The position numbers and the translations under genes are program-made. Source: Enterobacter sp. RHBSTW-00994 (GTDB taxonomy: Bacteria > Pseudomonadota > Gammaproteobacteria > Enterobacterales > Enterobacteriaceae). Taken from it: a stretch of DNA of 40,000 nucleotides. Positions 1 to 40,000 of the stretch are shown piece by piece. Under the pieces are notes generated by a model. It was not told the origin of the DNA and searched no databases. It saw nothing but the letters and a program-made list of their open reading frames with translations. The stretch spans positions 288,588 through 328,587 of the forward strand of contig NZ_CP056199.1 of assembly GCF_013782625.1 (NCBI RefSeq). Direction: 5' to 3'. How positions within the stretch are numbered: the stretch's first letter is position 1; every line of letters begins with the position of its first letter.

Positions 1-293
1 GTAATACCCGGCTGGGTGTGGTCGCAATGGGGTATGGTGACGGATATCCGCGCGCTGCGCCATCCGGCACGCCAGTGCTGGTCAATGGTCGTGAAGTGAC
101 GATCGTGGGCCGCGTGGCGATGGACATGATTTGCGTCGATCTGGGCCCAGACGCCCAAGATAAAGCCGGTGATGCCGTGGTGATGTGGGGTGAAGGCTTA
201 CCCGTTGAACGCATTGCTGAAATGACAAAAGTAAGTGCTTACGAACTTATTACGCGCCTGACCTCACGGGTCGCAATGAAGTACGTTGATTAA
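1..293 (+). CDS. alr: alanine racemase, 3' end (gene continues off the left edge)
   Basis: The frame is open from the window edge to TAA at 291-293. The C-terminus ...[26 protein letters not shown]...[16 protein letters not shown] matches the E. coli Alr C-terminus as I remember it. The alr-tyrB-aphA-uvrA-ssb synteny supports the call. Confidence 0.9.
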
Positions 294-309
294 GCTGGCT
301 TGAGTCAAT

Positions 310-340
310 GCATCCAACAGACGTGATGGCTGTTGGATGC
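310..340. terminator. stem-loop between convergent alr and the hydrolase gene
   Basis: gcatccaacag (310-320) pairs with ctgttggatgc (330-340), an 11-bp perfect stem with a 9-nt loop. A T5 run lies about 10 nt downstream. Confidence 0.5.
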
Positions 341-352
341 TATGCCGACTTT

Positions 353-1486
353 TTATGGTTTCAGCACATCATAAATAGCCTGATGGGTTAAATAGTCCGA
401 GGCCAGTCCTGATTCCGGTATGAAAGTATTTCCCCGCAGAGTCGAGAAAGGCACGCCGGTGCTGCCTGAAGAGACATAGCGTTCACCTTTATCATTCTCG
501 GAAACGGTATAGACGCTCTTTTGCATTTGCATAAACAGCGCGGCTTTGCGTTGGATCGACTGGTGCAACTCCAGCAGTTGTACGCCATCCAGACTGAGTT
601 TTTTATCCATATTCACTCCCCATCTTTGCAGGCAAACTTCTGCAAAATGACGCACGATCATCCCCGGTTCGTGCAGGAGCTTCTCGCCTTTGTCTCCGTT
701 TGCAGATGCATTTCCGACGAGTGTGGCGTGTCGCCCTGCCATAGGGTAAATATGCACCTGGGTCACTTTGTCTGTTTTCGGAATAACGCAGGAGAAACCT
801 TTTGAGCGCTCATCTTTAGCATAGAATGCAACATATTCTCTGACGTTACTGCCTAAGGTCACTTTCTCTGTCTGAAAATTACCTGTTCCCGGAACCGGAT
901 CAACTGCAAAAATATTGACCGGGATGGTGGTCAGAACAGGATCGGCAAGCATGGCATTGGCGAGCATGTGGCAGCTAATGCCACCCCGACTCCATCCCAC
1001 TAAGTTGACCTGTGTTGGCAGAATCTGTCCTTTTCGGAAGGTTTTAATAATCTGCTGCTGAAGTTCCTGTTGGGTGACTTTTCGATCGCCATAATCATAT
1101 TTTCGCCACCAGAAGGAACCTGTTACTTCAACATCTTCAATGGGAATACCTGCTTTTTTCAACTGAGCGTAATTTTCTTTGGTCAGTTTTTCACGCTGCC
1201 AGTCAATATGTCCTTTCATAATATTGAGAGCATGCTGAACATTCTCTTTCCAGCCACTTCCAAGGAGTTGCCCTCGCAGTTGAGAGTAATCACCACTTTT
1301 AACCCATAACTCGTCGCTTTGCAGGTTACCACTTCCTGGACCATCAAGAATAACCCATTCCGCAAACTCTTTTCCTTTGTTATTCGCCGCCAGCATTGAA
1401 ATCAATTCGCCATTCCAATAATTATCATGTGAATCATCAAATTTATTAGAGCCTGTACCACAGAAATACACTGTTAATGTTGTCAT
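353..1486 (-). CDS. alpha/beta-hydrolase, DUF2235 / T6SS Tle1-like lipase family (orphan)
   Basis: The N-terminal LTVYFCGTGSN resembles the DUF2235 'FDGTxN' motif. The nucleophile elbow G-W-S-R-G (LVGWSRGG) resembles 'GFSRGA'. A later VDPVPGTG Asp and AGRHATLVG His fit a Ser-Asp-His triad. I prefer the second ATG (1486) because GAGG lies 6 nt upstream. There is no signal peptide. Confidence 0.55.
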   Translation of the reverse strand: MTTLTVYFCGTGSNKFDDSHDNYWNGELISMLAANNKGKEFAEWVILDGPGSGNLQSDELWVKSGDYSQLRGQLLGSGWKENVQHALNIMKGHIDWQREKLTKENYAQLKKAGIPIEDVEVTGSFWWRKYDYGDRKVTQQELQQQIIKTFRKGQILPTQVNLVGWSRGGISCHMLANAMLADPVLTTIPVNIFAVDPVPGTGNFQTEKVTLGSNVREYVAFYAKDERSKGFSCVIPKTDKVTQVHIYPMAGRHATLVGNASANGDKGEKLLHEPGMIVRHFAEVCLQRWGVNMDKKLSLDGVQLLELHQSIQRKAALFMQMQKSVYTVSENDKGERYVSSGSTGVPFSTLRGNTFIPESGLASDYLTHQAIYDVLKP

Positions 1487-1790
1487 AGCAAACCTCATTT
1501 AAATATTAATATGTAAAGGGAAGGCACATGTGCGTTTGAATAATAAGCATGAAAAACGCATGATAAAATAGACCGATAAGCCTAGGTTATTGTTCGTATG
1601 ATCAATGACTGTATATAGTTAATTAGAGCTATATTTTTTGTTAAGTGCAGCTTAAATATTTAAACAGGAATATGACAATTGCCTTATGCCAAATGCAGTT
1701 TTTAAAGTTTGAAAATACCACCCATACTCATTTCGGAAAAGGTTGATTGAATAATCTAAGGAAGACGAAATTACATGAGGTCAAATCGCA

Positions 1791-2396
1791 ATGAATATAT
1801 TGATGATCGATGAATTACCGATCTACATTCACGGTATGAAGACTGAACTGAAGAGAGTGATGCCGGAGTGTACCGTGTTTGCTACAAACAGCATTGAAGA
1901 TGCACAATCAATTTTGTCATCAAGGCAAATCAGTATTGTTTTGTTGGATGGAGAAATAAAATGCAGTGATTTTATAAATATACTGACGTCGGAGCGGCCA
2001 GCATTGCCCATTGTGGTTATGTTGAGAAAAACGACGGAGAGAATATTTAATTTTTATATTAGGCAGAATGTAAAAGGTATCTTCACCAAAGATCTCTCTG
2101 TGGAGAAGATCAGCCAAATATTGACGATGGTGGCATCTGGTGTGGTCTGTTTTCCTGAGCAGGCAGTCGTACACCGTGAGCAACCCACCTTTGCTGCCCC
2201 CATTCACTCACTAAGCCAGCGTCAGCAAGAGGTGTTGCATCTTCTGGCGAATGGAGGGACTAATAAGCAAATCAGTCGGCAGTTGAATATCAGCGCGGGG
2301 ACGGTAAAGGTTCATCTTGAATCTATTTTTCACCGTCTCCAGGTTAACAACCGCACACAAGCCGCGATGATCTATTTTAAATATATTGCTAATTAG
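1791..2396 (+). CDS. NarL/FixJ (LuxR-type HTH) response-regulator-like protein, atypical receiver, no partner kinase
   Basis: The C-terminal LSQRQQEVLHLLANGGTNKQISRQLNISAGTVKVHLESIFHRLQV is a LuxR/GerE HTH. The N-terminal receiver-like fold keeps Asp in VLLDGE and Lys in GIFTK, but the acidic pair is DE and the conserved Thr/Ser position reads MLR. No histidine kinase gene is in the window. Confidence 0.75.
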   Translation: MNILMIDELPIYIHGMKTELKRVMPECTVFATNSIEDAQSILSSRQISIVLLDGEIKCSDFINILTSERPALPIVVMLRKTTERIFNFYIRQNVKGIFTKDLSVEKISQILTMVASGVVCFPEQAVVHREQPTFAAPIHSLSQRQQEVLHLLANGGTNKQISRQLNISAGTVKVHLESIFHRLQVNNRTQAAMIYFKYIAN

Positions 2397-2442
2397 ATAT
2401 TGTTTACGAAATTTTATTATGGCGTCGCAGTACGCATTAATT

Positions 2443-2474
2443 AAAGCGCAACAAGCAGTATTGTGTTGCGCTTT
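2443..2474. terminator. bidirectional terminator between the convergent LuxR gene and the membrane-protein gene
   Basis: aaagcgcaaca (2443-2453) pairs with tgttgcgcttt (2464-2474), an 11-bp perfect stem with a 10-nt loop. A/T runs lie on both sides. Confidence 0.7.
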
Positions 2475-2481
2475 AAACATG

Positions 2482-2772
2482 CTATTTATATTTTGCTTGA
2501 AAGTAATAAATCACAACAACCAGCGTTCCAAAATCCTGCAGTAGCCAGAAAGGAAAACTGTCACTCAGAATATCAGCCCCCGTTAAAATGAATTTTATGT
2601 TCAAACTGCTTTCACCAAAAAAACCAAACGCCAGTGCGGCTATGCCGACTTTACTCATTACGGGTAAAGCATGAACTCTACGACTATACGCTGCAAAGAG
2701 GATAAGAAATGATGTGGTAAGATCGACAGCAATAATAAAATACAGAAGCCAACCATTCATGATGTTAGGCAT
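2482..2772 (-). CDS. small 3-TM inner-membrane protein (possible second holin, antiholin or immunity component)
   Basis: The 96-aa protein has three hydrophobic segments (about 7-28, 41-60, 72-92). Its ATG lies 1 nt after the stop of the upstream holin-like gene. I recognise no homolog. Confidence 0.5.
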   Translation of the reverse strand: MPNIMNGWLLYFIIAVDLTTSFLILFAAYSRRVHALPVMSKVGIAALAFGFFGESSLNIKFILTGADILSDSFPFWLLQDFGTLVVVIYYFQAKYK

Positions 2773-2773
2773 G

Positions 2774-3181
2774 CTACTCTCCGTCTATTTTATTGTCATT
2801 TAACTGTGGCGAAGGGATAGACTCATTTCTGACTTTTCTTCTAATGACGCTGGCAACATCGAAAATATCGCGTTGTTCATTGCGTCGAAAGAAATTGGCC
2901 AGCCAGACAATCAAACCGTTGCTGAGTGCGCCCAATATATATCCCAGTCCTAGGGTAATATCGGCCTGATTGAGATCGATTTTTAGCCAGCGGGCAGATA
3001 GCCCTCCAAGGGCTACTGCTGCTCCCATACTGATACCACCAAATATAATGCCAGCCATAAACCGGCTATGCTGGTGTAATCGTTGAGGCTGCCAGAAAAA
3101 AGAGATACTCACACCACCAAATAAACCTGAAAAAGCCAGTAATGCTTCACTTATCAGTGTCGGAAGATAGATAGCAGACAT
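2774..3181 (-). CDS. holin-like membrane protein (3 TM plus highly charged C-terminal tail)
   Basis: The 135-aa protein has three Gly-rich TM segments (about 5-29, 40-62, 75-96). A charged tail FFRRNEQRDIFDVASVIRRKVRNES... follows them. This is the architecture of class I holins. The call rests on architecture and the lysozyme neighbourhood, not on homology. Confidence 0.45.
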   Translation of the reverse strand: MSAIYLPTLISEALLAFSGLFGGVSISFFWQPQRLHQHSRFMAGIIFGGISMGAAVALGGLSARWLKIDLNQADITLGLGYILGALSNGLIVWLANFFRRNEQRDIFDVASVIRRKVRNESIPSPQLNDNKIDGE

Positions 3182-3202
3182 GAAATTATCCTCAGCAAGA
3201 AT

Positions 3203-3231
3203 AAAGTCCCCTTAACTAAGAAGGGGACTTT
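3203..3231 (-). terminator. intra-cluster hairpin (possible attenuator or partial terminator) between the barnase-like and holin-like genes
   Basis: aaagtcccctt (3203-3213) pairs with aaggggacttt (3221-3231), an 11-bp perfect stem with a 7-nt loop. On the transcribed (minus) strand it is followed by attcttgc, which is only a weak U-tract. Confidence 0.45.
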
Positions 3232-3251
3232 ATCACCGTTACATAGACTCG

Positions 3252-3734
3252 TTATTGGCAAGGCGCTAACTCAACCAGGTGTTGATAATTATCGGTAGTG
3301 ATATACCGCTGCTGCCCAGAAAAACTATAAATCACGTGCTTAGGGCTGCGATGGCCTTTGGCAACATCAATATCTGCGCTCAGCCAGGTCTGAGGTGTAG
3401 GCAGAGATGGATGGCTATAACGATCGCCGCCAATCCACTTTTTATTGGTCGGTTTTAACCCCCAAAGTGACTCTGAATCTTTACCAGACCAGCCAAGCCT
3501 TTTGGCTTCTTCCGTCGTGATATAGCGATCCGGCAAGCGGCCAAAATTTTTAATCGTGCGAAGTGTAGTGGCAAGATCCGTGATGTCATTAACGGGAACT
3601 GCGCCTTGCCCGGTTAAAAAAGTATTCGTTTCCTTAATTTCTTCTTCGCAGGTTTTGAGTGCCGCATGGACTTGCAGCGTGGCGGACAGAGTGATGAGTG
3701 CGAGAGCCATCTTCAGTGAAAACATTGTGTTCAT
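3252..3734 (-). CDS. secreted barnase-fold (microbial RNase N1/T1/barnase family) protein with substituted catalytic residues
   Basis: The N-terminus is a signal peptide (MNTMFSLKMALALITLSATLQVHA/AL). The mature part aligns with barnase as I remember it: LPDRYITTEEAKRLGW vs LPDNYITKSEAQALGW; IGGD vs IGGD; TWLSADID vs TWREADIN; GHRSPKHVIYS vs GFRNSDRILYS; ITTDNYQ vs KTTDHYQ. A GAGGAAA SD lies upstream. Confidence 0.7.
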   Translation of the reverse strand: MNTMFSLKMALALITLSATLQVHAALKTCEEEIKETNTFLTGQGAVPVNDITDLATTLRTIKNFGRLPDRYITTEEAKRLGWSGKDSESLWGLKPTNKKWIGGDRYSHPSLPTPQTWLSADIDVAKGHRSPKHVIYSFSGQQRYITTDNYQHLVELAPCQ

Positions 3735-3750
3735 CGGAGTTTCCTCTCAC

Positions 3751-4203
3751 TTAGCTAAGAAATAATTTCATTTCGGCTTCACGGCGTCTTGTGAGTCCCG
3801 CCAGCACTTTACCGCCTGCTTTATTCCAGCTTTTGAATTGCAATGCCGCGCCTTCCATATCGCCGGAATTAAATTTCTTTAAGAGTGTCGATTTTTTTAA
3901 GTTCCCGACCCCCAGGTTGAACGCAAATGAGATCAATGCATCGAACTGGTTCTGCGTTGCAGAATGCGTCAGGAGTCTTTTCACCCCATCTTCCGTGCGC
4001 TTCAGGTCGTTCCGCAGGATGCTTTTGGCTTCTCCGGTGGTGATTTTTGTCAGTTTTTCCATCTCCTCTTTTAAAATCAAATGACCGTAACCAATGGTCC
4101 ATAAACCTACGGCATCGCGATAACGTTCCAGCTTGAGTCCTTCAAACTGGCAAATAAGCTGCACACCTTTTTCGCCTGTACTTCCAGGTTGTTTTTGCAT
4201 CAT
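3751..4203 (-). CDS. glycoside hydrolase family 24 lysozyme (phage-type endolysin), cytoplasmic form
   Basis: LICQFEGLKLERYRDAVGLWTIGYGH carries the T4/P22-type Glu...Asp...Thr catalytic context. NQFDALISFAFNLG and KAGGKVLAGLTRRREAE are typical GH24 blocks. There is no signal peptide or SAR helix. The start overlaps the upstream stop (ATGA at 4200-4203). Confidence 0.85.
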   Translation of the reverse strand: MMQKQPGSTGEKGVQLICQFEGLKLERYRDAVGLWTIGYGHLILKEEMEKLTKITTGEAKSILRNDLKRTEDGVKRLLTHSATQNQFDALISFAFNLGVGNLKKSTLLKKFNSGDMEGAALQFKSWNKAGGKVLAGLTRRREAEMKLFLS

Positions 4204-4805
4204 CGAGTCTCCTCTGCTTTTGGACGGGGGATCACTTTATTGGTGTATTCGTCTATCAAACGCATCACGCTCTCAGGTGGCTCCAGAGCGGTGAATTGCA
4301 TTTCCACATCGACATGCCTGCTGTCACGGCCCCCTTTGTTATCGCTGGCTGGCGAGAGGCTGACATGAAAGCGGCCAAATTCGTTTTCTCCCGATTGCCG
4401 GGAGGGCGCCTGCATACCTTCTGTACGTATCGTCAGGTTCACTTTCATCTTTTCCAGCATCAGTCCGCGTGGAGTAGACAGGGCGACTAAAGGCAGATCG
4501 AAATAGTGGTTTTCATCCAGAGCCAGTTGTACGGTACGCGGTATCAGTGAACCGTCATCTGCAGGTTCGAAGAAAGGATCCAGCGCTTTCATATATTGCT
4601 GAGCAATTAACTCGTTCGCAGCCGTTGCCGCGTACTGCATTCCACGCGTAATGTCCTCAAGCGTGACCGGCAGGCCGGGAATATCTGCTGGAGGCGACGG
4701 TGGATTATTTCCCTGTACCGGAGGCGATGTTCCTGCAGCCTCTTTCTCCGTCTTGTTTTCCGGTTCTTCATCCTTGTCGCCGCGTAGCCATTTTTTAAAA
4801 GACAT
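4200..4805 (-). CDS. unknown protein B, paralog of protein A (possibly DUF2589-like)
   Basis: I chose the start at the MSFKKW ATG (4805) because AGGAG lies 7 nt upstream. The first ~45 aa are acidic and Pro-rich and look disordered. The protein shares with protein A the blocks (I/L)PL(L/V)A(A/L)..P and (D/E)PPE(A/S).(Q/M)R(V/L)ID(Y/E)(L/Y)TN. Confidence 0.6.
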   Translation of the reverse strand: MSFKKWLRGDKDEEPENKTEKEAAGTSPPVQGNNPPSPPADIPGLPVTLEDITRGMQYAATAANELIAQQYMKALDPFFEPADDGSLIPRTVQLALDENHYFDLPLVALSTPRGLMLEKMKVNLTIRTEGMQAPSRQSGENEFGRFHVSLSPASDNKGGRDSRHVDVEMQFTALEPPESVMRLIDEYTNKVIPRPKAEETR

Positions 4806-4880
4806 AATTCGCTCCTGAAAGGAGGCCACCGGTGGCGGCCCCTGTGTGACGGAATAGCAATACACTCACGGCGCGAAGCG

Positions 4881-5438
4881 TTACTGCGCAGCGACAGGCT
4901 TGGTTTTGGCGTTGGTTAAGTAATCGATAACGCGTTGCAGGGCTTCAGGGGGGTCCTGGCGCTTAATCTGCGTATGGATGGAGTATTTGGCGCGTGTATC
5001 AGTCGAACGGGTTTGCTCGGATTTATGTGAGACTTTGCCGGTCATTTTGGCTTTGAAAATCCCCCAGCCAATGGAGGCTTCCACGGACGCTTCGGTGTCG
5101 GTACTGCTTGAGCTGGCCTCGCTCTGGCTCACCTCCAGCTCGAAGTCGATCGTACCCTCTTCGATGCAAATAATCGGATGAGCAATGGCAGCCAGCAGCG
5201 GAATGCTCATTTTGCGGGTGACGCTGCCTTTGCTTACCCCTTGCTCATCCACCAACGTTTCGTCGTAATCAAACTCGATTGCAACAGCTTTTCCGTCCTT
5301 GATACAAACGGAAAGCAGGAAATCGGTATAGGATTTGCTGGCCTGTACCTGAGCTTTGATCATGGCCTGCAGTGGGCCGCCAATCATATGTTCAAGTGGA
5401 AGGGCGTTGATAACTGAACCAATAAATTGTGAATCCAT
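4881..5438 (-). CDS. unknown protein A (possibly DUF2589-like), first gene of the minus-strand cluster
   Basis: A strong AAGGAG SD lies 8 nt upstream. The N-terminal LPLEHMIGGPLQAMIKAQVQASKSYTDFL resembles what I recall of the DUF2589 family, which is unverified. The centre holds a Ser/Thr/Glu-rich stretch (SQSEASSSSTDTEASVEAS). It is followed by an amphipathic segment, IGWGIFKAKMTGKVS. Confidence 0.6.
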   Translation of the reverse strand: MDSQFIGSVINALPLEHMIGGPLQAMIKAQVQASKSYTDFLLSVCIKDGKAVAIEFDYDETLVDEQGVSKGSVTRKMSIPLLAAIAHPIICIEEGTIDFELEVSQSEASSSSTDTEASVEASIGWGIFKAKMTGKVSHKSEQTRSTDTRAKYSIHTQIKRQDPPEALQRVIDYLTNAKTKPVAAQ

Positions 5439-5645
5439 AATGTGAACTCCTTGAATCAGTGAATGCGCGGTTGCGCAGGAGTCACATTACGGCACTGAAA
5501 ATGTGCGGGGTATTTGGCAAATATCCCATCTGGTAGACACAAAGAACCTATGTCATCTGCGGGATAGGGGGGAAAGAGTGGTGTTACGTCATATTCCGGT
5601 TTATTGTTGAAATCCCTGCCTCATCGATTTCCGGAGAACCATCGC

Positions 5646-6839
5646 GTGTTTCAAAAAGTTGACGCCTATGCCGGCGACCCCATTCTCTCCTTAATGGAGC
5701 GTTTCAAAGAAGACCCTCGTAGCGACAAAGTGAATCTCAGCATTGGCCTTTATTACAATGAAGAGGGCATTATTCCTCAGTTGCAGGTCGTGGCCGAAGC
5801 GGAAGCGCGTCTGAATGCCGTTCCGCATGGTGCATCGCTCTATTTACCGATGGAAGGGCTGAATACCTATCGCCACACCGTTGCGCCACTGCTGTTTGGG
5901 GCCGATCATCCGGTGCTGCAGAAAAAACGGGTGGCGACTATTCAGACGCTGGGTGGATCGGGCGCGTTGAAAGTGGGTGCAGACTTTTTGAAGAAATACT
6001 TCCCGGATTCCGGTGTGTGGGTCAGCGATCCAACGTGGGAAAACCACGTCGCCATCTTTGAAGGTGCGGGTTTTGTTGTAGGGACTTATCCATGGTTCGA
6101 CACCGAAACCAACGGTGTTCGCGCAGATGCACTGCTGGAAAAACTGAATACGTTACCGGAGCACAGTATCGTCCTGCTGCATCCGTGCTGCCATAACCCG
6201 ACTGGTGCTGATCTGACTCATACCCAGTGGGATGCCGTCATTGAAGTGCTGAAGGCGCGCAACCTAATCCCATTCCTCGACATCGCCTATCAGGGCTTTG
6301 GTGCAGGCATGGAAGACGACGCTTATGCCATTCGCGCGATTGCCCGCGCCGGGCTGCCTGCCCTGGTCAGCAACTCATTCTCCAAGATTTTCTCCCTGTA
6401 CGGTGAGCGAGTGGGTGGCCTGTCTGTGGTATGTGAAGATGAAGAGGCTGCCGGGCGCGTACTGGGCCAGCTCAAAGCTACAGTACGTCGCATCTACTCC
6501 AGCCCGCCAGCGTTTGGTGCGCAGGTTGTCGCGACGGTGCTGGGTGATGAGCCGCTTAAAGCTCGCTGGCTTGCGGAAGTGGAAACCATGCGTAAGCGGA
6601 TCCTGGCGATGCGTCAAACGCTGGTTGATGTGCTGAAAGACGCTGCGCCAGAACATAATTTTGACTATCTGCTTAAGCAGCGCGGCATGTTCAGCTATAC
6701 CGGTTTCAGCCCGGCGCAGGTTGATCGTCTGCGGGACGAGTTTGGCGTTTACCTGATTGCCAGCGGCCGAATGTGCGTGGCAGGGCTTAACGTAAACAAT
6801 GTTCAGCGTGTGGCAAAGGCCTTTGCTGCCGTGATGTAA
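5646..6839 (+). CDS. tyrB: aromatic-amino-acid aminotransferase
   Basis: A GTG start at 5646 gives [14 protein letters not shown]..., equivalent to the E. coli TyrB N-terminus, with GGAGAA upstream. The PLP-lysine block is [17 protein letters not shown] and the C-terminus is ...[13 protein letters not shown]. The longer TTG-initiated ORF (5604) is probably an artefact. Confidence 0.93.
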
Positions 6840-6844
6840 GCACT

Positions 6845-6900
6845 CACTTACCCGCCTCTCTCCCTGTGGGAGAGAGGCGGTGTGAGGGCATCAGGCCGTA
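6845..6900. repeat. REP-like palindromic element (CCTCTCTCCC/GGGAGAGAGG hairpin plus TGAGGGCATCAGGC tail)
   Basis: ccgcctctctccc (6852-6864) pairs with gggagagaggcgg (6868-6880) and is followed by tgtgagggcatcaggc. The same family recurs at 14845, 35355 and 39515. Confidence 0.75.
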
Positions 6901-7057
6901 CCTGCATGTCGCTCAGCACTCTGTGATCTTCTTCTTTTTATTCAGATTCATAAGTAAAAACTCCTTTCATTCGACTCCCCCAGAGGTTATGGTCGGATAG
7001 TTTTTTGACCATTTGCTCAAAATAAAACGATAACAAACTGAATATTCAGGGGAAAAT

Positions 7058-7771
7058 ATGCGCAAGATCACACTGGCGCTCAGCGCCGCCTGCTTATTGT
7101 TCTCGCTTAATAGTGCAGTCGTTGCGCGCGCCTCCGCACCGACGCCGCTTTACACCGGAACCACCGCCGCCATTCTTGCCGAACAAGCCCCCATTCACTG
7201 GGTTTCCGTGGCTCAAATTGAAAATAGCCTGATGGGGCGTCCACCCATGGCGGTCGGTTTTGATATCGACGATACGGTCTTGTTTTCCAGCCCTGGCTTC
7301 TGGCGTGGTAAAAAAACCTACTCACCTGACAGCGAAGCTTATCTGAAGAACCCGGAGTTCTGGGAAAAGATGAACAACGGCTGGGATGAGTTCAGTATCC
7401 CGAAAGAGGTGGCCCGCTCACTGATTGCCATGCACGTGAAACGTGGTGACAGCATCTATTTTGTTACGGGACGTAGCCAGACCAAAACTGAAACGGTTTC
7501 CAAAACGTTGCAGGATGATTTTCTGATCCCGGCAGTCAACATGAATCCGGTAATTTTTGCCGGTGATAAAGCCGGGCAAAATACCAAGACGCAGTGGCTG
7601 GAACAGAAAAATATCAAAGTATTCTACGGTGATTCTGATAACGACATCACGGCAGCCCGCGATATTGGGGCCAGAGGTATTCGGGTATTACGCGCCTCTA
7701 ACTCGACCTATCGACCATTGCCGATGGCAGGTGCGTTTGGTGAAGAGGTGATCGTTAATTCGGAATACTAG
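7058..7771 (+). CDS. aphA: class B acid phosphatase / phosphotransferase
   Basis: The protein has a signal peptide. It also carries the DDDD-family motifs [12 protein letters not shown] and YGDSDNDI. The length is 237 aa and the position is syntenic. Confidence 0.92.
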
Positions 7772-7886
7772 GCGTGCTGTTTTTTTGAACAAATCTGGTC
7801 TGCCGGGTTTACCTTTTGTCGTCTTGCTGCACACTTAAAAGGGCAGATACTCAGGTCGCGTTCAACCCATTTACAGGGGAGCAAAG

Positions 7887-8240
7887 ATGACAATTTCGGA
7901 GATACTTCAATACTGCATGAACAAACCCGGCGCTGAACAAAGCGTCCACAGTGACTGGAAAGCTACGCAGATAAAGGTCGGGGATGTTCTTTTTGCAATG
8001 GTGAAAGAGGTTGAAGGCCGCCCGGCGGCATCACTGAAAACCAGCCCGCATCTGGCAGAGTTGCTGCGCCAGCAGCATCATGATGTCAGGCCGAGTAAAC
8101 ATCTGAATAAGTTGCACTGGAGTACCGTCTATCTTGATGGTTCTCTGCCAGGATCACAGATTTACTATCTGGTGGATGCGTCATATCAGCAGGCCGTTGA
8201 GTTGCTGCCGGAAACGACCCGACAGCAACTCTCGGTGTGA
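7887..8240 (+). CDS. yjbR: MmcQ/YjbR family protein
   Basis: The 117-aa protein (MTISEILQYCMNKPGAE...HLNKLHWSTVYLDGSLP) matches YjbR as remembered. It converges on uvrA, with 3 nt between the stop codons. Confidence 0.85.
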   Translation: MTISEILQYCMNKPGAEQSVHSDWKATQIKVGDVLFAMVKEVEGRPAASLKTSPHLAELLRQQHHDVRPSKHLNKLHWSTVYLDGSLPGSQIYYLVDASYQQAVELLPETTRQQLSV

Positions 8241-8243
8241 CAA

Positions 8244-11066
8244 TTACAGCAATGGTTTGAGGAAGCGCGCGGTGTGCGAGGCTTCGCACTCAGCGACTGT
8301 TTCTGGTGTACCCGAAACGAGGATTTCACCGCCGCCGCTGCCGCCTTCCGGACCGAGATCGACAATCCAGTCTGCGGTTTTAATCACATCCAGGTTGTGC
8401 TCAATCACCACAATGGTGTTGCCCTGATCGCGCAACTGATGCAGGACGTCGAGCAACTGCTGGATATCCGCAAAGTGCAGGCCTGTTGTTGGTTCATCAA
8501 GGATGTAGAGCGTCTGGCCTGTGCCACGCTTGGACAGCTCACGCGCCAGCTTCACGCGCTGGGCTTCACCACCCGAAAGCGTCGTTGCTGACTGACCAAG
8601 ACGGATATAGGTCAGGCCCACGTCCATCAACGTTTGCAGCTTGCGCGCCAGTGCCGGAACGGCATCAAAGAACTCACGTGCTTCTTCAATGGTCATATCC
8701 AGCACTTCGTGGATGGTCTTGCCTTTGTATTTGATCTCCAGTGTTTCGCGGTTATAGCGTTTGCCTTTGCACTGGTCACACGGTACGTAAATATCCGGCA
8801 GGAAGTGCATTTCCACTTTGATCACTCCGTCTCCCTGACAGGCTTCGCAGCGTCCGCCACGCACGTTAAAGCTGAAACGTCCTGGTGTATACCCGCGCGA
8901 ACGGGCTTCCGGTACGCCTGCGAAGAGTTCACGTACAGGTGTGAACACGCCGGTATAGGTTGCCGGGTTAGAGCGTGGGGTTCGGCCAATCGGACTTTGG
9001 TCAATGTCGATAACTTTATCGAAATGTTCCAGGCCCTGAATATCGCGATACGGCGCTGGTTCTGCGAGTGTCGCCCCGTTTAACTGCGTTTGCGCAATCG
9101 GGAACAGTGTGTCGTTGATAAGGGTGGATTTCCCTGAACCTGAGACGCCCGTGATGCAGGTGAACAAACCAACAGGCAGCGTCAGGGTGACATCTTTCAG
9201 GTTGTTGCCTCGCGCCCCGGTGAGTTTAAGCACTTTTTCCGGGTTAGCCGCGACACGCTGTTTGGGGACTTCAATTTTGCGTTTGCCACTCATGTACTGA
9301 CCCGTGAGCGACTCAGGTACAGCCATAATGGCATCCAGCGTACCTTCTGCCACAACCTGGCCTCCATGCACACCTGCGCCAGGGCCGATATCGATCACAT
9401 GATCGGCTGCGCGAATCGCATCTTCGTCATGCTCAACCACAATCACCGTGTTGCCGAGATTGCGTAGGTGGATAAGCGTACCGAGCAGACGTTCGTTGTC
9501 GCGCTGATGCAACCCAATAGACGGCTCATCCAATACGTACATCACACCGACCAGGCCAGCGCCAATCTGGCTTGCCAGACGGATACGCTGTGCTTCACCA
9601 CCGGACAGCGTCTCTGCTGAGCGAGAAAGTGACAGATAGTTCAGGCCAACGTTCACCAGGAACTTCAGGCGATCGCCGATCTCTTTCAGCACTTTTTCCG
9701 CGATTTGTGCGCGTTGGCCGGAAAGTTTCAGGTTGTTGAAGAAGTCCATCGCATGACCAATGCTCATATCCGAGATGGTCGGTAGCGCGGTATTTTCAAC
9801 AAAGACGTGGCGCGCTTCACGGCGCAGACGGGTTCCGTCGCAGGTGGTGCAGGAACGGTTGCTGATAAACTTCGCCAGCTCTTCACGTACCGCGCTGGAT
9901 TCTGTTTCTTTATAGCGGCGTTCCATATTGTGCAGTACGCCTTCGAACGGATGGCGACGCACCGAGGTATCACCACGATCGTTCATATACTTGAATTCGA
10001 TGTTCTCTTTGCCGGAACCGGAGAGGATCACTTTATGAACTGCCGGACTCAGGCTGGCCCACGGCGCTTCGACATCGAATTTGTAGTGTTCTGCCAGCGA
10101 CTTCAGCATCTGGAAATAGTAGAAGTTACGGCGATCCCAGCCGCGGATCGCGCCGCCAGCCAGTGATAATTCCGGGTTCTGAATCACCCGATCCGGGTCG
10201 AAGTATTGCTGCACGCCCAGGCCGTCACAGGTTGGACATGCCCCTGCCGGGTTGTTGAACGAGAACAGACGTGGTTCCAGTTCGCGCATACTGTAGCCGC
10301 ATATTGGGCAGGCAAAGTTGGCGGAGAAGAGTAATTCTTCGGCTTTCGGATCGTCCATATCGGCAACAATGGCCGAGCCACCCGAAAGTTCAAGCGCCGT
10401 TTCAAAGGATTCTGCCAGACGTGTCGCCATGTCTTCGCGTACTTTGAAACGGTCAATAACCACTTCGATGGTATGTTTCTTTTGCAGCTCGAGTTTTGGC
10501 GGATCGGATAAGTCACACACTTCACCGTCGATACGGGCGCGGATATAGCCCTGGCTTGCCAGGTTTTCCAGCGTTTTGGTGTGCTCGCCTTTACGTTCTT
10601 TAATGATAGGGGCGAGCAGCATCAGGCGTTTACCTTCCGGCTGTGCCAGAACGTTATCCACCATCTGGCTTACGGTCTGCGCAGCCAGAGGAACGTCATG
10701 ATCCGGACAACGCGGCTCACCCACACGGGCGAACAGCAGACGCAGGTAGTCGTGAATTTCAGTGATCGTCCCCACGGTGGAACGCGGGTTGTGTGACGTG
10801 GATTTCTGCTCAATGGAGATAGCAGGCGATAACCCTTCAATGTGGTCAACGTCCGGTTTTTCCATCAGTGACAGGAACTGACGTGCATACGCAGAGAGCG
10901 ATTCAACGTAACGACGCTGTCCTTCGGCATACAAGGTGTCGAAAGCCAGTGAGGATTTGCCAGACCCCGAAAGCCCGGTCACGACGATGAGTTTGTCGCG
11001 AGGGATTATGAGGTTGATATTCTTGAGATTGTGGGTGCGGGCGCCCCGAACTTCGATCTTATCCAT
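8244..11066 (-). CDS. uvrA: excinuclease ABC subunit A
   Basis: The 940-aa protein begins [17 protein letters not shown]. It has two ABC modules ([14 protein letters not shown] and [10 protein letters not shown], each with LSGGEAQR signatures) and Cys4 zinc modules. Confidence 0.98.
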
Positions 11067-11151
11067 TCACCTTTCCCGGTAGGAACACTGTTTGCCTGGT
11101 CTGTTTGAAGGACAACCGGCTGTCAGAAACGGCTAATTATGACACAATTCG

Positions 11152-11171
11152 ACCTGTTTGAATATACAGTA
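11152..11171. promoter_or_regulatory. LexA (SOS) box in the uvrA-ssb divergent region
   Basis: acCTGTttgaatatACAGta fits CTGT-N8-ACAG exactly (core 11154-11169). It lies in the known uvrA/ssb control region. Confidence 0.8.
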
Positions 11172-11317
11172 TTGGAATGCAAATTCAGATCGACTGTGCA
11201 ACAATGATCTGTCCACGCGAGAACTCTGGAAGATGCGTCGAAACTATCAAAAGGCCGCATGGAAATGGTACACTCGCGCGTTTACACTATTAAGAAACGT
11301 ATTCAGGAGACACGAAC

Positions 11318-11842
11318 ATGGCCAGCAGAGGCGTAAACAAGGTGATTCTCGTCGGTAATCTGGGCCAGGACCCGGAAGTACGCTACATGCCGAGTGGTGG
11401 CGCAGTTGCCAACATTACGCTGGCTACTTCCGAATCCTGGCGTGATAAAGCGACCGGTGAGATGAAAGAGCAGACTGAATGGCATCGCGTTGTGCTGTTC
11501 GGCAAACTGGCCGAAGTGGCTGGTGAGTATCTGCGTAAAGGTTCTCAGGTTTATATCGAAGGCCAGTTGCGTACCCGCAAATGGACCGATCAATCCGGTG
11601 CTGAGAAATACACCACGGAAGTGGTTGTGAACGTTGGCGGAACCATGCAGATGCTGGGTGGCCGTCAGGGTGGTGGTGCTCCGGCAGCGGGTGGCCAGCA
11701 GCAGGGCGGTTGGGGTCAACCTCAGCAGCCACAGGGCGGCAACCAGTTCAGCGGTGGCGCGCAGTCTCGCCCACAGCAGCAGTCTGCTCCGGCGCCGTCT
11801 AACGAGCCGCCAATGGACTTCGATGACGACATTCCGTTCTAA
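11318..11842 (+). CDS. ssb: single-stranded DNA-binding protein
   Basis: The protein begins [39 protein letters not shown]. It has a Gly/Gln/Pro-rich linker and the acidic tip MDFDDDIPF. Confidence 0.98.
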
Positions 11843-11876
11843 GGTTTGTTGCTGCATAAAAAAAGCCCCGTCAGGG

Positions 11877-12473
11877 CTGAGGGATCCCCAGAAACATCAT
11901 CAATACACCATGATGATGTTTCGATAGGCCCTTGCCATATCTGCATATACCCTGTCGGGGTTCATCCCCGACAGGAGTCCCGGTGACTGCCGGATGACAT
12001 TTTCACTCAATGTCAGATACGACAGCACCCTGCGTGATTTCTCACTGTTCGCCTGGAACCATCGATTTATTCCCTTACTTTCAAGGTAATATCCCGTCAG
12101 CCATAGGATGATGCTGTAGAGAACTGCAACCAGGCAAAGCACGGATAGTCTTTTTTCTCCCCGACTTTTACTTGCCCGCACTCCCAGCCCATAGCGCTCG
12201 CTTTTTTCATCTCTGATAATCTTGTGCTTAACACGTGCGGGGCTTGGCAGGTATCTGCCGATGCTGGTAAGAGAAAGCGAAGCACCACGTGTCAGGGCCA
12301 CGGTCATATCGAGCAGGGCGTTTTTACGGTACTGATGAATGGAGTTCAGGGACTGGCTGAAAAATTTATGGCAAACTTGTGAAGCAGGCATAGAGGAGTG
12401 ACCTTACTTTTTGGTGGAACACTAAGTAGATCACAACCTTCTATGCCTGTCTTTATTTATGGGGAGCCGTCAG
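11877..12473 (-). mobile_element. internally deleted IS10-like (IS4 family) element, about 0.6 kb
   Basis: The termini are CTGAGGGATCCCC (11877-) and the reverse complement CTGACGGCTCCCC (-12473). They resemble the IS10 ends CTGAGAGATCCCC and CTGATGAATCCCC as I remember them. The internal ORF fuses transposase N- and C-terminal segments. Confidence 0.7.
11900..12391 (-). pseudogene. IS10-like transposase remnant lacking the DDE core
   Basis: LTSIGRYLPSPARVKHKIIR matches IS10 Tnp LTELGRNLPTKARTKHNIKR (N-terminus). It is joined directly to YGLGVRASKSRGEKRLSVLCLVAVLYSIILWLTG...WFQANSEKSRRVLS, which matches YGLGLRHSRTSSSERFDIMLLIAALLQLTCWLAG...HFQANTVRNRNVLS (C-terminus). The ORF is 163 aa against about 400 aa for the intact enzyme. 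Confidence 0.7.
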
Positions 12474-12533
12474 CCCTGACGGGGCTTTTTTGTTATCACC
12501 ACCTCCAGGGGAGGTGGTGATGGATTTTGGGGT

Positions 12534-13306
12534 CTATACCGCGTGTTTATTCAAAAACACGATAAAATCATTAAACGAGAGCGGTCTGGAGAAAAAGTAC
12601 CCCTGCAAACAATCAATCTGGTTGTTTTTGAGATAGTCGACCTGATAGTCATATTCGACGCCCTCAGCCGTTGTGAGGATGTTCATTCTTTTCGCCATAT
12701 CTATCACGCAGTCAATTAACGGCGTTGCGACGTCTTGCGAGATTTGCCGGATAAACATTCTGTCTATTTTGATGCTGTCAGGCCTGAGGTTAGCGATAAA
12801 GGCCAGATTCGAAAAAACCGTACCAAAATCATCCAGCGCGATCAGGGTCCCGCTGTTTTTGATATGGGTAATTTTTCTGGCGATGGCATCAGACAGATCG
12901 ATGTTTTCGCGTTCGGTAATTTCAAAGACCAGGGTGATTCCCTGCGCCGCAAAAACAGGGGCCCTGGTATCAATAAACGTATCAAAGGAACCGTCGGCTA
13001 AGTGGGCGTAGCTAATATTGAGATTCAGGTTGAAGCCAGGCTCAAGTGCTATTACGCCACGACGGATATCGTTGACGACTTGCACCAGCAGGCTTTCCGT
13101 CAGATTGATAACTAACCCCGTACTTTCCGCCACTGGAAAAAAACATCCGGCGGGATAAAACCCAGCTCTTCATGATTCCAGCGGGCGAGGAGCTCTGCCC
13201 CGGAAATGGTGTTGTTACGGGCGGAAATCAGCGGTTGATAGTATGGGTGGATCTGATGGTGCTTAATCGCATTAGCCAGCTTTCCGACCACTTTTGGCAG
13301 GACCAT
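12534..13306 (-). pseudogene. EAL-domain (c-di-GMP phosphodiesterase) gene remnant, N-terminally truncated and frameshifted
   Basis: The upstream piece reads ...KLANAIKHHQIHPYYQPLISARNNTISGAELLARWNHEELGFIPPDVF (frame of ORF 13112-13690). The downstream piece reads AESTGLVINLTESLL...IALDDFGT...EGVE...QGYFFSRP (ORF 12534-13133). The two join only if the A7 run at 13137-13143 is read as A8. No sensor or TM region remains upstream. Confidence 0.75.
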
Positions 13307-13390
13307 TACCTTGGTGCTCGCCGGATACTGACAGATGAGGTCGTGCTCTGATGCGCGGTCCGTTAATTTAAGATGGATAGAGACATTTCC

Positions 13391-14301
13391 ATGGCCCAGA
13401 CACGCCTGAAATTTGCCATTGATGATGGTTCGACAAACGTAAAAATTAGCTGGATTGAGAACGGCATCCTGAAAACCGTGGTCTCCCCGAACTCTTTTCG
13501 CAAAGACTGGAAGAGTGCGGCATTGCTGCGCGGTCAGGCGGTGTACAACTACACCATCGGTACGACCAAATATACCTATGACGCGACCTCGGATAAGGCG
13601 CTGTCGACTACGCACATTGAATACCAGTATGGCGATCTGAACCTGCTGGCCGTCCATCACGCACTGCTGCAAACCGGCGTTGTTCCGCATTGTTGACGTT
13701 CAGGTGATGCCGGAGAGTCTGCCTGCTGCCCTGTCACATTTGGTGAATTCCAGCGTGAACGAATTCACCAAATCACTGGTGGTTGATTGCGGCGGCACAA
13801 CCCTGGACATGGGCGTGATTGTTGGCGAGTTTGATGATGTGTCGGCTATTTACGGCAACAATGAAATTGGTGTGGCGATGGTGACCGATGCTACCTGCAA
13901 GCTGCTGGCGGCGGCGGGTAGCGATTCCAGGTTATCTGGTGGCGAATGAACTGATTAAACGCCGCCACGATCCCGACTTTGTGAAGAGCGTGGTTAATGA
14001 CGAGTCGCGGATCGATGAGATCCGCGAAAAGATTGAGATCAAAATCCAGTAGCTGGGCGCTCAGGTGGCCTATGAGGCGAAGACGTTCGCCAAGAACCCA
14101 AACCGTGTTTATCTGGTCGGCGGCGGGGCGCATCTGATTGAAGAGGCGATGCGCCAGGCATATGCCACGCTGGATGAACGAGTCATCAGCATCGATAACC
14201 CGCAACGTGCGCTGTCACGTGAGATCTGCCTCTATCACTCTGACGCTGGTGCGCAGGCGATCGATGAACCCCTGATGGCTGAGGTGGGTGAGGATGCGTA
14301 A
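13391..14301 (+). pseudogene. parM: plasmid-type actin-like segregation ATPase ParM/StbA, decayed
   Basis: KFAIDDGSTNVKISW...SPNSF...HIEYQYGDLNLLAVHHALLQTG matches R1 ParM FIDDGSTNIKLQW...SPNSF...[22 protein letters not shown]. About 60 codons are missing, with a frame change near 13690. The text DVQVMPESLPA...VVDCGGTTLDM resumes after it. There is a second frameshift near 13925 and an in-frame TAG at 14050-14052. The reading uses three frames. Confidence 0.8.
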
Positions 14302-14773
14302 GGGAGGGATCCGCCGCGTCAATCTGTCCCTGCACCTGACACCGGAAAAATCGCGCGCAGACCTGCGCGCGATGCAGCAGTTGCAACGCTGGCATCAGTC
14401 GATGAACCAGTCGGACAGCATTGATGACTCCAATATGGAGATTCGCGCGTTTCACCGTAACGTCTATCTGGCAGGATTGCAGTTGCATCTGATGGACCCG
14501 GCGTTGTGCCGCCATGTGGCGGAATCTCTGGGGCGAGAACATCTTACGCCGGCAGAACTGCTCAGTGAATTGCAGCCACAAGAGGTGCTGGCCGATCGAT
14601 CCGATACGGCTTCAGAGCACCTCTCGCAACTGCACAAAATCCGTGAAGAGGTCGCGGCGTTAAAACCGTTGCTGGAGCAGCAAAAGCTTGCATTGCAACC
14701 ACTCAGACTGGCCGGAAAACCGCAAGCGTGCCAGAGCCGGAACGCACTAGCGGCAAAGAAGAGATTGATTTGA
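14294..14773 (+). CDS. ParR/StbB-like partition adaptor (possibly also decayed at its 3' end)
   Basis: The gene overlaps the parM stop and has GAGG upstream of the ATG at 14294. RRVNLSLHLTPE...R..YLAGLQLHLMDPAL follows the R1 ParR pattern (RRTIAFKLNP...RAALTAGLALYRQDP) as remembered. The similarity is weak. Confidence 0.45.
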   Translation: MRKGGIRRVNLSLHLTPEKSRADLRAMQQLQRWHQSMNQSDSIDDSNMEIRAFHRNVYLAGLQLHLMDPALCRHVAESLGREHLTPAELLSELQPQEVLADRSDTASEHLSQLHKIREEVAALKPLLEQQKLALQPLRLAGKPQACQSRNALAAKKRLI

Positions 14774-14844
14774 GCACTGTCGATGCCCCCACCCAGAAAA
14801 TGCAGAAGGTGAGGCAGAAAGGGATTTTCTGACGGAGGATGTTT

Positions 14845-14871
14845 TCCCCTCTCACGCTACCGGAGAGGGGA
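14845..14871. repeat. REP-like hairpin
   Basis: cccctctc (14846-14853) pairs with gagagggg (14863-14870). The G/C-A/T pattern is the same as in the other CCCTCTCC/GGAGAGGG elements. Confidence 0.55.
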
Positions 14872-14898
14872 GTGTGCCGATCTTCCCCGAATCACATA

Positions 14899-16104
14899 TC
14901 AATACTTACGGATGCGTAAGGTCAATTTTCCGGTAATAAATCGCTTAAGGTTGCGCAAGGTCATCAATCTTAGCAACGTTCTGCAGGACATTTTTTTATT
15001 ACGAATAACATAAAAGGTGAAGAGCTGATATTTGCGGCTGGAGATATCCAAACTGGCCTGATGTTTTCTGTAAAAGTTGAAGTAGCCTGAGAATTTTTTC
15101 CCGGACTGGGTGATCCGGCCTTCGCCGTGGTCAACGTAAAGTACCTGCGTGGCGAGATTAATTTTGTAGGGCCGCCCATACTCCTGCTGTAGACGGTAAA
15201 AGGCGTCATAGTCCTGTGCGGCTGTTAACGTCTCATCAAAAAGAACAGGCTTTAACCTGTCAGTACAAGTAAAAATCTGGTTGCCGATGATATTTCTTTT
15301 TTGGAAAAGCGACCCTGAAAAAGCAGGTTTAGGATAGAGGCGAAGGTCATTAAGACTCGAATACGATTCCCCTTCGCAGATAAAATCATCGGCATAAAGA
15401 AAAGAGAATCCAGCCAGTAAATAGTGATATTTCATAAATGTGGTCAGTCTGTTAGGTAGCCACTCATCGTCATCATCGATTCCGGCAATATATTTACCTT
15501 TGGCTTGCTCAATCGCCTGGTTTCGTACACTACAAGCACCTGATTTGAAATCGTTATAGATGTAGTGAATACGAGGGTCTGCCGTTGCGTTGATAAATGC
15601 CTGTAGTTGGCTATTCTCAGGTGAGTTGTCATCAACAATTATTAGCTCCCAAAATGGATAGGTCTGCTCCAGTACGGACTGGATGGCGCGCATAGCCATC
15701 TTTTCTCTGTTCCAGGTTGGCATATAAATAGAGACCATCAGGCTGGACTGAGTGGCCTGGCTTGGCATTTCCAGGCTGAACGTATTGGTAAATTCAGCGG
15801 TATGAACGTCACTGCCCGACAAACTGAGTCCTGTCACATCCACATTCTGAAACTGGCAATCTGAAAGATCGCAAAAGTTGAGATTCACCGAGTTCAGGGA
15901 ACTTGATACAAACTGGCAACCTACCAGTTTACTGTGTGAAAGGTCGGTTCCAGTAAGGTCAACAAATTCAAAGCGTACTGATCTGAGGTTAGAAAAACGA
16001 AGATCCGCTCCCTGTAAATCAAGGTGACTGACAGTCCCTTTTTTTATTGCACTCTGATGCTTATTTAATCTTTTTAATAAATTATCTTTCTTGCGAGGTA
16101 GCAT
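14899..16104 (-). CDS. family-2 glycosyltransferase (WcaA-like) with an N-terminal pentapeptide-repeat domain
   Basis: Residues ~25-105 form a run of pentapeptide repeats (HLDLQGADLRFSNLRSVRFEFVDLTGTDLSHSKLVGCQFVSSSLNSVNLNFCDLSDCQFQNVDVTGLSLSGSDV). The rest is GT2: SIYMPTWNRE...ELIIVDDNS...GIDDDDEW (DxD). From memory it tracks E. coli WcaA along its whole length. Confidence 0.75.
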   Translation of the reverse strand: MLPRKKDNLLKRLNKHQSAIKKGTVSHLDLQGADLRFSNLRSVRFEFVDLTGTDLSHSKLVGCQFVSSSLNSVNLNFCDLSDCQFQNVDVTGLSLSGSDVHTAEFTNTFSLEMPSQATQSSLMVSIYMPTWNREKMAMRAIQSVLEQTYPFWELIIVDDNSPENSQLQAFINATADPRIHYIYNDFKSGACSVRNQAIEQAKGKYIAGIDDDDEWLPNRLTTFMKYHYLLAGFSFLYADDFICEGESYSSLNDLRLYPKPAFSGSLFQKRNIIGNQIFTCTDRLKPVLFDETLTAAQDYDAFYRLQQEYGRPYKINLATQVLYVDHGEGRITQSGKKFSGYFNFYRKHQASLDISSRKYQLFTFYVIRNKKMSCRTLLRLMTLRNLKRFITGKLTLRIRKY

Positions 16105-16163
16105 ATATAAATTGCCTGAATAAATAAGAGGGGGATGTATATTGTCTTTTTTAATGTATAAAT

Positions 16164-16181
16164 ATTACGGTGTTTTTTGTG
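16164..16181. repeat. direct repeat copy 1 in the divergent promoter region
   Basis: attacggtgttttttgtg. The second copy lies 201 bp downstream. Confidence 0.6.
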
Positions 16182-16364
16182 GTTGTGATTTATTATTGCC
16201 TGATAACCTTTCTAAGGTAAAGCCGTTTAGACACAATTCGCATCACATTGTTGTGAATATCAGTACGTTGAATGCTGATGGTGATGATGTGGTTTTAAGA
16301 TGTTGTTTATTTGAAAAATAAGCCATTGCTTAATATGTCAGTTGAATCTTATGGCTGATGATTA

Positions 16365-16383
16365 ATTACGGGTGTTTTTTGTG
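16365..16383. repeat. direct repeat copy 2 in the divergent promoter region
   Basis: attacgggtgttttttgtg. It is identical to copy 1 except for one extra G. Confidence 0.6.
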
Positions 16384-16423
16384 TTTTCTATTTGGAAAAT
16401 ATAATCCTTTTTATTGACTGTTA

Positions 16424-18249
16424 TTGGAATCTAAATTCAGGGATATTGATATGGAAAGTCGTGTTGTTACGAATCGCATGATGAGTGATGTGAAATTTGT
16501 TACCCCAGCCATGTTTATGGGTGATGGAATATCGGTTTCTGCTGCGTTGCAGGCAATGTGTGATTATGCGAAAGAGTGTGCCGTACCTGTCATCGCCACA
16601 GGCTTTAGCGGCACACTTGATGCCAGTCTGGTCATTGATGGGATCCAGTTTATCGGGGGCGGTTCAAAGGCCACTGGACGATCACCGTCAAGGGAGATGT
16701 GTTTATCCATGATGCCGTGTTTGATGGCCCCGCAATGGTACATGGTGGAGGGGATATTATTCTTCGCTCTCTTGAATTTAAACATCAGGTCTCAACGGCG
16801 GCGCTCCTCGTGATGAACTTACCTGTTGTCAGTTCGCTGGAGGTGACGGATTGTACTTTTTCCAGTTGCCACTTTGGCATTCTTCAACAAGGTAATGAAG
16901 GTGAAAAACTGCAATGGGGAAGAATTACTCGCAGTTCATTTACCGATCTGAATGGTGATGCTATTGAGTTGAATGTGGTGAACGGACACTACCAAAATGG
17001 CGGCATGCTGATAGAAAATATTCAGATCAACAATATTAATCATAAAAATGCGCAGCCCAACTGGGGAATTGGTATTGGTATTGCGGGAAAAGGACCTTAT
17101 TCACTTGACCAGAAAGATTCCGATTTTGCCTCTGATATTATCGTTCGAAATGTGTATGCAACCAAAACCCGGCAATGCATACATTTTGAAGTGTCGCGAA
17201 ATTTTATCGTTGAAAATGTCGAGGTTTATCCTGACAGCAATGTGTCACTGAACACCGGTTTGACGTTTTCAGGTCTGGCCTTTTATGGCTGTCGTGATTT
17301 TCAGGTGAAGGGTGTGAAAGGTGAGCCTGTCGGAAACGGTAAAAGAATCGTGTACGTGGCCTGGGGGACAAACAACGGCATCTATACTGCACCCTGCCGT
17401 AATTTTGTTTTGTCTGATATTACGACTCAGGATGGTACTGTTGAGGTTGCCACCTCCAGCACAAATGACGTCAGCAATGAGTTTTCACTGACGAATATTA
17501 CTGCAAATATTGTGCGGCATCGGGGGTCTGGTTCGAAAATGACGTTTAGCTGGATCCGTTGTCAGAAATTCGATGCCATAGGGAATTACAAGTTCGGCGA
17601 AGGGGAAGGGGGAGGCGTATACAATCGACAGGCATATATCGAGGCTACCATCAATGCCGTCCAGGAAATGAAGGGAGGGCAGCAACCGAATAGTGCTTTT
17701 TCCCGTCTGGAATGTGATCGGTTGTATACCAGTGATTGTAATATTGATGTCGTTCAGTCGACATCTGTCACAGGCGCCCGGGGTTATATCCTGGGTAATA
17801 TCGATCACAGTTATTTTTTGTCTGGGGACGCTTTCCCTCAGGGTTTTGAATTTAGCGAAAATGATGTGTTGTATAAAAAATCTGGGGGTATGTTTGTTGT
17901 CACGCAGGCTGGGGCGTTGATGAGCGGCGGTGATACAGTAAAAGCGGCAGAGATTGGGCAGGATTATCTTATCTGCGCAGGCTCTCGAAACTGGGCGTCC
18001 ACTAATACGAAGTCAGCGAAAACCAGAATTATGATTCCTGGCGGTGGACGGGGAGGTGAAACGCTCATTGCCACGATAACCCGAGCGCCTTATCCCGTCA
18101 GTGGGGCTTACAGGATTTACATCACTCCTGCACTGTTTGCCCCCATATCGGAAGGGACGATCATCAGTCCAGCCTCCCCTGTAAAGTATGTTGATGTCAG
18201 TGCTGATGTTCTGGATCTAAATACTTATCAGGAAAATGCCTCTCTTTAA
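16424..18249 (+). pseudogene. right-handed beta-helix protein, WcaM-like, interrupted by a -1 frameshift in a G5 run
   Basis: The N-terminal piece (16424-16659 frame) reads ...DYAKECAVPVIATGFSGTLDASLVIDGIQFIGG. It continues sensibly as RFKGHWTITVKGDVFIHDAVFDG... in the 16699-18249 frame only if G5 (16655-16659) is read as G6. The body has beta-helix periodicity (IIVRNVYA, FIVENVEV, FQVKGVKG, FVLSDITT, FSLTNITA). The blocks FTDLNGDAIELNV and NWGIGIGIAG resemble WcaM as I recall it. The start codon is uncertain (TTG 16424 or ATG 16451). Confidence 0.6.
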
Positions 18250-18260
18250 ATCACGTCCCT

Positions 18261-18293
18261 GATACCTGAACAGGTGTGTTCTGTTCAGGTATC
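18261..18293. terminator. bidirectional terminator between the WcaM-like gene and fecE
   Basis: gatacctgaacag (18261-18273) pairs with ctgttcaggtatc (18281-18293), a 13-bp perfect stem with a 7-nt loop. Confidence 0.7.
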
Positions 18294-18298
18294 GCGTG

Positions 18299-19066
18299 TT
18301 ACACCACCACGCACATCGGCCTGCCTGACACCGGATCGGGGTGGATTTCGGCTTCGACGCTAAATACCGTTTTCAGTAACGCGGGCTGCATCACCTCTTC
18401 CGGCGATCCTTGCGCCATTACGCGCCCGTTTGCCAGGACCACCAGATGATCGCAATAGCGGCTGGCCTGGTTCAAATCATGCAGTACGGCGACCACCGTT
18501 TTTCCCTGTGTTTTTAGTGTGCCCATCAGTCGCATCAGCTCAACCTGGTGATTGATATCGAGATAGGTTGTGGGTTCATCGAGCAAGACGACCGGAGTAT
18601 CTTGCGCCAGCACCATTGCCAGAAAAGCCCGCTGACGTTGTCCGCCGGATAGCTCGGTTAGCCGACGCTCGGCAAGATGGTGCGTCTGAGTCTGGCTCAT
18701 GGCTACATTGACCCGCGCATTGTCTTCAACGGACAACCGTCCCCATAACGATACCCACGGGCTACGGCCATAACTCACCAGTTCCCGAACGGTGATGCCT
18801 TCAGGGGTTAAGTGATGCTGCGGCAATAGTGCCAGTTGACGGGCGAACTGACGTGATGTGAGGCGGTTAATGGGGTGTTCTTCAAGCCACACTGAGCCAG
18901 ATTTTGGGGCTAGCAGGCGTGAAAAACAGTTCAGCAGCGTGGATTTCCCGCATCCGTTGGGGCCGAGTAGCGCAGTAATTTTCCCCTCAGGTAACGTGAG
19001 TGAAAGCCCGTCCAGCACCGTTTGCGAACCATAACTGACGGTCAGATTTTCAGTACGTAATCTCAT
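18299..19066 (-). CDS. fecE: ferric citrate ABC transporter ATP-binding protein
   Basis: The protein carries Walker A (LLGPNGCGKSTLL), the signature LSGGQRQR and Walker B (VVLLDEP). It is the last gene of a collinear fecIRABCDE cluster. Confidence 0.95.
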   Translation of the reverse strand: MRLRTENLTVSYGSQTVLDGLSLTLPEGKITALLGPNGCGKSTLLNCFSRLLAPKSGSVWLEEHPINRLTSRQFARQLALLPQHHLTPEGITVRELVSYGRSPWVSLWGRLSVEDNARVNVAMSQTQTHHLAERRLTELSGGQRQRAFLAMVLAQDTPVVLLDEPTTYLDINHQVELMRLMGTLKTQGKTVVAVLHDLNQASRYCDHLVVLANGRVMAQGSPEEVMQPALLKTVFSVEAEIHPDPVSGRPMCVVV

Positions 19067-20023
19067 TTATCGCATTCTCACAAGCAGCCAGACAAACCAC
19101 GGTGCACCGATAATGGCGGTCAGTACGCCAGCCGGAAGTTCCAGCGGCGGGTGGATAATTCGCGCCAGCAGATCGGCAACCACCAGCAGCAGTGCCCCCA
19201 TCAGAGCGGAGACTGGCAGCAGCCAACGGTGACGTCCCCCGGTCATTTTTCGCACCATATGCGGCACGACCAGACCGATAAAACTGATGGGGCCGCAGAC
19301 GGCAACACCGGTTGCCGTCATGGCCACGGCCAGCATGAGTCCCCAGAACTGAAGACGCCGGACCGGTACGCCAAGCGTGGTGGCTCTGGCATCGCCCAGC
19401 GCCAGCAGATCGAGGTCGCGGCAAAATCGCAGGCTTAACGGCAGAAGCAGCACCAACAGGGGAACGGCCACTTTCACAAAGCTCCAGTCGCGCCCCCACA
19501 GGCTACCGGTCAGCCAGAGCAGGGCATTGCTGACATCTTGCGGGCGGGACAACATCAGATAATCGGTGATGCTTGCCCAGCAAGCAGAAAGGGCAACACC
19601 GGTGAGCGCCAGTCGCATCGGCTGGGCGGTATCGGCCAGGAGTCGCAGCAGGAGCAGTGCTGCCATTCCACCGCCAAACGCCAGCAGTGGCAGAAATATG
19701 ACCGGAAGTGAGGGCAGTAAAAGCAGCGCCCCCACGGTCGCCAGGCTGGCCGCATGGTTTACGCCAAGGATATCCGGCGAAGCCAGCGGATTACGCACGA
19801 TGCCCTGAACCAGTACACCGGCGACGGCCAGTGCGGCCCCGACAAACAGCGCCAGAAGCAACCTCGGCAGGCGGTAATCCATCAGAACGTAGTAGTGTTC
19901 CCGGCCAGTATGCCAGTCGGTCAACAGGGCATGCCACGGCACGGCGATGACCCCCATCTGGAGTGATAATACGGCGCAACCCGCTAACGCAATTGCAAGG
20001 AGGCTCACCATCGCGAATCTCAT
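19067..20023 (-). CDS. fecD: ferric citrate ABC transporter permease
   Basis: The start at MRFAMVSLL (20023) forms an ATGA overlap with the fecC stop. The protein is a FecCD-family polytopic permease ending ...APWFVWLLVRMR, like E. coli FecD. Confidence 0.93.
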   Translation of the reverse strand: MRFAMVSLLAIALAGCAVLSLQMGVIAVPWHALLTDWHTGREHYYVLMDYRLPRLLLALFVGAALAVAGVLVQGIVRNPLASPDILGVNHAASLATVGALLLLPSLPVIFLPLLAFGGGMAALLLLRLLADTAQPMRLALTGVALSACWASITDYLMLSRPQDVSNALLWLTGSLWGRDWSFVKVAVPLLVLLLPLSLRFCRDLDLLALGDARATTLGVPVRRLQFWGLMLAVAMTATGVAVCGPISFIGLVVPHMVRKMTGGRHRWLLPVSALMGALLLVVADLLARIIHPPLELPAGVLTAIIGAPWFVWLLVRMR

Positions 20024-21018
20024 CCGCGCCTCCTGACCAGCCACACAAAGCAGGGCGCGCCAAGCAATGCCAGCACAGCGCCTGCGGGAAGATCGCCGGG
20101 GAAAGCCAGCGCTCTTGCCAGTACATCGGCCAGCAGCATCAACGTAGCGCCCATCAGCATACTCATAGGCAAAACCTTGCGCTGATCAAACCCAATCCAG
20201 ACACGGGCGAGGTGCGGCATGAGTAAGCCAATAAATGCGACAGGTCCCGCCACGCTGACACACGCGCCCACCAGAATCAGCACCAGCACATTGATGAGCA
20301 GACGTAGTCTCGGCAAATTCACGCCCAGCGTATGGGCGGTATGGTCGCTAACGTTGAGCAGATTAAGTTGATTCGCCAGCAGCAAAATGATCGGGGTGAC
20401 GATCATCACCATCGGAAAGAGTTGCCAGAATTCCTGCCAGCGTGCATGGGAAACGCCGCCGGCAAGCCAGTAAAAAATGCCATAAGCGTGATCTTCAGCC
20501 AGCAGTAGCGTGATGCGGGTAAGGGCCATGCAAAACGCCGAAAGTGCGATGCCCGCCAGGATCAGCTTATTGCGATCCTGCGTGTGCCGGAATCCCCCGC
20601 CTGCTGTCATCACCAGCAGCCAGCTCATACCTCCGCCACAGGCTGCGATAAACGCCACGGAATAACCAGCGATGGGCGTCGGGCTGAGCGCACTGGTCAG
20701 CGCCATCGCCAGCGCCGCACCGCTGTTAATACCGAGGAGTGAAGGCGAAGCCAGCGGGTTGTGGGTCAGGGTTTGCAGCAATGCGCCCGCCAGTGCGAGA
20801 CTCGCACCAATCAGCATAGCGACCAGGCTTCGCGGCAGGCGAAGATTATGCACCAGCGCTTCGGGCAGCGTCGGCGTGTGGCCTGGAATGAGCGCTCGCA
20901 ATGCCTCTGCCCCAGAAACAGGAATGGCCGAGTAGCAAAACAGACTCAGCCAGAAAATAGCGATAAGCGCCACGATGGGAATGCCCCACCGCAGCGCGGG
21001 ATGATGTAGATCGATCAT
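20020..21018 (-). CDS. fecC: ferric citrate ABC transporter permease
   Basis: The 332-aa FecCD-family permease overlaps the fecB stop by 4 nt. Confidence 0.93.
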   Translation of the reverse strand: MIDLHHPALRWGIPIVALIAIFWLSLFCYSAIPVSGAEALRALIPGHTPTLPEALVHNLRLPRSLVAMLIGASLALAGALLQTLTHNPLASPSLLGINSGAALAMALTSALSPTPIAGYSVAFIAACGGGMSWLLVMTAGGGFRHTQDRNKLILAGIALSAFCMALTRITLLLAEDHAYGIFYWLAGGVSHARWQEFWQLFPMVMIVTPIILLLANQLNLLNVSDHTAHTLGVNLPRLRLLINVLVLILVGACVSVAGPVAFIGLLMPHLARVWIGFDQRKVLPMSMLMGATLMLLADVLARALAFPGDLPAGAVLALLGAPCFVWLVRRRG

Positions 21019-21917
21019 TTCACATCGGCAAGTGGCTGGTGGTGAAAGATTTTTACCGTGTCACTGGCAATGCGTTCTGCGGCGAAAATTCCCCGCATTC
21101 GCGCCCAGGCGTTACTGTCGACCGACGCGACCTGCTGTTTTTGCGCTGCGGTCAGTATCTGCCAGAGCGGATCCTGCTGCCAGTTTTTGACGATGCTCTC
21201 CTGACGGTAATGGGCAACCAACAACCAGGTTGGGTTAATCGCCAGTAACTGCTCAAGGCTGATGGAGGGCATAGCGGCGCCAGCCATTGCGGTCGGGACA
21301 TTCAGCCCCAGTGCTTTCAGTACACTGCCGGTGTAGGTGTCCTGGGTATGCAGGTTGAACTGCTGTTCGCGGGATGTGCCAAAGACGACGTGCGTTCCTT
21401 TGGGTAACTGGCTGGCCCATTGCGCCATCTTCTCGTGATGCTGCTCAATGCGTGCCTGCATCTGCGCTTTTTTTCCAATCACCTCGCCGATGATTGCCGC
21501 TGATTGCAGATTTTCGGCATAGGTTTCATTACGTGATTTGAGCAACAGTACCGGGGCGATTTGCTGTAGCGCACTGTAGATCCCGGCATGGCGACTGCTG
21601 TCGGCAATGATCAGATCCGGCTTCAGCGCACTGATCGCTTCAAGGCTGGGTTGTGCGCGGGTTCCGACAGATTGCCAGGGCTTCAGATGTGCACGTACAT
21701 CAGGCAGAATTCGGCTGGCATCGTTATCGTCTGCGATCCCGACCGGGCTGACATCGACGGCTGCCAGCGCATCTGCAAACGACAGTTCCAGCACCACAAT
21801 CCGTTGTGGTGTTTTATCGAGTGTAAAAGTGCCATGCTCATCCTGAACCGTGGCGGCAAAGGCGTGGCTGGTGACCAGCATCAGGCCTGCAAAAAGAAAA
21901 CGGATAAATGCCAACAT
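21015..21917 (-). CDS. fecB: periplasmic ferric-citrate binding protein
   Basis: The protein begins MLAFIRFLFAGLMLVTSHAFAATVQDEHGTFTL... and has a signal peptide. It is 300 aa and matches E. coli FecB as remembered. Confidence 0.95.
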   Translation of the reverse strand: MLAFIRFLFAGLMLVTSHAFAATVQDEHGTFTLDKTPQRIVVLELSFADALAAVDVSPVGIADDNDASRILPDVRAHLKPWQSVGTRAQPSLEAISALKPDLIIADSSRHAGIYSALQQIAPVLLLKSRNETYAENLQSAAIIGEVIGKKAQMQARIEQHHEKMAQWASQLPKGTHVVFGTSREQQFNLHTQDTYTGSVLKALGLNVPTAMAGAAMPSISLEQLLAINPTWLLVAHYRQESIVKNWQQDPLWQILTAAQKQQVASVDSNAWARMRGIFAAERIASDTVKIFHHQPLADVK

Positions 21918-21961
21918 CGTTGTATTCCTGCTAAAAGCCCGGCAAGCCGGGCATTAACACG

Positions 21962-25325
<3,364 letters not shown>

Positions 25326-25329
<4 letters not shown>

Positions 25330-25847
25330 AAACCGTGCTCCAGGCGAAACAGCAGACAGTGTTCAATGGCCCTGGCGACATACTTTTTCACAGAGCTGAC
25401 CGAGACTCCCAGTCTTTGGGCAATGTCGCTATACGTCAGGCCTTCCAGTTGCGAAAGCAGAAAGGCCTCGCGGGTTTTGCCGCTCAAACCATCAAGCATG
25501 GTGTCAATCAGTTGCAGGGTTTCGAGCTGGCTTTCACGCTCTTCTGGTGAAGGGGCCAGGGCCTCAGGCAGATTCCCGAGCATCTCAAGGTATGCCTTTT
25601 CCAGTGCATGGCGGCGAAAGAGATCAACCATCACCCGTTTGGCAATGGTACAGAGAAATGAACGCGGATCGCGGATCGTGGACAGCGTTTCGCTACTCAT
25701 CACTCTCAGGAAGGTGTCCTGGGCAATATCATCGGCATCAAATGCCGACTGGAGTTTGCGAGTGAGCCAGGTTTTCAGCCAGCCGTGATGCGCGCCGTAG
25801 AGCGATTCAAGTGTGAAAGCAGCGGTGGTAGCGGCGCGGTCAGACAT
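25326..25847 (-). CDS. fecI: ECF sigma factor FecI
   Basis: The 173-aa sigma-70 ECF protein has region 2 ([10 protein letters not shown]) and a region 4 HTH ([24 protein letters not shown]). It is the first gene of the fec cluster. Confidence 0.95.
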
Positions 25848-25885
25848 GCGGAATGTATCAAAAGTTAATCATCACGCGGCTATAT

Positions 25886-25910
25886 TAATATGAGAATGGT
25901 TCTCATTACA
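25886..25910. promoter_or_regulatory. Fur box at the fecI promoter
   Basis: ttaatATGAGAAtggTTCTCATtac contains a perfect 7-bp inverted repeat (25890-25906) with Fur-box-like AT-rich hexamers. It lies 40-60 bp upstream of the fecI ATG. Confidence 0.7.
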
Positions 25911-25915
25911 ATTGG

Positions 25916-25943
25916 AAATAAAAAAGCCTCGCAATGGAGGCTC
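25916..25943 (-). terminator. rho-independent terminator of yjcB
   Basis: The minus strand reads agagcctc-cattgc-gaggcttttttattt, a 6-7 bp stem followed by a U-tract. It lies 25 nt after the yjcB stop. Confidence 0.7.
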
Positions 25944-25967
25944 TTAACACATTGTTATCAAAGACGA

Positions 25968-26249
25968 TCAGGTAATCACCATCGGCCAGTCTGGCGGGGT
26001 GTGGCTCATCGCTTCAACCATCACCACTTTTACGTTTTCCCAGATCGTTGCGACATCTACCAGAGTGATGCCAAGCAGACCCGTTGCAAACCAGCAGGCG
26101 GCTCCGAGTCCCAGGACAGTGCTGATGATGGCAAGGCCAGCGTAGTCAGATTTACGAAATTGAATGTTCAGCGTGCTGGCTAAAAACATCAAAACCGCAC
26201 TCAGTAACGGCCAGCGCAGAAGAACCATGCTGGTAGTAATGGTTGCCAT
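25968..26249 (-). CDS. yjcB: small inner-membrane protein YjcB
   Basis: The 93-aa protein MATITTSMVLLRWPLLSAVLMFLASTLNIQFRKSDY...PPDWPMVIT parallels E. coli YjcB as remembered. Confidence 0.85.
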   Translation of the reverse strand: MATITTSMVLLRWPLLSAVLMFLASTLNIQFRKSDYAGLAIISTVLGLGAACWFATGLLGITLVDVATIWENVKVVMVEAMSHTPPDWPMVIT

Positions 26250-26312
26250 AAAACCAATCCTCGACAGGGCAGACGAAACGTAATGAAACAGTGTTTTGTG
26301 TTACATAAGATA

Positions 26313-26328
26313 TGTGAACTATATCACA
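26313..26328. promoter_or_regulatory. candidate CRP-cAMP binding site
   Basis: TGTGAactataTCACA has both consensus half-sites perfect with the canonical 6-bp spacer. Its centre lies about 71 bp upstream of the yjcB ATG. Confidence 0.55.
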
Positions 26329-26727
26329 CTTGCTGTTTTATTCGCCAGCGTTCATGTGATGAAAAATCGATGTTTTATAGCCAGGGTAAATGTGTAGAGC
26401 GCCGACGGAAAATATATCTTTGCAGGCGAAGGAATGATTCTTTGTACTCTTTATAATAAATTCATTGAGATAGCAAAACCTCTGCAATAGGTCGTAAGTT
26501 GTATAATATTTACAGTATTAAACCTATGGATTATGCTTGAGTGGACATATAAATGTACTCGCAGTTAATAATTCAGGATTTTGAATTTATTGGTTTTCTT
26601 ACTTTTATGTATCATTTTTATTACGCACAGAATAAGACTGTAATCTTTTAAATATTATTTGGATGTTTAATCTGATTTACCATTTTCCCGAATCCTGATT
26701 TATTCGTTGCGGTCGGTTTATCGCTCA

Positions 26728-28149
26728 ATGACCTGCGAATCAACGATGAAAGAAAAACGACGCGAGATTGTTAATGACAGTATGCGGGCGTTGCATGCAC
26801 TGGCAAAGCTAATGCCTCAACTCACCTCGCAATCCTCTCTGGTAGAAATGCTTGAAACCATCAATCGCACGCTGGGGTCGACACTGGCCTGGGTAAGTGT
26901 CGATGATGACACTGGTTTACAGCGTGTTGTGTGTGCCGGTGACGTGACCTGTCATTCTTTTGATGTGACTGATTTTCTGGCCAGCACGTTACTGCAAAGG
27001 CACAAACGCTCATGGAGAGTGGTGTACTGGAAAGAAAATATTGGCAGAGCATTGTTTCCTTCTCAGCATCCTGGCTACTCGCAATTACAAAGCGGCGTAT
27101 TATGTAAGCTCTCATCACAGGACTGGCGATGCAGTGGCTATTTCTTTTTAGCCTTTGACGAACGGTTATATTCGTTACCGATACTCAAAAATATCGTGAT
27201 GGTTTTGGTTGAAAAATTAAAAGATTATTTGGCAGAAATCGTCGCCAGGGAGAAAACGGCGCAAGAAATGCAGCGAGTTGTCACGCAATATAAAACGCTC
27301 TTCGAACGTGCGCCGGTGTTGATGAACGCTTTCGACCGACATAACCGATGTGTGTTATGGAATGCGGAATGTGAAAAAGTGTTCGGCTGGAGCATGGCTG
27401 AAATCAGTGCACATTCCGATCCGCTGATGCTGTTTTATCCCGATCCTGAAGAACGGAGGCGGGTGCGAGAGTCGATTCATATCTCCCCACTTAAGGATAT
27501 GTATGAATGGTATCCTGTGCGCAAAGACGGAATGCAACTCACCATCCTGTGGTCAAATATTCTGTTACCGGACAGCTCTATCCTTAATATAGGTCTGGAT
27601 ATTACCGAGCGTAAAAAAGTGGAGCAGCAACTGGCGGTAAAAGCGACCACTGACGATCTCACCGGATGTTTCAATCGTTCTGCGATTTTGCAGCAACTCA
27701 AGTCAGCACTGGCAGTACATTCACTTCAGGATGCGAACAGCCATTTTTGTGTGCTGATGTTTGATCTGGATTATTTCAAGCAAATCAATGACGAATGGGG
27801 ACACCAGGTCGGTGATGCTGCTCTGGTCCATTTTTGCGATCGGATCCGGGAGTTGAGCCCGGTAGATTCTGCTTTAGGACGGGTGGGGGGGGAGGAGTTC
27901 TTACTGCTGCTGGAGGGGACGGACAGCGATGCCGCGATGCTACTATCCGCCAGATTACGCACAACGCTCAGCACAATACCGTTGTTGGTCGGGGATAAAA
28001 CGTTGATCCTCTCCTTTAGTGCAGGATTGGTAGAGGTGTGTCATGGTCAACGTGATACCTCAGCATTACTGACGCGCGCAGATAAAGCGTTATATGATGC
28101 TAAGCGGACGGGAAGAGGGAAAACGGTAGTCGTCTCTGATTATTTATAA
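26728..28149 (+). CDS. GAF-like/PAS/GGDEF diguanylate cyclase
   Basis: The C-terminal domain is GGDEF: DDLTGCFNR...FDLDYFKQINDEWGHQVGD...RVGGEEFLLLL. The central part is PAS-like (YKTLFERAPVLMNAFDRHNRCVLWNAECEKVFGW...LDITERK). I see no RxxD I-site 5 residues before GGEEF. The start is ambiguous (TTG 26707, ATG 26728 or ATG 26746) and no SD is clear. Confidence 0.85.
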   Translation: MTCESTMKEKRREIVNDSMRALHALAKLMPQLTSQSSLVEMLETINRTLGSTLAWVSVDDDTGLQRVVCAGDVTCHSFDVTDFLASTLLQRHKRSWRVVYWKENIGRALFPSQHPGYSQLQSGVLCKLSSQDWRCSGYFFLAFDERLYSLPILKNIVMVLVEKLKDYLAEIVAREKTAQEMQRVVTQYKTLFERAPVLMNAFDRHNRCVLWNAECEKVFGWSMAEISAHSDPLMLFYPDPEERRRVRESIHISPLKDMYEWYPVRKDGMQLTILWSNILLPDSSILNIGLDITERKKVEQQLAVKATTDDLTGCFNRSAILQQLKSALAVHSLQDANSHFCVLMFDLDYFKQINDEWGHQVGDAALVHFCDRIRELSPVDSALGRVGGEEFLLLLEGTDSDAAMLLSARLRTTLSTIPLLVGDKTLILSFSAGLVEVCHGQRDTSALLTRADKALYDAKRTGRGKTVVVSDYL

Positions 28150-28488
28150 ATCAAACCCAGAAATGGTCATGAACAAATAGTATGAATTTTCACACTCAAG
28201 TTGTGCTTTTTTCATGCTGCCAGCAGTTTGGCTTAATCAACGATCCTCTGTTGTGTTATCTTAAAACTTCCCTGCCAGAATGGATAAATATTTTCCTTAA
28301 TAGAAACGAAACGAATACTTTCAGTTTGGCTTACGGGAAAATATTATCGTCATAACGAAATTTAAGATTTTTAATACCAAAAGTCAGTTGCTAACTTCGC
28401 ATGATTCATGCAACGTAATCACCTGTTTATCAAAGCATCCGGCCTTCATTACTACAGGCGCACAAAGAGCAGGGATATAGGGCGGAAA

Positions 28489-30054
28489 ATGAATCGTAGC
28501 GCGCAGCGCAAGATGCTGAGAGTGGTAGGGATCATCATGGTAGTTTTGCTACCGGTGATGCTTGCGCTATGGTTTGCTCAGTTACGCGCGGTGACCGAAA
28601 CAAGTGCCCAACTCCGTTCATTTGCACAACTCGCCTTAGACAAAACTGAACTGGTAATTCAACAGGTTGATTTAGCTCGCGACGCCGCTGAAAAATACCA
28701 GGGTAAGTTGTGTACGCCTGGCCATCGTCAATATATGTTGAATGTTGTTCGTGGCCGCCTGTACGTTGCAGATTTAATTTATGCAGAAGGTCAGAATTTT
28801 CTTTGTTCGACCGTTTTGACGCCTGACCATCCTTACTTAATACCCACAGCCAATTACAAACGTAAACCTGATGTTGCGATCTATTATTATCGCGATACGC
28901 CATTCTTTACTGGCTATAAAATGACGTATATGCAACGTGGGAATTATGTTGTGGTGGTCAATCCACTTTCCTACAGTGAGGTCATGTCGACGGACCATTC
29001 ACTGTCGTGGGGAGTATATGATACGGTCACTAATGCATTCTTTTCGGTGAGTACGGAAGCAAACGTTTCATTATTAAATTCGAGAATTCGTCATGACGAA
29101 TCCTCATTTCAAAAGGATGATCGTTTCTATACGATCGTTAATTCTGATAAGCGGCCAATAGCGGCCATTGTGTCGACATCCAATACCCGTTTTTATGAAA
29201 TTCTTTACCACCAGGCTACGCTGACACTGCCGCTGGGGATGATTTGCAGCATCATTATATTATTGGTGTGGTCACGTACTCATCGCGAGCTCAATTCACC
29301 AGGTCGATTATTGCACCGGGCGCTGAATAAGCATCAGCTTTGTGTGCATTATCAACCTATTATTGATATTAAAAATAACAAGTGTGTCGGTGCTGAAGCC
29401 CTGCTGCGCTGGCCTGGTTTTAATGGACAAGTCATGAGCCCTGCGGAATTTATTCCGCTCGCAGAAAAAGAGGGCATGATCGAGCGCATTACGGATTACG
29501 TCGTTGAGGGCGTGTTCAGCGATCTGGGCCATTTCCTGGCAGCAAACCCACACCTGTATATTTCGATTAACCTGTCCGCGTCTGATTTCCACTCTTCGCG
29601 CCTGATTGCCCTGATCTCCGAGAAGGCGAGGTTTTACTCTGTGCGGGCGCAGCAGATCAAAATTGAAGTCACGGAGCGCGGGTTTATCGATGTTCCGAAA
29701 ACGACGCCAGTGATTCAGGCCTTCCGGCAGGCAGGTTATGAAGTGGCGATTGATGATTTTGGTACAGGTTATTCCAACCTGCACAACCTCTATTCACTGA
29801 ACGTCGATATCCTGAAAATCGACAAATCCTTCATCGATACCTTAACCACCAACAGTACCAGCCACCTGATAGCTGAACACATCATCGAGATGGCCCAAAG
29901 TCTGCGCTTAAAAACGATTGCGGAAGGGGTTGAGACGGCCGAGCAGGTAAACTGGTTGCTGAAGCGTGGCGTACAATACTGTCAGGGTTGGCACTTTGCG
30001 AAAGCGATGCCGCCGCAGGAATTCATGACCTGGCAGCAGCAACCTTTACGCTAA
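28489..30054 (+). CDS. pdeC: CSS-domain c-di-GMP phosphodiesterase PdeC (YjcC)
   Basis: The start at MNRSAQRKML corresponds to the E. coli PdeC N-terminus. The protein has two TM segments flanking a periplasmic CSS-type domain (...QNFLCSTV...). Its EAL domain reads HYQPIIDI...GAEALLRW...IDDFGTGYS...EGVET...QGWHFAKAMPP. Confidence 0.92.
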   Translation: MNRSAQRKMLRVVGIIMVVLLPVMLALWFAQLRAVTETSAQLRSFAQLALDKTELVIQQVDLARDAAEKYQGKLCTPGHRQYMLNVVRGRLYVADLIYAEGQNFLCSTVLTPDHPYLIPTANYKRKPDVAIYYYRDTPFFTGYKMTYMQRGNYVVVVNPLSYSEVMSTDHSLSWGVYDTVTNAFFSVSTEANVSLLNSRIRHDESSFQKDDRFYTIVNSDKRPIAAIVSTSNTRFYEILYHQATLTLPLGMICSIIILLVWSRTHRELNSPGRLLHRALNKHQLCVHYQPIIDIKNNKCVGAEALLRWPGFNGQVMSPAEFIPLAEKEGMIERITDYVVEGVFSDLGHFLAANPHLYISINLSASDFHSSRLIALISEKARFYSVRAQQIKIEVTERGFIDVPKTTPVIQAFRQAGYEVAIDDFGTGYSNLHNLYSLNVDILKIDKSFIDTLTTNSTSHLIAEHIIEMAQSLRLKTIAEGVETAEQVNWLLKRGVQYCQGWHFAKAMPPQEFMTWQQQPLR

Positions 30055-30069
30055 ACGTGTACATACGCA

Positions 30070-30396
30070 TTAATTCAATTGATGGCGGTAGTCGCTCGGT
30101 GTGCGATCAAACTCGCGGCGAAACACGCGAGAGAATGTTTGTTGCGACACATATCCAAGGTCCATTGCGATATCAAAAATGGGGCGCTGCGTAGAGCGCA
30201 ATGCCTGAGCGGCCAGTAGCAGTCTGCGCTGGCGAATATAGTCGCCCAACGTCTGATGCATGACGGTGCGGAACATTCTTTGCAGATACCACTTCGAGTA
30301 ACCGGATTTCTTAGCGACCACATCAATGTTTAACGGTTGGTCGATATGTTCATCAATCCATTCAATAAGTGTCTGAATAATTTGCTGATGTGACAT
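30070..30396 (-). CDS. soxS: AraC-family superoxide-response activator
   Basis: The start at MSHQQIIQTLIEWIDEHIDQPLNIDVVAKKSGYSKWYLQRMFR gives 108 aa, close to E. coli SoxS as remembered. The upstream ATG (30420) would add 8 aa not present in SoxS. Confidence 0.95.
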   Translation of the reverse strand: MSHQQIIQTLIEWIDEHIDQPLNIDVVAKKSGYSKWYLQRMFRTVMHQTLGDYIRQRRLLLAAQALRSTQRPIFDIAMDLGYVSQQTFSRVFRREFDRTPSDYRHQLN

Positions 30397-30464
30397 AAAG
30401 TTGCCCCTCTCTAGATACAACTATCTCTGTTGATTCGTCGTTTTCTCTGCGGGCGAGTATAATT

Positions 30465-30482
30465 CCTCAAGTTAACTTGAGG
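30465..30482. promoter_or_regulatory. SoxR operator within the soxS promoter spacer
   Basis: CCTCAAGTTAACTTGAGG is a perfect 18-bp palindrome. It lies between divergent soxS and soxR, as in the characterised soxS promoter. Confidence 0.85.
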
Positions 30483-30494
30483 TAAAGAGGTTTT

Positions 30495-30953
30495 ATGGAA
30501 AAGAGATTGCCGCGAATTAAAGCCCTGTTAACCCCAGGCGAAGTGGCGAAGCGAAGCGGTGTCGCGGTGTCGGCGTTGCACTTCTATGAAAGCAAAGGGT
30601 TAATTAAAAGTCTCCGCAATGCCGGAAACCAGCGGCGTTATACCCGCGACGTGCTTCGTTATGTGGCGATTATTAAAATTGCACAGCGGATTGGGATCCC
30701 CCTGGCAACCATCGGTGACGCCTTTGGGGTGCTGCCGGAAGGCCATTCGCTGAGTGCTAAAGAGTGGAAGCATCTCTCCTCACAATGGCGTGAGGAACTG
30801 GACAGACGTATTCATACGCTGGTTGCGCTACGTGACGAACTCGATGGGTGTATTGGTTGCGGCTGTCTGTCACGCAGCGATTGCCCGTTGCGTAACCCTG
30901 GTGACCAGCTCGGCGCACAGGGGACGGGCGCACGATTGCTGGAAGAGGATTAA
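30495..30953 (+). CDS. soxR: MerR-family redox-sensing [2Fe-2S] regulator
   Basis: The N-terminal [26 protein letters not shown] is a MerR HTH. The cluster motif is [17 protein letters not shown]. Confidence 0.96.
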
Positions 30954-30959
30954 CCCAAA

Positions 30960-30992
30960 AAACTAAAGCGCCAAACCAAGGCGCTTTAGTTT
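30960..30992. terminator. soxR terminator (bidirectional-looking)
   Basis: aaactaaagcgcc (30960-30972) pairs with ggcgctttagttt (30980-30992), a 13-bp perfect stem. An A-run precedes it and a T-run follows. Confidence 0.75.
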
Positions 30993-31222
30993 ATTCCCGG
31001 TCTTTGTCTTTCTCTCTATCCCGCTGGTTCACGGGAGGGTTTTCCCCCGACATCAGCACCCCTCATGTCGAGCTGGTTGAGGAGGTTCCGGTTTGTGCTG
31101 ACACTTTAATTCTATGCATAACCTTTTTTTTTGCCAGTTGTGATGACTGTTTTTTAGCCAAATTTTTTTCGTGATGTTGTTCGATTTTCTATAGTTAATA
31201 AGTATGAAAACAGGAGAACACG

Positions 31223-31888
31223 ATGCTAACGGTACATCACCTCAATCAGTCCCGTTCCCAGCGAGTGATTTGGGCGCTGGAAGAACTCTCCCTGCCTTAT
31301 GAGATCGTTCACTATCAGCGAGAAAAGAACATGCTTGCTCCTGCCTCGCTCCGGAAAGTTCATCCTCTGGGTAAGTCTCCGGTCGTGGAAGACAATGGAC
31401 TTATCCTTGCGGAGTCGGGCGCTATTCTTGAGTATCTCCAGGAGACCTACGATCGGGAGTCAAGGCTCAAACCACAGGATGCTGTCAACAGAGTGCAATA
31501 CCGTTTCTGGCTGCATTACGCAGAAGGTTCGCTTATGCCACTGCTCCTGATGAAGCTGGTTTTTGCGAGCCTGGGCAGACCGCCCATTCCTTTTGGTCTG
31601 CGTGCGCTGGGGAAAGTGCTGGGGCAAGGCGTGCAAAAAGCCTGGCTGAATCCTCAGCTAGAAACGCATGCCCGCTATATTGAATCTCATCTTACAGATA
31701 ATCTCTGGTTCGCCGGCGATCACCTCAGCATGGCGGATATTCAGATGAGTTTCCCGGTTTTTGCGCTGCTGTCGCGTGGGGGGATTGATCACTTGCCCCA
31801 TATTCATGCCTGGAAGAAAAGGGTTGAGATGTTGCCTGGCTGGCAGCGTGCAGTTGCGCAAGGCGGCCCGTTTGATATTCCAGGTTAG
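31223..31888 (+). CDS. glutathione S-transferase family protein
   Basis: The N-terminal thioredoxin-like part reads LTVHHLNQSRSQRVIWALEELSLPYEIV...HPLGKSPVVEDNGLILAESGAILEYL (ES..I motif). The C-terminal part is helical (LSMADIQMSFPV). An AGGAGAA SD lies upstream. The gene is absent from the K-12 soxR-ghxP spacer. Confidence 0.8.
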   Translation: MLTVHHLNQSRSQRVIWALEELSLPYEIVHYQREKNMLAPASLRKVHPLGKSPVVEDNGLILAESGAILEYLQETYDRESRLKPQDAVNRVQYRFWLHYAEGSLMPLLLMKLVFASLGRPPIPFGLRALGKVLGQGVQKAWLNPQLETHARYIESHLTDNLWFAGDHLSMADIQMSFPVFALLSRGGIDHLPHIHAWKKRVEMLPGWQRAVAQGGPFDIPG

Positions 31889-32191
31889 GGATAAATGTTA
31901 TCAAATTGCGCATAGACGATAACGTTTGCGCATCCTCTGATTATTTCTTCAGCGTCATAAGGGAATTTTAGCGAAAAACGATAAAGTTAAGTTGAAAAGG
32001 GCTGTGATTAGGCTAGATAATCGTTTGCCTTAATTTGACCACCCGTTTTTTAAGCGCGGAGCTAAACGTTTGCTTTTTTTGTGACGCCCCTTTTCGTTAC
32101 AAACGCAGCACAAGGATTTGACGTTTCGCTGGCAGTGGAGTGTCCACCACGCTTATTGACGAATGATAAAAACTCTCAGGGGATGTTTTCT

Positions 32192-33541
32192 ATGTCTACG
32201 CCATCTGCGCGTACCGGCGGTTCTCTCGACGCCATGTTTAAAATTTCTGCCCGCGGCAGCACCGTACGTCAGGAAGTTGTTGCTGGTCTGACAACGTTTC
32301 TGGCGATGGTTTATTCCGTCATCGTTGTGCCGGGAATGTTAGGTAAAGCTGGTTTCCCTCCTGCGGCGGTCTTTGTGGCGACCTGCCTCGTTGCCGGTGT
32401 GGGTTCCATCGTGATGGGCCTGTGGGCAAATCTGCCGCTGGCAATTGGCTGTGCTATCTCTCTGACCGCATTCACCGCATTCAGTCTGGTGTTGGGTCAA
32501 CACATCAGCGTTCCGGTTGCGCTGGGTGCTGTGTTCCTGATGGGTGTGCTGTTTACCATTATTTCTGCAACCGGCATCCGTAGCTGGATTTTGCGCAACT
32601 TGCCGCAGGGCGTGGCGCACGGGACGGGAATTGGTATCGGTCTGTTCCTGCTGTTGATCGCGGCTAACGGTGTTGGTCTGGTTATTAAGAACCCGCTGGA
32701 CGGCCTGCCGGTAGCGTTGGGCCACTTCGCCAGCTTCCCGGTGATCATGTCGCTGATCGGTCTGGCGGTGATTATCGGTCTGGAAAAACTGAAAGTCCCT
32801 GGTGGCATTCTGCTGACCATCATCGGTGTGTCCATTGTCGGTCTGATTTTCGATCCAACGGTTCACTTCTCCGGTATCTTCGCCATGCCATCGCTGAGCG
32901 ATGACAAAGGTAACTCCCTGATTGGTAGCCTGGATATTGTGGGTGCGCTGAACCCGGTGGTTCTGCCAAGCGTGCTGGCGCTGGTTATGACTGCGGTATT
33001 TGATGCGACCGGGACGATCCGTGCCGTTGCCGGTCAAGCCAATCTGCTCGATAAAGACGGCCAGATTATCGATGGCGGCAAAGCGCTGACCACCGACTCC
33101 CTGAGCAGCGTGTTCTCAGGTCTGGTGGGAGCTGCGCCTGCTGCAGTGTATATCGAATCAGCAGCGGGTACGGCGGCAGGCGGTAAAACGGGTCTGACGG
33201 CGATCACCGTAGGCGTACTGTTCCTGCTGATCCTGTTCCTCTCCCCGCTCTCTTATCTGGTTCCGGCGTACGCAACAGCACCTGCGCTGATGTATGTCGG
33301 CCTGCTGATGTTGAGCAACGTTGCAAAAATCGACTTTGCGGATTTCGTGGATGCGATGTCCGGTCTGATCACCGCCGTCTTCATTGTGCTGACCTGTAAC
33401 ATCGTTACCGGCATCATGATCGGTTTCGCGTCGCTGGTGATTGGCCGTCTGGTTTCCGGTGAATGGCGTAAGCTGAACATCGGTACGGTGGTTATCGCAG
33501 TCGCACTGGTCGCATTCTATGCGGGTGGCTGGGCAATCTGA
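32192..33541 (+). CDS. ghxP: guanine/hypoxanthine permease (NCS2/AzgA family)
   Basis: The start at [41 protein letters not shown] is equivalent to E. coli GhxP (YjcD). The 37 upstream codons of the track ORF are not conserved in GhxP. Confidence 0.93.
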
Positions 33542-33557
33542 TTTGTCCTTTACGGCT

Positions 33558-33588
33558 AAAACGGGTGGCTTTGGCCGCCCGTTTTTAT
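33558..33588 (+). terminator. ghxP terminator
   Basis: aaaacgggtggc pairs with gccgcccgtttt (one mismatch) around a tttg loop. The following sequence is tttttatttt. Confidence 0.7.
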
Positions 33589-33692
33589 TTTCAGGACTCA
33601 TCCCGTTGCCTTTTGCGTTACTCTGGAGAGGATAGAATAGAGGCACGACGCCTTACGTTTTACTTATAAGAAATATCGCAAACAGGGAACGC

Positions 33693-35339
33693 ATGGAAAT
33701 TTTCTTCACAATACTCATCATGACCCTTGTGGTCTCACTATCCGGGGTTGTTACCCGCGTACTCCCCTTCCAGTTACCGCTTCCGTTGATGCAAATTGCC
33801 ATTGGCGCTTTGCTGGCATGGCCTACGTTTGGCTTGCACGTCGAGTTCGACCCGGAGCTGTTTCTGGTTCTGTTTATCCCTCCACTGTTGTTTGCCGATG
33901 GCTGGAAAACCCCCACGCGTGAATTCCTGGAACATGGGCGCGAGATTTTCGGTCTTGCGCTGGCGCTGGTGGTGGTTACGGTCGTGGGGATTGGTTTCCT
34001 GATTTACTGGGTCGTGCCGGGTATTCCGCTGATTCCGGCCTTTGCGCTGGCGGCCGTATTATCGCCGACCGATGCTGTGGCGCTTTCCGGCATCGTCGGG
34101 GAAGGGCGTATTCCAAAGAAAATCATGGGAATATTGCAGGGCGAAGCGTTGATGAACGACGCCTCCGGCCTGGTTGCGCTTAAATTTGCGGTCGCGGTCG
34201 CCATGGGCACGATGATCTTCACCGTGGGCGGCGCCACTATCGAATTCTTTAAAGTGGCAATCGGCGGCATCCTGGCCGGGTTTGTGGTGAGCTGGCTGTA
34301 TGGCCGTTCGCTACGCTTCCTGAGCCGCTGGGGTGGCGATGAACCCGCCACGCAGATTGTGCTGCTGTTCCTGTTGCCATTCGCTTCGTACCTGATTGCC
34401 GAACATATTGGTGTATCGGGCATTCTGGCGGCGGTAGCGGCGGGGATGACCATTACCCGCTCCGGCGTGATGCGCACCGCGCCCCTGGCAATGCGTCTGC
34501 GTGCCAACAGCACCTGGGCGATGCTTGAGTTTGTGTTTAACGGCATGGTGTTCCTGCTATTGGGTCTGCAGTTGCCGGGCATTCTGGAGTCTTCTCTGGT
34601 GGCGGCTGAAGCCGACCCGAATGTCGAAACCTGGATGCTGTTCACCGACATTGTACTGATCTATCTCGCGTTGATGCTGGTGCGTTTTGGCTGGCTGTGG
34701 ACGATGAAAAACTTCAGTCGTCGTTTCCTGAAGAAAAAACCGATGGAGTTTGGCTCGTGGTCGACGCGTGAACTGTTGATTGCGTCGTTTGCGGGTGTTC
34801 GTGGGGCGATTACCCTGGCGGGTGTACTCTCCATCCCACTGCTGCTGCCGAGCGGCGACGTCTTCCCGGCGCGTTATGAGCTGGTATTCCTGGCGGCAGG
34901 TGTGATTCTGTTCTCGCTGTTTATCGGCGTGGTTATGCTGCCTATTTTGCTACAGCATCTGGAAGTCGCTGACCATACCCAACAGCACAAAGAGGAGCGC
35001 ATTGCCCGTGCTGCTACGGCTGAAGTGGCGATTGTGGCGATCGAAAAGATGGAAGAACGTCTGGCGGCCGACGCGGAAGAGAACATCGACAACCAGTTGC
35101 TGAAAGAGGTCAGTTCCCGCGTTATTGGCAACCTCCGTCGTCGCGCTGATGGGCGTAACGACGTGGAAAGCTCTGTGCAGGAAGAGAACCTTGAACGCCG
35201 GTTCCGTCTGGCGGCTTTACGCTCTGAACGTGCCGAGCTGTATCACCTGCGAGCGACGCGCAAGATCAGCAATGAAACGCTGCAAAAGCTGTTGCACGAC
35301 CTGGATTTGCTGGAAGCATTGCTGATCGAGAATCAGTGA
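33693..35339 (+). CDS. yjcE: CPA1-family Na+/H+ (cation/proton) exchanger
   Basis: The 548-aa polytopic protein has the position and length of E. coli YjcE. It carries the NhaP-type block LSPTDAVA and a hydrophilic C-terminal tail. Confidence 0.88.
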   Translation: MEIFFTILIMTLVVSLSGVVTRVLPFQLPLPLMQIAIGALLAWPTFGLHVEFDPELFLVLFIPPLLFADGWKTPTREFLEHGREIFGLALALVVVTVVGIGFLIYWVVPGIPLIPAFALAAVLSPTDAVALSGIVGEGRIPKKIMGILQGEALMNDASGLVALKFAVAVAMGTMIFTVGGATIEFFKVAIGGILAGFVVSWLYGRSLRFLSRWGGDEPATQIVLLFLLPFASYLIAEHIGVSGILAAVAAGMTITRSGVMRTAPLAMRLRANSTWAMLEFVFNGMVFLLLGLQLPGILESSLVAAEADPNVETWMLFTDIVLIYLALMLVRFGWLWTMKNFSRRFLKKKPMEFGSWSTRELLIASFAGVRGAITLAGVLSIPLLLPSGDVFPARYELVFLAAGVILFSLFIGVVMLPILLQHLEVADHTQQHKEERIARAATAEVAIVAIEKMEERLAADAEENIDNQLLKEVSSRVIGNLRRRADGRNDVESSVQEENLERRFRLAALRSERAELYHLRATRKISNETLQKLLHDLDLLEALLIENQ

Positions 35340-35354
35340 TCTGTACGGGCTGAT

Positions 35355-35388
35355 GCCCTCTCCCTGTCCTTTCCCACAGGGAGAGGGC
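35355..35388. repeat. REP-like hairpin between yjcE and the LysR gene
   Basis: gccctctccctgt (35355-35367) pairs with acagggagagggc (35376-35388). It is preceded by ctgatgccctc, as in the other copies. Confidence 0.7.
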
Positions 35389-36281
35389 TAGGAGGGGGTA
35401 TTATCAACCCAAAACCCCTCGCAACAATCCAGCCATGCCTGAGCGCTGTGCGACAAATAAACCCCCTCACGCCAAATCATGCCTAACTGCCAGTGCAGAT
35501 CGCTCTCCAGCGGGATCCAGCGCAGCGTGTTCTTATCCAGACGTTCGCAGATAGGCTGTGGCAAAATCGCAATCCCAACCCCGGCCTGTACCATCGCCGC
35601 CAGAAAGTCCCATTGCCCGCTACGTACCGCAATGCGCGGCTTCACGTTGTGCTGCTGGAAGAGCGCCATCAACTGGCGGCTGAGGGCGAAATCTTCGTTG
35701 TAGATGAGCAAGGGGTGTTCGCCGAGGCGTTCAGGTTGTACCGAATCGATATGTAGCCAGTCACCAGAACGCGGTACAAGTACGCACAGCGGATGGCTGA
35801 ACAGCGGTAATGTCGCCAGACCGCTTTCTTCCTCGACGGGCAGGGCCGTCATTGCCACATCCAGTTCGCCGTTCATGACTGCCTGCTGGACAGTTAAGCC
35901 ACCAAATTCGGAAACTTTTAACTCAACGCCGGGATAACGCTGACGAAACAGGCTAATGGGGCCTGCCATCATCATGCCGACCATCGGCGGGATGCCGAGG
36001 CGCAACAAGCCTTTATTCAGATGGTTAATATCGCCCAGTTCCGCTTCCAGTTGGCGGAATTCCGCCAGGATTGCCAGCCCGCGCTCGAACACGACACGCC
36101 CGGTGTCGGTGAGTAGCAGCTTGCGACCGTCGCGGATCAGCAGGGTGCAATTCAGTTCATCTTCGAGGTTTTTCAGCATCTTGCTGATCGTGGGTTGAGT
36201 GACAAATAACTTTTCCGCTGCGCGGGTAAAACTTTGCTGACGAACCACTTCGACAAAATAGCGCAGCGTTCTTATGTCCAT
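35388..36281 (-). CDS. LysR-family transcriptional regulator
   Basis: The protein begins MDIRTLRYFVEVVRQQSFTRAAEKLFVTQPTISKMLKNLEDEL (LTTR wHTH). It is 297 aa and divergent from the lrgAB-like genes. Confidence 0.9.
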   Translation of the reverse strand: MDIRTLRYFVEVVRQQSFTRAAEKLFVTQPTISKMLKNLEDELNCTLLIRDGRKLLLTDTGRVVFERGLAILAEFRQLEAELGDINHLNKGLLRLGIPPMVGMMMAGPISLFRQRYPGVELKVSEFGGLTVQQAVMNGELDVAMTALPVEEESGLATLPLFSHPLCVLVPRSGDWLHIDSVQPERLGEHPLLIYNEDFALSRQLMALFQQHNVKPRIAVRSGQWDFLAAMVQAGVGIAILPQPICERLDKNTLRWIPLESDLHWQLGMIWREGVYLSHSAQAWLDCCEGFWVDNTPS

Positions 36282-36307
36282 GATTATTCCTCGAAACTAT
36301 ACCTTTG

Positions 36308-36322
36308 ATGATTTTAATTCAT
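36308..36322. promoter_or_regulatory. candidate LTTR box (T-N11-A) in the divergent promoter
   Basis: ATGAttttaatTCAT is an inverted repeat ATGA-N7-TCAT containing T-N11-A. It lies 27 bp from the LysR ATG. Confidence 0.35.
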
Positions 36323-36383
36323 TTCAGTCCATTGCGTGCGCTCACTATACTGGCGCTTCGTCTCATTTTTGAGGAAATCACCC

Positions 36384-36794
36384 ATGGCTGTGGCGTTAAG
36401 TCGTGTTACGCCTGCCGTTGTGCAACGACTCCAGGTTCCGGTTCAGGTCCTGCTTTATGCCGGTCTTTTTGTTTTTGCCGAATATCTCGTCACCTGGCTG
36501 CATTTGCCATTGCCTGCCAACCTGGTGGGGATGGTCTTGATGCTGACGTTGATCCTGTTTCGCGTTATCCCGCTGAACTGGGTGCGTGCAGGGGCGCGCT
36601 GGTTACTGGCAGAAATGCTGCTGTTTTTTGTTCCGGCAGTGGTCGCAGTGGTCAATTATGCGCAATTGTTGATGGTCGATGGCTGGCGTATTTTCGCCGT
36701 CATTGCGCTGAGCACGTTAATGGTGCTGGGCGCAACCGCATGGGTGGTGGATAAGGTCTATCGTTTTGAAATCAGCAGGCAGAAGCATGACTAA
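36384..36794 (+). CDS. LrgA/CidA (YohJ-like) family small membrane protein
   Basis: The start at MAVALSRV follows a GAGGAAA SD. The protein has four TM segments. The pattern LP.PANLVGMVLMLTLILF...LLFFVPAVVAV parallels E. coli YohJ as remembered. The gene overlaps the next gene by 8 nt. Confidence 0.8.
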   Translation: MAVALSRVTPAVVQRLQVPVQVLLYAGLFVFAEYLVTWLHLPLPANLVGMVLMLTLILFRVIPLNWVRAGARWLLAEMLLFFVPAVVAVVNYAQLLMVDGWRIFAVIALSTLMVLGATAWVVDKVYRFEISRQKHD

Positions 36795-37476
36795 TTTCCA
36801 GATCAGCATGTTGTGCCTTATTGCTACGCTGGTGGTCTATTTTGCGAATAAGCGTCTGTATCGCCGTTTTCACACATTGCCGCTGATGCCGCTGGTATTC
36901 ACACCGATCCTGCTGGTACTGATGCTGGTGTTCGGGCATATCTCCTGGCAGAACTACATTGGGGAGTCGCACTGGCTGCTGTGGCTGCTGGGCCCGGCGA
37001 CCATCGCCTTTGCCGTACCGGTGTACGACAACCTCGCCATTATCAAACGTCACTGGATGTCTCTGACCGCTGGTGTGGTGACGGCGACGGTTGTCGCGGT
37101 GACCAGCTCCGTCTGGCTGGCGCGGCTGTTTACCTTATCTGATGAAATTCAGCGCAGCCTGGCTGTGCGTTCAGTGACCACACCCTTTGCGCTCGCGGCG
37201 GCAAAACCGCTGGGAGGACAACCGGATCTGGTGGCGCTGTTTGTGGTCGTCACTGGGGTATTCGGAATGGCGGTCGGGGATATGCTTTTCCTGCGCCTTT
37301 CTATTCGGGAAGGCATGGCAAAAGGGGCAGGATTTGGCGCAGCATCGCACGGCGCAGGAACGGCGCGTTCTTACGAACTTGGCCAGCAGGAAGGGGTGGT
37401 AGCCAGTCTGGTGATGATGCTTTCAGGGGTGATGATGGTACTGATTGCACCGCTGGTGGCGTGGGCGATGTTTTAG
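36787..37476 (+). CDS. LrgB/CidB (YohK-like) family membrane protein
   Basis: The start at MTNFQISMLCL overlaps the upstream gene. The 229-aa polytopic protein carries the blocks SVTTPFALAAA and GAASHGAGTAR typical of LrgB-like proteins. Confidence 0.8.
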   Translation: MTNFQISMLCLIATLVVYFANKRLYRRFHTLPLMPLVFTPILLVLMLVFGHISWQNYIGESHWLLWLLGPATIAFAVPVYDNLAIIKRHWMSLTAGVVTATVVAVTSSVWLARLFTLSDEIQRSLAVRSVTTPFALAAAKPLGGQPDLVALFVVVTGVFGMAVGDMLFLRLSIREGMAKGAGFGAASHGAGTARSYELGQQEGVVASLVMMLSGVMMVLIAPLVAWAMF

Positions 37477-37501
37477 CTCCCCGGCCTGAATGGCCGGGGA
37501 G
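37477..37501. terminator. bidirectional terminator between the lrgB-like gene and actP
   Basis: ctccccggcc (37477-37486) pairs with ggccggggag (37492-37501), a 10-bp perfect GC-rich stem with a 5-nt loop. Confidence 0.7.
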
Positions 37502-37510
37502 AAGAGCAGA

Positions 37511-39474
<1,964 letters not shown>

Positions 39475-39514
39475 CACAGAGTCTCCAGAGGTTTTGTAGG
39501 GTAGATGTTTATCG

Positions 39515-39612
39515 TTATTCCCTCTCCCCGGAGGGAGAGGGTTAGGGTGAGGGGGAAAGGTGCGGTCTGATGCCCTCACCCCGGCCCTCTCCCGTCAGGA
39601 GAGGGGGAGAAC
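39515..39612. repeat. pair of REP-like elements in inverted orientation (BIME-like)
   Basis: Unit 1 is ccctctccc (39520-39528) pairing with gggagaggg (39533-39541), followed by ttagggtgaggggg. Unit 2 runs in the opposite sense: ctgatgccctcacccc, then ccctctcc (39585-39592) pairing with ggagaggg (39598-39605). Confidence 0.75.
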
Positions 39613-39616
39613 AGCG

Positions 39617-40000
39617 CTATGATGGCATCGCGATGGCCTGCTTCTCTTCGAGCAGTTTTTCCACCACGCCAGGATCGGCGAGTGTTGAAGTATCACCGAG
39701 GTTACTGGTGTCACCTGCGGCGATTTTGCGCAAGATACGGCGCATAATTTTGCCGGAGCGGGTCTTCGGCAGCGAGTCTGTCCAGTGCAGGACATCCGGT
39801 GTTGCAAGCGGGCCAATCTCTTTACGCACCCAGTTGCGCACATCAGCATACAGCTCAGGCGACGGTTCTTCGCCGTGGTTGAGCGTGACATAGGCGTAAA
39901 TCGCCTGACCTTTAATGTTATGTGGAATACCTACCACGGCGGCTTCAGCAATTTTCGGATGAGATACCAGTGCCGATTCAATCTCGGCGGTCCCCAAACG
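39617..40000 (-). CDS. acs: acetyl-CoA synthetase, 3' end (gene continues off the right edge)
   Basis: The C-terminus ...[51 protein letters not shown] matches E. coli Acs, including the catalytic Lys motif SGKIMRR. Confidence 0.95.

Follow-up and report, generated by a model that had tools for sequence, protein, structure and literature searches.

A gene islet between alr and tyrB

The window (the whole 40-kb stretch of Enterobacter DNA that we analysed) carries eight open reading frames (ORFs) between alr and tyrB, all of them intact and all confirmed in the ORF list as a preliminary description had placed them (Table 1). In E. coli, tyrB either directly adjoins alr or is parted from it only by an AAA-ATPase gene and pnuC, and the islet is missing from all 5,426 genomes of that species; alr and tyrB of the window are themselves only about 78% identical to their E. 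coli counterparts, so the window is not from E. coli. The AT-rich stretch described earlier is real, with a GC content of 0.31-0.40 over about 1350-2850 versus 0.50-0.60 in alr/tyrB and 0.51-0.55 in the genes for proteins A and B. We could also read directly in the sequence the alr hairpin (about 310-340), an AAGGAG motif that precedes the start codon of A by 8 nt, an ATGA overlap shared by the B stop and the lysozyme start (4200-4203), the 1-nt gap that separates the holin-like gene from the second membrane-protein gene downstream of it, and the hairpin that follows the barnase-like gene. The mechanical ORF of B reaches a GTG at 4865, and its homologues begin at the ATG. The islet is flanked by housekeeping genes and no defence genes. 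As originally stated, no integrase, virion or T6SS genes were seen in the window, and nothing elsewhere in it resembled a prophage, a judgement based solely on ORF sizes and an Rfam scan. No spanin or outer-membrane component was seen among its ORFs.

Table 1. Features of the alr-tyrB interval, in window coordinates.
Feature	Position	Strand	Basis
Alpha/beta hydrolase P1 (predicted), 381 aa	353-1498	-	ORF
NarL/FixJ-type transcription factor (predicted), 201 aa	1791-2396	+	ORF, GerE helix-turn-helix
Second small membrane protein, 96 aa	2482-2772	-	ORF, hydropathy scan
Holin-like membrane protein, 135 aa	2774-3181	-	ORF, hydropathy scan
Hairpin in the interval between the barnase-like and holin-like genes	3205-3235	-	Read in sequence
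Barnase-fold protein (predicted secreted), 160 aa	3252-3734	-	ORF, barnase similarity
GH24 (T4/P22-type) lysozyme, 150 aa	3751-4203	-	PF00959
DUF2589 protein B, 201 aa from ATG	4200-4805	-	PF11655
DUF2589 protein A, 185 aa	4881-5438	-	PF11655
Perfect palindrome TGCGC-N4-GCGCA, candidate operator	5464-5477	strand-neutral	Unique in window

Predicted products of the accessory genes, lysozyme and regulator

The lysozyme matched PF00959 (E 1e-46) and a PHROG endolysin (E 7e-55), and its Glu21/Asp30/Thr36 triad, as read from the sequence, is intact with the spacing of T4 lysozyme. We detected neither a signal peptide nor a SAR segment in this protein, which agrees with the earlier description of a signal-less GH24 enzyme, and we consider it an apparently active muramidase. 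It has 1,484 phage relatives, the best phage endolysins being at most 54% identical, and it is taken as translationally coupled to B, whose stop codon overlaps its start codon.

The barnase-like protein resembles barnase chains in the PDB (E 6e-11) and carries an N-terminal signal peptide, while Glu73, His102 and Arg87 are replaced by Ser, Asn and His, respectively. Glu73 and His102 are replaced in all 34 of 34 homologues, nearly all of which start with an N-terminus that is hydrophobic and signal-like by eye. These features point to a secreted, catalytically dead barnase homologue and bear out the proposal of a degenerate secreted protein. A terminator-like scan match (3225-3208) lies inside the hairpin beyond this gene, which may be a partial terminator or attenuator within the operon.

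Each of the two small membrane proteins, initially assigned three transmembrane segments, has two clear hydrophobic segments in a hydropathy scan and a weaker third that was read by eye. The holin-like protein has a charged C-terminal tail, its Pectobacterium homologue is 43% identical, and two of its homologues bear the UniRef label 'Holin'; a protein of Enterobacter sp. RHBSTW-00994 is 100% identical to it. It found no counterpart among the Pfam or PHROG holin families or in 50,697 phage genomes, and the holin call is one of topology alone. The second membrane protein is a candidate partner or antiholin of the holin-like protein.

The regulator matched GerE (E 3e-21), whereas its receiver domain scored 24.9 bits against Response_reg, below the Pfam cut-off of 30.2 bits, and it is NarL/MadR-like at E 1e-19, far under the equivalog cut-offs. 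It is a response regulator of the NarL/FixJ type whose receiver domain is atypical. The original LuxR-type designation fits its GerE helix-turn-helix (HTH), but the protein is not an autoinducer-binding LuxR. The gene is convergent with the operon and has no adjacent kinase gene. A palindrome 25-38 nt upstream of the start codon of A (TGCGC-N4-GCGCA; one occurrence in the window versus 0.1 expected by chance) is a candidate operator, and its position is conserved in Enterobacter and Scandinavium loci.

P1 had been described as a DUF2235/Tle1-like lipase and a member of the islet. At the sequence level this assignment failed, with no Pfam match; at the fold level it held, since Foldseek matched P1 to 4m0m (E 9e-11) and to the Tle1 structures 4o5p (E 8e-6) and 6sjl_E (E 2e-3). 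With its GWSRGG nucleophile elbow, P1 is predicted to be an alpha/beta hydrolase with a Tle1-like catalytic fold. Only 3 of the 66 loci compared below carry P1, and its Proteus homologue stands alone beside flagellar genes. P1 is an unrelated passenger outside the conserved module.

A and B are members of the DUF2589 family

The two proteins that the preliminary description could not place both exceed the Pfam cut-off (23 bits) for DUF2589 (PF11655), a family of 1,079 representative clusters: A scored 91 bits (E 1e-25) and B 47 bits (E 5e-12). B is a distant paralogue of A, and pairwise similarity between them is limited to a 43-residue local match. We found no experiment or paper in the literature on DUF2589 function.

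Protein A, the most conserved component of the locus, has no signal peptide and no transmembrane segment. It is 96% identical to A of Enterobacter soli and 67-96% identical across Enterobacterales, Burkholderiales, Pseudomonas, Ochrobactrum and Desulfobulbia. Its AF2 model (pLDDT 80) has an alpha/beta core and a long beta-hairpin with a low-confidence, amphipathic tip centred around G124-W125-G126. Across 83 DUF2589 representatives of at most 50% mutual identity, residues 115-123 and 128-136 alternate strictly between hydrophobic and polar around a nearly invariant Gly-Trp-Gly turn (lag-2 autocorrelation of hydrophobicity, 0.92 and 0.68, respectively), and the flanks of the hairpin are Ser/Thr-rich and polar. 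The hairpin is followed by a polar, nearly invariant strand (SHKSEQTRSTDTRAKY). A has no PDB relative by sequence, and the Foldseek search proposed at the outset gave none that was significant by fold, all matches having E values above 0.1 and TM-scores no higher than about 0.2. These non-significant matches were to pore and ring formers with hairpins, among them parasporin-2, lysenin, aerolysin, the iota Ib pore and the FliF ring, with weak matches also to phage lower collar proteins and a Microcystis extracellular tube.

Protein B consists of an N-terminal aromatic/polybasic peptide (MSFKKWLRG), a Pro-rich disordered linker and the DUF2589 domain, and both the N-terminal motif and the disordered linker are kept across classes. 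More distant members of the family carry long coiled-coil extensions.

The conserved unit comprises a regulator, A, B and a wall hydrolase

We compared 66 species-level loci with enough flanking sequence. B follows A in all 66, a signal-less GH24 lysozyme adjoins A-B in 59, and a GerE/LuxR-type regulator (26-80% identity) adjoins A in 57. The accessory genes are less frequent: the holin-like gene occurs in 30 loci and is missing from 36, the barnase homologue occurs in 27, and the second membrane protein follows the holin-like gene in 19. The lowest identity within these loci was 67% for A, 35% for B, 49% for the lysozyme and 26% for the regulator. Thus the evolutionary unit is the regulator, DUF2589 A, DUF2589 B and a wall hydrolase, and the idea that the genes co-occur stands for these four (57-66 of 66 loci) but not for the eight-gene islet as a whole. 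Enterobacterales have gained the holin-like pair and the barnase-like gene as lineage-specific extras, and Ralstonia too has the barnase-like gene. Placement between alr and tyrB is syntenic across four genera; the DUF2589 family is patchy and horizontally spread.

Elsewhere the wall enzyme and the regulator are exchanged. DUF2589 pairs lie beside GH19 (locus L055; E 2e-10) and, in Aquipseudomonas, beside a pesticin-type lysozyme (E 9e-48). A peptidase M23, STAS and SpoIIE/HATPase adjoin the pair in L094; GH24, STAS and SpoIIE/HATPase do so in a branch (L097) that is only about 35-38% identical; and L052 has a LytTR regulator and a protein with a weak match to a peptidoglycan-binding domain (E 4e-4). 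The constraint on A is independent of which hydrolase is present, and replacement of the regulator by LytTR or STAS/SpoIIE is as expected for a dangerous function that needs gating. Pairs in Pseudomonas alkylphenolica, Glaciecola and Desulfurivibrio have no nearby hydrolase, and one pair lies beside a deaminase-like toxin domain. The family also occurs in Archaeoglobus, an archaeon without murein (PMC3949148), so wall hydrolysis is not intrinsic to DUF2589. Archaeal members form clusters of several paralogues (PMC3949148).

The holin-like gene is absent from every Burkholderia, Paraburkholderia, Trinickia and Ochrobactrum locus and from the distant, low-GC STAS branch. Operons of Burkholderia, Ochrobactrum and the STAS branch encode no membrane protein, and their hydrolases have no signal peptide. 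Because most lineages with A, B and lysozyme lack the holin-like gene, a plain holin/hydrolase (type 10) system, as first suggested, cannot explain the core.

Neither A nor the holin-like protein matched any of the 50,697 phage genomes, which supports the original view that the cassette is not of phage. Among the islet proteins, PADLOC models matched only the generic HTH of the regulator, and PHROGs only the lysozyme and the regulator HTH. The core combination recurs across very distant bacteria and, as initially supposed, matches no described lysis or secretion system.

A tentative model of gated autolysis or release

What we tentatively favour, at somewhat less than an even chance, is a chromosomal module for autolysis or release that a transcription factor gates and whose DUF2589 pair opens a way through the inner membrane for the lysozyme. 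The observed basis of this reading is gene content, conservation, linkage, lack of export signals and a non-phage context. In this model, the atypical NarL/FixJ-type regulator would turn on the operon, with the palindrome in front of A as the candidate operator. B would then anchor at the cytoplasmic face of the inner membrane by its N-terminal peptide and pair with A, and A would oligomerise and insert its amphipathic hairpin to form a beta-barrel-type lesion, a step suggested by the sequence pattern and the model. Such a lesion would substitute for a holin, acting in the manner of bacterial gasdermins, which attack the membrane from inside. The lysozyme could then reach and cut the murein, and the cell would lyse or leak its contents. 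The holin-like, second membrane and periplasmic dead barnase-fold proteins added in the Enterobacter lineage would probably tune timing or limit damage.

In support of gated autolysis or release we count the linkage in 66, 59 and 57 of the 66 loci, the swapped wall enzymes and regulators, and the holin-less operons of most lineages. We also count the gene order: in phage lysis cassettes holins lie upstream of the endolysin, and here A-B takes that position, with the ATGA overlap. The constraint on A, its hairpin pattern and model, the non-significant fold matches to pore formers and the N-terminus of B point the same way. Against this reading, the lack of significance of those fold matches counts, the hairpin might just as well form an amphipathic sheet between subunits of a soluble assembly, and the nearly invariant polar strand after it suggests a specific binding surface rather than lipid contact. 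Only a large oligomer could form a pore that passes the folded 17-kDa lysozyme, the holin-like gene of the 30 Enterobacterales loci would be redundant if A/B already opened the membrane, and the hydrolase-less pairs and Archaeoglobus members also count against it.

Alternative explanations

The main rival, unlikely in our judgement yet deserving serious weight, is type 10-like secretion or lysis-release with A and B as cargo, a signal-less binary beta-hairpin toxin or extracellular assembly freed through the holin-like protein and lysozyme. The operon of the window brings the three type 10 ingredients close together, in keeping with the published definition (PMC10109510): a membrane protein of holin type, a muramidase that lacks a signal and neighbouring proteins that lack one too. 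A release module would likewise be compatible with the exchange of hydrolase families and the tight regulation, an amphipathic hairpin with Ser/Thr-rich flanks is also seen in the secreted aerolysin-type toxins among the weak fold matches, and toxin release through lysis of a subpopulation is documented in Yersinia entomophaga (PMC10847048). However, the lysozyme would have no exit in the 36 loci without the holin-like gene, whose product matches no holin family, and no spanin or outer-membrane component was seen in the window. An offensive toxin would not usually be 67-96% identical across classes, as A is, and the basic N-terminal peptide of B resembles an intracellular membrane tether. We regard it as improbable that A and B instead build a ring or tube-like multi-subunit structure, envelope-spanning or released, for which the hydrolase only clears a path, as flagella and secretion machines use dedicated lytic enzymes to get through murein. 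Self-assembling structural proteins are typically as extremely conserved as A is, and this explanation draws also on the weak matches to long-hairpin ring formers (FliF S-ring, phage lower collar, Microcystis tube), the coiled-coil extensions and the archaeal multi-paralogue clusters (PMC3949148). Those fold matches are not significant, however, the pair comes with no export signal, ATPase, membrane platform or outer-membrane component, and a soluble T4-type endolysin without an anchoring or interaction domain would be odd for local wall remodelling.

Phage infection rather than a physiological signal could set off killing by A/B and lysozyme, but there is little likelihood of such an abortive-infection module. 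Gated self-lysis fits its logic, the alr-tyrB gap is an insertion hotspot (AAA-ATPase and pnuC in E. coli), the family is patchy and horizontally spread, and hydrolase-less pairs exist, one of them beside the deaminase-like domain. Yet only the generic HTH matches PADLOC models, the neighbours are housekeeping rather than defence genes, synteny in four genera is steadier than in typical defence islands, and GerE, LytTR and STAS/SpoIIE are ordinary signal-transduction regulators, not phage sensors; a few viral contigs also carry A-B themselves. Least probable by far is that a prophage lysis cassette has decayed here and has no function today. The phage relatives of the lysozyme and five IMG/VR contigs with A-B, one with the pair directly upstream of a portal gene, would suit such an origin, but the absence of A and the holin-like protein from phage genomes, the intact ORFs and the lack of integrase or virion genes by ORF size and Rfam scan do not. 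Strong constraint across classes and a fixed site in four genera already contradict it, and we conclude that the cassette is not a phage remnant.

An eight-gene islet between alr and tyrB

All eight open reading frames (ORFs) placed between alr and tyrB by the preliminary description were recovered from the ORF list of the window at the positions listed below. GC content is 0.31-0.40 across ~1350-2850, compared with 0.51-0.55 in the genes for A and B and 0.50-0.60 in alr and tyrB.

Positions of islet genes, signals and one unrelated RNA gene in the window
Feature	Position (strand)	Size or placement	Remark
alr hairpin	~310-340		read in sequence
P1, alpha/beta hydrolase	353-1498 (-)	381 aa	
GerE-type regulator	1791-2396 (+)		
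Second membrane protein	2482-2772 (-)	96 aa	
Spacing of the two small membrane-protein genes		single base	read in sequence
Holin-like protein	2774-3181 (-)	135 aa	
Hairpin 3' of barnase-like gene	3205-3235		read in sequence
Barnase-like protein	3252-3734 (-)	160 aa	
GH24 lysozyme	3751-4203 (-)	150 aa	
ATGA, overlap of B stop and lysozyme start	4200-4203	four bases	read in sequence
B, distant DUF2589 paralogue	4200-4805 (-)	201 aa	
A-B gap		75 nt	read in sequence
A, DUF2589 protein	4881-5438 (-)	185 aa	
AAGGAG, strong		8 nt 5' of A start codon	read in sequence
Perfect palindrome TGCGC-N4-GCGCA	5464-5477	25-38 nt 5' of A start codon	candidate operator
Near-palindrome TATTTGGCAAATA	5511-5523	~40 nt upstream of TGCGC-N4-GCGCA	candidate operator, conserved in part
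sraL	30959-31102 (-)		Rfam RF01408, 156 bits

The window derives from an Enterobacter-like organism; its 135-aa membrane protein has a 100% identical counterpart in Enterobacter sp. RHBSTW-00994, and A is 96% identical to A of Enterobacter soli. The window alr and tyrB genes are just ~78% identical to those of E. coli, and the islet was found in none of 5,426 complete E. coli genomes, where alr and tyrB are either contiguous or separated by other genes. The block lies at alr-tyrB in Enterobacter, Scandinavium, Kluyvera and Pseudescherichia and at a different site in other genera, and insertions appear to have recurred at the alr-tyrB intergenic site, a probable hotspot; an AAA-family ATPase gene plus pnuC occupies it in many E. 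coli strains. Outside the islet the window is ordinary-looking chromosome as far as ORF sizes and an Rfam scan show, with aphA, putative yjbR and uvrA genes (assigned from the gene order of Scandinavium) and then sraL, an Hfq-binding sRNA that is an ordinary chromosomal feature unrelated to the islet.

A and B are DUF2589 proteins

Both A (91.1 bits) and B (46.9 bits) scored above the gathering threshold of 23 bits for the Pfam family DUF2589 (PF11655). BLASTP aligned the two over 43 residues only, around a shared PPE(A/S)(L/V)xR(V/L)ID helix, and from their sequences we regard them as very old paralogues. Literature searches for DUF2589, PF11655 and IPR024510 returned nothing beyond two incidental transcriptome mentions, and the accession numbers appeared nowhere. 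PADLOC, PHROGs and NCBIfam gave no match for A, B, the two membrane proteins, the barnase-like protein or P1.

There were no matches among PDB sequences for A alone or for a profile of 83 family members. We used AF2 to model A from 83 diverse family members (mean pLDDT 80.5). Helices are predicted at the N-terminus (a long one) and at the C-terminus, together with a small sheet and a very long hairpin at residues 94-159, the distal part of which (111-142) is of low confidence. A Foldseek search of the PDB with this model gave no significant fold (best E-value 0.25). The weak tail of that search consisted mostly of long-hairpin pore or ring builders (parasporin-2, lysenin, aerolysin, iota toxin Ib, the FliF ring and phage lower collar proteins), which we treat as a lead only. 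The model also resembles two uncharacterised viral proteins.

Across the 83 diverse family members, mean hydrophobicity strictly alternates at residues 115-123 and 128-136, astride a nearly invariant Gly-Trp-Gly turn (lag-2 autocorrelation 0.92 and 0.68, lag-1 autocorrelation -0.61 and -0.79 for the two strands), and the flanks are polar and rich in Ser/Thr. The same type of alternation, built from other residues, recurs in branches of 30-38% identity. Such alternation is the pattern of a membrane-spanning beta-hairpin with about nine residues per strand, and an inter-subunit sheet would also fit; the family alignment and the AF2 model together predict that the amphipathic hairpin is long enough to span a membrane. 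Window A stops directly after its C-terminal helix (KPVAAQ), and in the alignment of A orthologues (A2) most homologues beyond the closest Enterobacter relatives continue for another 10-50 disordered, Pro/Ala-rich residues.

B has no counterpart of the amphipathic hairpin tip of A. Its N-terminus is aromatic and polybasic in every lineage (for instance MSFKKWLRG, MFRLFKRRR, MGKLFAKKNK and MSWLREWWEGK) and leads into a disordered linker whose length varies widely, between about ten and more than 100 residues. The composition of this N-terminal peptide suggests that it may tether B to the anionic inner face of the membrane.

Linkage of islet genes across genomes

We collected the loci around A orthologues from 80 species-representative genomes and from the contigs of the protein collection, and mapped all eight window proteins onto them. 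For Burkholderia, gene content was taken from the gene calls of the collection, as a simple ORF caller yielded spurious genes in high-GC genomes.

Occurrence of islet components in the 66 loci with at least 4.5 kb on each side of A, counts being biased to A orthologues at least 67% identical because the 80-locus set was found via the closer alignment A2
Component	Loci	Identity to window protein
A	66/66	67-95%
B	66/66	35-91%
GH24 lysozyme	59/66	49-89%
GerE-type regulator	57/66	26-80%
Holin-like protein	30/66	43-90%
Barnase-like protein	27/66	28-68%
Second membrane protein	19/66	27-83%
P1 hydrolase	3/66	68-85%

Of the co-occurrence anticipated in the preliminary description, that of A, B and the lysozyme was borne out and that of the barnase-like gene in part, and P1 was rarely present. 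The full seven-gene arrangement is present in Enterobacter, Scandinavium, Kosakonia, Ewingella, Rahnella and Leminorella; Kluyvera has the seven-gene set minus only a detectable regulator, and Kalamiella has it minus only the second membrane protein. A four-gene core of regulator, A, B and lysozyme occurs throughout Burkholderia, Paraburkholderia, Trinickia and Ralstonia and also in Ochrobactrum. A is more conserved than any other protein of the module: across the same operons, A is 67-96% identical and the regulator is down to 26%.

Pseudomonas alkylphenolica, Glaciecola and Desulfurivibrio carry A-B pairs with no hydrolase nearby, and in Archaeoglobus the family is represented by a cluster of short genes (PMC3949148). 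These hydrolase-free pairs and archaeal family members indicate that the pair must be able to act alone.

Several loci depart from the common arrangement. In Pectobacterium (L004, L028-L036 and L040), A forms the edge of an NRPS/PKS cluster, an NRPS gene separates it from the regulator, B, lysozyme and holin-like genes, and the barnase-like gene is missing; this rearrangement is kept in at least nine species. A second GH24 lysozyme copy lies directly upstream of A in some Kosakonia loci (L019, L024 and L027; ~7350-7850), and another follows the regulator in Leminorella (L031, 13290-13727). A contig labelled Methanococcoides alaskense (L080, 7980-11019) encodes a B and a bacterial-type A that is 69% identical, and two genes for MgtE-like membrane proteins come next; this archaeal pair reflects either horizontal transfer or contamination. 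The 16-kb Francisella hispaniensis plasmid pFSC454 (L100) has two response-regulator genes, each near DUF2589 genes or fragments, and no annotated hydrolase. Downstream of the lysozyme in Burkholderia ubonensis (L006, 12180-15955), we read from the sequences a secreted esterase-like protein with an SGLSSGG motif, a possibly phasin-like protein and three tandem 205-aa paralogues, with a Pfam match recorded for none of them; these proteins could be cargo or unrelated. In L093 (2392-3030), a small ORF and a protein weakly matching an XOO_2897-type deaminase, a toxin domain, come after a distant DUF2589 pair.

The DUF2589 pair is retained when the wall hydrolase changes

The 150-aa protein of the window is a GH24 enzyme (Phage_lysozyme, PF00959; 158.5 bits, E 1e-46) whose translation contains a Glu21/Asp30/Thr36 catalytic triad with T4-lysozyme spacing. 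Its N-terminus is not hydrophobic, and the enzyme belongs with the soluble P22/T4-type endolysins. Among its 1,484 phage relatives, none is more than 54% identical.

At more distant loci, DUF2589 proteins accompany other wall hydrolases. In the branch represented by L097, where the A-like protein is ~38% identical, the gene order is lysozyme, DUF2589, small ORF, DUF2589, small ORF, STAS and a Cache/HAMP/SpoIIE/HATPase sensor. A relative of this branch, L094, has two DUF2589 genes followed by STAS and peptidase M23 genes. A proteobacterial metagenome-assembled genome combines A and B with a GH19 enzyme (E 2e-10), and a pesticin-type lysozyme (E 9e-48) adjoins A-B in Aquipseudomonas. A and B of a Melioribacteraceae genome are accompanied by a LytTR regulator, a membrane protein of five segments and a protein that weakly matches a peptidoglycan-binding domain (E 4e-4). 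No signal peptide was found in the hydrolases of these distant DUF2589 loci, and no membrane protein in the STAS-branch operons. DUF2589 pairs are found with signal-less hydrolases of at least four clearly matched families, across bacterial classes, and the link between DUF2589 and wall hydrolysis predates the lysozyme.

As both hydrolase and regulator are swapped while the DUF2589 pair stays constant, we conclude that these genes form a functional module with the pair as its fixed part. The constraint on A is exceptional and independent of hydrolase type, which argues against A being a hydrolase-specific chaperone or inhibitor. The L097/L094 branch is regulated by partner switching (STAS plus SpoIIE/HATPase sensor) rather than by a DNA-binding regulator; both of its paralogues carry long coiled-coil C-terminal extensions, and its small soluble ORFs are conserved (L097, 5292-12309; L094, 328-4155).

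The regulator and its candidate operators

The regulator has a clear GerE helix-turn-helix (HTH) and a receiver-like N-terminus that scored 24.9 bits against the 30.2-bit cut-off for Response_reg. No autoinducer-binding domain was found, with matches to SdiA and PA1136-type models covering the HTH only, and no kinase gene adjoins the regulator gene; a NarL/FixJ response regulator would combine a GerE HTH, a receiver domain and a partner kinase. The protein had been described as an orphan LuxR-type regulator; we rejected the idea that it is an AHL-type LuxR quorum-sensing receptor, as its N-terminus is weakly Response_reg-like and without an autoinducer-binding domain.

The perfect palindrome upstream of A occurs once in the window, where 0.1 occurrences are expected by chance, and its position is kept in Enterobacter and Scandinavium. 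By sequence and position, this element and the near-palindrome beyond it are candidate operators for the adjacent regulator. A simple promoter scan upstream of A gave nothing convincing.

Accessory proteins of the islet

The 135-aa protein has a holin-like topology, with two clear hydrophobic segments, one weaker segment and a charged tail, but searches of Pfam and PHROGs linked it to no holin family. Operons of most lineages are without any holin candidate.

The 160-aa protein had been proposed to be a degenerate secreted protein with a barnase fold, and our analysis agrees: it has a signal peptide, and residues 61-154 (~95 aa) are homologous to barnase (E 6e-11), with no match in Pfam. Barnase and binase share homology and secretion with it, whereas it has lost the general base (Glu73 replaced by Ser) and the general acid (His102 replaced by Asn). 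Both residues are replaced in 34/34 homologues, nearly all of which, by eye, start with a hydrophobic, signal-like N-terminus; Arg83, Asp54 and Tyr103 of barnase are kept in the window protein. From these sequences, we judge the protein to be a repurposed fold rather than a decaying gene. An RNase toxin with a barstar-type immunity protein was considered and rejected, as the catalytic residues are lost family-wide; no barstar-like gene is present in the islet. The barnase-like gene always lies downstream of the lysozyme gene. One might speculate that the periplasmic barnase-fold protein inhibits the lysozyme or has a ligand-binding role, and in Enterobacterales it might act with the holin-like pair to time or confine damage. 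A secreted barnase homologue that is inactivated throughout its family is a further curiosity of the islet in its own right.

P1 had been read as a Tle1-like, DUF2235-family lipase. It matched no Pfam model, DUF2235 included, even at E 10, and a P1 family profile searched against PDB sequences found Legionella lpg2422 (4m0m) only, not Tle1. An AF2 model (pLDDT 67, good in the catalytic half only) gave Foldseek matches to 4m0m (E 9e-11) and, with probabilities of at least 0.98, to Tle1 (4o5p, E 8e-6; 6sjl_E, E 2e-3). The predicted fold and a GxSxG elbow are thus common to P1 and Tle1, while P1 is half the size of Tle1 and membership of the DUF2235 family is not borne out. In the alignment of the P1 family (A4), which has no Pfam model, conservation is 60-70% from Enterobacter to Proteus, Photorhabdus and Pseudomonas; the elbow (GWSRGG), Asp200 and His257/His284 are invariant, and a CGTGS motif is N-terminal. 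The family is common in Proteus, Photorhabdus, Yersinia, Serratia and Pseudomonas, and the Proteus copy stands alone beside flagellar genes. P1 is a passenger. For this reason, and because ORF sizes, the sole basis used here, revealed no T6SS genes in the window, we rejected a T6SS effector island; by the same view of the window no VgrG, PAAR or immunity gene was noticed, and none lies beside the Proteus homologue.

Phage, plasmid and defence context

Neither A nor the holin-like protein had a tblastn match among 50,697 phage genome records, and on this basis we rejected a prophage remnant. Judged by ORF sizes only, the window contains no evident phage genes, and alr and tyrB flank the islet; no spanin candidate was seen in or between the operon genes in a list of ORFs of at least 50 aa. 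A occurred in only 5 of 2.9 million IMG/VR contigs: three matches are Kosakonia-type loci close to where the DNA extracted for predicted proviruses ends, one is an A-B pair directly upstream of a portal gene, and one lies in a 179-kb viral contig. A-B pairs are rare on plasmids (5/72,556 records, 0 mobilisable). No islet component matched a PADLOC 2.0 defence model except the regulator HTH, which hit generic CARF/CasR HTH models.

Comparison with known systems and a possible mechanism

Regulated self-lysis and lysis-like secretion underlie toxin release, extracellular DNA and biofilm formation, vesicle production and phage defence. To our knowledge, every described version depends on a holin. 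Regulated wall hydrolases outside phages are already known; novel in the present case are the partner proteins conserved with the hydrolase, the lack of a holin in the majority of lineages, and a secreted barnase that is catalytically dead.

The module resembles several known systems in part. Like phage holin-endolysin(-spanin) cassettes, it places a membrane-permeabilising candidate before a soluble GH24 endolysin (P22/T4 type) whose start codon overlaps the preceding stop codon, but it lies in a non-prophage context and has its own response-regulator-type switch, and no spanin candidate was seen. CidAB and LrgAB are chromosomal, polytopic, holin-like membrane proteins under LytSR that control murein hydrolases and programmed lysis. 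The DUF2589 module is likewise chromosomal, under response-regulator control and linked to a murein hydrolase, and one DUF2589 locus lies beside a LytTR regulator; however, DUF2589 proteins have no transmembrane helix and zero sequence relationship to Cid/Lrg. As in bacterial gasdermins, which act from the cytoplasmic side, and aerolysin-type toxins, A is predicted to combine a soluble protein with an amphipathic beta-hairpin of ~2 x 9 residues, Ser/Thr-rich flanks and aromatic turn residues. In contrast to them, A is much smaller (185 aa), forms an obligate pair with a paralogue, lacks a protease or other known activation, and has no significant similarity to them in sequence or fold.

The reading that fits most of the evidence, and which we put forward tentatively, is a gated module for autolysis or release. 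Building on the observed gene content, linkage, conservation, missing export signals and non-phage context, we propose that the regulator would activate the operon and that B would dock on the membrane and pair with A. A would then oligomerise and insert its hairpin, whereupon the translationally coupled lysozyme could reach the murein.

The main rival, which we consider unlikely but not negligible, is that the islet follows type 10 logic with A and B as cargo. By definition, such systems encode a holin, a wall hydrolase and their cargo in proximity (PMC10109510), and on paper the window has a holin-like gene, a wall hydrolase and cargo candidates, as A and B are signal-less and adjoin the hydrolase. 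The islet shares with Serratia ChiWXYZ, Salmonella TtsA and STM0015/16, and the Yersinia entomophaga lysis cassette a non-prophage site, a neighbouring dedicated transcription factor and a signal-less murein hydrolase, and the window shares with them a small holin-like membrane protein and signal-less neighbour proteins. However, the partners of the hydrolase in the DUF2589 module are two soluble proteins rather than a holin, and the holin-like gene is missing from 36/66 loci, including whole lineages in which A, B and the lysozyme are kept. Nor is there a recognisable large enzyme or toxin as cargo: among the eight islet proteins, no chitinase, Tc toxin or typhoid-toxin-like gene was identified.

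A role in abortive infection, a regulated self-lysis that would serve phage defence, is in our estimate improbable, given that the generic HTH matches of the regulator were the sole PADLOC hits. Equally improbable to us is a structural assembly that requires a gap in the wall, which could draw on the ring builders in the fold search and on the inter-subunit sheet that the A hairpin would allow. A dead prophage remnant appears most improbable of all; the phage relatives of the lysozyme and the few provirus-associated copies of A stand on its side, and the phage-record searches and the conserved linkage across lineages stand against it.

Extending the gated autolysis or release module, a more general possibility, which we find doubtful though worth stating, is that DUF2589 pairs constitute a widespread new class of soluble protein, whose beta-hairpin pore would open the cytoplasmic membrane from within. 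They would substitute for holins in releasing signal-less wall hydrolases, under transcriptional or partner-switching control. If true, this would amount to holin-independent programmed lysis or release from Enterobacterales to Burkholderiales, Bacteroidota-like lineages and, in hydrolase-free form, archaea. A membrane-breaching pair would be categorically new and a new route for folded proteins out of the cytoplasm, and would assign a function to DUF2589, a Pfam family with 1,079 representative clusters; if the pair is cargo, the islet would encode a new binary effector plus its release system. With four genes in Ochrobactrum and Burkholderia, the module is compact, easily transplanted and directly testable.

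Follow-up and report, generated by a model that had tools for sequence, protein, structure and literature searches.

Type 10 secretion systems (T10SS) and domesticated phage lysis cassettes, represented by Serratia ChiWXYZ, Salmonella ChiH/ChiP and TtsA, and the lysis cassette of Yersinia entomophaga, are the described systems with which the present locus was compared. The core of a T10SS consists of a holin and a wall hydrolase, which are tightly regulated and are accompanied by spanins in some systems and not in others (PMC13284979). For TtsA of Salmonella, the holin is described as "yet unidentified" (PMC13284979).

The locus described here is located in a 40,000-nucleotide stretch of Enterobacter DNA, the whole of which is referred to as the window. 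Similar to the T10SS, it is a chromosomal non-prophage operon that encodes a signal-less phage-type hydrolase, a small multi-pass membrane protein, and a candidate Sec-exported cargo (a barnase-like protein), and has an adjacent, putatively dedicated transcription factor. However, it also encodes a pair of DUF2589 proteins, here called A and B, which are part of no described T10SS or phage lysis cassette. Furthermore, the conserved element of the locus is the pair and not the holin, and the holin-like gene is missing in other lineages. The paired DUF2589 members are conserved to a greater degree than the accompanying hydrolases, and the locus may bear on the question of how a signal-less hydrolase passes through the inner membrane without an evident holin.

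Organization of the operon

Genes A and B constitute the promoter-proximal end of a six-gene operon, which continues with a GH24 lysozyme, a secreted barnase-like protein, and two small membrane proteins. Features of the locus are listed with window coordinates, strand, and evidence.

1791–2396, plus strand: orphan response regulator of the LuxR/NarL type, oriented convergently to the operon, candidate dedicated activator (GerE, E = 2.6e-21, and receiver domain)
2482–2772, minus strand: 96-residue membrane protein, encoded by the final gene of the operon (transmembrane scan)
2774–3181, minus strand: 135-residue membrane protein, holin-like by topology only (transmembrane scan: 2–3 hydrophobic segments, charged C-terminal tail)
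3252–3734, minus strand: secreted homolog of barnase in which substitutions affect both catalytic residues; candidate cargo (PDB barnase by phmmer, E = 6e-11)
3751–4203, minus strand: intact GH24 lysozyme of 150 residues (PF00959, E = 1.2e-46; PHROG endolysin, E = 7e-55)
4200–4203, minus strand: ATGA in which the stop codon of B (4200–4202) overlaps the lysozyme start codon (4201–4203), read from the sequence
4200–4805, minus strand: gene B, DUF2589 paralog of 201 residues (PF11655, E = 4.9e-12)
4671–4778, minus strand: Pro-rich acidic linker of B, residues 10–45, probably disordered (homolog comparison)
4779–4805, minus strand: basic-aromatic N-terminal tip of B, MSFKKWLRG (recurs in B homologs)
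4881–5438, minus strand: gene A, DUF2589 protein of 185 residues (PF11655, E = 1.2e-25)
5088–5123, minus strand: Ser/Thr/Glu-rich variable loop of A, approximately residues 106–117 (alignments and AF2 model)
5464–5477, no strand: palindrome TGCGCGGTTGCGCA, an operator or a 5'-UTR hairpin, located 26 nt upstream of the start codon of A

The coordinates and lengths of A and B given in the original prediction are right. The ATG of A is preceded by AAGGAG at a distance of 8 nt. The open reading frame of B spans positions 4200–4865; its ATG at position 4805, with AGGAG 6 nt upstream, yields the 201-residue protein, the N-terminus of which agrees with those of homologs (MSFK.WLRG).

The A-B locus lies in a low-GC island and is positioned between alr and tyrB, where it is stably inherited across several genera. 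No counterpart of the island was found in E. coli genomes, and none of its seven proteins matches a PADLOC defence-system model. Scans for Rfam families and tRNAs gave no match near the operon, spanins were not seen with it, and the sites given by a scan for sigma-70 promoters and terminators were no more numerous than those in shuffled sequence. The palindrome occurs once in the window, as expected by chance. Related loci retain it, and in Pseudescherichia another palindrome occupies the same place.

The Glu/Asp/Thr motif of the lysozyme, FEGLKLERYRDAVGLWTIGYGH, is visible in its sequence, and a hydropathy scan detected no signal peptide, transmembrane segment, or hydrophobic N-terminus. The barnase homolog has a visible signal-like segment at its N-terminus, and in the alignment WREADI is replaced by WLSADI and TDHYQ by TDNYQ; 37 of the 80 loci encode it after the lysozyme. 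The 135-residue membrane protein is present in 33 of the 80 loci, all from Enterobacterales, and has no match in Pfam, PHROG, NCBIfam, or holin families. The gene of the 96-residue membrane protein starts 1 nt past the end of the gene of the 135-residue protein and is present in 22 loci. A homolog of the LuxR-type response regulator flanks the pair in 54 of the 80 loci, and the regulator probably controls the operon. The candidate dedicated activators swap between lineages and comprise LuxR-, OmpR-, and LytTR-type response regulators and Mor.

Kinship, conservation, and distribution of A and B

A and B both belong to family DUF2589 (PF11655), as had been suggested in the original prediction. 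Residues 14–176 of A align to positions 1–153 of the 154-position model (91.1 bits), and residues 49–189 of B to positions 2–153 (46.9 bits); both are whole-model matches above the curated gathering threshold of 23 bits. The family comprises approximately 1,800 sequence clusters, and all 96 aligned homologs match it. A pairwise BLASTP comparison of A with B recovered the C-terminal signature alone (E = 0.001). Profile–profile comparison of the A and B families by hhalign aligned A residues 75–178 with B residues 100–191 (probability 88%, E = 3e-6), a span that takes in the central block and the C-terminal signature. In the joint alignment, the N-terminal helices correspond as well, with G21, A25, and Y37 of A opposite G55, A59–60, and Y71 of B. 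The shared motifs that had been picked out by eye thus hold up in proper alignment and, by their sequences, A and B are tandem paralogs.

It had also been stated that the proteins have no assigned function, with a structural, pore-forming, or cargo role offered as conjecture, and neither HMM nor structure searches placed A or B in a well-characterised family. Pfam provides no functional annotation for DUF2589, and the searchable literature on DUF2589, PF11655, and IPR024510 contains two passing mentions, with no functional study and no link to lysis. NCBIfam, PHROGs, and PADLOC yielded no family for A or B, the 96 homologs gave scattered sub-threshold matches in Pfam at E ≤ 1 with no clan relative, and the PDB contains no relative of either protein detectable by sequence or by profile. 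The AF2 models are of low confidence (pLDDT of 63 for A and 65 for B, the latter built without the Pro-rich linker) and depict alpha/beta proteins of approximately 190–200 residues with an amphipathic helix and strands. A Foldseek search of both models against the PDB gave no significant match and no membrane-active fold (best E of 0.07). The weak, non-significant neighbours, with TM scores below 0.25, are SecB, START, and T3SS- and Eag-type chaperones. In BFVD, the model of B matched one viral protein, which is probably a DUF2589 member. Matches of B to the designed "Pizza" propellers were rejected as artefacts of its repetitive region; zero stretches pass alone.

The identity of A is 66–96% across 80 genome loci from several phyla, one archaeon included, and is approximately 70% between Enterobacterales and Burkholderia, Pseudomonas, a Bacteroidota-type MAG, a methanogen, and a phage lineage. 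As judged by substitutions in the coding sequence, A is under strong purifying selection: its dN of 0.02–0.17 is the lowest in the operon, and because dS is saturated and dN/dS ratios are unreliable, the dN ranking alone was used. His87, His138, Cys45, Glu93, and Asp147 are invariant in the alignment. This set could be a metal site; however, A as an enzyme was set aside, as no hydrolase family matches it. The Ser/Thr/Glu stretch noted in A is a loop that varies in length and sequence and has a pLDDT below 50 in the AF2 model, and the two amphipathic strands that flank it are near-invariant. The strands alternate hydrophobic and polar residues as in any helix-packed sheet, which is not diagnostic, and the hairpin of a beta-pore-forming toxin was discarded as a candidate.

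B evolves much faster than A, with identities of 32–55% in lineages that keep A at approximately 70%. The acidic Pro-rich N-terminus of about 45 residues reported for B corresponds to a linker of 0–92 residues in homologs, often with 20–40% Pro and without a conserved sequence. The tip that precedes it has the form MS[FLIM]K.W[LIF]RG in homologs, or is replaced by the analogous basic-aromatic sequences MFKWISSLFRGRKK and MFNFFKRRRG, and may resemble peripheral membrane-targeting helices. Hydropathy scans detected no transmembrane segment in either A or B.

Genes A and B are neighbours in virtually all of the 80 genome and 80 metagenome loci where the DNA extends far enough, and gene order and overlaps are conserved across genera and orders. 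The pair is also present on plasmids and on phage contigs with portal and capsid genes. In the phages, it is flanked by a tail-anchored coiled-coil membrane protein and a 195-residue protein with no family match. A search of 50,697 deposited phage genomes found no homolog of A, B, or the 135-residue holin-like protein. Relatives from Firmicutes have long C-terminal coiled coils, and integrases are encoded nearby.

Hydrolase swapping and the possible function of the pair

The translational coupling of B to the lysozyme, which had been predicted from the ATGA overlap, is retained in 47 of the 48 related loci analysed, which range from Enterobacterales to Burkholderiaceae, with overlaps of 4–62 nt, typically 8. 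The hydrolase beside the pair belongs to GH24 in Enterobacterales, Burkholderiaceae, and Ochrobactrum, to GH19 in loci L048 and L178, to the pesticin type in L074 and L080, to the PF11860 muramidases in L094, and to Amidase_2+GH24 in the Lachnospiraceae loci L112 and L113. None of the pair-adjacent hydrolases of these families has a hydrophobic N-terminal segment. Because at least five unrelated signal-less families are found beside DUF2589 pairs in different lineages, the link to hydrolases is much stronger than one genome's gene adjacency would make it. In the cassettes of Burkholderiaceae, Ochrobactrum, L048, and L112, a crude hydropathy scan that covered nearby open reading frames identified no holin candidate. 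In many loci, including those of Pseudoalteromonas, Desulfurivibrio, most Pseudomonas, and Methanococcoides, the pair has no hydrolase nearby, which argues that its function is autonomous.

It is possible, and is proposed here tentatively, that a regulated envelope-breaching cassette, for lysis or T10SS-like release, has the pair as its non-enzymatic core, and that the pair acts at the inner membrane and grants a signal-less hydrolase access to the wall. A and B would form a heteromeric, non-enzymatic two-protein module. A would be its strongly constrained core subunit, probably self-assembling, and B a paralogous adaptor, the basic-aromatic tip of which, on a flexible Pro-rich tether, may keep the complex attached to the cytoplasmic membrane on its inner side. 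The pair would then compromise or open the membrane, a holin-like role for proteins without transmembrane segments, and the signal-less hydrolase, made in a fixed ratio with B, could reach the peptidoglycan. The outcome would be regulated lysis or a T10SS-like release of periplasmic and cytoplasmic proteins. The direction of functional dependency between the pair and the hydrolase is one that we infer.

The constancy of A and B while the families of hydrolase and regulator swap, the signal-less nature of the hydrolases, and the several cassettes that have no holin candidate speak for this proposal. Breaching of the envelope is consistent with the retained overlap of B and hydrolase genes, the presence of the pair in real phages, the recurrence of the B tip and tether, and the strong purifying selection under which A is the slowest-evolving protein of the operon. 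The swapped candidate dedicated activators support the cassette reading, since the same is found in regulated lysis cassettes and T10SS (PMC10101115, PMC13284979).

Other observations count against a membrane-opening role. Without transmembrane segments A and B are not holins by definition, and the Enterobacterales operon already has a holin-like protein, which makes a second membrane opener less needed. The low-confidence models match no membrane-active fold. Holins and pore-formers are usually far below 70% identity across phyla, and the conservation of A speaks against such a role. A-B loci without a hydrolase count against a role in hydrolase access. It is doubtful that DUF2589 pairs are a new and widespread soluble device for breaching membranes in bacteria of several phyla, some phages, and archaea (the last without a hydrolase), in which A would polymerise on membrane-tethered B, open the membrane from inside, and replace or assist holins.

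A and B could instead self-assemble in the cytoplasm to give a toxin complex or a filament, tube, or lattice, which the lysozyme, and a holin if present, would release, just as tailocins or Tc toxins are freed by lysis cassettes. The extreme conservation of A beside a variable paralog is a pattern of major and minor structural subunits, the variable loop and tails are probably surface-exposed, and the two proteins, which have no signal peptide, would require lysis to exit. The long coiled coils of the Firmicutes relatives and the portal and capsid module next to phage copies also fit an assembled particle. However, such a particle is unlikely, as A and B resemble no known structural or toxin family, stand-alone loci have no release genes, and the reading explains neither the conserved translational overlap nor how a signal-less hydrolase would cross the membrane in cassettes that have no holin candidate. 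A similarly low probability applies to an autonomous mobile function, such as abortive infection or other defence, stress response, or a membrane scaffold, in which case the hydrolase would be a neighbour owing to shared phage-derived islands. The patchy, horizontally spread, self-contained two-gene cassette in unrelated neighbourhoods, the low-GC island, the occurrence on plasmids and phages, and the Firmicutes integrases favour mobility, whereas the absent PADLOC match and the stable inheritance between alr and tyrB do not. Same-strand overlapping junctions of B and hydrolase over large distances are not explained by chance co-carriage, nor is the recurrence with at least five hydrolase families.

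The fixed stoichiometry implied by the overlap would also suit a chaperone or regulator, in which B, with A, binds the cytoplasmic lysozyme and keeps it inactive or export-competent, or times its release; cytoplasmic antiholins and the Gp1 chaperone of mycobacteriophage Ms6 are analogues. The evolutionary rate of B exceeds that of A and is similar to that of the hydrolase, and SecB and T3SS- and Eag-type chaperones are among the Foldseek neighbours. Nevertheless, these fold matches are far below significance, a hydrolase is absent near many pairs, and one binding partner would need to fit hydrolases of at least five unrelated folds, which makes this role quite improbable. The phage-type lysozyme, the low-GC island, and relatives in phage contigs might indicate a decaying prophage remnant without a current function. 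That reading was already disfavoured and is very hard to reconcile with intact open reading frames preceded by Shine-Dalgarno sites, low dN at saturated dS, and gene order and overlaps conserved across genera and orders.

Comparison with holins and self-assembling paralogs

Similar to holins, the pair is positioned directly upstream of a signal-less endolysin to which it is coupled, is combined with interchangeable endolysin families, and occurs in phages. Unlike holins, which are small integral membrane proteins and very diverse, A and B have approximately 190–200 residues and no transmembrane segments, and A is exceptionally conserved. If the pair were a soluble membrane-breaching device, it could represent a "missing holin" of the type sought in T10SS work (PMC13284979). 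As a membrane-crossing or lysis-triggering part, it would represent a new class of parts for phage lysis and bacterial protein release, explain the holin-less cassettes, and provide a simple two-gene lysis tool.

Gas-vesicle GvpA with GvpJ/M and R-body RebA with RebB are major and minor paralogous subunits that self-assemble. The DUF2589 pair has no detected sequence or fold similarity to them and comprises two genes only. Like these systems, it combines a small, highly conserved subunit with a divergent paralog and is found in both bacteria and archaea, and as a released particle it would be a new self-assembling structure common to bacteria, archaea, and phages.

Organization of the island

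The window contains the gene order alr, tyrB, aphA, uvrA, ssb of an Enterobacter-like chromosome, and the closest related loci are those of Enterobacter soli and its relatives. An island is located between alr (18-293) and tyrB (5604-6839), and the GC content of its middle is 0.34-0.46, compared to 0.51-0.56 in the flanks. Within the island, six genes are tightly packed as one operon on the minus strand.

Features of the island
4881-5438, minus strand: A, DUF2589 protein of 185 aa, operon gene
4200-4805, minus strand: B, DUF2589 paralog of 201 aa, operon gene
3751-4203, minus strand: GH24 lysozyme (PF00959, E = 1.2e-46; PHROG endolysin, E = 7e-55)
3252-3734, minus strand: secreted 160-aa barnase homolog (phmmer match to PDB barnase, E = 6e-11)
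2774-3181, minus strand: small holin-like membrane protein of 135 aa with hydrophobic segments
2482-2772, minus strand: second small membrane protein, operon gene
1791-2396, plus strand: orphan LuxR/NarL-type response regulator, convergent with the operon
353-1498, minus strand: 381-aa protein without a family, beyond the regulator

The low-GC part of the island (1000-3500) comprises its regulator and membrane-protein half, and the flanks are core genes. Since the GC content of the A and B genes is near the genome average, in contrast to the low-GC other half, the island looks mosaic. The 381-aa protein has no family in Pfam, NCBIfam or PHROG, its sole PDB match is a weak one to the uncharacterised protein 4m0m (E = 2e-5), and it is found in just some Enterobacter versions of the island. 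The palindrome TGCGCGGTTGCGCA at 5464-5477, positioned 26 nt upstream of the A start codon, is kept in related Enterobacteriaceae; it occurs once in the window, which equals the chance expectation. At the equivalent position, Pseudescherichia carries another palindrome, TGCAAATTTGCA, and this suggests an operator or a 5'-UTR hairpin. The window also contains the gene of the Hfq-binding sRNA sraL (30959-31102, minus strand; Rfam RF01408, 156 bits), which is unrelated to the operon.

The enzyme encoded after B is a lysozyme, as originally predicted, and has the Glu/Asp/Thr motif of a standard GH24 enzyme. A hydropathy scan detected no hydrophobic N-terminus in it. The B stop and lysozyme start share an ATGA overlap, and the start of B at the ATG at 4805 is supported by an AGGAG located 6 nt upstream and by the N-termini of homologs. 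In 37 of 80 related loci, a barnase homolog is encoded after the lysozyme, and its gene is the fastest evolving one of the operon. Both of its catalytic residues are replaced (Glu73 to Ser and His102 to Asn), and it is therefore probably an inactive RNase fold.

Predicted structure and conservation of A and B

The original prediction described the N-terminal pattern of the two proteins as DUF2589-like, and the full Pfam model of this family matches both A (E = 1.2e-25) and B (E = 4.9e-12). Their paralogy is corroborated by a comparison of A-type and B-type profiles (probability 88%, E = 3e-6, approximately 94 columns), the aligned span of which includes the central block IPLLAA/LPLVAL. The N-terminal helices line up in joint alignments, and BLASTP of A against B recovers the C-terminal signature PPE..R.ID..T alone (E = 0.001). 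All features described in the original prediction are present in the window.

AlphaFold2 models built from joint alignments of A and B have modest confidence (pLDDT 62.8 and 64.9). The predicted structures share a topology, which begins with a helix of about 30 residues, a hairpin, and a short helix at an invariant P-L motif, and continues with three to four long strands, the variable tip of which is disordered. The PPE..R.ID motif is located on the C-terminal helix that follows. Foldseek identified no significant match to either model in the PDB, and PDB sequence and profile searches with A and B were empty. Neither protein has a transmembrane segment or a signal peptide according to a hydropathy scan. 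Residues Cys45, His87, Glu93, His138, and Asp147 of A are invariant in bacterial, archaeal, and phage A-type proteins, and B does not retain them. One possibility is that they make up a metal site or an active site, in which case B would be a pseudo-enzyme partner. Homologs of B commonly start with a short basic-aromatic tip (MS[FLIM]K.W[LIF]RG, MFKWISSLFRGRKK or MFNFFKRRRG). The linker after the tip is acidic and Pro-rich, and its length is highly variable. MreB, MinD, and FtsA carry short amphipathic membrane-targeting helices, which the tip of B appears to resemble.

Among 1.84 billion representatives, a profile search identified 1,789 DUF2589 clusters (E <= 0.001). Most are 180-230 aa long, and a Firmicutes group of larger proteins (350-410 aa) has an extra C-terminal coiled coil. 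The sequence identity of A is 94-96% within Enterobacter, 75-80% in Kosakonia, Pectobacterium, and Rahnella, and 68-74% in Burkholderia, Paraburkholderia, Ralstonia, Pseudomonas, and Ochrobactrum, as well as in a Melioribacteraceae MAG and the archaeon Methanococcoides alaskense. In genomes where A retains 68-74%, the identity of B is as low as 32-55%. Synonymous sites are saturated between genera, and the operon genes were compared by ranking their dN, which is lowest for A (0.02-0.17), similar for B (0.14-0.31) and the lysozyme (0.12-0.40), and highest for the barnase homolog (0.46-0.73). Therefore, the strongest constraint in the operon falls on A.

Gene neighbourhoods of the pair

In 80 genome and 80 metagenome loci, A adjoins B wherever the DNA extends, except in Pectobacterium and Brenneria (L021-L029, L033, L073). 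There, A is separated from B, the lysozyme, and the membrane protein by an oppositely oriented NRPS gene (1032 aa), and A also abuts further NRPS/PKS genes. In Enterobacterales, Burkholderiaceae, and Ochrobactrum, the gene after B encodes a GH24 lysozyme (54 of 80 genome loci), and the overlap of the B stop with the lysozyme start is retained in 47 of the 48 loci analysed. Kosakonia-like loci (L012, L017, L020, L081-L083) have an extra GH24 gene just upstream of A, besides the one after B.

Other lineages have other hydrolases. In an alphaproteobacterial MAG (L048) and in a low-GC contig from a metagenome (L178), the gene immediately downstream of B encodes a GH19 enzyme. In Aquipseudomonas and Pseudomonas (L074, L080), a pesticin-type lysozyme adjoins the pair, and a PF11860 muramidase (E = 2e-66) belongs to the gene string of the pair on a deltaproteobacterial plasmid (L094). 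A bifunctional Amidase_2+GH24 enzyme immediately precedes the pair in Lachnospiraceae (L112, L113), and weak NlpC/P60 and PG-binding matches are near it in the Melioribacteraceae MAG. None of the pair-associated hydrolases of these lineages has a signal peptide or transmembrane segment.

The pair is usually next to a putative dedicated activator, the type of which differs by lineage: LuxR-type response regulators in 54 loci, an OmpR-type regulator on a 16-kb Francisella plasmid, a LytTR-type regulator in locus L045, and a Mor-family activator in Pseudomonas, with weaker Mor matches in L048 and locus L052. The plasmid L094 encodes a LuxR-like helix-turn-helix protein, assigned by eye. The holin-like 135-aa protein is limited to Enterobacterales (33 loci), and a hydropathy scan of nearby ORFs detected no small multi-pass protein in the cassettes of Burkholderiaceae, Ochrobactrum, L048, and Lachnospiraceae.

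Many genomes contain A and B without companions amid unrelated housekeeping genes, among them those of Pseudoalteromonas, Desulfurivibrio, Methanococcoides, and most Pseudomonas, as well as a 7.6-Mb genome. Pseudomonas and Aquipseudomonas loci (L180-L193, L074) share a conserved order that starts with a secreted protein (approximately 150 aa) lacking a known family and continues with a Mor-family activator, A, and B. Two convergent genes (approximately 1,224 and 580 aa) come after the pair and look tamB/tamA-like in their N-terminal sequences. Within this arrangement, the pesticin-type lysozyme occurs only in Aquipseudomonas and Pseudomonas sp. PDM15. A flagellar export cluster in one metagenome contig (L179) is interrupted by A and B (5238-6456), with flhB (PF01312) on one side of the pair and flhA (FHIPEP) on the other. 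A distant Firmicutes and deltaproteobacterial subfamily has a third conserved protein of about 90 aa after the A-like gene (L111, 10136-10414; L112, 10273-10560; L094, 7927-8190), which is 41-44% identical across phyla and has no counterpart in the window.

Nine metagenomic viral contigs of a single high-GC lineage (L084-L092) encode A and B, and one of them, L089, carries genes for a portal (PF04860) and for an HK97-type capsid (PF05065). In this lineage, the pair is located just upstream of the portal gene. A coiled-coil protein of 188-195 aa with a single C-terminal transmembrane anchor always precedes A (for example, L088, 9418-9984), and in some contigs a 195-205-aa protein without a family match follows B. 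No homolog of the pair was found in deposited phage genomes.

Possible functions and relation to known systems

Non-orthologous displacement provides the strongest evidence: the pair is constant, whereas the hydrolase and activator are swapped for unrelated families. Because the pair is kept despite these swaps and its junction with the hydrolase gene is translationally coupled, it is functionally tied to a wall hydrolase made in the cytoplasm, either to its delivery or to its control. Several cassettes combine a signal-less hydrolase and the DUF2589 pair with no holin candidate, and we therefore tentatively favour a holin-like, membrane-opening role. In this model, A would assemble as the core, and B would be a membrane-tethered adaptor produced in a fixed ratio with the enzyme. 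However, neither protein has a transmembrane segment, the operon in the window already has a holin-like gene, stand-alone pairs are common, and the conservation of A is atypical of lysis proteins, all of which argues against membrane opening.

Alternatively, the pair may be a self-assembling cargo that is released, or may have an unrelated mobile function such as defence; both are unlikely. A role as a chaperone or timer of the hydrolase is quite doubtful. Since many genomes contain A and B alone, the pair must have a self-sufficient activity of its own. It is very improbable that the pair is a dead remnant.

Pfam places the pair in DUF2589. As it lacks transmembrane segments, it does not fit the definition of a holin. 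It has no match to defence systems, PHROG, or solved structures. Compared to a T10SS or lysis cassette, the operon has the signal-less wall hydrolase, and its holin-like 135-aa gene and the adjacent LuxR-type regulator are candidates for the holin and control parts. A T10SS-type lysis cassette with a dedicated PhoB-like regulator has already been described in Yersinia entomophaga (PMC10101115). A search of the accessible literature identified no paper tying DUF2589 to lysis or secretion. The operon is of a known kind, a lysis or T10SS-like cassette; new in it is the highly conserved two-protein core. The association described here is real, well defined, and unreported.
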